Assembly: GCA_965197385.1 (NCBI GenBank)
Contig: CBDANA010000007.1
Coordinates: forward strand, 1,736-65,735
Source: Vicinamibacterales bacterium
GTDB lineage: Bacteria; Acidobacteriota; Vicinamibacteria; Vicinamibacterales; UBA823
Length of the DNA stretch: 64,000 nucleotides
Direction of reading: 5' to 3'
Under the pieces are notes generated by a model. That model did not search any database, was not told the DNA's origin, and saw only the letters and a list, made by a program, of their open reading frames with translations. The position numbers and the translations under genes were made by a program. Of the stretch, positions 1 to 64,000 are shown one piece after another; position 1 is the first letter of the stretch; every line of letters starts with the position of its first letter.

Positions 1-171
1 CGACGGCTCCGCCCGTGTGGAGTAGTAAAATCAGGCCCAGTACCCGCTCTGGCTACGCCTCAGCGAGCACGGCCCCGAGCGTCACGCCGTACATGAGTCC
101 ACCGAGTGCGCCCGTCCCGAGCTTGCCGACCCTGCTTTGTATCGCGCCGATCGGTGAGCGCCGACGAGTCG

Positions 172-314
172 CGGGGATCACCGACCTGCTGATTCTCCTC
201 GCGTCCTGGGGAGCATGCCCATCACCATGTGCGGCCGATCTGGATGGCGACGGTCTGGTGGGAATCAACGACCTGCTCGCGCTGCTTGCGGCGTGGGGGA
301 CACAGGCTCCATAG
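172..314 (+). pseudogene. C-terminal dockerin-like (EF-hand type) domain remnant
   Basis: Translation GITDLLILLASWGACP..CAADLDGDGLVGINDLLALLAAWG*; no convincing upstream coding body. Confidence 0.5.
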
Positions 315-548
315 GCAGGGCCGGCGCCGGTCATCGGTCTCTCCCGCACGGCCGGCAGACGGTTCGGTCTCTGTACCTTTGTGCGAATCCTGGTCGATTC
401 CGGACCGCCCGGGACCGGGATCTCTGTTCGCCGAGACACGAACAATCGATCTCGAAGAGCCTCCGGGATCGACTACGAATCTGACCTCAGTTGCGCACGC
501 CCCGCCGAACGACTACTATGCCTGCGGTTCTCGCAGGGAGGTTAACCG

Positions 549-1766
549 ATGTTCAATGCCGCCGACACTGCGTTCATGCTCGTGGCCGCCGCCCTCGTGT
601 TGATCATGACACCGGGGCTCGCCTTCTTTTACGGCGGCTTGATCGGACGTAAGAACGTATTGGCCCTCATGATGCAGAGCTTCGTCTCGCTGGGTGTTAC
701 GACCGTGCTCTGGGTGACGGTTGGCTACTCGCTCAGCTTCGGAAGCGACATCGGCGGCGTCATCGGTAACCCATTCGATTTCTTGTTGATGCAGGGCATA
801 GCCACCGGAGACATCTACCCGGAACTGGGGATTCCTGTCTACCTGTTTGCCGTCTACCAGTTGATGTTCGCCATCATCACTCCAGCCCTGATCACCGGTG
901 CCTTTGCGAACCGCATGACCTTCAAGGGCTATCTAACATTCCTGGTGGCCTGGCAACTGGTCGTCTACTACCCGTTTGTTCACATGATATGGGGCGGCGG
1001 CTGGATGGCGGACTACGGTGTACTGGACTTCGCCGGCGGCATCGTGGTTCACGCGCTCGCCGGTATGGCAGCACTTGCCACCGTATTTTTCCTCGGCGCG
1101 AGGCGTGTCTCCGAGCCGGAGCCCCACAACATCCCGTTCGTTGCACTCGGTACGGCCCTGCTCTGGTTCGGGTGGTTCGGCTTCAACGCCGGAAGTGCAT
1201 TGGGCGTAAACGAGATCAGCGTTCTGGCGTTCATCAACACCCAGATCGGCAGCGCGTTCGCCGGCGTAACATGGATGATCCTCGATTGGACGCTCCACAA
1301 GAAGCCGACCCTGGTCGGGTTCTGCGTCGGCGCGGTCGCCGGTCTTGCGACCGTCACCCCGGCAGCCGGCTTCGTGGCACCCCAGGGTGCGATGTTGATC
1401 GGGATTCTTGCCGGCAGCATTCCTTATGCTGCCGTCTGGTTCCGCCAGAAGAATAACTGGGACGACGCGCTCGACGTGTGGGCCGTCCACGGCATCGGTG
1501 GCGCCGTCGGCATCCTGGCCCTCGGCCTTCTGGCCACCACGCAAGTGAATCCAGGCGGGGCAGATGGCCTGCTCTACGGGAACGCCTCCTTCTTCGTGAA
1601 GGAGTTGGTGGGCGTGGCAGTCGGCGTCGCGTGGGCCTTCATCGTCACCTACGCACTGCTGTGGACGATCAACCTGGTCACACCCGTACGGGTGTCGGAC
1701 GCCGACGAGAAGGCAGGCCTCGACAGCGCGCTCCATGGAGAGCAAGCGTACGCCGGCAGCGACTGA
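549..1766 (+). CDS. amtB: Ammonium transporter (Amt family)
   Basis: DFAGGIVVH, LLWFGWFGFNAGS and DDALDVWAVHG motifs; GGGAGG RBS upstream. Confidence 0.97.
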   Translation: MFNAADTAFMLVAAALVLIMTPGLAFFYGGLIGRKNVLALMMQSFVSLGVTTVLWVTVGYSLSFGSDIGGVIGNPFDFLLMQGIATGDIYPELGIPVYLFAVYQLMFAIITPALITGAFANRMTFKGYLTFLVAWQLVVYYPFVHMIWGGGWMADYGVLDFAGGIVVHALAGMAALATVFFLGARRVSEPEPHNIPFVALGTALLWFGWFGFNAGSALGVNEISVLAFINTQIGSAFAGVTWMILDWTLHKKPTLVGFCVGAVAGLATVTPAAGFVAPQGAMLIGILAGSIPYAAVWFRQKNNWDDALDVWAVHGIGGAVGILALGLLATTQVNPGGADGLLYGNASFFVKELVGVAVGVAWAFIVTYALLWTINLVTPVRVSDADEKAGLDSALHGEQAYAGSD

Positions 1767-1879
1767 GTAGACCGCGGAGACGCGGTTCACCGATAGAGAT
1801 ATTGCGACGTGTTCCAGGGTGAGAACGCAGAAGACCATTCCACCAAGACGAGAAGAAAAACCGTGCAGAAACACTCCTT

Positions 1880-2712
1880 AATGTTGGCGACGATAGCTTT
1901 GGGTGCAGGTGTGAACACCATGCCGGCGATCGCACAAGAGCCTGTGAACCAGGGAGACCTGTCGTTCTCGTTCGGCGCCACGACTACCAGCGCGTACTTC
2001 TTCCGCGGCTATAAATAGGAGGATTCGGGCTTGATCTTCCAACCGTGGTTGGAGGTGGGCGTGGCGCTTGTCGAAGGGGAGGGCAATTCGCCCGGTGTGT
2101 CGCTTGCGTTCGGTGACTGGGTCAGTCTCCATTCCGCAAAGACCGGGGCCACTGAGGCGAATGTGCAGGCCTGGTACGAATCGGATTTCTACGCCGGCGT
2201 CACCCTCGATTGGGATTCGTTCTCGCTCGGACTGTCCCACACGGTCTACACGTATCCGAGCGGTGACTTCAACACCGTGCAGGAAATCAGCCTGACAGCC
2301 GGGTACGCACTGCCCGAGAACACCATGTACCACACGGTGCTGGGTGACATCTCGCTGGGCCTGCACTTCGAGGTGGACAACTCGAACGTAAGCGCCGACG
2401 AGGCAACCTACATGGAGCTCGGATTCGGTCCGAGCTTCGACATCCTCGATGAGAAGGCGACGGTATCGATACCCCGTGACGCTCGGTTTCAGCCTTGACG
2501 ACTACTACGTGGACGCCGGTGGCAGCGACGACTTCTTCGGATACGCCAGTATCGGCGCCGACCTGGCCTCTCCGCTCGGCGGCGGTAACTATGGCGAATG
2601 GACGCTGAACACCGGTGCCAACCTGCTGTTGCTGGGTACCGCTGCAGACGAGGCCAATGGCGGCGATGCAGTTGAGTTCCTCGCATACATCGGTCTGTCG
2701 GTTTCCTATTAG
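1880..2712 (+). pseudogene. Outer-membrane porin-like protein (TorF-like), disrupted
   Basis: Signal peptide, YFFRGY, WYESDFYAG, C-terminal GLSVSY; in-frame TAG at 2016-2018 and a frameshift near 2472 (C run). Confidence 0.6.
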
Positions 2713-2891
2713 GGCGTGTTCTGACGGACGTCTCGTAGTCCGCGACGGATCAGAGACAAGGACCCCATGCTGCGAGAAGGCGGAAGGTCCTACGCGGATC
2801 TAGCTCATCCATGTCAGAGAAGCTCCGGTTCGTTCACGGCCACGCGGGCGAGTCCCATTCTGCACGATTGCTAGACAGGTCGGAACACTCT
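2713..2891. repeat. Possible degenerate MITE
   Basis: Imperfect terminal inverted repeats ggcgtgttctgac / gtcggaacactct directly after the porin stop codon. Confidence 0.3.
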
Positions 2892-3003
2892 CCTGGAATC
2901 AGTACGAATACTCGAATACCCCGCCCCCGTTGCCAAACCGCAGGTTTGTCTCAGGTCGACTGACGGCCTACAATCGGGCCTGATTCCGTCCGGCAGCCCG
3001 ATC

Positions 3004-3033
3004 ATGCCTCTCGAACGCGGCACCCGCCTCGGC
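3004..3033 (+). pseudogene. Ser/Thr kinase N-terminal scrap (MPLERGTRLG)
   Basis: Typical Hanks kinase start; TACAAT -10-like box at 2970-2975. Confidence 0.5.
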
Positions 3034-3073
3034 ACAGTGGACGTTAGCTCGGCCTAGTCAAGGAGTTACACGC

Positions 3074-3985
3074 ATGAGATCAGCGATCGGAGCACTCACA
3101 CTCGCGGCCGTCGGTCTATGTCTGTGGGGCATGCCGAGCCCCGCGATGGCGCAAGATGGGCTGAAGATTTACATCTCGGCCGACATGGAGGGCGTCACCG
3201 GTGCGGTGACCGGCGAACAGCTCGGCCCGGGCGGCTTCGAGTACCAGCGCTTCCGCCAATTCTTGACCGATGAGGTCAACGCGGCGATCGAGGGGGCACG
3301 CGAGGCAGGGGCACGCGAGATCCTGGTCTCGGACTCGCACGGCAACGGCCAGAACCTCCTGATCGACCAGCTACCGGAGGACGTCCAGGTCGTCCGCTCC
3401 TGGCCTCGGCCGCTCGGTATGATGCAAGGGATCGACGACACGTTCGACGGCGCCATCTTCATCGGGTATCACTCCAGCACGACCAACCCTGAGGGGATCC
3501 GCGCGCATACGACCTCGAGCGGCCGGCTGGCGGCCGTGCGCGTCAACGGCGTGGAGATGACCGAAGCCAGCTACAATGCCGCCATCGCGGGCCATTTCGA
3601 CGTGCCGGTCATCATGATCTCCGGCGACGACGCCGTCGTCAGCGAGGCGCAGTCCGTCCTTGGCGATGTCGAGGGGGCGGTCGTCAAGTGGGCGTACGGC
3701 TTCCACTCGGCCCGGACCCTCCACCCCGCGGCCGGGCAGGCGGTCATTCGCGAGACGGCGCGGGCGGCCGTCAGCCGGATCGGCGACTTCACGCCCTACA
3801 AGCCGGACGCGCCGATCCAGTTCGAGGTTACGTTCAAGAACTACCAGCCGTCGCAACTGCTCGCCTACCTGCCGCAGGTCGAACGGATCGACTCGCACAG
3901 CATTCGGTTCGTCGGCGACGACATGGTCGACGTATCGACGTTCTACACCTTCATGATGAACTACAGCGCTTCACTGGAGCCGTAG
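3074..3985 (+). CDS. dppA: M55 family D-aminopeptidase (DppA-like) with signal peptide
   Basis: KIYISADMEG, VSDSHG, FIGYH and ISGDD motifs. Confidence 0.92.
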   Translation: MRSAIGALTLAAVGLCLWGMPSPAMAQDGLKIYISADMEGVTGAVTGEQLGPGGFEYQRFRQFLTDEVNAAIEGAREAGAREILVSDSHGNGQNLLIDQLPEDVQVVRSWPRPLGMMQGIDDTFDGAIFIGYHSSTTNPEGIRAHTTSSGRLAAVRVNGVEMTEASYNAAIAGHFDVPVIMISGDDAVVSEAQSVLGDVEGAVVKWAYGFHSARTLHPAAGQAVIRETARAAVSRIGDFTPYKPDAPIQFEVTFKNYQPSQLLAYLPQVERIDSHSIRFVGDDMVDVSTFYTFMMNYSASLEP

Positions 3986-4002
3986 AGGATCAAGGAGTTA
4001 CA

Positions 4003-4190
4003 CCGGAACTTACTTGACTGGACGAGCCCGCGCTCGTAGCGCAGCCATTTTAGGGCTGCATCGTAGGCGGGCTCGGCAGGCCTGCCCTTCGGCAGGCTCA
4101 GGGCACCCCGAGCCCGTCGAGGGGTGAAGGCCTGCGCTACGTGGTAACTCACGTGAGTTCCGGGATTAGGAGTTGGGAGTTGGGAGTGAG
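4003..4190. repeat. Nested REP-like palindromes plus short GGGAGTT tandem repeats
   Basis: GTAGCGCAG...CTGCGCTAC pair 4036-4140; 40-bp palindrome 4085-4124; outer inverted repeat 4003-4013/4153-4163. Confidence 0.7.
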
Positions 4191-4272
4191 TACTACTTTG
4201 TCAGATCACTGAATACCCGGCGCGAGCGTCGCAGCCTCGTCGCGGGCGCCTGACGTGAGGCGGGAGCCGACG

Positions 4273-4476
4273 TCAGCGCTCGATTCGAATTTGGAGAATG
4301 TCGATTCGCTTGAGTGGAGCCTCACCGTCCAGCGGCATGGCAGCAATGGCATCCACCGCATTCATCCCATCCACGACTCGCCCGAAGACCGTGTAGCTGC
4401 CGTCGAGTGAGCGTGCCGCGGCCGTGCAAATGAAGAATGACGTCGACGCGCCATTCGGATCCTCGTCGCGGGCCAG
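4273..4476 (-). pseudogene. Cyclophilin-type PPIase C-terminal fragment
   Basis: ASTSFFIC...LDGSYTVFGRVVDGMNAVDAIA; 5' part missing. Confidence 0.8.
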
Positions 4477-4478
4477 AT

Positions 4479-4541
4479 CAGATCGAGGCCCCCATCGGGG
4501 CCGGGGGCATGGGGGAGGTCTACAAAGCGACCGACACCAGG
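4479..4541 (+). pseudogene. Ser/Thr kinase P-loop scrap
   Basis: Translates QIEAPIGAGGMGEVYKATDTR. Confidence 0.75.
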
Positions 4542-4555
4542 GGACGGCGCTTACC

Positions 4556-5254
4556 ATGAAACGCTCCACCATCAACTCCCACATCCGCGCGGCTATCGAC
4601 CTCTTCGACGCCCACCGATTCCCCCTGCCTCCTTTCGCCTACTGGAGCCCGGCAGCCTGGAGAGAGACGGGCTCGGAGGCAGACGAGATCAGGCGGTGCC
4701 GCCTCGGTTGGGACCTGACGGACTTCGGCCGCGGCGACTTCGAGCGGTGCGGCCTGCTATTGTTCACCATGCGGAACGGCCGTGCGGCCGACGCGGCTGA
4801 CACGGGTACATCGCCCTCGACGACGCTCGGGCCCGTGAAGCCGTACGCCGAGAAGGTCATGGTCGTCGGCGACGAGCAGGTCACGCCCTGGCACTACCAC
4901 GTGGTCAAGATGGAGGATATCATCAACCGCGGCGGCGGACGGCTGGTCATCGAGCTGTGCCAAGCCGACGCCGATGGTCAGTTGACCGAGGACGGCGTGG
5001 AGGTCTCGGTCGATGGCATGCGCCGCACGGTGCCGGCCCGAGGCCGGGTCGAGCTCTCGCTCGGGGAGAGCATCACGCTACCGCCGCGCCTGGCCCATCA
5101 GTTCCAGGCCGTGGGCGGGACGGTGCTCGCCGGCGAGGTCTCGTCGCTGAACGACGATGAGACCGACAACTACTTCATCGAGCCGGTCAGGCGGTTCCCT
5201 TCGGTCGAGGAGGATGAGCCGCCGCTGTATCCACTCTGTACCGAGTACCCGTGA
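4556..5254 (+). CDS. D-lyxose/D-mannose family sugar isomerase (cupin)
   Basis: MKRSTIN, LGWDLTDFG, YAEK, HYHVVKMEDIINRGGG, GEVSSLNDDETDNYF. Confidence 0.92.
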   Translation: MKRSTINSHIRAAIDLFDAHRFPLPPFAYWSPAAWRETGSEADEIRRCRLGWDLTDFGRGDFERCGLLLFTMRNGRAADAADTGTSPSTTLGPVKPYAEKVMVVGDEQVTPWHYHVVKMEDIINRGGGRLVIELCQADADGQLTEDGVEVSVDGMRRTVPARGRVELSLGESITLPPRLAHQFQAVGGTVLAGEVSSLNDDETDNYFIEPVRRFPSVEEDEPPLYPLCTEYP

Positions 5255-5447
5255 CGGGGTCCGGCGTCAGAGCGCGCGCGCCAGATGGACGACTCGTGAT
5301 CATCATCCGCGGCGCTCACACGTCGGAGAATGACGCGTCGCCGGGTGTCGGATAGCTCTGGTGTCAATCAGCCGTGAGAGGGTCAGCGGCGCCGCCGCGC
5401 GTCGTATTCCTCGTTGACGCGTCGCTCAAACTCACTGGCATAGTTCC

Positions 5448-5545
5448 TCACTGCACTACGGCGCGATTTAGCTCGTCGTGCTTCGTTCGCTGATCGGGGG
5501 GATACCCGTGCTTGCGCAGGAGCTTCTTCACCTTCTTCCGCATAG
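5448..5545 (-). pseudogene. Type I restriction enzyme HsdR C-terminal scrap
   Basis: MRKKVKKLLRKHGYPPDQ matches the conserved HsdR tail. Confidence 0.55.
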
Positions 5546-5760
5546 GAAGCACGACCGGATAAGCAGCTGACAGGAACAGTGGAAGGTTCGGTTTCTCGAC
5601 CGTGCACACAAGAGGCGACTCAGCTTTCGTACAACTCGGTCGCCGTTCCCGCACACGACAGTGGTCTCGCTTCACCGTGGTTGACACAGTAAGCGACGCC
5701 GAAGTTTACTCTGACTGGAGGCTCGGGAGCGCTCTCAGCAGCTCAGCCACGGGGAACTCT

Positions 5761-5874
5761 GCACCAAGCACAACCATGAAGATCATCCTTGTTCCGATGG
5801 GAAGCACAGGGGATGTTGCACCAAGCACAACCATGAAGATCATCCTTGTTCCGATGGGAAGCACAGGGGATGTT
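5761..5874. repeat. Exact 57-bp tandem duplication spanning the glycosyltransferase start
   Basis: 5761-5817 identical to 5818-5874. Confidence 0.95.
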
Positions 5875-7115
5875 CACCCATTCATCGCCATTGGAACCGT
5901 GTTGAAACGGCGCGGCCACGACGTCACCGTCATCACGAGTGCCGTCTTCAAACCGCTTACGCAGCAGGCTGGACTGCAGTTCGTTCCGGTCGGGACGGCG
6001 GAGGAGTTCGATCTCCTGAGGTAAAACTCCAAGCCCTGGAATTCGTGGAGAGGGTTCGAGACCGTCATCAAAGGGATCCTACGCGTGACGCCGTCCATCT
6101 ACCGAAGCATCCAGGAGCGATACGTACCGGGTCACACCATTGTGGCGGCGGCGGGCCTCGCCTTCGGAGCGCGAATCGCACAGGAGTCGCTCGGCGTGCC
6201 GCTGACGACGATTCACCTCCAGCTGGCCTATTTTCACAGTCTGTATCAGTCACCGATACTGCACGCATCGCTATCGACGATCAATGCGCTACCACGGTTC
6301 GCCAAGCACGGGCTCTTCCGCTTCTCGCACACGTTCGCTGACTCGTTCGTCGGGCCCGGGACGAACCGGTTCCGATCTCAATTCGGTCTCCCTCCAGCCC
6401 GTGACTTCGTGAACTCTTGGTTGCACTCGCCTGAGCGAGTAATTGGCTTATTTCCAGACTGGTTCGGCCCGCCACAGCCCGACTGGCCGCGCAGACTGTG
6501 CTCACCGGGTTCCCCTTATACGACAAGAGTGAGGTCCAAACCGTGCCACACAACGTAGCGCGGTTCCTCAACGACGGGGATCCGCCGATCGCGTTCACGC
6601 CAGGATCAGCGCGACTCGCGCTCGGCTTACTTCGCCACCCCGCTCAGATACGGCATAGCCAACGCTTTCTCAAGGCCTCGGTGGAAGCGTGTCAGCTGCT
6701 CGGGCGGCGAGGTGTATTGTTGACTCCGTATCAGAACCAGGTTCCGCGACGGCTGCCACCAGGGATTCAATCCTTCAAGTACGTACCGTTCAGCCAGCTA
6801 CTGCCGCGGTGTGCGGTGATCGTACACCACGGCGGCGTTGGGACACTCGCGCAAGGGTTTGCCGCGGGCCTTCCGCAACTCGTCATGCCGATGACGCACG
6901 ACCAGCCCGACAACGCGGTCAGGCTTAAGCGTCTCGGGGCGGGGCGCATGCTCAAACCGTCAGCGTTTCGCGGGCCAACAGTGGCTCAGGAGTTAGATAT
7001 GCTCCTAACGTCGCCCGAAGTCGCCGACTCCTGCAAGACGCTGGCCCAGAAACTTCTCGGTTGTGATGCCGTTGAGCACACCTGTGATCTGCTCGAAGAG
7101 ACGCCTGGCGACTAA
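5833..7115 (+). pseudogene. GT1 family glycosyltransferase (rhamnosyltransferase-like), disrupted
   Basis: GSTGDVHPF, HHGGVGT, HDQPDNA; in-frame TAA at 6022 and a frameshift near 6490. Confidence 0.85.
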
Positions 7116-7277
7116 CCCTTTCCCGTAAATGCTCGCGAAGGTTCAGATGCGACGACTACTCGTGATAACGGTGGCCGCTGGGAACGGGTCACCACTGACT
7201 ACGAACGAAGGCGACAGTCAGGCCAGCAAGAAACACCTGCTCCTATGATCGATATTCCCTCATCGTGAAGGCATCTC

Positions 7278-7802
7278 ATGCTCGAAGAACTCGCTTCGCA
7301 AGCCCAGGAATACATCTCACAACGTTACCTTGCGTGGGGTCTGGCCACAGTTGGACTGCTGATCGGTAGTGTCATAATTCGAGTCGTCAACAAGAGCTTC
7401 GCGAGGTTTTTTGCGAAGGTAGATTATGACCGAACATTAGAAATACTGTGCCAGCGCAGCGTCAAGATCTTCCTTTGGCTGGTACTGATCAGCTTTATTG
7501 CCGGGAACCTGGGATTTGACGTGTCCCCATTCATCGCCGGTCTGAGCGTGACCGGCTTTGTCGTGGGCTTTGCGGTCAAAGACGTGTTGTCTAACTTTGC
7601 CGCAGGCGTGTTCATCCTGATCAAACGGCCATTTTTGGTGGGTGACACGGTCAGTGTGGCTGGTGTGACAGGCGAGATCCTTGAGGTGAACCTGGCGGCC
7701 TGCATCATCTTTTCCACTGAGCATGAAACGGTAACCGTTCCCAACGCCAAGGTGTGGGGTAACCCAATCCGAAATGTCAGTAGAAATACGAAACAAGTGT
7801 GA
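7278..7802 (+). CDS. Small MscS-family mechanosensitive channel
   Basis: GFAVKDVLSNFAAG, RPFLVGD, VPN motifs. Confidence 0.85.
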   Translation: MLEELASQAQEYISQRYLAWGLATVGLLIGSVIIRVVNKSFARFFAKVDYDRTLEILCQRSVKIFLWLVLISFIAGNLGFDVSPFIAGLSVTGFVVGFAVKDVLSNFAAGVFILIKRPFLVGDTVSVAGVTGEILEVNLAACIIFSTEHETVTVPNAKVWGNPIRNVSRNTKQV

Positions 7803-8739
7803 AGTGGGTTTACTGGTGGAGTGCACGGCTGCTCGTTACACACGGCCCCCAAGGAGGACGTGGTGACCTGCCTGCCGTTTTTCGGACCAGCTGACGCTTG
7901 AGAGAATGGCGTCCTCCGGGCAAGGAGGAGCCATGAAGAAGACTCGGTTCACGGACGAGCAAATGGTCACGATCCTGCGGGAGGCCGACCGGCGGCCGGT
8001 GCCGGAGGTCGCCAAGCGGCACGGCGTCAGCGCCCAGACGATCTACAGCTGGCGCAAACACTTCGGGACGCTGGAACCGGCCGACGTGAAGCGCCTCCGC
8101 CAGCTCGAGCAGGAGAACGGTCGGCTGAAGAAGATGGTGGCCGATCGGGATCTCGAGATCGACGTGCTCCAGGAGATCACGCGAAAAAATGGTAGGCGCA
8201 CGTGCGCGCCGGCAGCAGGTCGCGTCTGCGTGCCGACGTGGGCTGTCGAGCCGCCGCGCGTGCGCCGTATTATCCGTCGCGCGGTCGACGCTCGGTTACC
8301 AGTCGCGGCTCCAGCAGCGCGATGCGCCGGCCCTGGCGGTCATGCGCGAGCTCGCGGGGCAGTATCCGCGGTACGGCTACCGGAAGATCCGGATCTTTCT
8401 CGCGCGCCGGGGACACCAGATGAGTGCCGAACGGACCTATCGGCTGTGGCGCCAGGCGGGCCTGCAAGTGCCGCGTCGGCGCCCGCGTCGGCGGATGGCC
8501 ACGCGTCGCCTCCGGCCGCAGCCCCCGACCGCGAGGAATCACGTGTGGGCCTATGACTTCGTCTTCGACACGTGCGCGGATGGCCGGGCGCTGAAGTGCT
8601 TGACGATCGTCGATGAGTTCACGCGGGAGTACCTGGCGATCGATGTGGCGGGAAGCATCCGATCCGGGCGGGTGATCGACGTGCTCGGACAGCTGGTGAG
8701 CCTCCACGGCGCCCCGCGCTATCTGCGGTCCGCGTGCTA

Positions 8740-8958
8740 TGACCAAGTTGTCAAGGCTCTCGGCGCCGTTGGGCTGTCCAATCGAGGGACAGATACGGGC
8801 ACGGGCTCGCTGGAGCCGGCCCATCGTGCGTCATCCGGACTCATACCCGAGGAGCGGAGGGTGCCTGGCGGACGGGCGTCGAGCTGTCTTCGACTCGAAG
8901 GGCTCAGGACAACGGTCGGCATGGCCTCCTCTCCGGCCGGAGCCGGAGCCTCAGGTCT
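8740..8958 (-). ncRNA. Putative bridge/seek RNA of the IS110 element
   Basis: Two internal loops with segments matching the target (8908-8915, 8869-8873) and donor junction (8825-8829, 8783-8787); RNA ends are approximate. Confidence 0.7.
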
Positions 8959-10215
8959 CTAGGCGGCGATCGGATCATCCCTCCACACGTGGTTGACGTC
9001 GAACGCCGTTTGGTTGTGGACGACGGCGAACGCGTAGTGCAGCAGCTTGGTCATGCAGGCCCCGATCGCTTGCATGGGGGGCAGGGGCCGCGTGACGCGC
9101 TGCGTGAGGCGCTCGTAGTGGGCTCTCAGGCGCCGGGTATGGCGTATGGACGACAGCGTGGCCATGTAGACCACGGCGCGCAGCTGCGCCCGGCCGCGCT
9201 TGCTGATCGGTGTGCGGCCCGCGTGCTGGCCGCTTTCCCGTCTCGACGGCTGCAGGCCGGCGAGCTTCACTAACTGCCGGCCGTGCCGGAATCGGTGAAA
9301 GGGGCCGATCTCGGCGAGTAGCCCGGCGATCGTGACCCACCCGATCCCCGGCAACGGCGCGAGATACGTCGGCTCCTCAAACCCCTCGAGGTCGGTCTGG
9401 AGCTCGCCCGCGACGCGATCGAGTTGGTCGCCGACGAAGTCGAGACGCTCGACCAGCCGAGTCACTTCACGCATGGCGGCCTCATGCCCATGGAGCGCCG
9501 CCACCGTCCTCCCGGCCTTCTCCCAGACTTGCTCAATCTTGAAGCGCCACATCCGCCGTCCCCGCCGGTGCTCTTGCACGACTCGGATGAAGGCCGGCTT
9601 CGTCAGCATCGCGATGTCCTGCGGGGGCAAGCCCGCCCGCAGCACCGCGAGGCACCCAGGCGCCGTGACGGTTTTCCACTCGCCGACGATTTCCGGAAAC
9701 ACGCCGTAGAGCTGATGCACGAGCAGGGTCTTGAGGCGGGCGCGCTCGCAGCGTAGACGCTGATACTCGCCCCAGGCTCGCCGCAGTTGCATGTATCGAG
9801 CGGGCAAGAGCTGGCACTTGGTCACGACCCCCGTGCGCAGCAGCTGCGCGATCTGCTCTGCGTCGGTCAGGTCTCGCTTGTCGCGTCCCATCTGCCGAGC
9901 CTCGCGCACCCGGAAGGTCGCGAGCGGATTGACGACGTGATACCGAAGCGCGCGCTGCTCAAAGAATGCACCAACCGCCTCCCACACGTGTCCGGTGGCC
10001 TCGAACGCGAAGTGCACCGTACCTCGTCCCCGGCCGACTCGACGGGCCGAGCAGCGCTCCACGAGCTCGCGCAGCCCCTCTCGAGAATGCGAAACCTTGA
10101 AGCTCGTGAGGCGGTGTCCCTGCCCATCGAGGACGACCACCTGGTGCTGACGGGTCGCCAGATCGATGCCCACGAAGATGTCGTCCAACGTGTGGTGCCT
10201 CTCATCCTGTCTCAT
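8959..10215 (-). CDS. IS110 DEDD recombinase/transposase
   Basis: FVGIDLA, FEATG, KRDLTDA, PGIG, RESG motifs; GGAGG RBS. Confidence 0.95.
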   Translation of the reverse strand: MRQDERHHTLDDIFVGIDLATRQHQVVVLDGQGHRLTSFKVSHSREGLRELVERCSARRVGRGRGTVHFAFEATGHVWEAVGAFFEQRALRYHVVNPLATFRVREARQMGRDKRDLTDAEQIAQLLRTGVVTKCQLLPARYMQLRRAWGEYQRLRCERARLKTLLVHQLYGVFPEIVGEWKTVTAPGCLAVLRAGLPPQDIAMLTKPAFIRVVQEHRRGRRMWRFKIEQVWEKAGRTVAALHGHEAAMREVTRLVERLDFVGDQLDRVAGELQTDLEGFEEPTYLAPLPGIGWVTIAGLLAEIGPFHRFRHGRQLVKLAGLQPSRRESGQHAGRTPISKRGRAQLRAVVYMATLSSIRHTRRLRAHYERLTQRVTRPLPPMQAIGACMTKLLHYAFAVVHNQTAFDVNHVWRDDPIAA

Positions 10216-10630
10216 GCTGGCCTCCCTGCTTTGTCGTGATTGCACGGAGACTATGCAGAGATGGGGTGAGGGCGCCCTTCCTGTCATCTCCATATCCTCG
10301 ATAACGGCCCGGAGTTCATCGCGACCGCTTTGCTCCGTTGGCTGCAGACTGCGAAGATCGACACGGCGTTCATCGATCCGGGCAAGCCCTGGCAGAATGG
10401 CACGGACGAATCGTTCAACGGGAAGTTCCGGAACGAATGCCTGTCCCTCGAGTGGTTTCGGAACCGGATGGAGGCCAAGATCGGGATCGAACGCTGGCGG
10501 CGGCACTACAACGAAGAGCGCCCCCTCATGAGTCTCGGCGACCTCACCCCCGCCGAGTTCAAGGCGCAGATAGAGACGACTCACAGGTGGTTAGGAGAGA
10601 GCCCAACGAGCGTCATTCTCCAGTAATCAC

Positions 10631-11564
10631 CCAGTATGCGCGGAGTCTGGAACCGCTCGGCGCCGACGTCACCACGCGGGGCACGAGCAAGAGTGCGGTC
10701 AGTCGACGCTTTGTCGCGCAAACCCAGGCGCAGCTGGATGCGTGGCGGGCGACGCCGCTCGACGCGCTGGACCTGGTGGGGCTGCTGATTGATGGCGTGC
10801 ACGTGGGTGGACACTGTATCGTTGTCGCCCTAGGCATCGATAAAATGGGCGCGAAACACCCGCTCGGCCTGTGGGAAGGGGCCACGGAGAACGCGACGGT
10901 CTGTCAGGGGCTCTTGACCAATCTCGGCAGCCGCGGGCTGCGCACCGACCGGAGCCTGCTGGTGATCGTCGATGGCGCGAAGGCCCTCGACACGGCCGTG
11001 ACCCAGACATTTGGGCGCGCCGCGCTGGTGCAGCGGTGTCAGGTCCATAAGGGCCGGAACATCTTGGAGCATCTCCCTGAGGCACAGCGGCCGGGGGTGA
11101 AGGCGGTCCTCACGCGCGCCTACACGAACAGCCCCGTCAAGACGGCCAAGCGTCTGCTGCAGGACCTGGCGCGGCGCTTGGACACTGACTACCCGAGTGC
11201 GGCCACGAGCGTGCGGGAAGGGCTCGACGAGACGCTGACCGTGCTCGGCTTGGGTCTGTCGGAGCGTCTCCAACGATCGCTCGCCACCACAAACGCCATC
11301 GAGAGTCTCCTCAGCCGAACGCGCCATGTGCAGCGCCATGTGAAACGCTGGCGCGGCGGGACGATGGTGCTGCGCTGGGTGGCCGCCGGGGTGCTCGAAG
11401 CGGCGAAGGGGTTCCGTCGGGTGCAAGGATGTCAAGATATGCCCGCGCTGGTCGCTGCCCTCCTGGCACGCGACGCGCGGTTAGGACTCGGGGAGTCGTC
11501 AGAGATGGTTGCGTAGTCGTGAACCAAGCTGCCGCTGAGTTTCAACAGCGCACGGGACATCCCC
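10631..11564 (+). mobile_element. IS256-family element, 5'-truncated copy
   Basis: Near-identical to the 3' part of 16996-18429; right IR GGGACATCCCC. Confidence 0.92.
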
Positions 11565-12014
11565 CATCAGATGCAACAGACTCAGGGTAAGCCGTCACGC
11601 GCACGCGCAGTGCATCATGTCCGGTCAACAGCCGCAGCCAATCAGTTCCAACGCTGACAAGCATCGAATCGCGGTCGTCGAATTGATGCTCGACGATGTC
11701 GCCATCGTCCCAAATGCTCTGGATTTTGCCGTTATCGAAAATTTCCGTACTGTTCCTAAACAGGACGGACAGAGATCCGCAGTTTGCGACTATGAACAAT
11801 AGGCCTTCCCCCCCCACCCCACAACGTATCGGCGCGTTGTACGGGTGAATGAGTCCTCTTCGTCGTGGATACTCCAGTCCGAAGACGTATCCTCAGAAAA
11901 CCGTTCTACCAGGGCCTGAACATCACGCATCCGATCGTAATCTACTTGTGCGAACCCTGGGCTAACCACAGTCGCGAGCATTGCGGTCATCACGAGCGTT
12001 GTGATTTTCACCAT
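11565..12014 (-). pseudogene. Secreted hypothetical protein, frameshifted and cut by IS256
   Basis: Signal peptide MVKITTLVMTAMLATVVSPGFA; frameshift in the C run near 11810. Confidence 0.5.
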
Positions 12015-12104
12015 GCACCTTCTCCCACTTCGCCGATCTTGGCGGTGGCCTCATAAACACCGAGCCGGGTACTGGGGGGCAGGGGCACCACGCAAAGCTG
12101 ATCC

Positions 12105-12215
12105 TACCACTGGCCTTGCTCCGCGGCTTTGCGGAACCACGCCGACGCTTCCACATCGTCCTGCGGCACGCCCTCGCCGTTGGCGTACAGCACGCCAAAG
12201 GCGTACTGCGCCTGT
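12105..12215 (-). pseudogene. Sel1-repeat fragment
   Basis: QAQYAFGVLYANGEGVPQDDVEASAWFRKAAEQG. Confidence 0.8.
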
Positions 12216-12397
12216 CAAGAACTCGTCCAGCAGCGGCAGCCATAAGCCCAATCGCTGGAACTCAACGCCATGGCCCCTCCTCCCGTGTACGCGGTGCCTC
12301 GTGCCTCGAAGAAAACCCGTCCCTGGTCCTTGGTCGGTCTGTTAAGCCTTGAGACCTGAGTCTTGAGTCTCGAGACAGACCGCCGCCGGGAAGCTTC

Positions 12398-13774
12398 TCA
12401 TGCCCCGGCGACGGTTCTGTAGCCCTCCGTGAAGAACTCGCGCAGGTTGCGCGCCACGAGCACCTCTTCCCCGTCGCGCATACAGCGCGTCTGGATCCGC
12501 CGGCTGGCGTTGATGCTGGACAGCGCAACGCGGCGCTCGGATCGACGCCGCAAATGCTCCCGCACCTCGACATGGGTCATCGGAATCACAGCCTGATCCC
12601 AGTCGATCTCAATGTAGGGTGCCTCTTCGCCTTCTCCCTTCACCTCGGCCGTGAAGCCGTCGATGCCTTGCAGCTGCGCCGCAAGGTAATCGACCTTCTG
12701 CCGCCACTCCGCCCGCCTCGCCGCATGATCGAGCTGCTCGTAGCGATTGAGCGCGACGATGAGGCCGATGATTTCTTCTTTGCCGACCTTCATGCCGCGG
12801 CCGATGAGATCGTTGGGGGATGTCTGCATTCTCGCCGCCTCGATCAAGTCTGCGCGGCCGGAAAGGATGCCGGTTGATTGCGGGCCGCGCAGCCCCTTGC
12901 CGCCCGATACCACCACAAGATCGGCACCGAGCTCGTTGAAGATCGTGAGGTTGCCGGACGGTGGCATGCGCGATGCGCCATCGATCATGACGCTCACGCC
13001 GGCCTGCCTGCCGATCTCGATCAACTCTTCGGGCTGCAGCACCTCAGCCTCCATCGTCCGGCCGAGCGCCACGTGGCGCGGCAGACCGAACAGCATGGCG
13101 GTGTTCTCACCGAGCGCATTCGTCAGCTCCTCACGTCCTGCCACCTCGATCATCGTCATTCCCGCGGCCCGCAGTGCGAAGTCGTACGCATAGCGATGCG
13201 CCTTCTGGATGACGCACTCGCGCTTAGGCCACGTCGGGTTCGGCAGGGCGCGCATCTTCTCTTCGTCCGTACCGGTCAGACAGGCCGCGGCGCCGAGCAG
13301 CAACCCCCCAGAGGCGCCGGACGTGATGATCGCGGCTTCCGCCTTCACGACTTCGGCGGCGCGCTTGCCGGCGGCGACCATCAGCTCGTCGATCAGGACG
13401 AAGTAGTCGTTCGCCTCCTGCATCGCCTCGATGACCTCGGCCGGCATCCGTGAGCCACCGAGCGCCGTTGCGTGGCCGTGTGCGGGCAGATGCGCTTTGA
13501 TACCGAGCAAGCGTGTGTAGATGTTGTCCTGCTCGACCTTCCGTTCGATCTCGGCCGCGAGCGTCTCGAGGTCGGGCGCGGGTCCCGCTTCCGCCCCCGT
13601 CCCTGTCGAGGTTCCACCGCACGCGCCGGCCACGCCAGCTGCCACAGTAGCGCCGATGAACTGACGACGGCTCCAGGCCGTAGGGTTCAGTGGGTCAGGT
13701 GGGCCGACTGGGTTGGATGGGTCGAGCGGGTTGGATAGGTCGAGTGTGGTCGAGCGCCGTTGTTCATTCGCCAT
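12398..13774 (-). CDS. SelA-like PLP-dependent enzyme with Tat signal
   Basis: SRRQFIG Tat motif; SGGKGLRGPQSTG PLP-lysine motif; IGRGMKVGKEEI. Confidence 0.85.
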   Translation of the reverse strand: MANEQRRSTTLDLSNPLDPSNPVGPPDPLNPTAWSRRQFIGATVAAGVAGACGGTSTGTGAEAGPAPDLETLAAEIERKVEQDNIYTRLLGIKAHLPAHGHATALGGSRMPAEVIEAMQEANDYFVLIDELMVAAGKRAAEVVKAEAAIITSGASGGLLLGAAACLTGTDEEKMRALPNPTWPKRECVIQKAHRYAYDFALRAAGMTMIEVAGREELTNALGENTAMLFGLPRHVALGRTMEAEVLQPEELIEIGRQAGVSVMIDGASRMPPSGNLTIFNELGADLVVVSGGKGLRGPQSTGILSGRADLIEAARMQTSPNDLIGRGMKVGKEEIIGLIVALNRYEQLDHAARRAEWRQKVDYLAAQLQGIDGFTAEVKGEGEEAPYIEIDWDQAVIPMTHVEVREHLRRRSERRVALSSINASRRIQTRCMRDGEEVLVARNLREFFTEGYRTVAGA

Positions 13775-13887
13775 CGGTCCTCCCTCAGGTCATTCGGAAG
13801 GGACATCATAGCCTCAAAACCGGGGATCGGGGACCCCTCCGAAGTGAGCCGCTGGCGGGCAGGGGGTGCAATGCGGGGGCTTACGGC

Positions 13888-15870
13888 TCACGCGGGTGTG
13901 CGCGACGTCAGAACTTTGTGCGACGTTTGTGCGACTTTTCCCGAAAATCCTTGCCGCTGATGAGTTTCCATGCGCGTCAGTGCGTCCGCTAACCGGTGCG
14001 ATGACGACTGTAAGTAGCGGGAAGTGGTGGTGATGTTCGCGTGACCGAGGAAGTCCCGTACGTCATGAAGCCCCGACCCGGATTCCAACAGCCGACAACC
14101 AAACTCGTGTCGCAGATCATTGAGATGCAGATCGGCGATGCCCGCACGGCGGCAGGTGGCCTTCCACGCGGTCTTAACCGGGATTTTCATTTTGCCTGTC
14201 CCGGAAGGCACCGTTATACACCCGACCGCCGCCGCGCGCACGAATTTCTGTTCGTCGCACAATCGTCCAGCTCCAGAGACTGTCACTCAGCCCGCGCTGA
14301 CGTGCGACCGACTGGAGCCGCTGTTTTCAGGGCATTTCTCAGACACTGGTCCACACGTGCGCCGTTTCTTCGTCGGAGTTCCTCGGGAAGCGGCCGCCCG
14401 CTATCCTCCCGGCACGGGCAGCGCCCAGATCCTCCGCAGTATGTCGCCGAACAGCCGACGGGTCAGATGCCCTTCTGCCAGCAGGAGTCAGTAGTCCCTG
14501 GCATGCTTCACCAGCCGGCCTCCGGTTTTCACCAGCCGCTGCTGGAGACTCGTGAGCGACCAGCGCGTGACCCGCGGCGGCAGGACCCATCTGCGCCAGA
14601 GGTTGCCCAGGTTGTAGGCCAGGACACTCAGTTGCAGGCGCACTTCGTTCGCCCGGAACCGAGGGCACGACAGCCGCGTCCAGTGGGTGGCCTGCTTGCC
14701 TTCCTTGATCCATTGCTCCGCCGTGCCGCGCTTGTTGTAGAACCGTACGACCGAGCGGCTCGGGAGGGCCATCTTGGTCACGATGAAGCCGACGCGCGGG
14801 AACAGCTCCCCTCGGTGGTGCTCCACCTTGGCGACAATCCGTCTGGGCGTGGTCCAGCTCTTCGCCTGATAGCGGAAACTCTTGTAGCGCACCAAGGGCT
14901 TGCGGCTCGGCCGTCCCGGCGGACGAAAGAGGAGGGCTTCGATTTCCAGCTCCACGCTCTTGTTCGCCGGCATGCGGATGACATAGTCCACGTCGCGCGT
15001 CTCGAGCGCGTCGTAGATCTCCGGCTTGGCAAACGCCGCGTCCGCGCGGAACGCCACGCGCGTACCCTCCGCCTGCTGCCGGTCAATTTCCGGCACGAGC
15101 AGGTCGTCCCAATCGTCGGCGCTATGCACGTTGCCGGGCCGCAGCGGGGCGGCCACGCAGTCGCCGTGCTCGTTGAACAGAAACAGCGGGTGGTAACAGA
15201 CTGATTCAAAGTGCCCGTTGTACGCGCTCCCTTCCTGCGCCCCATGCACCGGGCTCTCACTCGAATCCATGTCGAGCACAATCCGGCCGGCGCGCGTTGG
15301 CATCTCAGCCTGTGCGAGCACCTCCCGGTTCACGGCCATCAGCCCGACGAGCTTCTCCTCTCGGGTCAGCAGCTCGGTCTCGAACCAGTGCAGCATCGAG
15401 GCCAGCGCGCCACCGCGGTCCCAGAGCGTTGGCGCCCCGATGAGACGAAACGTCGGGTCCGCCGACACGCGCACCGCATCGTTCAGGTCTTCGTAGCCCG
15501 CGAGCCGACTGTAGACCGACTGTCGCAGGAGATCCGCCAGGCTGAACTGGGTGTGCAAGCCCTGTCGGGAGTCGCTCAGGTGCTCGGCGATGAGTGTCGC
15601 CAGCCCCAGGCGTTCATCCAACTCGCGCACCAGAAGGAGACCGGCGTCGGAGGTGATGCGCGACCCCTGGAATGCGACCTTCAGAAAGCCATTGAACGTG
15701 AACTGAAACGCCTCGTGCTGTCATTCACCCACAGGGTGTCACCCTCCGTGGCGGGGTTCCTTGCGTCGGAGCCCCGGAAATCAAGGCGCGGCGACTGGTC
15801 TGCCGATGCGGTACCACAGCCAAATCGGAAATCCGGGCTTAACCGACTTGATTGGCTCCCCCAGCGTCTC
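13888..15870 (-). pseudogene. Tyrosine integrase C-terminal remnant split by IS1380
   Basis: LGEPIKSVK|TAWK...DLRHEFG...LGHANITTTSRY rejoins across the IS. Confidence 0.85.
14178..15837 (-). mobile_element. IS1380-family element; transposase has nonsense codons
   Basis: CC(G/C)GGATTT IRs; 5-bp TSD CTTAA at 14173-14177 and 15838-15842; TGA at 15721 and 14488; LDMDSS, RADAAF, YNKRGTAEQWIKEGK. Confidence 0.92.
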
Positions 15871-15917
15871 TAGCCTATCGCGGCGCGGCGGCTCACCATT
15901 TTTCCTAAGAAAACTGC

Positions 15918-15949
15918 AAAAAGAAGACGGTGCGTGACCGCGCACCGTC
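15918..15949 (-). terminator. Intrinsic terminator
   Basis: 9-bp stem gacggtgcg/cgcaccgtc followed by a U-rich tract on the minus strand. Confidence 0.6.
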
Positions 15950-16218
15950 CCTCTCAGACCGATTTGTGCTAATGATGTGCTAATTCACCAAGAAAACTCA
16001 GCGCGTCGCGGCTATCCGAGGCCGCAGTCCAGCCACGCAGCGCCCCGGCCACGATCCCGCCTGCGGCCAGACCCATCGCTCCAGCCACGATGATGTCCCC
16101 GGACCGCCACTTGGCTGACGGGCGGGGAATTCGGCCTTGAAACTCTGCTCTCCTCCCGAGGTATGCTCTTGTTCATTCGGACGCAAATCGCCCGTTCTTT
16201 GCGAGCCAGGGGGGAATC

Positions 16219-18527
16219 ATGCAGCATGCTTGCCGGTATCTTCAGTTCTTCACGATCGGTCTCATTCTGACGTCTGCAGCCTCGGCTTGTGCCCAGCCAT
16301 TTACGCCGGAACAGAACGCCGCACTTGATGCGGCGATCGCTGAACTCGACGCACAGATCGCCACTGCGGAACAGGAATCGGCGCTGTACGCGGGCGGTCT
16401 CGTGAAGACCCTCGTCGAACTACGGCTCGCCACCTTGCGGCAGACTGGGGCCATACTGAACCAACGAAAGCAGGCCGACACCTACGGAATCACGGTGACC
16501 TACACGGTCGATGGCTCCACATTCTCACCGGGCACGGGGGATCAGATCGCAGCCCTTGAGGCGGAGATTGCCGTGCTTGAGAAGAACATCATCGCCCAGC
16601 AGGCTGAAGCAGACCGATACGCAGGCGGTTTGGTCCAGGCGATGGCGCTGTCAACCGTGGCCACGAGCCGCCAGTCTCTTGTCATGCTGCAGCAGCAGCG
16701 GCTGGCCCTCACATACGGTCTCCCACAGTATGTGGGCGCGGCCAGTGCCGAAGCGTCGAGCGTCCCAGCGACCGCTCCGGCAGCCGCACCGGACGAGGCC
16801 TCCTCGGTGGAGATCGTTAGCATCGACGCCCGCGTCACTGAGTCCAACAGCACATGGTCGCGATTTGCTTGGATTCTCAAGATCCGGAATTCGTCGAATC
16901 AGCCACGACAGTTCAACGCCACGATCGAGTTCCAAGACGCCGATGGCTTCGTCATCGACACGGACGATGAGTACGGCCTGGTGGTAGCTGCCGAGGGGGA
17001 TGTCCCAGTAGCTGTTGAAATTTGAAGCGGCGGCTCTTCACTGGTCGTGCTATACAACCGGTGACGAAACCGAGGTGCAAGCCTCCCAGTAAGGAGCCGC
17101 CATGAAGAAGCAGTCTCGCACAGTCCCTCGCCGTCGCCAATCGGTATCCCCGACGCCACGGCACCTTCCGTTGGTCGATATCCTCATTGATACGCAGGCC
17201 GCGCTCCAGGAGCGGGTCGTCGCGTCTGGCCTGAAGGTACTCGAAGCCATGCTGGAAGAGGATCGGGCCGCCGTCTGTGGGCCACGGTATGCGCATCAAC
17301 CTGCGCGCCAGGCGTATCGAACGGGGCATACGCCGAGTCAGGTCGTGCTGGGCGGGCGGAAGGTGGCGATTCGTCGGCCCCGTGCGCGGCGCGCCGGCGA
17401 GGAGGTTCCGTTGCCAACGGCCCGGGCATTCGCGAATGCGGACCCGCTGAACCGGCGCGTGGTCGACCAGATGCTGATCGGTGTGGCGACCCGCCAGTAT
17501 GCGCGGAGTCTGGAACCGCTCGGCGCCGACGTCACCACGCGGGGCACGAGCAAGAGTGCGGTCAGTCGACGCTTTGTCGCGCAAACCCAGGCGCAGCTGG
17601 ATGCGTGGCGGGCGACGCCGCTCGACGCGCTGGACCTGGTGGGGCTGCTGATTGATGGCGTGCACGTGGGTGGACACTGTATCGTTGTCGCCCTAGGCAT
17701 CGATAAAATGGGCGCGAAACACCCGCTCGGCCTGTGGGAAGGGGCCACGGAGAACGCGACGGTCTGTCAGGGGCTCTTGACCAATCTCGGCAGCCGCGGG
17801 CTGCGCACCGACCGGAGCCTGCTGGTGATCGTCGATGGCGCGAAGGCCCTCGACACGGCCGTGACCCAGACATTTGGGCGCGCCGCGCTGGTGCAGCGGT
17901 GTCAGGTCCATAAGGGCCGGAACATCTTGGAGCATCTCCCTGAGGCACAGCGGCCGGGGGTGAAGGCGGTCCTCACGCGCGCCTACACGAACAGCCCCGT
18001 CAAGACGGCCAAGCGTCTGCTGCAGGACCTGGCGCGGCGCTTGGACACTGACTTACCCGAGTGCGGCCACGAGCGTGCGGGAAGGGCTCGACGAGACGCT
18101 GACCGTGCTCGGCTTGGGTCTGTCGGAGCGTCTCCAACGATCGCTCGCCACCACAAACGCCATCGAGAGTCTCCTCAGCCGAACGCGCCATGTGCAGCGC
18201 CATGTGAAACGCTGGCGCGGCGGGACGATGGTGCTGCGCTGGGTGGCCGCCGGGGTGCTCGAAGCGGCGAAGGGGGTTCCGTCGGGTGCAAGGATGTCAA
18301 GATATGCCCGCGCTGGTCGCTGCCCTCCTGGCACGCGACGCGCGGTTAGGACTCGGGGAGTCGTCAGAGATGGTTGCGTAGTCGTGAACCAAGCTGCCGC
18401 TGAGTTTCAACAGCGCACGGGACATCCCCCTGCCGAGTCAGAGGACACGTTCACAGGAGCGACCCTCATCGATGCCTCGGTTGCTGGGAATGTGGCCCGG
18501 TTTGTCGCCGAGGCCAGCCTTCGCTAA
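16219..18527 (+). pseudogene. Secreted hypothetical protein with duplicated YAGGLV coiled-coil repeat, interrupted by IS256
   Basis: Frame rejoins as GLVVAAE|SEDTFTG...SLR* after removing the IS. Confidence 0.8.
16996..18429 (+). mobile_element. IS256-family element, full length; transposase frameshifted
   Basis: IRs GGGGATGTCCC/GGGACATCCCC; 8-bp TSD CTGCCGAG; +1 bases near 18053 and 18272 relative to the other copy. Confidence 0.95.
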
Positions 18528-18659
18528 CACCTCGGTCCTACCGTTCCTGCTCTCCTCCGTCCGCCCTTCACACAGCCGCAGTATCCGGGCCAGAGGATTC
18601 GTCGGTCTGTGCGGCTACTACAGCTACCCGACGGGTTTTCTCTTACAAGGAACGTTTGG

Positions 18660-18927
18660 TCCAGACTACGAGGACGAAGGTATTCGACATGCCGTGGAAG
18701 TGAAGGGCACCAGAGGCAGCTACTTTTCGGCGATTGAACTGACGATTAACGAATGGCGAGCGGCTGAGAAGCTGGGGGAACGATTCTGGCTTTACCTCGT
18801 CGCGAACTGCGAGGTGCCAAACCCTTGTGTGCAAGTGATACGCAATCCTTCCGCCTTGAGAGACGCCGGGCGGGCCGATGTGTCGCCACTCTTGCTTCGG
18901 TTTGAGCTGCGCCCGAGGGACGATTAA
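18660..18927 (+). pseudogene. DUF3883 (NO VEIN C-terminal) nuclease-like fragment
   Basis: VEVKGT...IELTINEWRAA...FWLYLV. Confidence 0.7.
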
Positions 18928-19032
18928 CCTCCCGGTTCTCTTCACCATCGCCCGCTTCGGTAGCAGCCACTATTCACAGCCGCGCTAACCTCCGTCCCCT
19001 TCACTTAATGGAGAAGACGATGAGCGTTCTAG

Positions 19033-20056
19033 CAGGCTGCTGAAAAAGTCCGTGCAGGTGCTGTACACGATCCGGAGCGAACGGCTGCTGCTGGAAGAGC
19101 TCAACGACAACCTGCTGTTCCGCTGGTTTGTCGGCTTGCATATGGACGACCCGGTCTGGCATCCCACGACGTTTACCAAGAATCGTGACCGGCTGCTGGC
19201 GGGGGATGGCGCGGCCGCCTTCGTTGATGCGGTCCAAGCCCACGCCCGGGCGGCCGGTCTGCTCTCGGACGAGCATTTCACGGTGGACGGGACGCAGTTG
19301 GAAGCCTGGGCCAGCCTGAAGAGCTTCCGATGCCGGGACGCCGCGCCGCGCGCGCCCCCCGATGACCCCGGGAATCCCACGGTCGACTTCCACGGCGAGC
19401 GGCGGCGCAACGACACGCACCAGTCGACGACTGATCCGGCGGCGATGCTGCATCGGAAGGGCCAAGGGAAGGAGGCGAAGCTGGCGTCTCTGGGCCACGT
19501 GCTGTTGGATAATCGGCAGGGGCTCGTCGCCAACGTCTGTGCGACCCACGCGACGGGGACCGCCGAACGCGAGGCGGCGGCACTGTTGCTGGAGGCCAGC
19601 GCGCCGCCGGGCAGCACGGTCGGAGCAGACAAGGGCTACGATGTGGCGAGCTTCGTCGCCGATGTCCGCGTCCGGGACGTCACGCCCCACGTGGCGCAGA
19701 AGGTCCGCTGGCGGGCGATTGATGGTCGGCCCACCCGGCATGCGGGTTCTCACGTGAGTCAGCGGAAACGAAAACTCGTGGAACAGGTCTTTGGGTGGAG
19801 GCAGACCGTCGGTGGTTTGCGCAAGCTCCGGCCTCGCGGCGTCCCACTCGTCGAGTGGCAGCTCACTTTCGCCGCCACGGCCTATAACTTGGTCCGCCTG
19901 CGGAATCTGGAGGCGACGTGTCCCTGCTCGCCGGCCGCGCGTGTCGCCGGCCCCCTCATCGGGGTCAGCGCACACCCGTGCGCACGGTCGTCGGGCGGTC
20001 GTCACCCGCATGATGCTTAAGAAAACAGCCCGATACCCGGGTTCTTCCGCAGCCTG
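19033..20056 (+). mobile_element. IS5-family element with 271-bp 5' internal deletion
   Basis: CTAG flanks; matches 25016-26310 minus 25038-25308. Confidence 0.93.
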
Positions 20057-20167
20057 CTAGAAGGAAATAACGACAGCCCGAGGTTCCGCCTGGGGTTATC
20101 GCGGCGGGCGCGCCAACTGTCAACATCGAAAGTGTCGCATCGAAAGTGTCGCTGCCACCGGCAGCGG

Positions 20168-20398
20168 TCAGACTGCTCAGGTGCCTCCGAACCCAATCGT
20201 GACGCGGTCGCCTTCGACGATCACCGGCACGTCGCGCTGCTCCTTGGAGTACGCCAGCATGCGCTCGAGCCCTTGCGGGTCGCGCTTGACATTGACGTAT
20301 TCGACCCTGACATTCCGTTTGGCGAAATCCTCACGGGCCGCCGTCGTGTAGGGTCAGGTGTCCTTGCCGAAGATGTACACCGTCGCTGGGTTCGTCAT
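20168..20398 (-). CDS. Glutaredoxin-like UXX-star-type selenoprotein (two putative Sec)
   Basis: MTNPATVYIFGKDT-UGA-PYT...VPVIVEGDRVTIGFGGT-UGA-AV-stop; hairpins after both UGAs. Confidence 0.85.
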
Positions 20399-20862
20399 CA
20401 GGAATCGTCCTCCACGGTCGTGGCTCGGCCGCCCGAGCTGTCCTCGAGCACGGCGCGCAAAGCCTCAGGAATCGGCACGGATCGTCCCGCCTCGAAGTCA
20501 TAGGTCACCTGCACGGACTTGGCCGTCGCGATGAGCCGCTGGCTAGCTGCGTCGACAACCTCGTACTCGTAGGTGAAGCTCGACCGCCCGATCGGTCCGA
20601 CGCGCATCTTGACGTCGAGCACGTCGCCGTACCGCGCCGGCGCGCGAAAGTCGCATTCAGCACGCGCCAGAATCGTTCCCGGCTGCCAGGGCACCTCGGC
20701 GTCCTTGTCCCAGCCGCGCTCGCGAAGTCGTGCCTGGAGGTGACGGAAGAACGCCCAGCGCGCTTCCTCGAAGTAGGTGAAGTAGACGGCGTTGTTCACG
20801 TGACCCAACTCGTCGCAGTCACGGAAGCGAACGTCGATCGAATGATGAAAGCCGAAGCTCAT
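20398..20862 (-). CDS. Acyl-CoA thioesterase (YbgC/FadM, 4HBT family)
   Basis: VRFRDCDELGHVNNAVYFTYFEEAR. Confidence 0.92.
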   Translation of the reverse strand: MSFGFHHSIDVRFRDCDELGHVNNAVYFTYFEEARWAFFRHLQARLRERGWDKDAEVPWQPGTILARAECDFRAPARYGDVLDVKMRVGPIGRSSFTYEYEVVDAASQRLIATAKSVQVTYDFEAGRSVPIPEALRAVLEDSSGGRATTVEDDS

Positions 20863-20920
20863 GGTCACTGTCTCAGAGAAAAAGTTGACGCGGCGTCGCG
20901 CCGCCCGATTATTATACGGC

Positions 20921-22597
20921 GTGTCCGACGGCCGCTCTGCCTCCGAGTCGTTCACGCCGGACGAGCGGCGGCGTCTGGCTGCCTACTTCACGAATCTCGA
21001 CGAACCGGTCTTCGCGATCACGAATCTGCCAGACGTGGTGAAGGGCGCGCTCTTTGCGCGCTATTCCCGGTCGGCGAAGTCGCTCCGACGCCTGTTTCTG
21101 GACGAATTCGCGACCGACGTGCCGGACGCCCAGACCAGCGCGGCGGCGGTCGGCGTCGAGCGGGCCGAGCGGCTCTACACGCGCGTGTTTCACGAATACG
21201 GCGACGATTCGGTGGCCCAGCTCGGCGGGGCGCACATCGCCTGCGAGGGCGTCTCCAACATCCTGACCAAAGTGCTGGAGCGCGGGCGGCTCGCGTCCTA
21301 TCTCGAACAGTCCACGCGCTACGTGCCATATACCGATCGGCCGCAGAACCGGTGGAAGTATCTGGTGCCGGACGAGCTGGACGGCACGCCGCTCCGGGAT
21401 AAATACGTTCGCACGCTGGATCGCGCCTTCGAAGTGTACGCGGGCTGGATCGAGCCGATGCAGGACTATCACCGCGCGCGCCACCCAAAGGATCCCACCG
21501 ATTCGGATGGCATCTACAAGGCGGCGATCCGGGCCAAGGCGCTCGACACGCTGCGCGGACTGCTGCCCGCCGCCACGCAGTCGAACGTGGGCATCTTCGG
21601 CTCGGGACAGGCCTACGAATCCCTCCTGCTGCAGATGCGCGCGCATCCGCTGGCCGAGATGCGGCGGTATGCCGACCTCATGCTGGCCGAACTGCGAAAG
21701 GTGATTCCCGCGTTCCTGACTCGCGTCGATCGATCCAACCGCGGCAACCGCTGGACCGAGTATCTCCGCGCCACACGGCAGGAGCTACGCCGCGTCTCGT
21801 CGGTGCAGCTCGACGGGCTCGTCGCCGAATCCCGTGACGAGGTCGTCCTGACCGACTTCGACCCCGAGGGCGAGACCAAGGTCGTTGCCGCTGCGCTCTA
21901 CGCCGTGTCTCATCTGCCCGACGACCAGCTGCTGAACGTCGCCAGGGGTATGTCGGCCGGCGCGCGCGCGGAAGTTCTTCGAGCGTACGTCGGCACGCGC
22001 GAGAACCGCCGCCATAAGCCGGGCCGCGCGTTCGAGCGCACCACCTACCGCTTCGACGTGCTGTCTGATTACGGCGCGTTTCGCGACTTGCAGCGGCATC
22101 GGCTGCTGACCATCGAGTGGCAAGACCTGTCGCCGGCCCACGGCTTCAACGAGCCGGACGCAATCGAGGAAGCCGGCGCCCTGACAGACTGGCGAGAGAT
22201 CATGGAGGCATCGGCCGACCTCTACGACGCCCTGTGGGACGCCGGCTTCGGTGCGGCGGCGCCGTACGCCGTCGCCATGGCGTATCGCGTGCGCTTCTAC
22301 ATGGACATGAACGCGCGGGAGGCGATGCACGTCATCGAGCTACGCTCCGCCCCACAAGGCCACCCGGCGTATCGCCGGGTCTGCCAGGCGATGCACGACC
22401 TCATCAAGGATCGTGCCGGGCACCGCGCGATCGCGGCTACCATGCGCTTCGCCGATCACTCGGAGGTGGATCTCGAGCGCCTCAAGTCCAAACGGGCCAG
22501 CGAGAAAAAACGGCAGCAAGGCAACGGAGATGGCATTGCTGCCGCCGGCTCGCAGCCCGGCGCCTCGGGTCCCGGTCGGGGGCCACGCATCACGTGA
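20921..22597 (+). CDS. thyX: FAD-dependent thymidylate synthase, tandem-domain form
   Basis: EYGDDSVAQL, SYLEQSTRY and FRDLQRHR motifs. Confidence 0.9.
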   Translation: MSDGRSASESFTPDERRRLAAYFTNLDEPVFAITNLPDVVKGALFARYSRSAKSLRRLFLDEFATDVPDAQTSAAAVGVERAERLYTRVFHEYGDDSVAQLGGAHIACEGVSNILTKVLERGRLASYLEQSTRYVPYTDRPQNRWKYLVPDELDGTPLRDKYVRTLDRAFEVYAGWIEPMQDYHRARHPKDPTDSDGIYKAAIRAKALDTLRGLLPAATQSNVGIFGSGQAYESLLLQMRAHPLAEMRRYADLMLAELRKVIPAFLTRVDRSNRGNRWTEYLRATRQELRRVSSVQLDGLVAESRDEVVLTDFDPEGETKVVAAALYAVSHLPDDQLLNVARGMSAGARAEVLRAYVGTRENRRHKPGRAFERTTYRFDVLSDYGAFRDLQRHRLLTIEWQDLSPAHGFNEPDAIEEAGALTDWREIMEASADLYDALWDAGFGAAAPYAVAMAYRVRFYMDMNAREAMHVIELRSAPQGHPAYRRVCQAMHDLIKDRAGHRAIAATMRFADHSEVDLERLKSKRASEKKRQQGNGDGIAAAGSQPGASGPGRGPRIT

Positions 22598-22616
22598 CTC
22601 TTGGCGAGGTGGCGAG

Positions 22617-22665
22617 GGCTGCGCTACAACCAATCGATCGAAGGCGTAGCGCAGGGCCTGCGACA
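22617..22665. repeat. REP-like GTAG palindrome pair
   Basis: gctgcgctac...gtagcgcag; same family as 4036-4140. Confidence 0.55.
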
Positions 22666-22667
22666 CG

Positions 22668-23192
22668 CTACTCCCGATCCGAGCTCCAGAACCGAGAATA
22701 CTCTTCCAGGTGGGTGAGCGAATCAAAGGACCGCATGCGGTCGAGGAACAGGACGCCGTCGAGATGATCGGTTTCGTGCTGAATGACGCGGGCGGCGAAT
22801 CCATGGGCCGTCATCCGGATCGGATCGCCATGCCGATCCAGGGCGCGTACCTCCACCTCGGCGGCGCGCGGCACGCGACCACGCAGATCCGGGATGCTCA
22901 GGCAGCCCTCCCAGTCCTCGACCATCGCATCTCCGAGCAACCGTAATTCAGGATTGACCACGACCATGCGCGGCATCGGATCGTCACCCTCATCGACACC
23001 GGCCACGAACAGCCGGAGCTCCTCGTGTACCTGCGGCCCGGCCAGGCCGACTCCCTGGTACTCGACCATCGTCTCGATCATGTCGTCGATGAGTTTCTGC
23101 ATCGCCGGCGTGCGCAATGCCGACGGCTCCACCGGCGGCGTAGGCGTTCGCAGCACCGGGTTGCCCATGCGCGCAACTTTGAGAATGGACAT
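22668..23192 (-). CDS. def: Peptide deformylase
   Basis: GVGLAGPQV, EGCLS, QHETDHLDG. Confidence 0.97.
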   Translation of the reverse strand: MSILKVARMGNPVLRTPTPPVEPSALRTPAMQKLIDDMIETMVEYQGVGLAGPQVHEELRLFVAGVDEGDDPMPRMVVVNPELRLLGDAMVEDWEGCLSIPDLRGRVPRAAEVEVRALDRHGDPIRMTAHGFAARVIQHETDHLDGVLFLDRMRSFDSLTHLEEYSRFWSSDRE

Positions 23193-23232
23193 TCCGTCGA
23201 TTATACGTAAGTCCGACCGCCGCCTCTGACCC

Positions 23233-23775
23233 ATGTCCGCACATTCGGAATCGGCATGTCGCTACTGCCCTGCGTGCGGCGGCATCCTCGAAGCGCGCCG
23301 GCTGAAGGCCAGCGAGCCAGAGCGCTTCGTCTGCCTGGCCTGTGGCCACATCGTCTATCTCGATCCGAAGGTCGCCGTCGGCACGATCATCCGTATGGCG
23401 GACGAGCGCCTCGTCCTCGTGCGCCGCGCCATCGAACCGGGCTACGGCAAGTGGGTGTTCCCGGGCGGCTACGTGGACCGGGGCGAGGAGATCACCTCCG
23501 CCGCCATTCGCGAGGCACGCGAGGAAACCGGGCTGACCGTACGGCTCGATGGCCTGATCAACATTTACTCGTACGCCGGCCGCGCGCCGGTGATCATCAT
23601 CTACGCTGCGACGGCAACCGCGGGCACGCTTGCGCACTGCGACGAGTCGCTGCAGATCGCCCTGTTCACGCCGGACGAGATTCCCCGGAGTAACCTCGCG
23701 TTCCTCAGCACGCGCCAGGCGCTGCGCGACTACCTCGACGGCCACCTCCACCGCCTGGGATTCGATTCTGCCTAG
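23233..23775 (+). CDS. Zn-ribbon NUDIX hydrolase
   Basis: CPACG...CLACG; Nudix box GGYVDRGE...AAIREAREETG. Confidence 0.92.
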   Translation: MSAHSESACRYCPACGGILEARRLKASEPERFVCLACGHIVYLDPKVAVGTIIRMADERLVLVRRAIEPGYGKWVFPGGYVDRGEEITSAAIREAREETGLTVRLDGLINIYSYAGRAPVIIIYAATATAGTLAHCDESLQIALFTPDEIPRSNLAFLSTRQALRDYLDGHLHRLGFDSA

Positions 23776-25012
23776 CGTAGCGTCACGTAAACAGCTTTAC
23801 AATGTACCACAGAAGGCGTATGGTGCGCAGCATGTGGAACCCTGCGGTAGTGGGTCAGTTTGGTAGCCTGGGTCGTTGGCCGCAACGACATCCTGCTGGC
23901 GCTGTTCGCGCTGACGACGGACGCGCACAAGCCCTACCTCTCGGCCGTCGAGGATGCGTTCGGGGCGGGTGCAACGCACGGGGCTCGAGGCACTGGTGCG
24001 CAGCGGCAAGACGCCGCAGCGCGTGTCGGCACGCGCGATGATTGTGCTCGCGGCGAGTGAGGGCAAACCCATTAATGCGATTGCGAAAGAGTTCGGGGTG
24101 AGCCGGCCGACGGTGTACCTGTGGCGGCGTCGCTTTCAGCAGGTCGGCGTGCTCGGCCTGATGAAGGATGCCCCACGGCCAGGTCGACGCCCCGCGCTGA
24201 CGGCCCAGGCCATCGCGGCCGTGGTCGACGCGACCTTGCAGACGACGCCGCCCGATGCGACGCACTGGAGCGTGCGGACGATGGCGAAGGCGCAAGGGCT
24301 CAGCCACGCGGTGGTCCATCGCATCTGGCGCGCGCATGGGTTGCAGCCGCATCGCGTCGAAACCTTCAAACTCAGCCGCGATCCCAACTTCGTGAAGAAG
24401 TTGCGGGATGTCGTGGGCGTCTACCTCCATCCGCCCGACAACGCCTTGGTCTTTTGTGTCGATGAGAAACCGCAGGTGCAGGCCCTGGATCGAACCGCGC
24501 CGGTGCTCCCGTTGCGAAGGGGCATTCCCGCGCGCCAGACGCACGACTATATCCGTCACGGCACGACAAACCTGTTTACGGCGCTGAACGTCTTGGATGG
24601 CACCGTCCTCGCGCGGTGTGCGCCGCGGAAACGGCACACGGAGTTCCTGGCCTTCTTGAATCAGCTGCATCGCGCAGTCCCCAAGCGGCGCGATATCCAT
24701 CTCATTCTCGACAACTACGGCACGCACACGCATCCGAAAGTCGAACAGTGGTTCGCTGATCACCCGCGCTACTACCGTCACTTCGTCCCCACAAGCGCCT
24801 CGTGGCTCAACTTGATCGAGCGCTGGTTCGCGGAGATCACTCGGAAACGGATTCGCCGCGGCACGTTCCGGAGCCTGCCGGATCTGATTCGTGCCATCGA
24901 AGAGTATGTGACGCACCACAACCGCTCGGCCGAGCCCTTCATTTGGACGGCGCCCGCGGCCACGATTCTCCGAAAGGTGCGCCATTGTAAAGAAGCGTTA
25001 GAGACAGCGCCC
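23775..25012 (+). mobile_element. IS630-family element; transposase 5' end disrupted
   Basis: TA flanks, imperfect IRs containing ctttacaatg; CVDEK, HDYIRHGT, LDNYGTH, SWLNLIERWF. Confidence 0.9.
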
Positions 25013-25015
25013 TAG

Positions 25016-26310
25016 CAGGCTGCTGAAAAAGTCCGTGGAATGGGATCGACAGATCGATCCCGGCGTACTCCCATGCTCCCAATATTGCTGAAGGGAGCCA
25101 CCTCATGCGCGGACACGATGAGCAGACCCATCACATGTTCAGTTACCGGTCGCCGGAACAGCGCGTGCCGGCCGATCCTCCGCTCCGCGCGGTCCGCGCG
25201 CTGACGGATCACGCGCTGAAGACGATGTCGCGCAGGTTCGCCGGCCTGTACGCCAAGACGGGACGTCCGTCGATCCCGCCTGAGCCATTGTTGCGGGCCC
25301 TGTTGCTGCAGGTGCTGTACACGATCCGGAGCGAACGGCTGCTGCTGGAAGAGCTCAACGACAACCTGCTGTTCCGCTGGTTCGTCGGCTTGCATATGGA
25401 CGACCCGGTCTGGCATCCCACGACGTTTACCAAGAATCGTGACCGGCTGCTGGCGGGGGATGGCGCGGCCGCCTTCGTTGATGCGGTCCAGGCCCACGCC
25501 CGGGCGGCCGGTCTGCTCTCGGACGAGCATTTCACGGTGGACGGGACGCAGTTGGAAGCCTGGGCCAGCCTGAAGAGCTTCCGATGCCGGGACGCCGCGC
25601 CGCGCGCGCCCCCCGATGACCCCGGGAATCCCACGGTCGACTTCCACGGCGAGCGGCGGCGCAACGACACGCACCAGTCGACGACTGATCCGGCGGCGAT
25701 GCTGCATCGGAAGGGCCAAGGGAAGGAGGCGAAGCTGGCGTCTCTGGGCCACGTGCTGTTGGATAATCGGCAGGGGCTCGTCGCCAACGTCTGTGCGACC
25801 CACGCGACGGGGACCGCCGAACGCGAGGCGGCGGCACTGTTGCTGGAGGCCAGCGCGCCGCCGGGCAGCACGGTCGGAGCAGACAAGGGCTACGATGTGG
25901 CGAGCTTCGTCGCCGATGTCCGCGTCCGGGACGTCACGCCCCACGTGGCGCAGAAGGTCCGCTGGCGGGCGATTGATGGTCGGCCCACCCGGCATGCGGG
26001 TTCTCACGTGAGTCAGCGGAAACGAAAACTCGTGGAACAGGTCTTTGGGTGGAGGCAGACCGTCGGTGGTTTGCGCAAGCTCCGGCCTCGCGGCGTCCCA
26101 CTCGTCGAGTGGCAGCTCACTTTCGCCGCCACGGCCTATAACTTGGTCCGCCTGCGGAATCTGGAGGCGACGTGTCCCTGCTCGCCGGCCGCGCGTGTCG
26201 CCGGCCCCCTCATCGGGGTCAGCGCACACCCGTGCGCACGGTCGTCGGGCGGTCGTTACCCGCATGATGCTTAAGAAAACAGCCCGATACCCGGGTTCTT
26301 CAGCAGCCTG
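25016..26310 (+). mobile_element. IS5-family element (transposase 25105-26274)
   Basis: CAGGCTGCTGAA IRs, CTAG TSD; FTVDGT, GADKGYD, VEQVFGW. Confidence 0.93.
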
Positions 26311-27510
26311 CTAGCAGCCCTTCCGAGCATTCGCGTGTCCGCGGCTCGGCGGGAAGCTCATCTGTTCGTCGGTCGACTCGGCGACCGCGCGCTCGACAAT
26401 CTCGTCGATCGGCAAGGCCGCCTCCGCTTGCTCCGCATCCGCGGGCCGCGCGCGCGTCGCCGGGTGCTTCGGCGTGAACAGCTGACAGCAGTCCTGATCC
26501 GGAATGATCGAGATTGGATAGGTGCCGAGCCGTTCCGCCTCGTTCGAGATCTCGCTCTTGTCCATCCCGATGAGCGGGCGCAGCACCGGCAAGCGTGTCA
26601 CCGCGCTGATCACGGAGATGTTCTCGAGCGTCTGCGAGGCGACCTGCCCCACAACTTCACCGGTAACCAGTGCCTGCGCGCCGACCCGCCGCGCCAGCCG
26701 GTAGGCGATCCGCAGCATCAAGCGCCGGTAGATGACGACCCGCAGCGCGGGCGGCACACTCAGGACGACCTGCCGCTGAATCTCGCCGAACGCTACCATG
26801 GTCAGCCGCGACCGCAGTTGCGATCGCGTGAGCAATGCGGCGATCTCTCGGACCTTGTCCTGTGACGCCTTCGACAAGATCGGGTAGCTATGAAAATGAA
26901 TAAAGTGCACCCGACAGCCGCGCTTCATTAAGCGGTACGCCGCGACCGGGGAGTCGATACCACCCGACAGCAGACACACCACGCGGCCACTCACCCCGGT
27001 GGGCAAGCCGCCGGCGCCGCGTTGCTTCCCGAAGAAGTAGAACGCTTCGTCGGTCAGCATCTCCAGGTGCACCGTCAGCTCAGGCGCCGATAGATTCACG
27101 GTCCATCCCCGCGCTTCTTTGATCCGTCCGCCGACCTCGCGCTCGATCTGAGGCGAGGTCAAGGGATAGCGCTTGTCCGCCCGCCGGGCCGACACCCTGA
27201 ACGTGGCTGGCTGCCGATCTCCCAGGTTGGCCAGAATCGCCGTCGCGATCGCGTCGAGGTCGCCGCCCTCGACGCGCCCCGCCGGCGCGAAGTTCGCCAC
27301 GCCGAACACCCGGCGCAGTCGATCGTCGAGTTCCTCGCGATCGACGTCGGGCGCCAGCTCCAGCTCGATCCGCCCCATCAGCGCCCGCACCTGGGTCACC
27401 CCGACCTCCGCCGTCACCGCACGCAGATTGCGCACGAGGCGAGCGATGAACCAGGGGCGATTGCCCCCCTTGAGCGCGATCTCGTGATAGTGAACGATGA
27501 CGGATTCCAT
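26311..27510 (-). CDS. thiI: tRNA 4-thiouridine(8) synthase
   Basis: THUMP domain, LLSGGIDSPVA, GQVASQT, DQDCC. Confidence 0.96.
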   Translation of the reverse strand: MESVIVHYHEIALKGGNRPWFIARLVRNLRAVTAEVGVTQVRALMGRIELELAPDVDREELDDRLRRVFGVANFAPAGRVEGGDLDAIATAILANLGDRQPATFRVSARRADKRYPLTSPQIEREVGGRIKEARGWTVNLSAPELTVHLEMLTDEAFYFFGKQRGAGGLPTGVSGRVVCLLSGGIDSPVAAYRLMKRGCRVHFIHFHSYPILSKASQDKVREIAALLTRSQLRSRLTMVAFGEIQRQVVLSVPPALRVVIYRRLMLRIAYRLARRVGAQALVTGEVVGQVASQTLENISVISAVTRLPVLRPLIGMDKSEISNEAERLGTYPISIIPDQDCCQLFTPKHPATRARPADAEQAEAALPIDEIVERAVAESTDEQMSFPPSRGHANARKGC

Positions 27511-27571
27511 TTAGCAGCGTCGCTCGATCGTAGCGCCCATCCCGCCGCCCGGCAAACTCGTCTCAGAAGTT

Positions 27572-27696
27572 CGGTGACAGATATTCCGGTGCGCGGCGCC
27601 CGGCTGGCAAAGCGCAACGAGGGAGCAAATCGGGAATTTGTGACCGAGGCACAACGCTGGCAGCCGGCAGGCCCCGCCCGGAAGATATGTCGCGAA
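27572..27696. other. Long imperfect inverted repeat / candidate structured RNA
   Basis: gtgacagatattccgg pairs with ccggaagatatgtcgc; ccggctg pairs with cagccgg. Confidence 0.5.
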
Positions 27697-27793
27697 TCAC
27701 TGTTACAGGACACTGGCCCGCCGCCGTTGTCATCCGACGCGGATCCGTGGGAGACTCGATGACGACGGTCCTCCGCCCGAGCCGCTGCTTCAC

Positions 27794-29071
27794 ATGCCTC
27801 GACCCGCCGCACTCATGCCGGACGCCGACGTCATCGTCGTGGGGGCAGGACCGGGCGGCAGCGCCGCCGCCGCCGCGCTGGGCCGGCGCGGGCGGCGCGT
27901 CCTGCTGCTCGAGGCACAGCGGTTTCCTCGCGAGAAGGTGTGCGGTGACGTGCTGCTGCGGGAGGTCGCTTCCTCACTGGTTGCACTCGGCACGAGCCTC
28001 GACGAGCTGGCGCCCGATGCCCACACCGTGAGCGCTTGCGATTTCACGACCGGCCGCGGCACGCGCGCCGTGGGCCATTTCCGCGACCGCCACGGACGGA
28101 CCCATCCGTGGCGAATCCTGCCCCGCCGGCTCCTCGACGAGCGGTTGGCGCGGCACGCCGAGCGCTGCGGCGCCCGGCTCGAGGAGGGCTGCCGGCTCGA
28201 GCACGCGGAGTGGGACGTCGTCCGGCGCCTGACCGTTGTTCAGGTGCGTCATCGCGACCGCGCGCTGACCTACCGCGCTCCGTTGGTGATCGGCGCCGAC
28301 GGCGTGTTCAGTCGCGTAGCCGCGTGCCGTGGGCTGGCGCCAGTCCGAGCCGCACGCGATCGGCGCTACAGCGTGGCGCTGCGGGGTTACGCTGACTGGG
28401 CGTCCAGCCAGCCGCACTTCCAGGTGCTCACCGACGGCGCGCTCGAATTCGGCTGCTGCTGGATCGTTCCGATCTCGCCGATCCGAGCCAACGTCGGCAT
28501 CGGACTGCTCGACGCACGTCGCCGGCCGACCCGCGCCGAGCTGAGCGCACACCTGCAACGGATGCTGGGCGCGCGGGTGGACCTGCGAGGCGTGTCCGAA
28601 CTGGCCGGCTGGCAGCTCCCGTCAGCCAGCCTGACCCGCCGCGCCGTGGCCGACGGGACGATGCTCGTCGGCGACGCCGCCGGTTTCGTCGATCCGTTTA
28701 CCGGGCACGGTATCCACAATGCCCTAGCCAGCGGGCTGATGGCAGCCGAGTCGGCTGACTTCGCGCTCGCGATTGCCGACACGCGGGCCGCCAGTCCGCC
28801 GTTGCGGTGCTACGAGCGCGCGTGGCGGCGTCGATTCGCCGGCGACTTCCTCCTCGGCCGGCTGCTGCAATCGCTACATGGCAGCCAGCCGCTGCTCGAG
28901 GCAGTCATGGCATCCGCCAGGCGTCACGACGGGTGGGCCGACCAGGTCATGGGGCTGGTAGGACATGCCGGCCGACGTCACGACATGCTGCGCCCGGGGT
29001 TTCTGTGGCACCTGCTCCGGTCGCAACTGGAGCGGCCGACCGCCGATCAGGTCCGGAGCCGACCCGCATGA
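27794..29071 (+). CDS. Geranylgeranyl reductase-family FAD oxidoreductase
   Basis: VGAGPGG, FPREKVCGD, GDAAGFVDPFTGHGI. Confidence 0.9.
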   Translation: MPRPAALMPDADVIVVGAGPGGSAAAAALGRRGRRVLLLEAQRFPREKVCGDVLLREVASSLVALGTSLDELAPDAHTVSACDFTTGRGTRAVGHFRDRHGRTHPWRILPRRLLDERLARHAERCGARLEEGCRLEHAEWDVVRRLTVVQVRHRDRALTYRAPLVIGADGVFSRVAACRGLAPVRAARDRRYSVALRGYADWASSQPHFQVLTDGALEFGCCWIVPISPIRANVGIGLLDARRRPTRAELSAHLQRMLGARVDLRGVSELAGWQLPSASLTRRAVADGTMLVGDAAGFVDPFTGHGIHNALASGLMAAESADFALAIADTRAASPPLRCYERAWRRRFAGDFLLGRLLQSLHGSQPLLEAVMASARRHDGWADQVMGLVGHAGRRHDMLRPGFLWHLLRSQLERPTADQVRSRPA

Positions 29072-30096
29072 CGGGGACACTGCGACCGGTATGGACCCCG
29101 GGGTCGCTCGCCGGTGCCGACGGCGTCGCCGAGTCGATCGCGGCGAAGGATCTCAACAACCTCTACCGAACGAGCTGCTTCTTCGCCGAAGCCGATCGCT
29201 ATCAGGCCTTCTGCGGGCTCTATGCGGTCATGCGGCTCGTGGATGACCGGATCGACAATCAATTAGCGGGTGGACTCGACCCCGAGGGCGTCGGACGAGA
29301 ACGCCGAGCGCTGGACGCCTGGGACCGGTTGGTCGCGGCCGCGACGGCGGGCGGCCCGCTGGCCGATGGCGATCTGGACGCAACGGACGAACCCAGGGTG
29401 CGCGACGTGCTGGAGGCGTTCGGCCGGGGCATCACGCGCTTCCCCACGCCGCCGGAGTTGTTGGCGCATTTCTTCGAGGCGATGAGAGAAGACCTGACGC
29501 GCGATCGGTTTCAGACCTTCGACGCGTTCCTGAACTACGCGCGCGGCGCCACGGTGGCGCCCACGACCGTCTACCTCTACCTGATTGCGGCGAACCCTGA
29601 TGCCGACGGCGTCTACCGCGTCCCGGCGAACTTCGACCTGCGCGAATGCAGCCGGAACCTTGGCCTGTTCGCGTACATCGGCCACGTGCTCCGCGATCTC
29701 CGCAAGGATCTCGCGACGGGAACGCGCGGGTTGATCTACCTGGCGGCTGACGACATGGCAACTCACGGCGTGAGCGAAGCGATGCTGAGGCAGGACGCGG
29801 AAGCGGGGCACGCCGGTACCGCCGGTACCGCCGTGACGGCGCTGGTCCGGGATCTCGCCGGGCGGGCCCGGGCGCGACTACGTAACGGACGCAACCAGCT
29901 GAAGGCACTCGACGGACGGCTGTCAGCCGACCGGGAGTTTATCTTGCAGCTGATCGTCGAGCTCTACACCGCGACAATCGAGAAAATTGCGTCGTCCGGC
30001 TACGATCCGATGGCCGAGCAGCACCATTTGACCGATCCGGAAAAGGAGCGGCTCGCCCTGACGGTCGCCGGCGGCGCGGGCGTGGTTGGGTCCTAG
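29068..30096 (+). CDS. Squalene/phytoene synthase family protein
   Basis: YAVMRLVDDRID, HVLRDLRKDL..GLIYL. Confidence 0.85.
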   Translation: MTGTLRPVWTPGSLAGADGVAESIAAKDLNNLYRTSCFFAEADRYQAFCGLYAVMRLVDDRIDNQLAGGLDPEGVGRERRALDAWDRLVAAATAGGPLADGDLDATDEPRVRDVLEAFGRGITRFPTPPELLAHFFEAMREDLTRDRFQTFDAFLNYARGATVAPTTVYLYLIAANPDADGVYRVPANFDLRECSRNLGLFAYIGHVLRDLRKDLATGTRGLIYLAADDMATHGVSEAMLRQDAEAGHAGTAGTAVTALVRDLAGRARARLRNGRNQLKALDGRLSADREFILQLIVELYTATIEKIASSGYDPMAEQHHLTDPEKERLALTVAGGAGVVGS

Positions 30097-30119
30097 CTGC
30101 TAGGCAAACCTGGACCTCG

Positions 30120-30623
30120 ATGCGCGACGTCCTCGCCGCAATTCTGGCCCTGATCCTGCTCTTCACGGCCGCCAGCCTCGGCACCGCACTGCACACCTCC
30201 CGCAAGCGGCGCCAGGCCCAGCGGCGACGCCAGCAGGAACGCGGCCGGCAGATCGTGGCCGAGCTCCCGTCCGGTACCGACATGACGCTGTTCAGCGAGG
30301 ACGCCACCGTGTTTTCATACGGGGATGCCAGCATCGACAAGGACCGTATCAAGGCCGTCCGCGTCCTCATCAACGGTACGCCGCTCGCCGTGTACGAATC
30401 GCGGCGATTCGAGCGGGCCGCCGCCGGCGCGTCGACGTCGTTCGAAGACCGCCCGGAGGGCGTTGCCCACGACCGCTGGGACGTCGCGATCGAGACGCTC
30501 GACGGCACGACGCTTGTGGAATGCGGGGCGATTCGAGAACGGATTTCTCAAGAGCTGGCGCGGCGGATCTTCGACCGGGTGAAGGCCGACCTCTCGGCGC
30601 GGGACGAAGCGACAGCGCCCTAA
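30120..30623 (+). CDS. Hypothetical protein with N-terminal membrane anchor
   Basis: Clean ORF with a hydrophobic N-terminus. Confidence 0.7.
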   Translation: MRDVLAAILALILLFTAASLGTALHTSRKRRQAQRRRQQERGRQIVAELPSGTDMTLFSEDATVFSYGDASIDKDRIKAVRVLINGTPLAVYESRRFERAAAGASTSFEDRPEGVAHDRWDVAIETLDGTTLVECGAIRERISQELARRIFDRVKADLSARDEATAP

Positions 30624-30635
30624 CAGCCCACGCGC

Positions 30636-31175
30636 TCACCACTCGACTTCGGGAGTCTTGGCGCGGGCGTTGACGGCGCGCGCGAACGTGAAGAGCAGAT
30701 CGGACAGTCGGTTAACATAGGTCAGCACGGCTGGTTCGACCGCATCTGCGCCCAGCGCGACGATGCGCCGCTCGGCGCGACGGCACACCGCGCGCGCCAG
30801 GTGCAACGTCGCGCCTGCCGGCGTGCCGCCGGCCAGGATGAAGCGACGCATGACCGGAAGATCCTCGTCGAAGCGGTCGATCCACGCTTCCAGCCGCTCG
30901 GCGGCGCGTTCGTCCAGCTGCGCCTTGCCCACGCGCTCGGCGATGCGGTGGGCCGGGTCGGCCAACCGTGCGCCGACCGCGAAGAGATCGCGCTGCAGCT
31001 CCTCGACCATCGCTGACAGACCCGGCTCGATCAGATGCGCCCGGACGACCCCGAGCACGGCGTTGAGTTCATCGACCTCGCCGTAGGCTTCGACACGCGG
31101 ATCCGATTTCGACACACGGGTGCCGTCGAAGAACCCGGTTTCACCGCCGTCGCCCGTGCGCGTATAGATCGACAC
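30636..31175 (-). CDS. pduO: Cob(I)alamin adenosyltransferase, PduO type
   Basis: IYTRTGDGGET, GEVDELN, CRRAER, NRLSDLLF. Confidence 0.95.
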   Translation of the reverse strand: MSIYTRTGDGGETGFFDGTRVSKSDPRVEAYGEVDELNAVLGVVRAHLIEPGLSAMVEELQRDLFAVGARLADPAHRIAERVGKAQLDERAAERLEAWIDRFDEDLPVMRRFILAGGTPAGATLHLARAVCRRAERRIVALGADAVEPAVLTYVNRLSDLLFTFARAVNARAKTPEVEW

Positions 31176-31230
31176 GTCATGATTATAGTGCCACCCTTCG
31201 ACCGACGCCGGACCCGGACAGGACAGACCG

Positions 31231-31956
31231 ATGTCAGCTGCTAAGAACCCCGGCCGGCGACCGATGCGTCTGGTGCTGCCGCCATCGGCGGCGCGGCAGC
31301 GCTTTCGGCGCCGTCTGCTCGCCTGGTATCGGCGTCACGGACGCGATCTGCCCTGGCGCCATACGCGCGATCCCTATTGCATCCTGGTGTCGGAGATCAT
31401 GCTGCAGCAGACGCAGGTGGACCGCGTCGCGCCGAAATACGAACAATGGGTCGAGAAGTATCCGACGCTGGACGCGCTGGCCAAGGCGCGGCCGCGCGAC
31501 CTCGTCCGGACGTGGTACCCCCTGGGCTACAACATCCGGCCACGGCGCTTGCACGCGATCGCGCGCGAGTCGGTCGCGCGATACGGCGGCGCGCTACCGG
31601 ACGACGAGGCGACGCTGCGTTCGTTCAAGGGCATCGGCGCCTATACGGCCGGCGCCATCCTCAGCTTCGCGTTCGGCCGGCGCGCCGCCATCCTCGACAC
31701 GAACGTCGCACGCGTGCTGCATCGGGTGTTCGTCGGAAAAGGGAACCAGCGCAGCCACGCCATGCAACGGCATCTCTGGAATGTGTCGGAAACGCTGCTG
31801 CCGCGGCGGCACGTATTCGACTACAACCAGGGCCTGATGGATTTCGGCGCAACGGTGTGCACCGCACGCAATCCGCGGTGCACGGGCTGCCCCCTGACCG
31901 CCATGTGCCGGGCCGGGCCGATGGATTCCTCCCGTTCACGTGGATCGACACGATGA
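31231..31956 (+). CDS. mutY: A/G-specific adenine glycosylase (catalytic domain only)
   Basis: VSEIMLQQTQV, HhH KGIGAYTA, LDTNVARV, 4Fe-4S cysteine motif. Confidence 0.9.
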   Translation: MSAAKNPGRRPMRLVLPPSAARQRFRRRLLAWYRRHGRDLPWRHTRDPYCILVSEIMLQQTQVDRVAPKYEQWVEKYPTLDALAKARPRDLVRTWYPLGYNIRPRRLHAIARESVARYGGALPDDEATLRSFKGIGAYTAGAILSFAFGRRAAILDTNVARVLHRVFVGKGNQRSHAMQRHLWNVSETLLPRRHVFDYNQGLMDFGATVCTARNPRCTGCPLTAMCRAGPMDSSRSRGSTR

Positions 31957-32345
31957 GCGAGCGCCTGATCGTCGTCGTCGCCGCTGTCGTGGAGCGGGAC
32001 GGGCGCTTTCTCGTGACCCAGCGGGCGCCCGGCACCCATCTCGGGGGCTACTGGGAATTTCCCGGCGGAAAATGCGAGTCCGGGGAGTCGCTGCACGATG
32101 CGCTACGACGCGAGATGGTCGAGGAGCTCGACGTCGCGATTGACATCGATGAGCTGCTGAACACCGTGGAGCATGCCTATCCGGACCGAACCGTCCGCCT
32201 GTACTTCTACCGCTGTCGTCTGAGGGGCAAGCTGTGGCCGAGGCAGGGGCAGGTCACCCAGTGGGTCATGCGCGCGGAACTGGCGTCGTTGGAGTTTCCG
32301 CCGGCCGATGCGGCGCTGATCGACAAACTCGCGGCGGGCGGCTAG
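31953..32345 (+). CDS. mutT: MutT-like NUDIX pyrophosphohydrolase
   Basis: WEFPGGK...LRREMVEEL; FPPAD. Confidence 0.85.
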   Translation: MSERLIVVVAAVVERDGRFLVTQRAPGTHLGGYWEFPGGKCESGESLHDALRREMVEELDVAIDIDELLNTVEHAYPDRTVRLYFYRCRLRGKLWPRQGQVTQWVMRAELASLEFPPADAALIDKLAAGG

Positions 32346-32575
32346 CCCTGACAAAGTGAGGCGAACCACTGGTCCCAAAATTAACGCCTCAGACGCCCGA
32401 CCCCGAAGGAACAGCGAGCCGCGGGTGGCGCCGGGCCGGGGGCCCCCCGCGGGCGCGGAGCCCCAGCGCTCTTTGCTAGCCTAGCGGGGTGCATGGGGTC
32501 CCCGCGCATGATCGAAGCCCACGCGTGGGGCCTCAGCCCGGTGACAGGACCCGCGGCGGTCTTGCAGGGGACGGT

Positions 32576-32605
32576 CAGCCCGTGGTGAAAGTCCGGCTGC
32601 ATTCG
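32576..32605. repeat. MITE end fragment
   Basis: cagcccgtggtgaaagtccggctgcat next to the ygfZ stop codon. Confidence 0.8.
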
Positions 32606-32606
32606 G

Positions 32607-33611
32607 CTAGAACGGCAGCGACGACACCTGCGCGGCGCACTTCTCCCCGGACACGTCCACCTGCACTTCGGTCCCCGCCGCCGTGCGCGCGCGCTGCACG
32701 TAGGCAAGTGCAATCGGCCGTACGAGCTTCGGCGACCTGACGGCGCTGGTCACCCGACCGACCTGCTCCGCGCCGTCGTAGACACGATCGCCCAACGACG
32801 CAACGTCCGCCTCAGGGCCGAAGATCAGGCCGACCAGCTTCCGGGCCACGCGGCCCTGGCCGCGGTGCAGGACCCTGATGATCACCTCCTGCCCCACGTA
32901 GCAGCCCTTGGTCTCGCTGATCGCTCTCGCTTCGATCCCCGCCTCGAGCGGAATCGTCTGCTCGTCCATGTCGATCCCGAACCGGGGCGTGCCCGCCTCG
33001 ACCCGAAGCAGCTCTGCCACCGCAGGCGGCACCGACACGAGCTGAGCCTCGGCTAGCCGGGCCCGGAGCATCTCGCGCTGCGCTTCGGCGATCCACAGGT
33101 CGAACCCGGGCACGCCGAGCTCGTCGTTGCGCGCGACGAGAACCGGCTCCCGCCGGCCGCAGTCGCGGTCGGCATAAGCCTCCAGTGACCCCGCCTCACC
33201 GTCCGGCCCGCCGGTCAGAACGGTTGCCAGCCGCGCCGCCGACCCGGGCCCGCGGACCCCGAACCGCCACCAGGCGGCCGACTCGTCGGCCACCCGAACG
33301 TCCTCGCTGAAGACCAGCATCGACAGCCGCTGCACCAAGGTCTCGGCCTGCGCGCGGTCCACGTCCAGCAGCATCCGGTCGCCGAACTCCAGAACGGTCA
33401 TGTCTGCGATCATGCGGCCCTGCGGGGTCAGGTACGCGGCGTAGCAGCCGGTGCCCGGGGTCAGCGCCTCGATATCGTTGGTCAGCAACCCCTGGAGGTA
33501 GGAGGCCCGATCGCCGCCAGACACGACGATCGTTCCGCGGTCGGCAAGCTCAAGGACCGCCGCCTCGTCATGAAGCTGTCGGTACTGTTGTGCGAGTGAC
33601 ATGTCGGACAT
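32607..33611 (-). CDS. ygfZ: YgfZ/GcvT-family folate-binding protein
   Basis: YLQGLLTND, KGCYVGQE. Confidence 0.92.
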   Translation of the reverse strand: MSDMSLAQQYRQLHDEAAVLELADRGTIVVSGGDRASYLQGLLTNDIEALTPGTGCYAAYLTPQGRMIADMTVLEFGDRMLLDVDRAQAETLVQRLSMLVFSEDVRVADESAAWWRFGVRGPGSAARLATVLTGGPDGEAGSLEAYADRDCGRREPVLVARNDELGVPGFDLWIAEAQREMLRARLAEAQLVSVPPAVAELLRVEAGTPRFGIDMDEQTIPLEAGIEARAISETKGCYVGQEVIIRVLHRGQGRVARKLVGLIFGPEADVASLGDRVYDGAEQVGRVTSAVRSPKLVRPIALAYVQRARTAAGTEVQVDVSGEKCAAQVSSLPF

Positions 33612-33656
33612 CTGAGCTGACCGGATTCACTGGGTGCAATGGTATGCTGGGCGGCG

Positions 33657-35345
33657 ATGCGCGCGTCGGCCTATTGTACCGTTGCCGTCCTGGCGACGAC
33701 AATTTGTTCTCCTACCGCCGCGACCCAGCCGGCGCCTCGCCCGACGCCGGGCGAATCCACGTTCAGCATCTTCGTGCAGCTGGCGCTGGTAGGCACCGAG
33801 CAGATTCGGGTCGAGGAATCGAACGCGGGCTGGACCATCAGCTCGACTGGCCGGGTGTCGGGTCCGCTCGACCTGGCGATTCGCCGGTTCGAGATGCGCT
33901 ACGACGACCAGTGGGTGCCGCAGGAGCTTTCGATCGACGCCGTGCTCTCGGGTGAGCTGTACAGCGTGCACACGATCTTCTCCGGCCTCCAGGCATCGAG
34001 CGAGATTCTGGAATCGGGTGAATCGCGCGAGAAAGTGGACGCGATCTCACCGGGGACAGTCGTGTTGCCGACGAACTTCTTCGCATCCTACGAAGCCCTG
34101 GCGATGCGGCTATCCACTTCGAGCCCGGGCACGGCGACCCCCGCCTACATCGCGCCACAGGCGGAAATCACGGTTCGCCTGAACCGATCGACGGAACAGC
34201 GGATCGCGACGACCGAGGGCACGATCGCGGCGCGCCGCCATCACGTGACCTTCCTCAACCGAGGCAACCCGTTCGACGCCGAGATCTGGTCGGACGACGG
34301 CCACCGCCTCCTGCGAATCAGCATGCCGACGATCGGCCTGGACATCGCGCGCCAGGACATCATTTCGCTGTCGGCGCGTCAGGAGACGGTGCGCAACGAG
34401 CGCGACGAGGACAACTTCGTCGCGGCGTCCGGCTTCAACCTGGCGGCGACAATCACGTTGCCAAAGCCACCGGGCGGGTCCGCGGACGGCGATGACGACG
34501 TCGAGTGGCCCGCCGTCATCCTCGTGCCGGGATCCGGCTCGATCGATCGCGACGAGACCCATTCGGACGTTCCGATCTACGGCAACCTGGCTGGCGGCCT
34601 GTCGGACGCCGGATTCCTCGTCGTCCGCTACGACAAGCGCGGCATCGGCCAAAGCGGCGGTCGGATCGAAAACGCGCGGCTGGACGAGTACGCGCAGGAC
34701 GTCCGGTCGGTGGTCCGATACCTTCGCGGCCGGGACGACGTGGACGATCGCCGGATCGCCGTCGTCGGATATGACGAGGGCAGCTGGATCGCGATGCTGG
34801 CCGCCTCGAAGGAGCGTCGCATCGCGGCGCTCGGTCTGCTGGCCGCACCGTCCACGCGGGGCTCCGAGTTCGTGCTCGAACAGCAGCGGCAGGCGCTCAT
34901 CCGGATGGAGATGAGCGACGCCGAAAAGCAGAGCAAGATCGAGTTGCAGCAACGGATTCACGAGGCGGTTCTGTCGGGCGATGGTTGGGACTTCATTCCA
35001 ATCGCGATGCACGAGCAAGCCGATACGCTCTGGTTCGAGAGCTACCTCGAATTCTGGCCGGCCGACCTCATCCAGGACCTCAGGCAGCCGATGATCGTCG
35101 TGCACGGCGGCCTGGACCGGCAGATCGTGCCAGGCCACGCCGACCGCCTGGCTGAAATGGGTCGATCGCGCGACCGGGAAGTCGCCACTGAACTGCTCCG
35201 CTTCGACGACCTGAACCATTTGCTCATTCCGGCCGTGACCGGAGAAGTCGATGAATACGAAGCCCTCGAGGAGCGAACGGTCAGCGCGGAGTTGATCGCG
35301 GCGCTCGGCCGGACGCTGCACGAACTGATGCCGTCCCGGCGTTAG
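33657..35345 (+). CDS. Secreted alpha/beta-fold hydrolase
   Basis: GSGSIDRD, RYDKRG, GYDEG at the nucleophile elbow, LNHLL. Confidence 0.8.
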   Translation: MRASAYCTVAVLATTICSPTAATQPAPRPTPGESTFSIFVQLALVGTEQIRVEESNAGWTISSTGRVSGPLDLAIRRFEMRYDDQWVPQELSIDAVLSGELYSVHTIFSGLQASSEILESGESREKVDAISPGTVVLPTNFFASYEALAMRLSTSSPGTATPAYIAPQAEITVRLNRSTEQRIATTEGTIAARRHHVTFLNRGNPFDAEIWSDDGHRLLRISMPTIGLDIARQDIISLSARQETVRNERDEDNFVAASGFNLAATITLPKPPGGSADGDDDVEWPAVILVPGSGSIDRDETHSDVPIYGNLAGGLSDAGFLVVRYDKRGIGQSGGRIENARLDEYAQDVRSVVRYLRGRDDVDDRRIAVVGYDEGSWIAMLAASKERRIAALGLLAAPSTRGSEFVLEQQRQALIRMEMSDAEKQSKIELQQRIHEAVLSGDGWDFIPIAMHEQADTLWFESYLEFWPADLIQDLRQPMIVVHGGLDRQIVPGHADRLAEMGRSRDREVATELLRFDDLNHLLIPAVTGEVDEYEALEERTVSAELIAALGRTLHELMPSRR

Positions 35346-35433
35346 CCGCTAGCAGCGCAGGGCGCCCCCCCACCGGCGAGATATAATCAGCGGTTGGAGT
35401 GAGTCACATTATCTTGCCAGAGACCCTGAAGTC

Positions 35434-36621
35434 ATGATCGTCGGAGTCCCGAAAGAATCGTTTGCTGGCGAACGGCGAGTCGCTATCGTCCCCTCAGTTC
35501 TCCCCTCCCTCACCAAAGCCGGCCTCGATGTCCTGATCGAACCCTCGGCGGGCAACAGCGCGGGGTTTCTCGACGCCGCGTTCACCGAGAAGGGCGCGCG
35601 CCTGGCCGCCGATCGGCAGCAGGTATTCACCGACGCCGACGTGCTGCTACAGGTGCGAACGCTCGGCGCGAACCCGGAAGCGGGACGCGAAGACCTCGAG
35701 CGGCTACGGCAGGGACAAACTGTCATCGGGTTCTCGGAGCCGCTGTCGTCGCTCGACGCGGCCAAGGACCTAGCCGGCTGCGGGGTCACGGCGTTCTCGC
35801 TCGAGCTGATGCCCCGCATCACGCGGGCGCAGAGCATGGATGTCCTGTCGTCGATGGCCACGGTGAGCGGCTACAAGGCGGTGCTGCTGGCCGCCGGCAC
35901 GGCACCGCGGATGTTTCCCATGCTCATGACCGCCGCCGGCACGATCAAGCCGGCACGCGTGCTCATCCTCGGCGCGGGCGTCGCCGGCCTGCAGGCGATC
36001 GCGACCGCCCGCCGGCTCGGCGCCAACGTCGAGGCGTACGACGTGCGGCCGGCGGTCAAGGAGCAGGTCGAGAGCCTCGGCGCCAAGTTCGTCGAGCTCG
36101 ACCTCGAGACCGAGAGCGCCGAGGACAAGGGGGGCTACGCCAAGGCACAGGACGACTCGTTCTACCGGCGCCAGCAGGAGGCTATGGCCAAGGTCGTCGC
36201 CGCCGCCAACGTCATCTTGACCACGGCGCTGGTCCCTGGCAAGAGGGCGCCGGTGCTCATCACCGAGGCCATGGTGAACGGCATGGAGTCCGGCTCGGTC
36301 ATCGTCGATCTGGCAGCCGAGCAGGGCGGCAACTGTGAGCTGACCAAGCCGGCGCGGACGACGGTGCACCATGGCGTCACGCTGCTCGGGCCGACCAACC
36401 TGCCGGCTAGCGTGCCGTACCACGCCAGCCAGATGTACGCGAAGAACATCACGACGTTTCTGCTCCACCTCGTCAAGGCGGGCCAGCTCACCCTCGACCT
36501 GGAGGATCAGATTACCCGCGACACGCTCGTGTCGCGCGACGGCGCGGTGGTGAACCCGAGAGTCTGTGAGCTTCTCGGTATACCCGCGCCGTCGGCAGAT
36601 AGCGAAAGGGCCGGTTCTTGA
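35434..36621 (+). CDS. pntAA: NAD(P) transhydrogenase alpha subunit part 1
   Basis: GERRVA, RAQSMDVLSS, GAGVAGLQA. Confidence 0.96.
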   Translation: MIVGVPKESFAGERRVAIVPSVLPSLTKAGLDVLIEPSAGNSAGFLDAAFTEKGARLAADRQQVFTDADVLLQVRTLGANPEAGREDLERLRQGQTVIGFSEPLSSLDAAKDLAGCGVTAFSLELMPRITRAQSMDVLSSMATVSGYKAVLLAAGTAPRMFPMLMTAAGTIKPARVLILGAGVAGLQAIATARRLGANVEAYDVRPAVKEQVESLGAKFVELDLETESAEDKGGYAKAQDDSFYRRQQEAMAKVVAAANVILTTALVPGKRAPVLITEAMVNGMESGSVIVDLAAEQGGNCELTKPARTTVHHGVTLLGPTNLPASVPYHASQMYAKNITTFLLHLVKAGQLTLDLEDQITRDTLVSRDGAVVNPRVCELLGIPAPSADSERAGS

Positions 36622-36899
36622 TGGACGCGTTCATCCCACTCCTCACCATCTTCATGCTCGCCATCTTCGTCGGCTTCGAGATCATCACCAAGGTACCGCC
36701 GCTGCTGCACACGCCGCTGATGTCCGGGTCGAACGCCATTTCCGGCATCACCATCATCGGCGCAATGATCGCCGCGGCGGCGCCCGCCTCGCTGACGACC
36801 GCACTCGGTTTCTGCGCGCTCGTGCTGGCCGCCACCAACGTGGTCGGGGGCTTTCTTGTGACCCACCGCATGCTCGCAATGTTCAAAAAGAAGGATTGA
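36621..36899 (+). CDS. pntAB: NAD(P) transhydrogenase alpha subunit part 2
   Basis: LHTPLMSGSNAISG, RMLAMF. Confidence 0.95.
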   Translation: MDAFIPLLTIFMLAIFVGFEIITKVPPLLHTPLMSGSNAISGITIIGAMIAAAAPASLTTALGFCALVLAATNVVGGFLVTHRMLAMFKKKD

Positions 36900-36903
36900 C
36901 TCT

Positions 36904-38301
<1,398 letters not shown>

Positions 38302-38327
38302 CTGCTAAGCTAAGCGAGCTTTATCGA

Positions 38328-38633
38328 ATGTGGATCCTGCGCACGGTCGAGACGGATGACGACGATGCGCTAACCTTTCGGATCCTACCGGAGAACATGA
38401 AGACCATTGGCCGCGCCCCCACGGCCGATTTCACCATCGACCGCGCGCTCGTCTCCCGCGTGCACTGCCGTCTTATCAACACGAGCGGCCGGCTCGAAGT
38501 CGAGGATCTCGACAGCACCAACGGCACGTTCGTCAACGATCAGCAGGTCAAACGCAAGGTCCTCGTCCCGGGCGACACGCTGCGCCTCGGCCGCGTCGAG
38601 TTGACGGTGTCGGAACAACCGGCAGGGAAGTGA
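38328..38633 (+). CDS. FHA domain protein
   Basis: IGR, VSRVHC, DLDSTNGTFVN. Confidence 0.92.
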   Translation: MWILRTVETDDDDALTFRILPENMKTIGRAPTADFTIDRALVSRVHCRLINTSGRLEVEDLDSTNGTFVNDQQVKRKVLVPGDTLRLGRVELTVSEQPAGK

Positions 38634-38652
38634 GCGAGTCTCGCGCCCACCT

Positions 38653-39300
38653 TCAGACCACTCCCATCAGAAACGGATTCGTCAGGCGCTCGTGGCCGAT
38701 CGTCGTCTTCGGCCCGTGGCCGGGGTAGACCTCTGCCTCGTCGCCGAACGGCAGCAGGACTTCCTTGATCGATCGGAGGAGCGTGGCGTGATCGCCGCCC
38801 GGCAGGTCGGTCCGGCCGATCGAACCGGCGAACAGCGTGTCGCCGACGAACAGCATGCGTCCTGCTTTGCCCGCTTCCCCCACCTGCAGGCACACGCCGC
38901 CCGGGCAGTGGCCCGGCGTGTGATGCACGATCGCCTCGTAATCGCCGAATCGCCACGGCCCCGGACCGTCGTAGAAATGGTCTACGGGCGGCGGCTCATC
39001 GACTTCGAGACCGAACAGCACGCCGTGCTGGGCCGCCTCCCTGTACAGAAAGAGATCGTCGCGATGCAGGCAGATCGGCGCGTCGAGCGCCGCCTTGGCC
39101 TTGGCGACGCCGGTGACATGATCGACGTGCGCGTGGGTCAGGAGGATGTAAGTGATTGACAGCTGCTCACGCTCGACGATCGAGAGCAGGTCCGGAACCT
39201 CATCGCCCGGATCGATGACAATCCCCTCTCGGGTCGTCTCACAGCCCAGGACGAAGCCGTTCTTGAAGAAAGGCGCGACGGCACGAACCTCCAGCAACAT
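38653..39300 (-). CDS. MBL-fold metallo-hydrolase (glyoxalase II-like)
   Basis: THAHVDH, TPGH, GDTLF, PGHG. Confidence 0.92.
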   Translation of the reverse strand: MLLEVRAVAPFFKNGFVLGCETTREGIVIDPGDEVPDLLSIVEREQLSITYILLTHAHVDHVTGVAKAKAALDAPICLHRDDLFLYREAAQHGVLFGLEVDEPPPVDHFYDGPGPWRFGDYEAIVHHTPGHCPGGVCLQVGEAGKAGRMLFVGDTLFAGSIGRTDLPGGDHATLLRSIKEVLLPFGDEAEVYPGHGPKTTIGHERLTNPFLMGVV

Positions 39301-39349
39301 GGATGACTCCTCTCGAATCGTCACGAGAGTATAGAATCGCCGCACGGTC

Positions 39350-40315
39350 ATGTCGATCACGCTGGAGGACGTCCTCAGGGCGCGCGAGCGCGTGGCGAGC
39401 TATGTGCGTCGAACCCCGCTGACCCATGCGCACTGGCTCTCCGACACGACCGGCGGCCGGATCTCGCTGAAGCTCGAGTCGCTACAGACGACCAATTCGT
39501 TCAAGCTGCGCGGCGCCGTGAATGCGATCGCCGCGCTCGTCGAGCGATCGAGCGGGACGCCACACGTCGTCACGGCGTCGGCCGGCAATCACGGCCGCGC
39601 GATGGCCTGGGCGGCAGAGCGGCTGGGAGGGCGGCTGACCGTCTTCACCGCACACGACGCCCCGCGCACGAAGCTCGATGCGATCAGACGTCACGGTGCC
39701 GACCTCAGGGACGCGGCGCCGACCTACGACGATGCGGAGCGGCTCGCGAAGGCGTTCGCCGAGGAGGCACCGGCCACGTTCATCTCCCCCTACAACCATC
39801 CGGATGTCATTGCCGGCGCGGGAACGCTGGGCCTGGAAATCCTCGAGGACGCACCGGAGACCGGCAGCGTCGTCGTTCCTGTTGGCGGCGGCGGCCTCCT
39901 GAGCGGCATCGCCATTGCCGTCAAGGCCAAGACTCCGAGTGTGCGCGTCATCGGCGTCGAGGTCGAAGCATCCCACCCCTTTTGCACGAGCCTGGCCGCA
40001 GGGCGGATTGCCAAGATCGAAGTGGGCGAGACGATTGCAGACGGCCTGAGCGGCAACCTGGACCCGGACACGATCACGTTCGAGATCATCCGCACCCTGG
40101 TGGACGACACCGTGCTGGTCAGCGAGGAGGGATTGCGACGCGGCATTCGCAGCCTGGTGGCCAACGAGCAGATCATCGCCGAGGGCGCGGGCATCGCAGC
40201 GGTCGCTACCTTGCTGGAAGGTCGAGTCGAGGACGACGGCGCGCCCACCGTCGCGATCGTGTCCGGCGCGAACATCGACTTCAACCGGTTGAAGGACATT
40301 CTCGCTGAGGAGTGA
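39350..40315 (+). CDS. Threonine/serine ammonia-lyase
   Basis: SFKLRGA, SAGNHG, PVGGGGL. Confidence 0.9.
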   Translation: MSITLEDVLRARERVASYVRRTPLTHAHWLSDTTGGRISLKLESLQTTNSFKLRGAVNAIAALVERSSGTPHVVTASAGNHGRAMAWAAERLGGRLTVFTAHDAPRTKLDAIRRHGADLRDAAPTYDDAERLAKAFAEEAPATFISPYNHPDVIAGAGTLGLEILEDAPETGSVVVPVGGGGLLSGIAIAVKAKTPSVRVIGVEVEASHPFCTSLAAGRIAKIEVGETIADGLSGNLDPDTITFEIIRTLVDDTVLVSEEGLRRGIRSLVANEQIIAEGAGIAAVATLLEGRVEDDGAPTVAIVSGANIDFNRLKDILAEE

Positions 40316-40376
40316 GGGCGCGACTCAGGCCGATGTCAGCGTCATCGGCCGCGGATCGGCCCGTGCGATCTTCTAG

Positions 40377-40404
40377 CAGCCCGTGGCGGAAGTCCCGCTG
40401 CATT
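40377..40404. repeat. MITE end fragment truncating the kinase gene
   Basis: CTAG followed by cagcccgtggcggaagtcccgctgcat. Confidence 0.8.
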
Positions 40405-41360
40405 CCCCCGGCGGCTACAGTGACAAGCGCCGCCACCACGGCGGGCCACCGCCGCCGCCTAGGCCGCCCGACCGGCCGGCGCCGCGCAGCCATCGTGGGC
40501 TCCCGGTCGCCTTCCCGGATATCGAGAATCGCGCCGACGCTGCGAAGCTCAGCGGCGAACGCGGCCGCGCTCTGATATCGCTCTGCTGCATCAGACGATA
40601 GCGCCCGCGCAACGATGCGGTCGAGCTCCTCGGGCACTTGGGAGTTGACCTGACTCGGCGGCACGGCCTTCGAGCCAGCGGCCCGCCGAAGTACGAGCTC
40701 GACCGAGTCACCCACGAACGGCAGCTGGCCGGTCAGCATCTCGTAGAGGACGACACCGAGCGAGAACAGCTCGGCCGTCGTGGTCGGCGCACCGTGGCCC
40801 ACCTGCTCCGGCGCCACGTAGGCCGCCGCGCGGCGGACCGACGCGTCACCGTCCGGCCGGCCGGTGCTGGCCCGACGCCGTAACTGCCCTCCCCGGGTCC
40901 AGTTCGCGAGCCCGAAGTCGAGCAGCTTGGCATGCTCGGTCGACGTGATCAGCATGGTGTCGGCCGTGATGTCGCCGTGCAGCTGGTCGCGGGCGTGGGC
41001 GTCGGCCAGGGCACTGGCCAGCTCGGCTCAGAAACTGATGGCGCGGCGAATCTTGAGCGGCTGTCCGGCGACGAGCGAGCGCAGCGGGACGCCCTTGACC
41101 CACTCGATGGCGAGGAAGACCGTTCCGGCCTCTTCGCCCACGTCATACAGGCTGGCAATGTTCGGATGCGACAGACCGCGCAGCCCACCGACCGCGTCGA
41201 TGAAATCCCGTTGTGCCGCCGCGGTCGGCACGAGGTCCGGTCGCACCACCTTGACGGCCGCCGTTCGGCCCTGCCTCGTATCGCGCGCCCGGTAAAGATC
41301 ACCGAGACCGCCGGTCTCGACATGCTCGAGCAGCGCGTAGTGCGCCAGGGCGTCGGCCAT
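40405..41360 (-). pseudogene. Ser/Thr protein kinase, frameshifted and truncated
   Basis: AAVKVV, HPNIA, HGDI, KLLDFGL, YVAPEQ; frame break near 41030. Confidence 0.8.
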
Positions 41361-41409
41361 GGATAATGGATGTTGGATGAGGAGGCGAGAGGTGATCCGC
41401 GCTATGGGA

Positions 41410-42141
41410 TTATTTCTTGTTCGGCTTCGACGGTCGCATCTCGACCCGGCTCGCCAACGTCCGGCGGTTCACGGAGACGATGTCCAGCACGACCTCGGCG
41501 ACGTCGTCGGCCGTCATTTTCCAGTCGGCGCCCGCGCTGGCACTACCGTCATCGAATGCTGTCGTGACCGATCCAGGCATCACGTAGCTGACACGAATAT
41601 CGTCGTACCGGACCTCCTGCATCAGCACTTCACTGAACATGTTCAACGCCGCCTTTGACGCGCAGTAGGCGCCGCCGGCGGTGAACGCATTCTTTACCGC
41701 AAGACTGCTGATATTAACAATGAACCCGCCGCCACGCCGACGCAAGTGCGGAATCGCCGCCCGGCAGCAATAGAACACGCCCGATAGATTGGTCTCGATG
41801 ATGCTGTGCCACTGCTCGAGCGACTGATCGGCGATCGGCGCGAAACCGCCGACCCCGGCATTGTTCACCAGGATGTCGAGGCCTCCGAACCGGTCGACCG
41901 TCTTGGCGACGAACGCCTGCACCTGGTCGTGGTCCCGCACGTCTACCGTCGCTCCATCGACCTCGCCGATGCTCCCGCCGCCCAGTGTCCGGACCGCTTC
42001 CTGCAGGCGCCCCACGTCCCGTGCGCCGATCATCACACGGGCGCCGCGTGCCAGGCAGGCCGCCGCTACGGCCCGGCCGATGCCGCTGGATCCGCCGGTG
42101 ACGATGACGACCTTGCCGTCCAGGTGAGCCGAATCATTCAT
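41410..42141 (-). CDS. SDR oxidoreductase
   Basis: TGGSSGIG, NNAG, YCASK. Confidence 0.93.
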   Translation of the reverse strand: MNDSAHLDGKVVIVTGGSSGIGRAVAAACLARGARVMIGARDVGRLQEAVRTLGGGSIGEVDGATVDVRDHDQVQAFVAKTVDRFGGLDILVNNAGVGGFAPIADQSLEQWHSIIETNLSGVFYCCRAAIPHLRRRGGGFIVNISSLAVKNAFTAGGAYCASKAALNMFSEVLMQEVRYDDIRVSYVMPGSVTTAFDDGSASAGADWKMTADDVAEVVLDIVSVNRRTLASRVEMRPSKPNKK

Positions 42142-42254
42142 CGCACGTATCCTTTCCGGAAAGAGATTCTACGGATCGCGGCGCCCGGCTAGCAAGAGGT
42201 CAACCACGCTAGAATAGCAGTCCGTGGTGGTGCGGCAAACCGATCGAAAGTCTG

Positions 42255-43121
42255 ATGTTCACGCCCCGCAACATGCCAACCGTAGCGATCATCGGCGCCG
42301 GTGACCTGGGCGGAACTCTCGCTTACACCCTGTGCATCCGCGACCGGATCACCGAGGTCCGCCTGGTGGACGAGAGGGCCGACCTGGCGGTCGGCAAGGC
42401 CCTGGACATCCAGCAGGCGGGCTCCGTCGAGCGATTCGACACCAAGCTCAGGACGAGCGGCGACCTGGCAATGGCGGTCGGTGCGAACGTCGTCGTCCTG
42501 GCCGACACGGCGGGAGCGCGGCCGACCGAGTGCACGGACGGGACGGGGCTGGCCCAGCTCCGGCGAGTCATCGAGCAGGATCGAGACGCGGTGGTCGTTT
42601 GCGCGGGCGCCGGGCAGCAGCCGCTGATCCAGCAGGCCATCCTCGACGGCTTCGTGGACCGACAGCGAATCGTGGGCTCGGCGCCCGCCGCGCTCGCCTC
42701 TGCGATCCGTGCGATCGTCGCGCTGGAGGCGGACTGTTCGCCGCGCGACGTGGCGCTGTCAGTGCTGGGACTGCCGCCCACAGTGGCGATCGTCACATGG
42801 GACAACGCGACGGTTGGCGCCGCGCCGCTCGCCGATGCGCTTTCGGCGCACGCGGTCGCGCGGATCAAGGCGCGGGTGGCCCACCTCTGGCCGCCCGGTC
42901 CGTATGCACTGGCGGCAGCGGCGAGCGGCGTCTGCGAGGCAATCGCCAGCGGCCATTCACGGCCCGCGTTCAGCTGCTTCTGCGGACTCGAGCGCCAGCC
43001 ATCCGACAAGGTGGTCGCGGTCCAGGTGCGGCTGGACGGCCAAGGCATCTGCGAAAGGCTCTCGCCGCCGCTGAGCCCACGCGAGCGCGTGGAGTTCGAC
43101 AGCGCGCTCGCCCAGGCTTAG
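42255..43121 (+). CDS. Malate/lactate dehydrogenase-fold protein, catalytically divergent
   Basis: IIGAGDLG, GKALDI; lacks the GxHG and RxPGxxR motifs. Confidence 0.7.
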   Translation: MFTPRNMPTVAIIGAGDLGGTLAYTLCIRDRITEVRLVDERADLAVGKALDIQQAGSVERFDTKLRTSGDLAMAVGANVVVLADTAGARPTECTDGTGLAQLRRVIEQDRDAVVVCAGAGQQPLIQQAILDGFVDRQRIVGSAPAALASAIRAIVALEADCSPRDVALSVLGLPPTVAIVTWDNATVGAAPLADALSAHAVARIKARVAHLWPPGPYALAAAASGVCEAIASGHSRPAFSCFCGLERQPSDKVVAVQVRLDGQGICERLSPPLSPRERVEFDSALAQA

Positions 43122-43190
43122 CAACGGTATACAGAAATGGCCGGCGCCCAGCGCCGGCCACGTGCGGTCAGTGAGGTGGCTAGCAGCTAG

Positions 43191-43348
43191 CAGCCCGTGG
43201 TAAAAGTCCCGCGTCGCACAGAGACCGTCGAGGCGCCCGCCTCGCAAGGCGCGAGGAGGAAGCATACCGGGAGTATTTGACCGACGAGCAACGCCGCGGG
43301 GCGGGATGTATCGACGGTCGGATGCAGCGGGACTTTCACCACGGGCTG
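43191..43348. mobile_element. Complete 158-bp MITE with CTAG TSD
   Basis: 22-bp TIRs (21/22 match); CTAG at 43187-43190 and 43349-43352. Confidence 0.9.
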
Positions 43349-43954
43349 CTAGGCGGCGGCATGCAGCGAAAGCCCGCCCATGAATTCGCCCAGCTTCTCT
43401 CGCAGCATCAGTCGTTCGCGATGCAGCCGGGACTTCAGGGTCTCGGTTTTCACGCGCAGGACGGTACTGGCCTCCTGCGTCGACAGTCCCTGCACGTCGC
43501 GGAGCAATACTGGCGCCCGGTAGATCATCGGGAGATCGCCCAGCGTGACCACGAGCCGCTCGCGCAGCTGCGTGCGCATGTACTCACCATCGGCCAGCGC
43601 CGACCAGTCCGCCGGCTCGCTGAAGAAGGACCGGCCGGCCTCGTGCACCTCGATCGGCCGCGTGAACTTCGCATTGCGCAGCCGTGACATCGCGGTGTTG
43701 AACGTGATCCGGTAGATCCAGGAGGTCAGCGCCGCATCGCCCCGAAATGCGTCCACCTTCTTGAACACCTTCATCAGCACGTCCTGCGTCACCTCTTCCG
43801 CGTCTTCCCGGTTCTTCATGTACCGAAACGCGAGCTGATGAATCCTGCTGCCGTAGGCCGGCTCGAGGTCCGCCATGGCCGACGCGTCGCCCGCCTGCAA
43901 CTGCTCGATCAACGCGTGTTTTGCAGCTACGTCCCGCATTATTTCCTCCGTCAT
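43349..43954 (-). CDS. ECF sigma-70 factor
   Basis: DAEEVTQDV, SWIYRI, TLKSRLHR. Confidence 0.92.
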   Translation of the reverse strand: MTEEIMRDVAAKHALIEQLQAGDASAMADLEPAYGSRIHQLAFRYMKNREDAEEVTQDVLMKVFKKVDAFRGDAALTSWIYRITFNTAMSRLRNAKFTRPIEVHEAGRSFFSEPADWSALADGEYMRTQLRERLVVTLGDLPMIYRAPVLLRDVQGLSTQEASTVLRVKTETLKSRLHRERLMLREKLGEFMGGLSLHAAA

Positions 43955-44006
43955 CAGGCTTAGAACACCGAGGCAGAGGGAGTTATTCCCGGCGCTGGAC
44001 CGGCCG

Positions 44007-44735
44007 TCACATTGGGCTGGTTTTTGGAGAAACTGCCTCAGCCGGCGGTATGGCTCGCGGAGCGGGATGGCTCCGGCCGAACACGTCGGCGAACGCCGCG
44101 GCGACAACCGACTCAGCGTCGGCCATCGGCACGGGCCGTCCCAGCAGGGCCGCCAGCGACGTGACGCCGCGATCGGCGATGCCGCAGGGCACGATCAGCT
44201 CGAACCGCCCGAGGTCCGGTGCAACGTTGAATGCGAACCCGTGACTTGTGATCCAGCGCGAAATCCTCACGCCGATAGCGCCGAGCTTCTCGCGACCTGC
44301 CCAGACGCCGGTCAGGCCGTCCACCCGAGTGAGGGCCACGCCGAACGTCGCGGCGGCGCGAATCATCACCTCTTCCAAATCGCGGACGTAGCGCCGCACA
44401 TCACATCGGTCCGGTTTGAGATTCAGAATCGGATAGCCCACCAGCTGGCCCGGCCCATGATAGGTGACGCCGCCACCTCGGCCGGTGTCAACGACGTCGA
44501 TCCCCTTGGCGGCGAGCGCCGCCCGGTCGGCCACGACATGATCGCCTTGGTCGCGCGCGCTGGCGCCGCGCGTGATGACGTGCGGATGCTCGAGCAGCAG
44601 CAGGACGTCACCCACCCGACCCTGGCGGCGCGCTTCGACCAGCGACCGCTGCAGGTCGAGCGCGTCGCCGTAGGCGACGCTACCAAGACGGCGCACGTCG
44701 AGGGATCTCATGGTGTCGAGGAGACTGAAGGACAC
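44007..44735 (-). CDS. lipB: Lipoyl(octanoyl) transferase
   Basis: LLEHPHV, RGGGVTYHGPGQLVGYP, HGFAFN, IVPCG. Confidence 0.95.
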   Translation of the reverse strand: MSFSLLDTMRSLDVRRLGSVAYGDALDLQRSLVEARRQGRVGDVLLLLEHPHVITRGASARDQGDHVVADRAALAAKGIDVVDTGRGGGVTYHGPGQLVGYPILNLKPDRCDVRRYVRDLEEVMIRAAATFGVALTRVDGLTGVWAGREKLGAIGVRISRWITSHGFAFNVAPDLGRFELIVPCGIADRGVTSLAALLGRPVPMADAESVVAAAFADVFGRSHPAPRAIPPAEAVSPKTSPM

Positions 44736-44747
44736 AAGCTCAGGGCG

Positions 44748-46034
44748 TCACACTATGGAGGCTTCGAACTGCTGGAGGCCTCCCTTCACGTGGGCCATGA
44801 ACTGGTCGGCGACGACGCCATCGATCAGACGGTGATCGAAGCCCAGCGTGAGGTATGCGATCGGCCTGATGGCGATGGCGTCGTTCACCACAACCGGGCG
44901 CTTCTCCAGCGATCCAACGCCGAGAATGGCCGACTGCGGCTGGTTGATGATCGGCAGACCGAAGACGGCGCCGAACCCGCCCGGATTCGTGATGGTGAAC
45001 GTGCCGCCCTCGACTTCGGCCGGGTCGAGCCGCTTGGCGCGTGCACGACTGGCCAGATCGGCGATCGCCCGGCTCAGCCCCAGCAGGTTCTTCTCGTCGG
45101 CATTCCGGACCACCGGCACGATCAGGCCCGATTCGAGAGCCACCGCGATCCCCAGGTTGATGTCCCGCTTGTAGAGGATGCGATCCCCGTCGATCGACGC
45201 GTTGACGATGGGCATGGCGCGCAGCGCATCGATGACCACCTTCGCGATGAACGGCACGAGCGTGAGTTTCGCACCCGAGCGCTCGTAGCGTGACTTGTGC
45301 TCTTGCCGCAACTGCTGCACGCGGCTGAAGTCGACCTCGAAGATCGAGTGCACGTGCGCCGACGTCCGGCGGCTGGCGATCATATGCTCGGCGATTTTCT
45401 GCCGCATGACCGTCATCGGTACCGCCACCGTTGGTTGATCGCCGTCGAACGTCGGTGCGTCCTCGCCTGGCGACGACGCCAACGGCAGCGTGGCGACCGG
45501 TGCCGCCGCGGCCGGCGCCGGCACGGACGTCGAACCGCGTTCGATAAACGCGAGGATGTCCTTCTTGGTGACGCGACCGCTGAGGCCCGAGCCGACAACC
45601 TGCGATACGTCCACCCCGTGCTCGCGCGCCAGCCGCCGGACGAGCGGTGACGAGCGCACCGGCCGCTGCTCAGCCGCGGCCACCCGGGATGGGGCCTCGA
45701 CTGCCGCGGGAGGGGGACCCGCGGCAAGTCGGGACTCGCTCGGCGTCGCAGGCGCGGGAGCCGGCGGCGCCGGACTCTCCACCGACGCCGGTTCACCCGA
45801 GCCGCCGATCACCGCGACGACGCTGTTGATCGGCACTGTCTCGCCTTCCTTCGCCCTGATCTCGCTGAGGACGCCGGCTGCCGGTGACGGGATCGCGGCA
45901 TCGACCTTGTCTGTCGAGATCTCGAAGAGCAGCTCGTCACGATCGATCTCGTCACCAACCTTCTTGATCCAGCGGACGATGGTGCCCTCGGCGATCGACT
46001 CGCCCAGTTGGGGCATCACGACGTTAGTTGGCAT
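44748..46034 (-). CDS. 2-oxoacid dehydrogenase E2
   Basis: Lipoyl ISTDKV, subunit-binding SPLVRRLA, DHRLIDG. Confidence 0.95.
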   Translation of the reverse strand: MPTNVVMPQLGESIAEGTIVRWIKKVGDEIDRDELLFEISTDKVDAAIPSPAAGVLSEIRAKEGETVPINSVVAVIGGSGEPASVESPAPPAPAPATPSESRLAAGPPPAAVEAPSRVAAAEQRPVRSSPLVRRLAREHGVDVSQVVGSGLSGRVTKKDILAFIERGSTSVPAPAAAAPVATLPLASSPGEDAPTFDGDQPTVAVPMTVMRQKIAEHMIASRRTSAHVHSIFEVDFSRVQQLRQEHKSRYERSGAKLTLVPFIAKVVIDALRAMPIVNASIDGDRILYKRDINLGIAVALESGLIVPVVRNADEKNLLGLSRAIADLASRARAKRLDPAEVEGGTFTITNPGGFGAVFGLPIINQPQSAILGVGSLEKRPVVVNDAIAIRPIAYLTLGFDHRLIDGVVADQFMAHVKGGLQQFEASIV

Positions 46035-46103
46035 GCCTTGCCCTCGCACTTCAGGAACTGGCGATCTAGCAGATCGCCCACAGCCCTCCCTCAGCCTCAG
46101 CAG

Positions 46104-47081
46104 CTAGTATTCCACCAACTGCCGGACGGTGGCGACGATCTGCTCGACACTCGGGCGGAACGCCGCCTCGAGCACCGGACTGTATGGCGTGGGCGTGTCC
46201 TTCGACGCCAGCCGCACGGGCGGCGCGTCGAGATACTCGAAGCCAGACTCGGCGATCTCTGCCGCAATTTCGGCGCCGATGCCTCCGGTGCGCTGCGCTT
46301 CATGCAAGACAAGGACCTTGCTCGTCTTGGCGACCGATTCGAGGATCGTGTCTAAATCCAGGGGCGACAGCGTTCGCAGATCGATGATCTCCACCTCGAT
46401 GTCCTCCTCGGCGAGGCGCTCGGCCGCCTCCAGCGCCGCAAGCACCATGGCACCAAACGTCACGATCGTCGCCTCGTCGCCCTGACGCCGGACGGCAGCC
46501 CGTCCGATCGGCACGACGTATTCCTCGTCCGGCACGTCGTCCTTCACCCGGCGATATAGGTACTTGTGCTCCAAGAACAAGACCGGATCGTCGTCCCGGA
46601 TCGCCGCCTTGATTAGTCCTTTGGCGTCGTACGCGGTCGACGGCTCGACGATCTTCAGGCCCGGCGTGTGGAGAAAATAGGCTTCCGGATTCCCGGAGTG
46701 AAACGGTCCGCCGCTGACGCCGCCGCCGCACGGGCCGCGAACGACCATTGGCACGCCGGCGCCCCACCGGTACCGGCTCTTGGCGGCGAAGTTCGTCAGG
46801 ATGTTGAAGCAGCAGGCGACGAAGTCGATAAACTGTAATTCGGCGACCGGCCGCATCCCGAGGTACGCCGACCCGATCGCTGCGCCGATGATCGCCGTCT
46901 CCGAGATCGGCGTATCGATGACGCGGCTGGCGCCGAACCGATCGAGCAGCCCGTCGGTCACCTTGAACGCCCCGCCGTAGGCGCCGATGTCCTCGCCGAT
47001 GGCGTAGACGCGATCGTTCCGCGTCATCTCCTCGACGAGTCCTTGACGGATGGCCTCGAGGTAGGTCGTCTCAGCCATCAC
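46104..47081 (-). CDS. 2-oxoacid dehydrogenase E1 beta
   Basis: GEDIG, DTPISE, GGPFHS. Confidence 0.95.
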   Translation of the reverse strand: MMAETTYLEAIRQGLVEEMTRNDRVYAIGEDIGAYGGAFKVTDGLLDRFGASRVIDTPISETAIIGAAIGSAYLGMRPVAELQFIDFVACCFNILTNFAAKSRYRWGAGVPMVVRGPCGGGVSGGPFHSGNPEAYFLHTPGLKIVEPSTAYDAKGLIKAAIRDDDPVLFLEHKYLYRRVKDDVPDEEYVVPIGRAAVRRQGDEATIVTFGAMVLAALEAAERLAEEDIEVEIIDLRTLSPLDLDTILESVAKTSKVLVLHEAQRTGGIGAEIAAEIAESGFEYLDAPPVRLASKDTPTPYSPVLEAAFRPSVEQIVATVRQLVEY

Positions 47082-48178
47082 CGTCGCGCCTCGGCGGGCG
47101 CCCCGTGACGCGGGCCTCCGCGCTTCACGCCGAACGGAGACTGGACGATCTCGACGGTTGGCGTGAGAGTGCCGCCGGCAAAGACGCCGTCCCCCACGGT
47201 GGCGGCGTCGGGTGGCGGATCGGCCTCGGCACGCGCGGCTTCCTGCTCGGTGAACGCCCGGCTCATTGTCTCGATCTCGACAAGTTTGGTTTCGTTGGCA
47301 ACGTCATCCTCAATCAGTTGCGCACGATAGCGGGCGACCGGGTCTCGGGCCTCCCAGGCGTCCAGCAGCGGCTTCGACACGTAGCGCATGTCGTCGTGCT
47401 CGGCGTGCCCCCGCATCCGCATCGTGTCCACGCCGATGAGCGACGGCCCCTCCCCGCGCCGCGCCCGATCCACGGCCCGTTTCGACGCATCGTAGACGGC
47501 CAGCATGTCGTTACCGTCGACCATCTCGTGGGGCATCCCGTAGGCTTCGGCTCGCTGGTCGATGCGCGCGATCGCCATCTGCTGGCTCACCGGCGTCGAG
47601 TACGCATACTTGTTGTCCTCGGCGATGACCACGAGCGGCAGCTTGTGAACCGCTGCGAAGTTCATCCCTTCGTGAAAGGCCCCAGTGCTGGTACCGCCGT
47701 CGCCGATGTAGGTCATCGCAACGAGTGGCCGACCACGAAGTCTTGCGCCCAATCCGACGCCGGCCATGACGGGAATGAGGTCGCCGAGCATGCTGATCGG
47801 CCCAACGACGACCGGTTCGCCCTCACCTTGCGGGATGTGCGAGAAATGCAGATTGAGGTCCCGACCGCGGGTCGGCGACGAGCCCTTCGCCATGTACTGG
47901 GCGAATACGGCGCGCGGTCGCACGCCCTGCACCAGCACCGACCCGAGATTCCGAATGAGCGCGGCAACCGCGTCGTTCTCGGCCAGCGCGTACGCCGACG
48001 CCACCGATTCCCCCTCCTGGCCGAGGCTGCGATACAGACCACCGACAACCTTGTTCTGACGGTAGAGAACGGCCAGCCGCTCTTCAACGTCGCGCGTCAG
48101 TCGAACGTAATAGTACAGCTCGAGACGTTGATCGCAGCTCAGGTCGTCGGATGGGCGCGCCGTCGTCATCGGGGACAT
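47078..48178 (-). CDS. 2-oxoacid dehydrogenase E1 alpha
   Basis: GDGGTSTGAFHEGMN, RMRGHAEHD. Confidence 0.95.
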   Translation of the reverse strand: MSPMTTARPSDDLSCDQRLELYYYVRLTRDVEERLAVLYRQNKVVGGLYRSLGQEGESVASAYALAENDAVAALIRNLGSVLVQGVRPRAVFAQYMAKGSSPTRGRDLNLHFSHIPQGEGEPVVVGPISMLGDLIPVMAGVGLGARLRGRPLVAMTYIGDGGTSTGAFHEGMNFAAVHKLPLVVIAEDNKYAYSTPVSQQMAIARIDQRAEAYGMPHEMVDGNDMLAVYDASKRAVDRARRGEGPSLIGVDTMRMRGHAEHDDMRYVSKPLLDAWEARDPVARYRAQLIEDDVANETKLVEIETMSRAFTEQEAARAEADPPPDAATVGDGVFAGGTLTPTVEIVQSPFGVKRGGPRHGAPAEARR

Positions 48179-48261
48179 CCTGGAGAATTATAGCCAAGCC
48201 TTTCGCCGGCGTCGGAGCGAGACCTACAATACCGAATCCTCCACCATCGCGCACATCGATC

Positions 48262-49653
<1,392 letters not shown>

Positions 49654-49723
49654 CAATCCGTGGTGAAAGTCCCGCGTCGTACCGAGACCGTCGAGGCGCC
49701 CGCCGCGCCAGGCGTGAGGTGGA
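49654..49723. repeat. MITE left part
   Basis: CTAG then ~70 bp similar to 43191-43260. Confidence 0.8.
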
Positions 49724-49859
49724 CGCGCCACCACTCGGCATGAGCCCCGACCGGGGTGCCGTCAGCCGGACCCACCCCGTGCGCGCTCGGCCATCTCGGA
49801 TGCAACCGAGGCCGGCCGCGCATTCACGGCGCCGTGGTGATCCTTGCCGTTTCCAGGCG

Positions 49860-50159
49860 CTACTTCGACGGGAGGACGGCGTCTTTCAACTGCTTCGCGA
49901 TACGCGCCTTGACGACGGTCTTCGCGGGAATGTTGATCGGCTCGCCGGTCGCAGGATTTTGACCCAGACGGGCCTTCCGATTCTGCACCACCAACTTGCA
50001 CATTCCCGGCAGCACGAATTCGCCTGCGCGCTTCAACTCCTTCTCGGCCAGCATGTTCAACTCGTCGAAGATCTCGCGAGCCTGCGTCCGCTTGATCTCG
50101 AAACGCTCCGCGAAGTGCGAGAAGAGCTCGGACTTGCCCATCCTTCGGGCGTCGGCCAT
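49860..50159 (-). CDS. HU-family DNA-binding protein
   Basis: RKARLGQNPATGEPINIPAK. Confidence 0.93.
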   Translation of the reverse strand: MADARRMGKSELFSHFAERFEIKRTQAREIFDELNMLAEKELKRAGEFVLPGMCKLVVQNRKARLGQNPATGEPINIPAKTVVKARIAKQLKDAVLPSK

Positions 50160-50337
50160 CGGCGTCCCCCTGACTTGAGCGCACAAAGCCTATCCGGTCA
50201 ACCGTCGCGCGCGCGGACGACGATCGCGGTTTCAGCCAAAAACCGCCGTATGCTAGCTTGCGCCTGTGCCGCTGTCAATGACGGCGTGATCCGGACACCG
50301 CAAGCGTCGTGCCACGACGGTGCTAGAATCGTGCGGT

Positions 50338-50709
50338 ATGGCCGGCGCTGCAATTGAAACCTTTCCCAACCCTCGCCCTAAGCGCAGTTACGAGATCTCG
50401 ATCCGCTGCCCGGAGTTCACGTCGATCTGCCCGAAGACTAGCCTGCCAGATTTCGGCGAAATCCGGATCACGTACGTGCCCGACCAGTACTGCATCGAGC
50501 TCAAGGCGCTGAAATACTACCTCATCGAATACAGAAACCGCGGGATTTTTTACGAAGCCGCGACCAACCAGATTCTCGACGACCTGGTCGCCGCCTGCCA
50601 CCCGAGGCGGATGACAATCGTCGGCGACTTCTCCGTGCGAGGCGGCATCACGACGTCGGTCACCGCAAGCTACGACGCCGACCGCGCGCCGTCGAACGGG
50701 TCCGCGTGA
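50338..50709 (+). CDS. queF: preQ0 (7-cyano-7-deazaguanine) reductase, type I
   Basis: [25 protein letters not shown]. Confidence 0.95.
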
Positions 50710-51017
50710 CCACGAACGACGACGGACCGCACGCTGCACCGGATGGCGTGGTCCCGTCGCTGCACCGCGTGCCAATCGAGGGCACCCTCGACCTCCATGC
50801 CTTCGCGCCGAAGGACATCCGCTCCGTCGTGGAGGAGTACATCCGCGCCGCGCACGCCGTCGGACTTCGGGAGATTCGTCTGATCCACGGCCGTGGGACC
50901 GGCACCCAGCGCGGAATCGTGCAGCAGGTGCTGGAACGCCACACGCTGGTCGCCTCGTTCGCCGATGCACCCGACAGTCGCCTGGGCGCGACCCTCGCGA
51001 CGCTTCGTTTTCCCTGA
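50706..51017 (+). CDS. Stand-alone Smr-domain protein
   Basis: LDLH, IHGRGTG. Confidence 0.9.
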
Positions 51018-51040
51018 CAGCTGACTTCGATCCGGCCGAA

Positions 51041-51500
51041 TTACAGCAGTCCGGGCACCAGACGCCACCGGACGCTGGCCCAATAGCGCGCGTAGGCCGG
51101 ATCCTGTAGCAACATCTGTTCCTCGAGCCCCGCTCAGACGTACAGCGCGCTGTCAGCCACCGCCAGGTTCCAGATGGACGGATGGGCGAGCAGAAAAGCG
51201 AAATGAGTGACGAAGTAGCCAAGATAGATCGGATGCCGCACGAAGCGGTACATCCCGGTGCTGACGATGCCGCGATTGGCCGGCAGCAGACCGAAGCTGC
51301 GTCCCAGTGATATCTTGCCGGCCACGATGACCGCCAGCCCGAGGCCGGACGCGGTGGCCGCGACCACCTCGGGCGCCATGCCCGCGAGACCGGTCGGCTG
51401 CAGGCACATGGGCCAGAGGATCGACGCGGTGGCGATCGCTCGCGTCCAGAGTCCGCGGTCCACCCACATCGCCCGCCGCCTGAACCGGGTCCGAGCCCAC
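51041..51500 (-). pseudogene. Isoprenylcysteine carboxyl methyltransferase-family fragment
   Basis: LGRSFGLLPANRG, YRFVRHPIY; 5' end lost at the MITE remnant. Confidence 0.75.
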
Positions 51501-51511
51501 TTCACCGATGG

Positions 51512-51550
51512 CAGCCCGTGGTGAAAGTCCCGCGTCGCATCACCACGGGC
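51512..51550. repeat. Internally collapsed MITE
   Basis: Left TIR fused directly to tcaccacgggc (part of the right TIR). Confidence 0.75.
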
Positions 51551-51954
51551 CGCTGGCCTCCTCCCGCGCAAGGTCGATCCTGCCACTGGCCGCCTGGGCG
51601 CATCGAGCCGACTGCCGGACGTTGACCGCCGACCCGGCGGTCCCAACCGACGATCTGGACGAAGCCGACGGTCTGCTCCGCGGCTTGCTCTTGCCAGAGC
51701 ACGTGGCGCACATCAGCTACCCGGCCGGATGCCGGATTCAGCGGGTCCCCATCGCCGGCGGGCGGCGACGCCGCATCGACGAACACGACAGCGACGCGCC
51801 GGTCGTCATCCTTTCCAAGCGTGCGCTCCGAGACACTCGCAAACAATCGCTGACCCCCTGACCCCGCTCGCCGGCCCTCCGCGACGCCACCCCCGCTCTG
51901 CTATCATGGCGGCGCCTGGGCACAGGGCGCTGCTCTACGGGCCGCGCCGGCTGA

Positions 51955-54576
51955 ATGAGAATCAACCTGACCACGATGATGCTGCCGAGCGTCCGGCATC
52001 TGCGCGCCGGTCTAGCGTTTCTCGGCCTGGCGGTCTGTCTCGCGATCCTTGGCGCCTCGCCAGTAGCGGCTCAGCCCTCGCCCGAACGATTCTTCGGGTT
52101 CAAGCTGGGCACGCCCGGGCGGCTCGCCGACTGGCCAGAGCTCGTCGCCTACATCAGGACCGTTGCCGACGCCTCGGACCGCGTGGTCATCGCCGACGCC
52201 GGCGAGACGACGGACGGCAACCGACTCGTGGCCGCCTTCGTCAGCGCACCAGGCAACCTCTCTCGGCTCGACCAGATTCAGGCCGCCAACCAGCGGCTCG
52301 CCGATCCGCGGACCCTGGACGCGAACGAAGCGGATGCGCTGGCCGCGTCGCATCCGACCATCGTCGCCATCGGATGCAGCATTCACTCCACGGAGATCGG
52401 CGCCAGCCAGGCGGCCGCCGAGCTGCTGTACGACCTGGCGACGGGCGACGACCCGGCGACGCTCGGCATGCTGGAGCACGTCGTCCTCATCCTGTTCCCG
52501 TCGCTCAACCCCGATGGCCACCAACTCGTCGTGCAGTGGCATGACGAGAATCGCGGCACCGCCTTCGAAGCCGCGCCAATGCCGTGGCTGTACCACCGCT
52601 ACGTCGGACACGACATCAATCGCGACGCGTTCATGCTCAACATGGCGGAGAGTCGGTCCCTCGCCAGTTTCTTCTACCAGCGCTGGCATCCGCACGTCTT
52701 CCTGACGATGCACCAGATGGGCACGACCGGCCCGCGCTTCTTCGTCCCGCCGAACTACGCGCCGATCGACCCGAACTACGACCCGCTCATCTGGCGTGAA
52801 GCGGGTCTGCTGGGTCAGGCGATGGCGTTGGCACTGGAGCGAGAGAGGCGCGCCGGCGTCATTTCCAACGCGATGTACGACTACTACTGGCCCGGCTACG
52901 AAGATTCGGCGCCGCTCGGACACAACACGGTCTGCTTGCTGACCGAGGCAGCGAGCGCGCGGCTCTCCTATCCCATCACGGTGTCGCCCGCAGAGCTCAC
53001 CGGCACGCCGCGCGGTCTGCCCCGCTACGGACCGCAGACGAATTTCCCCAATCCGTGGCCCGGCGGCGTCTGGACGCTGCGCGATATCATCCAGTACGAC
53101 CTCGACGCCGCCCGCGGTCTGCTGACCGCGGCGGCCCGGTACCGCCAAGAACTCGTCGAGAACTTCTACACTATGGGTCGCCGGGCGGTGGATCGCGGTC
53201 GAGCCGGTAGACCGTTCGCGTTCGTGCTGCCACGGCGCCAGTTCGACCCCGCGTCGGCCCAGCAGCTCACGAACGTCCTGATCGATGGTGGCGTCGAAGT
53301 GCAGCGGGTGCGCACGGCGTTCGTCGCGGGCGGCGTCGAGTACGCGGCCGGCACCGATCTGGTACTCATGGCGCAACCGTTCCGCGCCTACGCAAAGACG
53401 CTGCTCGAGCGTCAGGTCTATCCAATCCGCCGGCTGGCGCCCGGCGCACCGCCGGAGCGGCCGTACGACGTCACCGGCTGGACGCTCCCGTTGCAGATGG
53501 GTGTAGCGGTCGACACGATCGATGCGCCATTCGACCCGCCCGAGCTCGTGCAGCTAATGCGAGCCGAGCTGACTGCCGGGACGCTGCGTGACCTCGACGG
53601 CGCCGAGCGTTTCGTCATCGAGGGGAGCAGCAACCGCGGCGCCCTCGCCGTCAACCGGCTGCGTGCCGCCGGGTTCTCGCCATCCTGGCCGCTTGCCAGC
53701 GACACCAGCGACGGACCTACCGTGGTGGCCGGCTCGATCGTCGTGCCGGCGACCGCAGAAGTACGACCGGTCGTCGAGCGGCTGGCGAGCGACTTGGGCC
53801 TCGACGTGCGCGGAGAGACCGACCCGCTCCGCGTGCCGTCGCTCGCGGTCGGCGGCGGACGGATCGGGCTCTACCAGCCGTGGGTCAGCAACATCGACGA
53901 GGGCTGGACCCGCTGGCTACTTGAGCAGTACGAGTTCCCGTACGAGTCGTTGCGCAACGCCGACGTGCAGGCGGGCGAATTGCGGAAGCGCGTCGACGTC
54001 ATCGTGCTGCCCGACGGACGGCCAAGCGATTTCATGGACGGCCACGCGGCCGGCCGCGTCCCGCCCCGCTTCGCCGGCGGTCTGGGTAAAACTGGTGTCG
54101 CGGCGCTTCGGGCATTCGTCGAGCGCGGAGGCACGCTGGTGGCACTCAACTCGTCCAGCGATTTCGCCATCGCCGCGCTGGATCTGCCGGTGACCAACGT
54201 CCTGGACGGACTGTCGGCCGAACAGTTCTATTGCCCTGGATCACTCCTCGCGCTGGACGTGGACACTACCCACCCGCTCGCCTTCGGCATGCCGGCCCGA
54301 ACCGCCGCGTTCTTCGCGTCGGGCGCCGCGTTCCATGTCCCAGCGGAGGCGGCCGGCGCCGGCGTTCGCGTGCCGGCCCGCTATGGCGAGGGAGACCCGC
54401 TGCTCAGTGGCTGGCTCGAAGGGGGCGAGCGCCTGGCGGGCGAAGCCGCCATCGTCGACATCCCGGTGGACAAGGGGCGCGTGGTCCTCATTGGCTTCCG
54501 CGCGCAGCACCGCGGCCAGTCGCACGCCACGTTTCGTCTGTTGTTCAACGCGCTGCTCACCACGGCAGTTGATTAA
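51955..54576 (+). CDS. M14 zinc carboxypeptidase with C-terminal GATase-like domain
   Basis: IHSTE, NPDG, DINRD, HQMG; signal peptide. Confidence 0.9.
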   Translation: MRINLTTMMLPSVRHLRAGLAFLGLAVCLAILGASPVAAQPSPERFFGFKLGTPGRLADWPELVAYIRTVADASDRVVIADAGETTDGNRLVAAFVSAPGNLSRLDQIQAANQRLADPRTLDANEADALAASHPTIVAIGCSIHSTEIGASQAAAELLYDLATGDDPATLGMLEHVVLILFPSLNPDGHQLVVQWHDENRGTAFEAAPMPWLYHRYVGHDINRDAFMLNMAESRSLASFFYQRWHPHVFLTMHQMGTTGPRFFVPPNYAPIDPNYDPLIWREAGLLGQAMALALERERRAGVISNAMYDYYWPGYEDSAPLGHNTVCLLTEAASARLSYPITVSPAELTGTPRGLPRYGPQTNFPNPWPGGVWTLRDIIQYDLDAARGLLTAAARYRQELVENFYTMGRRAVDRGRAGRPFAFVLPRRQFDPASAQQLTNVLIDGGVEVQRVRTAFVAGGVEYAAGTDLVLMAQPFRAYAKTLLERQVYPIRRLAPGAPPERPYDVTGWTLPLQMGVAVDTIDAPFDPPELVQLMRAELTAGTLRDLDGAERFVIEGSSNRGALAVNRLRAAGFSPSWPLASDTSDGPTVVAGSIVVPATAEVRPVVERLASDLGLDVRGETDPLRVPSLAVGGGRIGLYQPWVSNIDEGWTRWLLEQYEFPYESLRNADVQAGELRKRVDVIVLPDGRPSDFMDGHAAGRVPPRFAGGLGKTGVAALRAFVERGGTLVALNSSSDFAIAALDLPVTNVLDGLSAEQFYCPGSLLALDVDTTHPLAFGMPARTAAFFASGAAFHVPAEAAGAGVRVPARYGEGDPLLSGWLEGGERLAGEAAIVDIPVDKGRVVLIGFRAQHRGQSHATFRLLFNALLTTAVD

Positions 54577-54699
54577 CGGTTCGGTAGTGTCGCAGTCTTC
54601 GGAGTGAGACACTACCGACGGGTCGTCCGGGCCGCCGCCACCGTCGTGTATGCTACCAGCTTGTGGTGCGCTTGGCGTTTTCTTGGAATCTAGGGTTTC

Positions 54700-56232
54700 G
54701 CGCCTAACTACGGCTTCGCGATCGATCTCCGAAAATGCATCGGGTGCCACGCCTGCACCGTCGCGTGCAAAGCGGAGCACGATATTCCTATCGGCGTGAA
54801 CCGCTGCTGGGTCAAGACGGTCGAGAAGGGACAGTTCCCGGACACCTCACGGTTCTTCTTCCCCGTCCTGTGCAACCAGTGCGACGAGGCGCCGTGCGTG
54901 AGCATCTGCCCGACGAACGCGCTCTACAAGCGGCGCGACGGCATCGTCGATCTCGATGGTGACGCCTGCATTGGCTGCCGCGCCTGCCTGGTGGCCTGCC
55001 CGTACGATCAACTCTTCATCGATCCCGGGACCCACGCGGCGGAAAAGTGTAACTTCTGCGCGAACCGCGTCGAAAACGAGCTCCTGCCAGCCTGCGTGAG
55101 CGTCTGCCCGACCGAATGTCGGGTGTTCGGTGACCTCGACGATCCCAGTGATCCGATCAACGCGCTCATCCAGCAAGCCCCTACCTCGGTCCGCAAACCG
55201 GAGAAGGGCACGCGGCCCAAGGTCTTCTATATCGCGGCGGACGAGAGCGTGCTGCACCCCGAAGCGGCGACGCACCCGCTGACCTTCAAGGAAGGCCAGG
55301 TCACGCTGCGGCCGCTGGGAGCGCCACCGGAGGATCCCTCGACACCCGGTGCGGCGCGCGTCGATTACGACGTGCCGCACCAGCAAGCCTGGGGGCTGGA
55401 CATGGCCCTGTACCTGCTGACGAAGGGGATCGCCACCGGCGCCCTGTTCCTGGCAGCGCTGCTCTGGGGTCTCGGACACACTGACGGCGTGGCCACCGTG
55501 CTGGCACCAGCAGTCGCGTTGCTCTTCGTGACGATCACGGCCGGCATTCTCATCGTCGATCTGGAGCGCCCGGAGCGTTTCTACTACATCCTCATCAAGC
55601 CCAACTGGCGATCCTGGATGGTGTGGGGCGCCTACTTTCTGACGGCCCACGGCGCACTCGCCACGCTCTGGCTCATCCTCGGCCTGGCGGGCTGGACGGC
55701 GGCGCTCGATTGGTTGGTCGTGCCGACGCTCGTCATCTCACTCCTGGCCACCGGCTACACCGCCTTCCTCTTCGCGCAAGGTTTAGCGCGCGACCTGTGG
55801 CAGGGACCGCACTCGGTCATCGACCTGGCGGCGCAGGCCGCCGTCGAGGCGTCGGCTGCGTTACTCCTGGGGGCGACACTGCTGCCGATCGACGCGTCGG
55901 CCGCGACGGTGCGTTTCCTGGGCGGGACGCTGGCGGGCGCACTCGCCGTGCATCTCGTCTTGCTGCTGGTCGAGCAGGTCCTCATGCCCAGCCCCACCCG
56001 GCATCACGAGCTCGCGGTGCGCGCCATCTGCCGAGGGCCCTACGCGCCGATCTTCTGGGGCGGCGCCATCGGTAGCACGGTGGTGCCGCTGGCCCTGCTG
56101 GCAAGCCTTGGGGCGTGGAGCTCGCCACTGGGCGCTGCCGGCCTGGTGGTCGCGTCGGTCGTCGCCCTCGGCGGGGGCTTCGCATGGGAGTATGTCTGTG
56201 TGGACGCCGGGCAGTGTGTTCCCAACAGCTGA
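54700..56232 (+). CDS. 4Fe-4S dicluster / NrfD-type membrane anchor fusion (start codon reads GCG)
   Basis: CIGCHAC, CNQC..APC, CIGCRAC, KCNFC; DLERPERF and hydrophobic helices. Confidence 0.85.
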   Translation, partial: APNYGFAIDLRKCIGCHACTVACKAEHDIPIGVNRCWVKTVEKGQFPDTSRFFFPVLCNQCDEAPCVSICPTNALYKRRDGIVDLDGDACIGCRACLVACPYDQLFIDPGTHAAEKCNFCANRVENELLPACVSVCPTECRVFGDLDDPSDPINALIQQAPTSVRKPEKGTRPKVFYIAADESVLHPEAATHPLTFKEGQVTLRPLGAPPEDPSTPGAARVDYDVPHQQAWGLDMALYLLTKGIATGALFLAALLWGLGHTDGVATVLAPAVALLFVTITAGILIVDLERPERFYYILIKPNWRSWMVWGAYFLTAHGALATLWLILGLAGWTAALDWLVVPTLVISLLATGYTAFLFAQGLARDLWQGPHSVIDLAAQAAVEASAALLLGATLLPIDASAATVRFLGGTLAGALAVHLVLLLVEQVLMPSPTRHHELAVRAICRGPYAPIFWGGAIGSTVVPLALLASLGAWSSPLGAAGLVVASVVALGGGFAWEYVCVDAGQCVPNS

Positions 56233-56236
56233 CACC

Positions 56237-59056
56237 ATGGCTGACACAATGACTGATAAATCGGGCCCACCCAAACGCTTCCGCTCGCATCCGCACCCCA
56301 GCACGTGGGACGACTACGTCGATTTCGAGTCGACGAGCTGGCCGCGAAAGGAGCGGCGGCACTACTGGATCATCCCGAGCATCTGCTTCAACTGCGAGTC
56401 GGCCTGCGGCGTGCTCGCGTACGTCGACAAGGAGACGCTGGAGGTCCGCAAGATCGAGGGCAATCCGGTGCACCCCGGCAGTCGTGGACGCACGTGTGCG
56501 AAAGGGGTCGTGACCCCGGGGCAGCTCACCGATCCCGATCGGATTCTGCATCCGCTGAAGCGGACGGGCGCGCGGGGCGAAGGCGGCTGGGTGCAGGTGT
56601 CGTGGGGTGACGCCTTGGACGACATCGCCGGCCGCCTTCGGCGGGCCATCGTCGAGGGACGGCGCGCCGAGATCATGTACCACGTCGGCAGGCCTAGCGA
56701 GGACGGCTACGCGAATCGTGTCGTCCAAGCCTGGGGACTCGACGGGCACAACAGCCATACGAACGTCTGCTCGTCGTCCGCCAGGCTCGGACACTTCCTG
56801 TGGTGCGGCGACGACCGTCCGTCACCCGATTACGCCAACGCTCGGACCATCCTGCTCCTCTCGTCGCACCTCGAATCGGGCCACTACTTCAATCCGCACG
56901 CGCAACGGATCATCGAGGGCCAAGCGGCGGGCGCCACCGTGATCGTGGTCGACCCACGCCTCTCGAACAGTTCGGCTAAGGCGGATCTGTGGCTGCCAGC
57001 CTATTCAGGCACCGAGGGCGCGCTGCTGCTCGCCATCGTCCGTCATCTGCTTGACACGGGACGGTTCGATCGCGAGTTCATGCGCCGCTGGGTGGACTGG
57101 CGAGGCTATCTGGAGGCTGACCGCCCTGACCTGGAGTGCACGTTCGACAACTTCATCGTCGCCTTGAAGGAGCTCTACGACGAGTTCACGCCGGAGTATG
57201 CCGAGGGTGAAACGGGGGTATCGACCGCGCGGATCATCGACGCGGCCGACGCCGTGGCGCGAGCCGGAAACCGGCTGGCCACGCACAGCTGGCGCGCGGC
57301 CGCGTCCGGTAATCTCTGGGGATGGCAGATCACGCGCTGCCTGTACCTCCTGCTCGCCATGACCGGGTCGATCGGCTCGGTGGGCGGCGTCAACCCGCAC
57401 TCGGCGAACAAGTTTGTGCCGAACCACCCGAATCCGCCGCCGCCGCCGGATTACTGGAACGAGCTGCTCTTCCCCCACGAGTTTCCGCTGGCGTTTCACG
57501 AGCTCAGCTTCCTGCTGCCCCATTTCCCGAAAGAAGGACGCGGCAAGCTGGACGTGTACTTCACGCGGACCTACAACCCTGTGTGGACCAATCCGGACGG
57601 CTTCTCGTGGATGGAGGTGCTGCAGGGTCCGGAGCTGATCGGCTTACACGTGGCGCTGACCCCGACCTGGAGCGAGACCGCCTGGTTTGCCGACTACATC
57701 CTGCCGATGGGGCTCGGCACCGAGCGCCACGACACGATGAGCCAGGAGACCCACGCGGCGCGCTGGCTCGGCTTCCGTCAGCCGGTCACCCGGGTCGCGC
57801 GCGAGCGACGAGGCGATCCGGTCGAGGCGACCCACGAGGCCAATCCTGGCGAGGTCTGGGAAGAAAGCGAGTTCTGGATCGCCCTCAGCTGGCGCATGGA
57901 TCCGGACGGCGTCCTCGGCATCCGCCAGTACTTCGAGTCGCCCTACCGCGACGGTGAGCCGGTGACGGTGGACGAGTACTACAGTTGGATGTTCGAGCAT
58001 TCGGTGCCCGGCCTGCCGGAGGCGGCGGCGCGCGAGGGACTGACGCCGCTCGCATACATGCGGCGATACGGCGTGTTCAAGATCGAGGATGAGGTCTATG
58101 CGCAGCACCAACGGCCGCTGGACGACTCGGCGCTGGTGGCCGGAGAGCGGGACGACTCGCACGACCTCGTCATGAAGGACGGCCGGCCGATCGAGGTGAT
58201 CATCGACGGGACTGCGCGGGCCGGATTCAAGACGCCGTCACGCCGGCTGGAGTTCCGGTCGCAGACGCTCGCCGACTGGGGATGGCCCGAACATGCGGTG
58301 CCCCGCTACGTGCCGGGGCATGTGCACTGGCGCGACCTCGACCGAGCGGCCGGCGAGTTCGATCTCTTGCCCAACTTCCGGCTGCCGACGTTGGTCCATA
58401 CCCGCTCGGCGGTGAAGTGGCTCTACGAGATCTCGCACAACAACCCACTGTGGATCTCGACACCGGACGCCCGCGTGTACGGCCTTGCCACCGGCGATCT
58501 CGTCAAGGTACGGACACAGATTGGATACTTCGTCACGCGCGCCTGGGTCACCGAGGGTATCCGCCCGGGTATCCTCGGCATGTCACACCATCTCGGGCGG
58601 TGGCGGCTGCACGAGGAATCTGGCGGCTCGCGCTCGTCGTCGTCGCTCGTCCGGATCGCACGGGACGACGACGGGCGTTACGTAATGCGCCAGATCCATG
58701 GCGCGCAACCGTTTCAAAGTGACGATCCGGACAGCGAGCGGATCTGGTGGAGCGAGGTGGGTGTCCACCAGAACGTTACGTTCCCAGTGCAACCCGACCC
58801 GGTGAACGGCATGCACTGCTGGCATCAGCGCGTCCATCTCGAGAAGGCCGGCCCGGACGACCGGTACGGCGACGTCATGGTCGACACCGACAAGGCGCAC
58901 GAGGTGTACAAGGAATGGATGGCGAAGACCCGACCCGCGCCCGGCCCGGACGGCACGCGGCGCCCCGCCTGGTTCGACCGACCGCTTCGGCCGACGCCCG
59001 AGGCGTATCGGATCAACTCCCCCACGCTTTCGCCAACGTCGCCAGCGCGCCGATGA
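56237..59056 (+). CDS. Molybdopterin (DMSO reductase superfamily) oxidoreductase catalytic subunit
   Basis: CFNCESAC...CAKG, PDRILHPLKR, HTNVCSS; no Tat motif. Confidence 0.92.
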   Translation: MADTMTDKSGPPKRFRSHPHPSTWDDYVDFESTSWPRKERRHYWIIPSICFNCESACGVLAYVDKETLEVRKIEGNPVHPGSRGRTCAKGVVTPGQLTDPDRILHPLKRTGARGEGGWVQVSWGDALDDIAGRLRRAIVEGRRAEIMYHVGRPSEDGYANRVVQAWGLDGHNSHTNVCSSSARLGHFLWCGDDRPSPDYANARTILLLSSHLESGHYFNPHAQRIIEGQAAGATVIVVDPRLSNSSAKADLWLPAYSGTEGALLLAIVRHLLDTGRFDREFMRRWVDWRGYLEADRPDLECTFDNFIVALKELYDEFTPEYAEGETGVSTARIIDAADAVARAGNRLATHSWRAAASGNLWGWQITRCLYLLLAMTGSIGSVGGVNPHSANKFVPNHPNPPPPPDYWNELLFPHEFPLAFHELSFLLPHFPKEGRGKLDVYFTRTYNPVWTNPDGFSWMEVLQGPELIGLHVALTPTWSETAWFADYILPMGLGTERHDTMSQETHAARWLGFRQPVTRVARERRGDPVEATHEANPGEVWEESEFWIALSWRMDPDGVLGIRQYFESPYRDGEPVTVDEYYSWMFEHSVPGLPEAAAREGLTPLAYMRRYGVFKIEDEVYAQHQRPLDDSALVAGERDDSHDLVMKDGRPIEVIIDGTARAGFKTPSRRLEFRSQTLADWGWPEHAVPRYVPGHVHWRDLDRAAGEFDLLPNFRLPTLVHTRSAVKWLYEISHNNPLWISTPDARVYGLATGDLVKVRTQIGYFVTRAWVTEGIRPGILGMSHHLGRWRLHEESGGSRSSSSLVRIARDDDGRYVMRQIHGAQPFQSDDPDSERIWWSEVGVHQNVTFPVQPDPVNGMHCWHQRVHLEKAGPDDRYGDVMVDTDKAHEVYKEWMAKTRPAPGPDGTRRPAWFDRPLRPTPEAYRINSPTLSPTSPARR

Positions 59057-59792
59057 AGATGAGGCCGCCGACGGCGAACTTGAGTTGACGCTCCGGCATG
59101 AGCATCGTCGACTTGGCGCCCAGGATAGCACCCGCCGCCGACCCGACGATCAGTAATCCGAGCACGTTCCAGTCGATCCCGGCGTGCGCGAGGTGGGTGA
59201 GCCAGGCCGGCATTCCCATGATGATCGCGATGATGATGTTCGATCCCACGACCTCGCGTGTGTTCATGCGAAAGAGGTAGAGCATCGAGAGGATCACGAT
59301 GCTCCCGGCGCCGATCGAGGTCGCGCCGAGCAGGATGCCGATGAAGAACTGCAGGACGGCAATCACGGCGACGCTGCGGAAGCCAATGTCGAAAGGGGAG
59401 AACGGCCTCTGACGTCGGCCCGGCGCACGGTCGAGCGCTTCCCAGACAATCAGGCCCGCGACAAGCATCAGCACGCCGCTCATGATGAACGGAAGCGCGC
59501 GCTCGGTGGCGCCGGCGGCAAGGTAGACCAGTCGCGACCCCAGAATGGCGCCGGGCACGCCCAGACCGCCGTAGACCAAGGTGATCCGCCAGAGCACCGC
59601 CCCCTGCTTGATGTGCTGAACGGCGCTGACCGCCTTGGTGATGACGGCGTACACCAGCGAGACCGCGACGGCAGACTGATAGCTAAACCCCAGGACCGCA
59701 TACAGCGCTGGCGCGATCAGTGCGCCGCCACCGACTCCGGTCAGACCGATGAGGAAGCCGAGGACGAATCCAACGGCTATGGTGATCAGCAA
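59013..59792 (-). CDS. TauE/SafE sulfite exporter family
   Basis: GLTGVGGG and GATSIGAG repeats. Confidence 0.88.
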   Translation of the reverse strand: MLITIAVGFVLGFLIGLTGVGGGALIAPALYAVLGFSYQSAVAVSLVYAVITKAVSAVQHIKQGAVLWRITLVYGGLGVPGAILGSRLVYLAAGATERALPFIMSGVLMLVAGLIVWEALDRAPGRRQRPFSPFDIGFRSVAVIAVLQFFIGILLGATSIGAGSIVILSMLYLFRMNTREVVGSNIIIAIIMGMPAWLTHLAHAGIDWNVLGLLIVGSAAGAILGAKSTMLMPERQLKFAVGGLIFIGALATLAKAWGS

Positions 59793-59802
59793 GCGGCCCT
59801 TC

Positions 59803-60750
59803 TCACGCCGGCACACCTCCGGCATGCGGCGTGAGCACGGCGTAGAGTGCGGCGATGATCGGCGTCGGTACACCGACCGCCTGACCGCGGCGGACGACTG
59901 TGCCCTGCAGCGCCTCCACCTCGATCCGCTTACCTTGTGAGAGATCGATCAGCATCGAGGAACGGGTCGCGGCAGGCAGGGAATCCATGTACTCGCGGAT
60001 CTCTCGCGTCACCGTTTCGCTGACGGCCACACCCTCGGCGCGAGCGACCGCCTCGACCTCGTCCACCGCCGCCATGAAGCAATCCCGCGTCGCCGGATCG
60101 CGCCAGAGCCCGCCGATCGGCAGGCGGGCCGCCCCGGTGAACGCGGCGAACGGGCACAGGTAGATCAGCTTTTCCCACAGGCGAACCCGCGCGTCGGCTA
60201 CCGTCTCGATCTCGATATCGGCGGACTCCAGCACACGCCCAAGCGTCACCACGCGAGCAGAGACGCGCTCTCGATTCCCGAATACCTCGCCGAAGACGAT
60301 CTTGCAATGCGTGCCGGTCTGCTCGATGAGGCCGGGTTTCGACACGCCGGTGGCGATGTAGGTCGCACCGCCGAGCACCGCCCGCTCGCCGACGACCGCC
60401 GCGACGTCGTCGGCACTGTCGACACCGTTCTGCAATGTCAAGACAAGCGTCTGTTCGCCGACGAGCGGCAGCAGCATCGGCAAGGCCGACACGTTGTCGT
60501 ACGCCTTCACGGCGAAGAAGACGACGTCGACCCGGCCCACCGACGCGGGGTCATCGGTCGCTTCGGCGGCGACCGTGAAGTCGCCCAGCGGACTCCGAAT
60601 CTCGAGCCCACACTTGCGCATCCCCGCTAAGTGCGCACCGCGCGCGAGGAACGAGACGCGGCAACCTGCCCTGGCCAGCTTCGCGCCGTAGTAGCCGCCG
60701 ACGGCGCCGGATCCAAGGATGGCGAAGTGTGATGCGGTGGTGGCGTTCAT
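59803..60750 (-). CDS. panE: 2-dehydropantoate 2-reductase
   Basis: [24 protein letters not shown]...EVE. Confidence 0.92.
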
Positions 60751-60864
60751 GGTCAGCGAGCGATCTTACCGCGGGCACTCGTATTACGAGGAGGGTTTCC
60801 CGCCCCGCCGCAGGAACGGAGTAGAATGCCGGCGCCGACCCACCGTCCCTGGAAAGATCGAGCG

Positions 60865-61539
60865 ATGACGCAGACGACCCAGACCTTCATTCCACTGAGT
60901 CAGTACCGCGAACTGCCCGAGGCCGACATGCGCCGTCGCGCTCAGGACTTCTACGAGGAGGTGAAGCGGCGCCGGACCGTACGCGACTTCTCCGACCGGC
61001 CGATTCCACGCGAGGTCGTCGAGCCGTGCCTGCGCGCCGCCGGCACTGCGCCGAGCGGTGCGAATCTGCAGCCCTGGCACTTCGTCGTGGTGTCAGATCC
61101 GGTCGCAAAATCGAAGATTCGAGAGGGCGCCGAGGAGGAGGAGCGCGCATTCTACGGCGGCCGTGCGCCGCAGGAATGGCTCGACGCGCTGGCCCCGCTG
61201 GGCACGAACGACCAGAAGCCGTTCCTGGAAACGGCGCCGATCCTGATCGCGATCTTCGGCGAGACCTTTGGCCTGCTGCCGGACGGTCGCAAGGTGAAGC
61301 ACTACTACGTGCAGGAGTCGGTCGGCATCGCGGCCGGCATGCTCATCACGGCGCTGCACCACGCCGGCCTGGTCTCGCTGACCCACACGCCGAGCCCGAT
61401 GGGGTTTCTGAACGAGATCCTCGGCCGCCCGTCGCACGAGCGGCCGTTCCTGCTGCTGGTCGTAGGTTACCCGGCCGATGGCGCCACCGTGCCGGCGATC
61501 ACGAAGAAGCCGCTCGAGGAATTCGTGAGCTTCGTGTGA
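60865..61539 (+). CDS. Iodotyrosine deiodinase-like nitroreductase
   Basis: [41 protein letters not shown]. Confidence 0.88.
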
Positions 61540-61724
61540 GTGCTTAGCGCGACGAGCAGCGACGCCAGCCCGGCGACGGCAAACGCCACGACCGCCCAGG
61601 CGCCGATCTGCTCGGTTACCAGCGACGGCAGCAGGAAAATCCCGCTGCCGATCACCTGGTTGACGCCGATCGCCACCAGGTCCCATCTGCCGAGCGCGCG
61701 TCGGAGCGTGGCTGGAGCCGTCAT
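61540..61724 (-). pseudogene. APC amino-acid permease N-terminal fragment
   Basis: LRRALGRWDLVAIGVNQVIGSGIFLLP; truncated at the deiodinase stop. Confidence 0.8.
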
Positions 61725-62917
61725 GTCGTGTCCACGTCGCGGATTCGCGTCGTCTGGCGTCGTGGCGAGGCTGTATCATCACCGGGAATCGGCCCGCGGA
61801 CAAGCTGAGGGTCCCCGACGACTGACTGGTAGAGGGCGGGATCGGTCGCCCCCTCCGTGTTGACGATGAGGACGCGCGAGTCGGGCCCAAGGCCGGAGGC
61901 TCGTCGCACCGACGCCAGCGTCTCGTCACGCATGAGCGCGGCGAGTGCGGCCAGACCGCAGGCGCCTGAGGCGCCAGCCACAACGACCGGATCGCCGCCG
62001 GTCGGTCGCGCCAGGCGGCGCATCGCCCAGCCCGCACGTTCGTCGCTCACGGCGACCACGGCGTCGACGCCCCCGGCGAGCACCGGCCAGATGACCGGCG
62101 AGATTTCGGCGCACTTCAAGCAGGCCATCATCGTGTCGTGTTCGACGACCGTCGCCGGACGCCCACGACGGACAGACTCCAACAGGCAGGGTGCAGCCAT
62201 CGGCTCCGCAGCGATGAAGAAGGGACGCTCCGCGCCGTAGTGTTGGGCGAACCAACTCGCCCCGGCACACACGAGCCCGCCGACCCCCGCCTGGATGACG
62301 ACGGCGTCCGGCGTTGGCGACGGCAGCCATTGCTCGCGTGCCTCGCTCATCATCCGCGTGTAGCCTGCCATGATCCAGCGAGGAATCTCGTCGTATCCTG
62401 GCCAGGAGGTGTCGGACACGACCAACCACCCGTGTCGCTCGGCGTCCCGCACGACCTGCCGCATAGCGGCCTCGTAGCCAACGTCGGTCACCGTGACGTC
62501 GGCGCCTTCGGAGGCAATCGCGTCCACCCGGGCCCGGGCGGTGCCGGCCGGGAGAAAGATCCTGGCCGAGAACCCGAACTCCCGGGCGGCGCGGGCGACC
62601 GCCCGGCCATGATTGCCGGCCGACGCGCAGGCCACGACCGTCATGTCGGCGGACGGGCGAGTCTCCATGATGCGATGGACGGCGTAGAGCACGCCGAGAA
62701 TCTTGAAGGCGTTCAGGCCGAACCGGGTCGATTCGTCCTTAAGCAGGATCTCGCCGAGGCCGAGCTCCGAGGCCAGCCCAGACAGCCGGCAGAGCGGTGT
62801 GGACGCCAGCTCGGATCGCTCCCGGTAGAACGCCTCCACGCGGGTGAGCTCCGATTCGACGATGACCGGGTCGGCCGGAACGCGCCGCGGGTGCGGGCTG
62901 ATCCAGGCGGCGTCCAT
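61721..62917 (-). CDS. Diaminopropionate ammonia-lyase
   Basis: KDESTRFGLNAFKILG, GNHGRAVA, SDTSW.GY, QAGVGG, TEGATDP. Confidence 0.92.
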   Translation of the reverse strand: MDAAWISPHPRRVPADPVIVESELTRVEAFYRERSELASTPLCRLSGLASELGLGEILLKDESTRFGLNAFKILGVLYAVHRIMETRPSADMTVVACASAGNHGRAVARAAREFGFSARIFLPAGTARARVDAIASEGADVTVTDVGYEAAMRQVVRDAERHGWLVVSDTSWPGYDEIPRWIMAGYTRMMSEAREQWLPSPTPDAVVIQAGVGGLVCAGASWFAQHYGAERPFFIAAEPMAAPCLLESVRRGRPATVVEHDTMMACLKCAEISPVIWPVLAGGVDAVVAVSDERAGWAMRRLARPTGGDPVVVAGASGACGLAALAALMRDETLASVRRASGLGPDSRVLIVNTEGATDPALYQSVVGDPQLVRGPIPGDDTASPRRQTTRIRDVDTT

Positions 62918-62941
62918 GGCGCTGGGAGCGATGGCTAGCTC

Positions 62942-64000
62942 CTAGGGCAGCGGATACTCGAGCGGCTCGCCGGCGATCGCTTGACCTGGCTGGAGCCGCT
63001 CGTTGCCCCGGGTGACGACCTTGGCGCCAGCCTCGACGGGTCCTTCGACGGCGATCCAGGCGCCGGCGCCCGGACCGACCTGGACCTGAAGAATCGCCGC
63101 CGTGCCATCGTCGTCGATCACGTAGACGAACCGCTGGGGTCCCTGGAGCACCAGCGCATCCTTCGGAACGATGGTCGCCTCGTAGCTCTCGCCGATCGAA
63201 AAGGCCACCTGAGTCAGCATACCGACGCCGATCTGGCCGTCAGGGTTCTTGATCCGGACTTTCACGGGGAACGTCCGGGCCTGCGTGCTGGCTCGGGGGA
63301 TGATGGCGATCACCTGGCCGTCGACCGACAGGCCGTCGACCGACTCCACATCGACCGTCGCCATCGACCCGCGCCGGATGGTGCTGAAGTACCGTGACGG
63401 GACTTCGACGACGACCTCCAGCCGGCTCAGCGCGTGCAACTCCACGACCGGGCCGCCGATCACCAGCCACTGTCCCACCTCGGTCTGCTGGGCCATGACC
63501 ACACCGTCGAACGGCGCACGAATCGTCGAGCGCTCAAAATCGTCCCGCAGTCGCTCCATGTCGGCACGGAGCTGACCCACCCCTCCCACGCGCGCGTTGT
63601 ACTCGAATTCGGCGCTGTCCAGCTGCTGCTGGCTGAACAGCTCCTCGGCAAACAGATCGCGCGCCCTTTGCAGATCGCGCTCGGCCAGCTGCTCTCTGGC
63701 CTCGGCCTCGTGCAGCTCCGACTCGATGGCCTTCAAGCGCAGCTCGAGGTTAGTGCTCCGGAGACGAGCGATGACGTCACCGCGCTGAACGGCCATGCCT
63801 TCGCGCGCCGGCAGCTCGGTCACGAGGCCGGCAACTTCACTGGCGACGATGCTCTCCGCCGCCGATTCGACGGTGCCGGGTAGTCGCACGGTGCGCCGCA
63901 GCATGTGCTGCCGCGCCACGGTGTAGCGAACGGGACTGGGGCCAGAGCCAAACTGCGCCTCCGCCACCACCGGCAGCCAGGCGCACACGGCGACGAGGAC
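62942..64000 (-). CDS. RND efflux periplasmic adaptor (5' end at or beyond the window edge)
   Basis: IRAPFDGVV, RTFPVKV, VPKDALV. Confidence 0.9.
   Translation of the reverse strand, partial: VLVAVCAWLPVVAEAQFGSGPSPVRYTVARQHMLRRTVRLPGTVESAAESIVASEVAGLVTELPAREGMAVQRGDVIARLRSTNLELRLKAIESELHEAEAREQLAERDLQRARDLFAEELFSQQQLDSAEFEYNARVGGVGQLRADMERLRDDFERSTIRAPFDGVVMAQQTEVGQWLVIGGPVVELHALSRLEVVVEVPSRYFSTIRRGSMATVDVESVDGLSVDGQVIAIIPRASTQARTFPVKVRIKNPDGQIGVGMLTQVAFSIGESYEATIVPKDALVLQGPQRFVYVIDDDGTAAILQVQVGPGAGAWIAVEGPVEAGAKVVTRGNERLQPGQAIAGEPLEYPLP

What the first reader, a model, noticed from the sequence alone, without database searches (positions are those of the whole stretch)
8728..10307. IS110 element apparently programmed by a bridge-like RNA to insert into the catalytic codons of IS3 transposases
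Seen: the element (8733-10298) sits in the IS3 orfB RYLRS|DNGP motif with a duplicated CG core and no long TIRs. Its ~225-nt 3' non-coding end, read on the minus strand, contains CCGUUGUC (8915-8908), a 7/8 match to the left target flank CCGTTATC. The single mismatch would be a G:T wobble at the third base of the Asp codon (GAC/GAT). GUCCG (8873-8869) is the reverse complement of the right flank CGGAC. The two segments enclose a hairpin (tcgag...ctcga) and are closed by a ugcc/ggca stem. Established: IS110/IS1111 recombinases use bridge (seek) RNAs with target- and donor-binding loops. Inference: this element recognises the conserved second-Asp motif of IS3 DDE transposases, making it an IS that parasitises and inactivates another IS family.
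Basis: partly seen in the sequence, partly recalled or inferred. Interest (0 to 1): 0.9.

Follow-up and report, generated by a model that had tools for sequence, protein, structure and literature searches.

The report
RNA-guided IS110 element splitting DDE transposases
This is a jumping gene that uses its own small guide RNA to insert into the catalytic Asp-Asn-Gly codons of other jumping genes' transposases, a strategy already shown for one E. coli element, here found in a different and widespread environmental lineage.

Summary
Window 8733-10298 (minus strand) is an intact IS110-family element. It has a 418-aa DEDD transposase and a 226-nt 3' non-coding end, and it splits an IS3 orfB between ...RYLRS and DNGPEF.

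The genome holds 17 full-length copies plus fragments. Of 25 GAYAAYGGNCCNGARTT sites, 22 carry the element.

Homologues at 45-89% transposase identity, from other phyla and from metagenomes, sit at the same codon of IS3- and IS481-type transposases.

The 3' end folds into a covariation-supported two-module RNA. CCGUUGUC (8915-8908) and GUCCG (8873-8869) lie on opposite sides of one internal loop.

The guide and the target change together. Three guide classes (CCGUUGUC, CCAGACUC, CCUUGGUC) go with three target classes (DNG codons, a palindromic repeat, DQG codons). The transposases of the first two classes are 85-90% identical. Every guide mismatch in the DNG class is a G:T or U:G wobble at a codon third base.

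The idea is not new. Siddiquee et al. 2024 showed that ISEc21 (IS110 family, upstream RNA) targets the second-Asp codons of IS3 transposases. This element is a distinct variant: the RNA is 3'-encoded, the transposase is longer, the insertion register differs, and IS481 is also hit.

The parts
8733..10298 (-). IS110-family insertion sequence (1566 bp): LE at 10298, RE at 8733
   Evidence: There are 17 full-length copies at 99.7-100% identity in the same genome, with sharp boundaries at these bases.
8962..10215 (-). Transposase gene, 418 aa (stop codon 8959-8961). DEDD residues are D18, E72, D115, D118; the S328-G329 motif is present.
   Evidence: Pfam PF01548 plus PF02371. NCBIfam NF033542 'IS110 family RNA-guided transposase', 201.9 bits against a cut-off of 140. 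The DEDD residues are invariant in 19 of 19 aligned homologues; position 328 is S in 14 and T in 5.
8733..8958 (-). 3' non-coding end that encodes the bridge/seek RNA
   Evidence: Consensus structure of 40 homologous ends: 44 pairs, 97% of cells paired against 37-57% when partners are slid, 16 pairs with compensatory changes, covariation score 0.304 against 0.162 in shuffles (0 of 500 reach it).
8856..8929 (-). Target-binding module: stems P3 (8929-8925 / 8860-8856), P4 (8921-8918 / 8865-8862) and P5 (8905-8903 / 8883-8881) around an internal loop
   Evidence: P3 has 4 of 5 pairs with changes on both sides.
8908..8915 (-). Left target guide CCGUUGUC. It pairs with the sense strand of GAY-AAY-GG (Asp-Asn-Gly).
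   Evidence: It lies on the 5' side of the internal loop. It is invariant in all DNG-targeting homologues. It is replaced by CCAGACUC or CCUUGGUC where the flank reads CCAGACTC or CCCTGGTC.
8869..8873 (-). Right target guide GUCCG, complementary to CG + GAC on the other side of the crossover
   Evidence: It lies on the 3' side of the same loop. In the retargeted class the same position reads GUGUCCG against the flank CGGACAC, with 5 pairs beyond the core in 6 of 9 sites and 3 pairs in 3 of 9. In the DNG class only 0-3 pairs form.
8776..8840 (-). Donor-binding module: basal stem 8840-8835 / 8781-8776 and inner stem 8825-8819 / 8800-8792
   Evidence: The inner stem has 3 pairs with compensatory changes.
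8825..8829 (-). Candidate left donor guide GCACG, identical to the last 5 nt of the RE. Tentative.
   Evidence: Its position mirrors the left target guide. The RE end ATAGCACG is invariant, so covariation cannot be tested. One large lineage has GCUCG here, a single mismatch.
8782..8787 (-). Right donor guide CCUCG(A), complementary to core CG plus the first three LE bases AGG; the trailing A is complementary to the last T of the left target
   Evidence: Its first base covaries with the third LE base: A with T 31, C with G 5, U with A 4, and one exception, over 41 distinct sites.
8766..8771 (-). Second segment CAACGG, complementary to the left guide and so to the top strand of the left target, just 3' of the donor-module stem
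   Evidence: A complement of 6 nt or more is present in 28 of 29 distinct RNA variants of the DNG class. It is changed to UCUGG in 3 of 7 variants of the retargeted class and to CCAAGG in the DQG variant L059.
8749..8754 (-). TTGACA, a -35 hexamer that would form a promoter only when RE is joined to LE
   Evidence: In 25 of 31 distinct RE/LE combinations, joining the ends gives TTGAC[A/G/T], 17 nt, then nAGnAT. For the window it gives TTGACA-17-GAGGAT. No sigma-70-like site exists in the integrated copy.
8731..8732 (.). RE-side CG dinucleotide (core). By comparison it is carried by the element.
   Evidence: The RE-side dinucleotide is constant within lineages: CG 49 and CC 7 over 56 sites.
10299..10300 (.). 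LE-side CG dinucleotide (core). By comparison it belongs to the target: the last base of the Ser codon plus the first base of the Asp codon.
   Evidence: The LE-side dinucleotide varies (CG 18, CC 10, CA 8, CT 5), as a codon third base would.
7933..8190 (+). orfA of the interrupted IS3-family host
   Evidence: Pfam HTH_Tnp_1, E 2.6e-17.
8189..8730 (+). orfB, N-terminal part, ending ...RYLRS
   Evidence: Pfam HTH_21 plus rve positions 2-68 of 102.
10300..10626 (+). orfB, C-terminal part, starting DNGPEF
   Evidence: Pfam rve_3, E 2.9e-24.

Best explanation
Window 8733-10298 is one active-looking copy of a multicopy IS110-family (DEDD, 'bridge recombinase') insertion sequence lying on the minus strand.

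Inferred steps. The element excises as a circle. Joining RE to LE creates a promoter (TTGACA, 17 nt, GAGGAT) that transcribes the transposase gene and, behind it, a structured RNA of about 220 nt.

What the sequence and comparisons show. The first module of this RNA holds, on the two sides of one internal loop, CCGUUGUC and GUCCG. CCGUUGUC pairs with the sense strand of the codons GAY-AAY-GG (Asp-Asn-Gly, where Asp is the second catalytic residue of rve-type DDE transposases). Its two inner G residues face codon third positions, so C and T are both accepted through G:T wobble. GUCCG pairs with the CG core and up to three bases on the other side. The second module holds CCUCG(A), complementary to the core plus the first bases of the left end. 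It also holds a candidate GCACG that matches the right end.

Inferred by analogy with IS621 and ISEc21. The recombinase-RNA complex brings the circle junction and the target together and exchanges strands at the CG dinucleotide. The element lands between the preceding codon and the Asp codon, always antisense to the transposase gene, and splits it.

Consequences. Recognition is essentially one-armed (left arm plus core). The element can therefore enter any IS3- or IS481-type gene that carries these codons, and occasionally other genes. Insertions inside other insertion sequences persist because they cost the host nothing. In this genome the element now occupies 22 of 25 DNGPEF-coding sites.
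For: 1. Family. Pfam PF01548 plus PF02371. NF033542 scores 201.9 bits against a cut-off of 140. The DEDD residues and the S/T-G motif are conserved in 19 of 19 homologues.

2. Copy number and sites in this genome. There are 17 full-length copies at 99.7% identity or more. Of 25 GAYAAYGGNCCNGARTT sites, 22 are occupied. Of 24 LE junctions, 22 abut such a site, and the flanks fall into at least four IS3 types.

3. Independent events elsewhere. Homologues from MAGs labelled Vicinamibacterales, Eisenbacteria, Methylomirabilota, Actinomycetota and Thermoleophilia are flanked by orfB pieces that start at residue 1 or end at residue 181 of the window's pieces. The same holds in metagenome contigs. 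Of 55 distinct LE-side flank peptides, 43 begin D-N-G. Of 20 longer flanks, 19 are IS3-type (11) or IS481-type (8), with the Asp at profile position 282 or 195.

4. RNA structure. 44 pairs, 97% paired against 37-57% for slid partners, 16 pairs with compensatory changes, and 0 of 500 shuffles reach the covariation score.

5. Guide-target covariation.
- CCGUUGUC goes with CCGTTGTC at 21 sites, plus 14 sites that differ only by wobble-compatible changes.
- CCAGACUC goes with CCAGACTC at 4 of 4 sites.
- CCUUGGUC goes with CCCTGGTC (DQG codons) at 1 site, with 1 poor match (L112).
- Total mismatches are 18 against a shuffled mean of 46.7; 0 of 10000 shuffles are as low.

6. The switch maps to the RNA. 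Transposases of the DNG-targeting class and the retargeted class are 85-90% identical. In the stretch that holds the two RNA modules, their non-coding ends differ almost only in the two target guides and the second segment.

7. Donor guide. Its first base covaries with the third base of the LE in 40 of 41 sites, across three states.

8. Junction promoter in 25 of 31 RE/LE combinations.

9. Published mechanism.
- IS621 cuts top strands after the core (PMC11208158, passages read).
- A seekRNA is needed for ISEc21, which targets the second D codons of IS3 members (PMC11187229, section 12).
- One-armed 'half-match' recombination and single-strand transfer have been reported for IS621 (preprint 10.64898/2026.08.31.748434, abstract and passages). 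That fits the weak right arm and the asymmetric junction dinucleotides seen here.

10. RNA libraries. Contigs from RNA libraries of two studies cover 8729-9217. The strand is unknown and DNA carry-over is possible.
Against: - No experiment shows that the RNA exists with defined ends, binds the transposase or is needed. The RNA-library contigs cannot give strand or ends, and some run on into IS3 flanks.
- Rfam has no match to this end. The single-sequence fold is only marginally better than shuffles (z -1.96).
- The right target guide fits poorly in the DNG class: 0 pairs beyond the core in 19 of 43 sites.
- The left donor guide cannot be tested by covariation and carries a mismatch in one large lineage.
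- Recognition is not sufficient for occupancy. 209 CCGTTGTC octamers in this genome are unoccupied. Two of them have the full CCGTTGTCGGAC, and four lie in IS3-like DNG(P/K)EF genes.
- Some copies in this genome may have multiplied as IS3::IS110 composites or by recombination. Flank types are chimeric in at least two copies, so the 22 occupied sites are not 22 independent events.
- One guide/flank pair (L112) fits badly: 3 mismatches in 8.
Confidence: 0.88

Rival explanations
1. Safe-harbour survivorship rather than dedicated anti-IS targeting. The guide specifies only about 8 + 3 bases. Insertions happen wherever these occur, and mostly those inside dispensable, multicopy transposase genes survive selection. 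The apparent aim at IS3 would then be partly a filter applied after insertion. This modifies the main explanation and is not exclusive of it.
For: - Off-target insertions share only the short motif. Examples are the DNGPG box of a histidine kinase (L023), the non-transposase flanks of L021, L061, L062 and L090, and G000 C9:341332.
- The right arm is barely specified.
- Many perfect octamers in host genes are unoccupied.
Against: - The octamer CCGUUGUC is kept unchanged in lineages down to 45% transposase identity, while neighbouring loop bases vary.
- Its G residues sit exactly opposite codon third positions.
- A relative has moved to the alternative IS3 motif DQG (L059).
These three points indicate selection for the transposase motif itself.
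Confidence: 0.3
2. The many IS3::IS110 composites arose from one or a few insertions. They were then copied by IS3 transposition in trans, by duplication, or by homologous recombination. The recurrence would then say little about target choice.
For: - Several copies share identical flanks over hundreds of bases: type N1/C1 five times, N2/C2 three times.
- Chimeric flank pairs (N2/C1, and N1-like with C2) show recombination between copies.
Against: - At least four different IS3 types are occupied at the same codon in this genome.
- The same codon is occupied in IS3- and IS481-type genes of other phyla, by homologues of 45-89% identity.
- All susceptible IS3 copies have a broken transposase.
Confidence: 0.05
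3. The transposase protein itself reads the target DNA, and the matching strings in the non-coding end are coincidental or are relics of captured target sequence.
For: None specific. No binding data exist for this family.
Against: - Transposases that are 85-90% identical use unrelated targets. The corresponding changes are 4 bases in the left guide, 2 in the right guide and 1-3 in the second segment of an otherwise near-identical RNA-module stretch.
- The strings sit in loops of a covariation-supported fold.
- RNA guidance is established for IS621 and ISEc21.
Confidence: 0.03

Closest known systems
ISEc21 (IS110 family; Siddiquee et al. 2024, Nat Commun, PMC11187229; section 12 read, plus the legend of Extended Data Fig. 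11 in the preprint)
   Same: It is an IS110-family DEDD element. Its RNA carries a bottom-strand match 5' of a top-strand match. [quoted passage not shown] It inserts in one orientation without a target duplication. Natural reprogramming has been seen in a relative (ISMch6).
   Different: - ISEc21 encodes its RNA upstream of the transposase gene; here the RNA is downstream.
- Its transposase is 358 aa; here it is 418 aa.
[quoted passage not shown] Here the crossover is at the last base of the preceding codon and the first base of the Asp codon.
- ISEc21 is known from Enterobacteriaceae. This clade comes from MAGs of soil and sediment phyla and from a sponge-associated sample.
- Here IS481-type genes are hit as well.
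I could not obtain the ISEc21 sequence. Relatedness versus convergence is therefore untested, and the paper's supplementary figures were closed.
IS621 bridge RNA system (Durrant et al. 2024, PMC11208160; Hiraizumi et al. 2024, PMC11208158; passages read)
   Same: The RNA has two modules, each with left and right guides on the two sides of an internal loop. There is a 2-nt core. Short ATA/TAT-like subterminal repeats flank a short programmable donor. Top-strand logic fits the junction dinucleotides. A base 3' of the right donor guide is complementary to the end of the left target, as in a handshake guide.
   Different: - The RNA is at the 3' end instead of the 5' end.
- The core is CG rather than CT.
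- The target is a coding motif rather than REP.
- An extra 6-7-nt segment lies outside the donor-module stem and is complementary to the left target. IS621 has a 2-nt handshake guide.
IS1111 group (for example ISEc11, ISKpn4, IS4321/IS5075)
   Same: The long non-coding region lies downstream of the transposase gene. The C-terminal motif is GL-P----S/T-G. Some members target other mobile elements: Tn21-family inverted repeats and attC sites.
   Different: - There is no 7-17-bp subterminal inverted repeat.
- The transposase is 418 aa, not 330-350 aa.
- The order of strand matches is the IS110 order, not the IS1111 order (PMC11187229, sections 9 and 12).

Membership tests
IS110 family (DEDD / bridge recombinase insertion sequences) | Transposase with an N-terminal DEDD RuvC-like domain and a C-terminal Transposase_20 domain | tested here: met
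   PF01548 E 1.3e-28 and PF02371 E 8.3e-25. NF033542 scores 201.9 bits against a cut-off of 140.
IS110 family (DEDD / bridge recombinase insertion sequences) | Catalytic D-E-D-D residues and the S/T-G motif in G--P----SG | tested here: met
   D18, E72, D115 and D118 are invariant in 19 of 19 homologues. Position 328 is S in 14 and T in 5. G329 is invariant.
IS110 family (DEDD / bridge recombinase insertion sequences) | Site- and orientation-specific insertion, no terminal inverted repeats, no true target duplication | tested here: met
   The same codon and the same orientation are seen in all transposase hosts. No terminal inverted repeat was found. The junction dinucleotides differ between the two sides in many copies.
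IS110 family (DEDD / bridge recombinase insertion sequences) | Structured non-coding RNA with loops complementary to target and donor | tested here: met
   The fold is supported by covariation. The left target guide covaries with the target. The right donor guide covaries with the LE.
IS110 family (DEDD / bridge recombinase insertion sequences) | The RNA binds the recombinase and is required for transposition; a circular intermediate forms | not testable with these tools
   The evidence is indirect only: a promoter that would form at the circle junction, and RNA-library contigs over the end.
IS110 subgroup (as against IS1111) | Long non-coding region upstream of the transposase gene | tested here: not met
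   The 5' end is 83 nt (10216-10298) and the 3' end is 226 nt. PMC11187229 section 6 notes IS110-type exceptions with a downstream region.
IS110 subgroup (as against IS1111) | Bottom-strand match lies 5' of the top-strand match in the RNA; subterminal repeats are only short | tested here: met
   CCGUUGUC (which pairs with the bottom strand) lies 5' of GUCCG (which pairs with the top strand). ATA precedes GCACG at the RE, and TAT follows AG(G)A at the LE.
IS1111 subgroup | Subterminal inverted repeats of 7-17 bp | tested here: not met
   None of the 25 longest inverted pairs listed joins the two ends.
IS1111 subgroup | Transposase of about 330-350 aa; top-strand match 5' of bottom-strand match | tested here: not met
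   The transposase is 418 aa and the order of matches is reversed. The criteria come from PMC11187229, sections 6 and 9.
ISEc21-like elements (IS110 elements aimed at the second D codon of IS3 transposases) | Natural target is the codons at the second catalytic Asp of rve-type transposases | tested here: met
   This is a likeness of function. Sequence relatedness to ISEc21 was not tested because its sequence could not be fetched.

The most novel reading that the evidence does not exclude
A deep, widespread environmental clade of IS110-type elements, distinct from ISEc21, has independently evolved a 'codon-aware' guide. Its G residues face synonymous third positions, so it reads Asp-Asn-Gly in any IS3- or IS481-type transposase. 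This lets it act as a hyperparasite that can extinguish whole DDE insertion-sequence families in a genome.

Its 3'-encoded RNA also carries an extra segment. Together with the right donor guide, that segment spells the complement of the recombinant left junction (left target, core, left end), split by the donor-module stem. It may be a long handshake guide that captures the exchanged strand, an architecture not described for IS621.
Probability: 0.35. Interest if true: 0.65.

Novelty: new variant of a known kind. Interest (0 to 1): 0.45.

Why it matters
Targeting of the catalytic codons of DDE transposases by RNA-guided IS110 elements is not a curiosity of one enterobacterial element. It recurs across phyla in a lineage with a different RNA layout, and it can disable nearly every susceptible IS copy in a genome.

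For mobile-element ecology, this is a clear case of one insertion-sequence family living on, and silencing, two others (IS3 and IS481).

For bridge-recombinase engineering it offers three things:
- Natural retargeting among near-identical elements: transposases of 85-90% identity aimed at Asp-Asn-Gly codons or at a palindromic repeat, plus a more distant relative (about 62% identity) aimed at Asp-Gln-Gly codons.
- A guide that tolerates synonymous variation through wobble.
- A possible extended handshake segment that could be tested for its effect on strand exchange.

Tried and rejected
- Rfam scan of 7800-10700 at a permissive threshold. It gave only chance-level hits and no bridge-RNA family.
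- Single-sequence fold of the 3' end. The z-score was -1.96 and the MFE differs from the consensus fold, so it is not decisive on its own.
- Promoter and terminator scan of the integrated copy. It found none.
- tblastn of the transposase against plasmids. The best hit was 32% identical, so no named close relative was found.
- Attempts to fetch ISEc21 for a direct comparison. The accessions from two papers (MH919378, MF072964) are not in the plasmid collection. In MG764551 the IS110-family search found three identical 343-aa frames and one fragment, none of them the 358-aa ISEc21 transposase. I dropped this step, so relatedness to ISEc21 is untested.
- Identity of the retargeted class's target. 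There was no Rfam match in four loci. There was no Pfam match to the adjacent ORF of L077. A 16-nt pattern gave no exact empty site in two MAGs. The flank alignment shows only a conserved palindromic stretch of about 130 nt.
- RNA evidence. Contigs from RNA libraries cover parts of the element, but they cannot give strand, ends or level, and DNA carry-over is possible. The stretches without cover (roughly 9220-9590 in all four runs) say nothing.
- Considered and rejected: a true 2-bp target duplication (the junction dinucleotides differ between sides), and membership of the IS1111 subgroup (no long subterminal repeats).
- The supplementary figures of PMC11187229 (Supplementary Figs 11 and 12) were closed. 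They may show the exact ISEc21 target and guides, which bear on the register comparison.

Full report
**What is there.** Window 8733-10298 holds a 1566-bp element on the minus strand. It has one ORF (10215-8962, 418 aa) that matches DEDD_Tnp_IS110 and Transposase_20. It also matches NCBIfam 'IS110 family RNA-guided transposase' at 201.9 bits against a cut-off of 140. In an alignment of 19 homologues the catalytic D18, E72, D115 and D118 are invariant, and the S/T-G motif is kept. The 5' untranslated end is 83 nt and the 3' non-coding end is 226 nt (8733-8958). No terminal inverted repeat joins the ends.

The element splits an IS3-family orfB. The upstream piece matches HTH_21 plus rve positions 2-68 of 102 and ends ...RYLRS. 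The downstream piece starts DNGPEF and matches rve_3. CG stands on both sides, at 8731-8732 and 10299-10300.

**Recurrence in the same genome.** The assembly has 3.99 Mb in 9 contigs. It holds 17 full-length copies at 99.7-100% identity, three copies truncated near the right end, and several fragments. A search for GAYAAYGGNCCNGARTT found 25 sites. At 22 of them the element's left end lies directly beside the site. The three empty sites belong to one further IS3 type whose preceding codon is ACC.

Of 24 left-end junctions, 22 abut such a site. The flanks fall into at least four IS3 types. Some copies have the N-terminal flank of one type and the C-terminal flank of another, so copies have recombined with each other. 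The occupied sites are therefore not all independent events.

Recognition is also not sufficient for occupancy. 209 CCGTTGTC octamers are unoccupied; 21 of these are the guide-coding DNA of the element copies themselves. Two unoccupied sites have the full CCGTTGTCGGAC, and four lie in IS3-like DNG(P/K)EF genes.

**Recurrence elsewhere.** A scan of one genome per species returned 26 loci. A metagenome scan returned 80 more. With the window's two orfB pieces as queries, homologues of the element are flanked by an orfB C-terminal piece that starts exactly at residue 1, or by an N-terminal piece that ends at residue 181. The homologues come from MAGs labelled Vicinamibacterales (88-99%), Eisenbacteria (55%), Methylomirabilota (55%) and Thermoleophilia (48%). 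Many metagenome contigs show the same.

Among 55 distinct left-end flank peptides:
- 43 begin D-N-G;
- one each begins DQG, DSG and DDG;
- nine belong to a retargeted class.

I scanned 20 flanks, those of about 68 aa or more, against NCBIfam. Nineteen are transposases, best matched by the IS3 model (11) or the IS481 model (8). In each, flank residue 1 sits at position 282 of 369 of the IS3 profile or position 195 of 284 of the IS481 profile. The twentieth (L023) is a sensor histidine kinase, hit in its DNGPG box. The target is therefore the Asp-Asn-Gly codons of rve-type DDE transposases in general, with occasional look-alike sites in host genes.

**The RNA.** Forty distinct 3' ends align well. 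They share a consensus structure of 44 pairs:
- 97% of cells are paired, against 37-57% when the 3' partners are slid by 1-3 columns;
- 16 pairs have changes on both sides;
- the covariation score is 0.304 against 0.162 in shuffles, and 0 of 500 shuffles reach it.

The fold has two modules. Its 5' side holds CCGUUGUC (8915-8908) and its 3' side holds GUCCG (8873-8869). In the second module, a basal stem (8840-8835 with 8781-8776) and an inner stem enclose a loop. GCACG lies at its 5' end, running into the inner stem, and CCUCGA lies on its 3' side. This is the layout of the IS621 bridge RNA (PMC11208160, passages), but encoded behind the transposase gene.

**Guide-target covariation.** I took distinct sites where both the guide and the flank could be read (40 sites).
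- Guide CCGUUGUC lies next to CCGTTGTC at 21 sites, CCATTGTC at 9, CCGTTATC at 2 and CCATTATC at 1. In each variant a guide G faces a T, which is a G:T wobble. It also lies next to CCGTCGTC at 1 site, where a guide U faces a G.
- Guide CCAGACUC lies next to CCAGACTC at 4 of 4 sites.
- Guide CCUUGGUC lies next to CCCTGGTC in L059. That flank encodes DQGSQF, the alternative IS3 motif, and the single difference is again a wobble. In L112 the same guide lies next to CCATTATC, a poor fit.
- Total mismatches are 18, against a shuffled mean of 46.7 and a minimum of 25. None of 10000 shuffles is as low.

The wobble positions are the third bases of the Asn and Asp codons.

The transposases of the DNG-targeting class and the CCAGACUC class are 85-90% identical. 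In the stretch that holds the two RNA modules, their non-coding ends differ almost only at four bases of the left guide, two of the right guide and one to three of a further segment. That places the specificity in the RNA rather than in the protein.

The right guide works well in the retargeted class, where GUGUCCG faces CGGACAC: five pairs beyond the core in 6 of 9 sites. In the DNG class it forms only 0-3 pairs. This is as expected if the codon before the Asp is free to vary. It also matches the one-armed 'half-match' recombination reported for IS621 (preprint 10.64898/2026.08.31.748434, abstract and passages).

**Donor side and promoter.** The right end ATAGCACG is invariant. The left end begins AGG, AGT or AGA. 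The base before CUCG in the donor loop is C, A or U accordingly: 40 of 41 sites, with one exception in L048. GCACG in the loop equals the last five bases of the right end. This cannot be tested by covariation, and one large lineage has GCUCG.

Joining the right end to the left end in silico gives TTGAC[A/G/T], 17 nt, then nAGnAT in 25 of 31 distinct combinations. For the window it gives TTGACA-17-GAGGAT. The integrated copy has no sigma-70-like site. This fits the promoter at the circle junction described for the family (PMC11187229, section 4). It implies that the RNA is co-transcribed behind the transposase gene.

**Junction dinucleotides.** The dinucleotide on the right-end side is constant within lineages (CG 49, CC 7). 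The one on the left-end side varies (CG 18, CC 10, CA 8, CT 5). Its second base is the complement of the third base of the codon before the Asp. Where that codon is AGY, the base is a purine in all such sites seen (7, counted by eye from the table), which keeps Ser.

I infer that the left junction keeps the target's core and the right junction keeps the element's core. This is what top-strand cleavage after the core predicts (PMC11208158, passages). It is also what single-strand transfer predicts. The 'duplicated CG' of this copy is thus a coincidence of two like cores, not a target duplication.

**An extra segment.** Just 3' of the donor-module stem lies CAACGG (8771-8766), the complement of the first six bases of the left guide. 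A complement of 6 nt or more is present in 28 of 29 distinct RNA variants of the DNG class. It becomes UCUGG in 3 of 7 variants of the retargeted class; the other four have a hybrid, UACGG. It becomes CCAAGG in L059.

Read together with CCUCGA, it spells the complement of left target, core and left end, interrupted by the stem strand. It may pair with the left guide within the RNA. Alternatively it may act as a long handshake guide for the exchanged top strand; IS621 has a 2-nt handshake guide at the matching place. The data do not decide between these.

**Expression.** Contigs from RNA libraries of two studies cover 8729-9217 with 0-1 differences in three records. Contigs give no strand or ends, some run on into other IS3 flanks, and DNA carry-over is possible. 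This is only weak support.

**Comparison with what is known.** Siddiquee et al. [quoted passage not shown] ISEc21 is an IS110-family element with an upstream non-coding region and a 358-aa transposase. They show that its seekRNA is required and programmable (PMC11187229, section 12). The preprint legend places the ISEc21 insertion after the D codon.

The present element differs in five ways:
- the RNA is 3'-encoded;
- the transposase is 418 aa;
- the crossover lies at the boundary before the Asp codon;
- IS481-type genes are also used;
- the hosts come from other phyla.

By the paper's criteria the element has the IS110 order of strand matches and lacks long subterminal repeats, but it has its non-coding region downstream. 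The paper notes this as an exception within IS110 (section 6). Full-text searches for other reports of bridge-RNA or IS110 elements aimed at IS3 or IS481 transposases found none besides this paper. The library holds open-access papers and preprints only. I could not fetch the ISEc21 sequence, so common descent versus convergence is open.

**Verdict.** The finding is a new variant of a known kind. It is interesting mainly for the breadth of the clade, the wobble-tolerant guide, the near-complete occupation of susceptible sites in this genome, and the extra guide-like segment.

Noticed in passing
L056-L058, L060, L071, L074, L077-L079, L094, L099, L107, L109, L111, L113, L115, L117, L118, L124: A sub-lineage has guides CCAGACUC and GUGUCCG; its transposases are 85-90% identical to those of DNG-targeting relatives. 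It inserts in TGCCAGACT-CG-GACAC, which lies inside a conserved, partly palindromic non-coding stretch of about 130 nt. Beyond that stretch the flanks diverge completely. No Rfam or Pfam match was found, so the identity of this repeat is unknown.
   Followed up: partly
L059 (metagenome contig): This relative has the guide CCUUGGUC and sits in GACCAGGGG..., which encodes DQGSQF, the alternative second-Asp motif of IS3 transposases. It is a natural retargeting from DNG to DQG.
   Followed up: partly
L023 (MAG labelled Vicinamibacterales): A copy of the 88%-identical relative interrupts a sensor histidine kinase at its DNGPG (ATP-binding G1) box. This is an off-target site that shares the same codons.
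   Followed up: yes
L024, about 3290-4490: Reciprocal nesting. An intact IS3-type element (orfB ...ILRT DNGKEF..., with its own DNG site unoccupied) has inserted into a copy of the IS110 relative, which itself sits in another IS3.
   Followed up: partly
window 10638-11513 (+): Directly after the IS3 orfB lies a 5'-truncated Mutator/IS256-type transposase frame (PF00872 positions 122-373 of 379). The IS3 may itself have landed in another insertion sequence.
   Followed up: no
G000 C7:86755-88303, C6:573127-574675, C8:409394-410939; also the flank of C8:609872: Three copies of the element lack their first 17-19 bases at the right end, where another sequence abuts. In two of them that sequence ends ...CATATAGGGGC, and the same string lies 31 nt from the junction of a fourth copy. 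A further mobile element seems to target or truncate this end.
   Followed up: no
G000 copies C8:629342 and C8:386685: The flanks are chimeric: the N-terminal flank comes from one IS3 type and the C-terminal flank from another. This indicates recombination between element copies and so possible genome rearrangements.
   Followed up: partly
G000 left flanks of the N1-type IS3 (for example C9:757664 against C9:76591): Within one IS3 type, the three bases 7-9 nt from the junction differ as a block (CAC AGT CGC against CAC CTG CGC, Ser against Leu). This is unexplained. It could be allelic, or a footprint of repeated recombination.
   Followed up: no
window 8730 joined to 10299 (run X18, record 9): One contig from an RNA library joins 8730 to 10299, which is an uninterrupted site with a single CG. 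Only 20 matching bases lie on the shorter side (27 on the other) and the depth is 2.9. It probably comes from a related intact IS3 in that sample.
   Followed up: no
L061 and L116: Two elements carry an insertion of about 170 nt between the RNA modules and the TTGACA near the right end, so the tail region tolerates extra sequence.
   Followed up: no

Follow-up and report, generated by a model that had tools for sequence, protein, structure and literature searches.

A gene on the minus strand of a 64,000-nucleotide stretch of DNA from a Vicinamibacterales bacterium (the whole stretch is called the window below) very probably encodes a typical representative of UXX-star selenoprotein family 1. 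The product, 76 residues long, would have a truncated glutaredoxin fold, with UGA15 and UGA74 both decoded as selenocysteine (Sec). The selenoprotein family of this two-Sec gene has been catalogued before, so the gene is nothing new in kind, and its proper annotation name is that of the NCBIfam model NF041114. The frame runs from an ATG at 20398..20396 to a last sense codon GTC at 20173..20171 (minus-strand reading), and its product, read with TGA as U, is MTNPATVYIFGKDT-U-PYTTAAR...VTIGFGGT-U-AV. The features of the frame are as follows.

20398..20171, minus strand: predicted UXX-star family 1 selenoprotein CDS, 76 codons, glutaredoxin fold, translation with TGA=U
20356..20354, minus strand: UGA codon 15, predicted Sec, context GKDT-U-PYT, at the first-Cys position of CPYC
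20179..20177, minus strand: UGA codon 74, predicted Sec, context FGGT-U-AV, third residue from the C-terminus
20170..20168, minus strand: third TGA (codon 77), the true stop, 9 nt past the second Sec codon
20413..20409, minus strand: GGAGG, possible ribosome-binding site read from the sequence, 10 nt 5' of the ATG and within the end of the thioesterase gene

A preliminary description of this DNA had claimed a minus-strand frame of 76 codons with UGA at codons 15 and 74, and we located both codons as claimed. The same description had the start codon overlapping the stop of the upstream thioesterase gene by four bases (ATGA); the actual overlap is a single base, in the form TGATG (stop 20400..20398, start 20398..20396). 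The gene is easily missed in annotation, since standard gene callers close the frame at codon 15, and the table 11 ORF listing, in which the frame is closed at that codon, has no entry for it. A whole-genome search identified this as the single locus of UXX-star family 1 in the genome.

Family membership and fold

Profile searches placed the product in UXX-star family 1. NF041114 ("UXX-star selenoprotein family 1"), an equivalog model with a curated cut-off of 72 bits, matched at 117.7 bits (E = 1.9e-34), with protein residues 7-76 lying on model positions 1-70 of 70; the model includes the residues past UGA74. This full-length match above the curated cut-off bears out the UXX-star type that had been suggested earlier. 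The parent subfamily model Uxx_star scored 94.3 bits against a cut-off of 66. We ruled out membership in UXX-star families 2 and 3 (51 bits each, cut-offs 100 and 97) and in the HUGP/GUXX-star fusion family (NF045501, 58.7 bits, cut-off 325), as these scores were well under the cut-offs; families 2, 3 and the parent Uxx_star are listed as NF041211, NF047338 and NF041212. What the protein has in common with families 2 and 3, the Uxx_star parent and HUGP/GUXX-star is the fold and the Sec-x-x-stop ending. With family 1 it shares the U-P-Y-T motif, the C-terminal U-x-x-stop, two Sec and the glutaredoxin fold, and nothing of substance differs; its local features are an Ala after Sec74, where Gly is usual, a TGA stop and a thioesterase gene directly upstream.

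The glutaredoxin fold was supported by sequence and structure comparisons. Pfam Glutaredoxin (PF00462) matched at 40.9 bits. An AlphaFold2 model (43 homologues) reached a pLDDT of 94.7 and a pTM of 0.85 with the order strand-helix-strand-helix-strand-strand, and its last residue block had a pLDDT of 98, so that the tail is confidently placed. The best solved-structure matches in Foldseek were glutaredoxins and NrdH (TM 0.75-0.78). In a profile search of PDB sequences, U15 fell on the first Cys and T18 on the second Cys of the CPYC motif of E. coli Grx3, confirming that UGA15 stands at the glutaredoxin redox position, as the preliminary description had it, and the VP of DVPVIV aligned with the cis-Pro motif of the same protein. 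Compared with E. coli Grx3 and NrdH-redoxin, the fold is the same and the first redox position, the cis-Pro (VP) and the GG turn align, whereas the second motif Cys is replaced by Thr and the C-terminal helix is absent, with a tail GGT-U-A-V in its place. A classical glutaredoxin or NrdH identity was rejected, given the scores for GRX_bact (36.7 vs 90), NrdH (23.6 vs 85.75) and YruB (41.7 vs 88.55) and the lack of a CxxC motif, with Thr18 in second place.

A full-text literature search for "UXX-star" returned a 2026 review (PMC13188914) as its sole match. The review lists a 'Distant Grx-like protein 1' with the motif UxxT and 2 Sec, suggests metals or unknown substrates as possible ligands of Sec in the UXX-star family, describes the functions as uncharacterised, and cites Haft and Tolstoy 2025 (mSystems) for other UXX-star families. 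Family 1 is traced to Zhang and Gladyshev 2008 (PMC2398784) on the strength of a table in PMC13188914; passages of the 2008 paper itself present a 'Grx-like' UxxC family and do not give the UxxT family by name.

The two UGA codons and the RNA behind them

A search of the genome for the Sec machinery, which the preliminary description had called for, found tRNA-Sec, selA, selB and selD. The tRNA-Sec scored 60.6 bits and was called by ARAGORN as tRNA-SeC with the anticodon TCA, and profile searches of the genome gave selA at 539.7 bits, selB at 324.1 bits and selD at 357 bits, all above the cut-offs. The selD gene (G000:C7:302030-302959, locus L022, outside the window) is itself a selenoprotein gene, with one in-frame TGA in the context CAG-U-ASKL. 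Two strong hairpins lie 3' of this UGA, with loops at +19 and +35, and the 8-bp stem with a small G-rich loop 19 nt past the UGA has the same geometry as the hairpin behind the UXX-star gene described below.

We then compared the frame with its homologues. Among 61 genomes of the same family or order (its own included), 33 carried a match over the NF041114 cut-off, 34 matches altogether, with one in-frame TGA in 5, two in 29 and zero in none. The family is also widespread in the phylum: 48 of the 301 genomes in an even sample exceeded the cut-off (45/298 without three genomes flagged as unpublished, G083, G106 and G202), with one TGA in 9 and two in 39, and the stop-free matches in this sample all fell under the cut-off and were without the tail. 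Named public genomes provided 16 loci in Vicinamibacteria, other Acidobacteriota, Deltaproteobacteria/Thermodesulfobacteriota and Nitrospirae-type MAGs, two of which were dropped, one being cut short or frameshifted (L069) and the other a non-member (L072). The loci parsed codon by codon numbered 64, with 30 from the same family or order, 14 from named public genomes and 20 from other classes of the phylum, the last set leaving out L077 and L082 from unpublished genomes.

Across these 64 loci, the first site was TGA in 46 and TGC/TGT in 18, and the second site was TGA in 63 and TCA (Ser) in one, never Cys, TAA or TAG. Downstream of the second site, two further codons mostly read Gly-Val with synonymous variation (GGC/GGG/GGA and GTC/GTG/GTT/GTA), and a stop always came next, as TGA, TAG and TAA in 15, 11 and 4 of the 30 loci of the order and in 15, 4 and 1 of the 20 loci of other classes. 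The near-invariant UGA at codon 74, together with a next stop that uses all three stop codons, is what a coding UGA ahead of a true stop would give, and is at odds with termination at codon 74. Of the Cys-containing homologues that the preliminary description had proposed to look for at both positions, those for the first site were found (18/64), but none had Cys at the second site and one had Ser. Its proposal of two Sec residues agrees with the pattern of Sec or Cys at site one, Sec in 63/64 at site two and a complete machinery, and both residues may be taken as predicted Sec on this comparative basis. The single exception at the second site, a Deltaproteobacteria MAG (L060:4019-4237), has TCA there, keeps Gly-Val-TGA and carries Cys at the first site; its TCA reflects either an assembly error or a point mutation that disables the tail.

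A decayed glutaredoxin pseudogene, with TGAs that are nonsense mutations or assembly errors, would account for a table 11 frame that closes at codon 15 and is missing from the ORF list, and insertion sequences do lie just downstream. However, loci in three phyla have TGA at the same two positions, with conserved protein sequence on either side, the Sec machinery is complete, and an independent DNA run (X3) has the same TGAs, making this explanation extremely improbable. In X3, all 30 bins of 20100..21000 were covered and the three TGA codons were the same; the run differs at nine listed places, none within a TGA codon, and one of these differences sits in the loop of the 3' hairpin (GGU to GGC, as in the sister genome). 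Contigs from RNA libraries overlap the locus, namely X17 (20100..20283, 2 other letters) and X16 (20410..20637), such contigs being no proof of transcription.

In bacterial SECIS elements, the apical loop carries G/U recognised by SelB and the spacing from the UGA is critical, as known from work on E. coli fdhF. Two regions of the locus are candidates for such elements.

20166..20150, minus strand: predicted SECIS for Sec74 in the 3' UTR, 7-bp stem CGCUGCC/GGCAGCG with a GGU loop
20352..20321, minus strand: region holding the predicted SECIS for Sec15, inside the CDS, with frozen synonymous sites and four candidate helices

The first of these, the cgctgcc/ggt/ggcagcg hairpin of the preliminary description, is present at 20166..20150. 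Its stem opens one base past the stop, and the distance from the U of UGA74 to the beginning of the loop is 20 nt. Hairpins were counted sequence by sequence, because those of unequal length end up misplaced when the 3' region is aligned with MAFFT. A perfect stem of at least 6 pairs was found in 27/30 loci of the order and of at least 7 pairs in 24/30, with the loop 19-27 nt from the UGA, compared with 18.6% and 7.8%, respectively, at random positions of the same loci (n=8467), a control unmatched to gene 3' ends, where hairpins are commoner. There were 27 distinct hairpins, with C-G, G-C, U-A and A-U at the same stem positions, and every loop contained GG or GU (30/30). RNAalifold on the imperfect MAFFT alignment recovered 6 pairs, 5 of them with compensatory changes. 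Taken together, the comparison shows the conserved hairpin past the stop to be a putative 3' UTR SECIS serving UGA74, in line with the earlier proposal of a second SECIS in the 3' UTR, the hairpin being kept as its stem sequence changes. An Rfam scan of 19800..20700 at E <= 10 gave no match, so that Rfam seems to lack a model suited to these elements.

We considered whether only UGA15 is Sec, with UGA74 as a real stop (73 residues) and the hairpin as a transcription terminator or stabiliser. The hairpin is at a terminator-like place, three close relatives (L034, L044 and L047) have a T-rich stretch behind theirs, and single-sequence folding of the gene's own hairpin gave a stability no greater than that of shuffles (z = -0.15). 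Against this, a terminator scan of the gene's own sequence found no T run behind the hairpin and made no terminator call, and all 30 loops keep their GG or GU. Moreover, the codon at the site is TGA in 63/64 and never TAA or TAG, although the stop three codons on uses TGA, TAG and TAA freely; the intervening pair of codons, though it varies synonymously, still encodes Gly/Ala-Val/Ile; and NF041114 includes the last residues, its match reaching position 70 of 70. We therefore regard termination at UGA74 as very unlikely and keep to the reading of UGA74 as a predicted Sec codon.

The 3' arm of the hairpin is abutted by a perfect 14-nt tandem duplication, CATCGAAAGTGTCG twice on the plus strand at 20124-20151, and the sister genome has this motif in single copy. 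The duplication may be the scar of a nearby insertion sequence.

Synonymous sites were examined after the first UGA. The Ala codon six positions 3' of the UGA was GCC in 26/27 distinct Sec forms, and the next Arg codon was CGT in 24/27, whereas the same codons in Cys forms (n=12) were GCG in 6, GCC in 4 and GCT in 2, and CGC in 6, CGT in 3, CGA in 2 and CTC in 1; since the loci are related, these counts overstate independence. This codon usage gives a clear sign of an RNA-level constraint after UGA15 in Sec forms only, and comparison between loci shows a predicted RNA element inside the coding sequence that would serve UGA15. Four candidate folds were compared.

20352..20345 with 20335..20329 (columns 8-15 with 25-31): candidate helix, 85.1% of cells paired, no more than 48% when slid, G-C in place of C-G in two cells
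columns 19-28 with 34-46: candidate two-part helix, 80.0% of cells paired, poor fit to the gene's own sequence
columns 18-21 with 36-39 plus a CC/GG clamp and a GUGA loop: candidate helix, 65.9% paired, own sequence fits fully
20344..20333: the acgg/cggc/ccgt hairpin of the preliminary description, 67.4% of cells paired, slid controls up to 52%, no compensatory changes

The last of these is present in the sequence as had been described, but it is not kept in relatives, and the other three fare somewhat better. Overall, the four folds paired 66-85% of cells, covariation was weak (1 to 2 compensatory cells where there were any), RNAalifold on 25 Sec-form sequences after UGA15 found no consensus structure, and the first-UGA region folded alone did no better than shuffles (z = 0.19). 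For both UGA regions, folding energy by itself is uninformative.

A possible redox role for the two Sec residues

The comparisons indicate that the genome's own SelA, SelB, SelD and tRNA-Sec would decode UGA15 and UGA74, with the element in the CDS serving UGA15 and the hairpin one base past the stop serving UGA74. UGA77 would terminate, because it lies 11 nt from the hairpin loop, too close for SelB, compared with 20 nt for UGA74. If this is true, two UGAs 9 nt apart are read differently, as Sec and as stop, purely by their spacing from one hairpin, and as the SECIS would lie wholly within the 3' UTR, the locus would be a natural test of bacterial recoding rules.

In the protein, Sec15 would sit at the N-terminus of helix 1, replacing the nucleophilic Cys of CPYC, with the second Cys replaced by Thr18. 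Sec74 would sit on a short tail past the conserved GG turn, which borders the active site in glutaredoxins. In some monothiol glutaredoxins, a Cys past the GG motif is the resolving residue. Because the resolving Cys is Thr here and the invariant GG turn is followed directly by T-U-A-V, Sec74 would be the natural resolving partner. The cycle would then run between a diselenol and an intramolecular diselenide and reduce a substrate, and the Cys15 forms (18 loci) would make a selenenylsulfide in place of the diselenide. Known glutaredoxin geometry is the ground for this Sec15-Sec74 cycle, which we put forward tentatively, as a reading with a fair amount in its favour that nonetheless falls short of even chances. 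A further step, to which we give somewhat less credence, is that Sec15 and Sec74 may form a natural intramolecular diselenide acting as a redox switch of very low potential, encoded by a locus that would be a test case for recoding, and that sulfur is no substitute at site 74. The C-terminal site is never Cys in 64 loci, and on such a reading this would mean that sulfur cannot replace selenium there.

The tail of mammalian thioredoxin reductase is a C-terminal Gly-Cys-Sec-Gly, and this enzyme has been expressed in E. coli with a bacterial SECIS behind the stop codon. The likeness is that a redox-active Sec stands near the C-terminus on a flexible tail and that an untranslated hairpin decodes it. 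Unlike the present protein, thioredoxin reductase has a different fold and is a large flavoenzyme; here, the arrangement would occur naturally in a bacterium, and the tail Sec would pair with another Sec within the same small domain. The C-terminal Sec in 63/64 loci that is never Cys, the conserved hairpin behind the stop, and a stop that is often UGA only three codons after a Sec UGA may each aid functional study of the family. These observations on the C-terminal Sec, the hairpin and the UGA stop leave the classification unchanged.

Gene neighbourhood

The gene directly upstream encodes a thioesterase.

20955..20398, minus strand: hot-dog fold acyl-CoA thioesterase (4HBT_2, YbgC/FadM type), start uncertain, GTG at 20955 or ATG at 20862

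It matched PF13279 at 99.7 bits and TIGR00051 at 66.4 bits, just under the cut-off of 68.7. The one-base overlap of its stop with the start of the selenoprotein gene implies co-expression of the two in this genome. Divergent to the thioesterase gene, a tandem ThyX protein of 578 residues with two Thy1 domains is encoded at 20861-22597 on the plus strand, and its ATG (20861..20863) overlaps the internal thioesterase ATG (20862..20860) as CATG.

We examined whether these neighbours accompany the family. A thioesterase homologue lay directly upstream on the same strand in 18/30 loci of the order, and tandem ThyX homologues were near the selenoprotein gene in 16/30. In contrast, none of the 20 loci from other classes of the phylum had a thioesterase or ThyX homologue beside the gene (tblastn, E <= 1e-3), and the neighbours there were mutually unrelated, including succinyl-CoA ligase, MFS and SDF transporters, CN hydrolase, a metallo-beta-lactamase fold protein, an amidohydrolase and others. 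Among the 14 named-genome loci, the thioesterase was matched, weakly, in one Vicinamibacterales locus only. The coupling to a thioesterase in the preliminary description thus holds for its own genome and 18/30 loci of the order but for 0/20 loci of other classes, indicating that the link is a matter of local synteny rather than a family-wide trait. A conserved partner gene that would hint at a substrate was not found in the neighbourhoods of the parsed loci.

The overlap of stop and start by one base and the frequent upstream thioesterase on the same strand (18/30) could also mean that the two genes form a dedicated system, for example with the selenoprotein as a thiol/selenol redox helper of acyl-CoA/CoA chemistry. 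We consider such a system unlikely: the pair is absent from the 20 other-class loci, where neighbours are unrelated to each other, it is matched weakly in one of the 14 named-genome loci, and in Desulfobacterota-type loci the gene is followed by ndk; the 18/30 may reflect inherited gene order, since the genomes behind these 30 loci are related. We retain the assignment as a very probable UXX-star family 1 selenoprotein whose link to the thioesterase is local.

Other recurring neighbours were ndk, downstream in Desulfobacterota-type loci (present in L060, L065 and L067), and carB, which precedes the gene in two acidobacterial loci (L062 and L066); ThyX recurs in Vicinamibacteria. A reading of the protein as a reductant for nucleotide metabolism was considered and not adopted; the ndk, carB and ThyX neighbours are absent from the 20 other-class loci.

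The surroundings of the locus are rich in insertion sequences. An IS5-type element occupies 19027-20062, bounded by 21-nt inverted repeats (19027..19047 and 20042..20062) and with a DUF772 + DDE_Tnp_1 transposase at 19052..20020; some 105 nt separate this element from the selenoprotein stop upstream of it. A Mutator-family (IS256-like) transposase is found at 16994-18431 between 27-nt inverted repeats (16994..17020 and 18405..18431), and an IS630-like DDE_3 transposase at 23954..25015.
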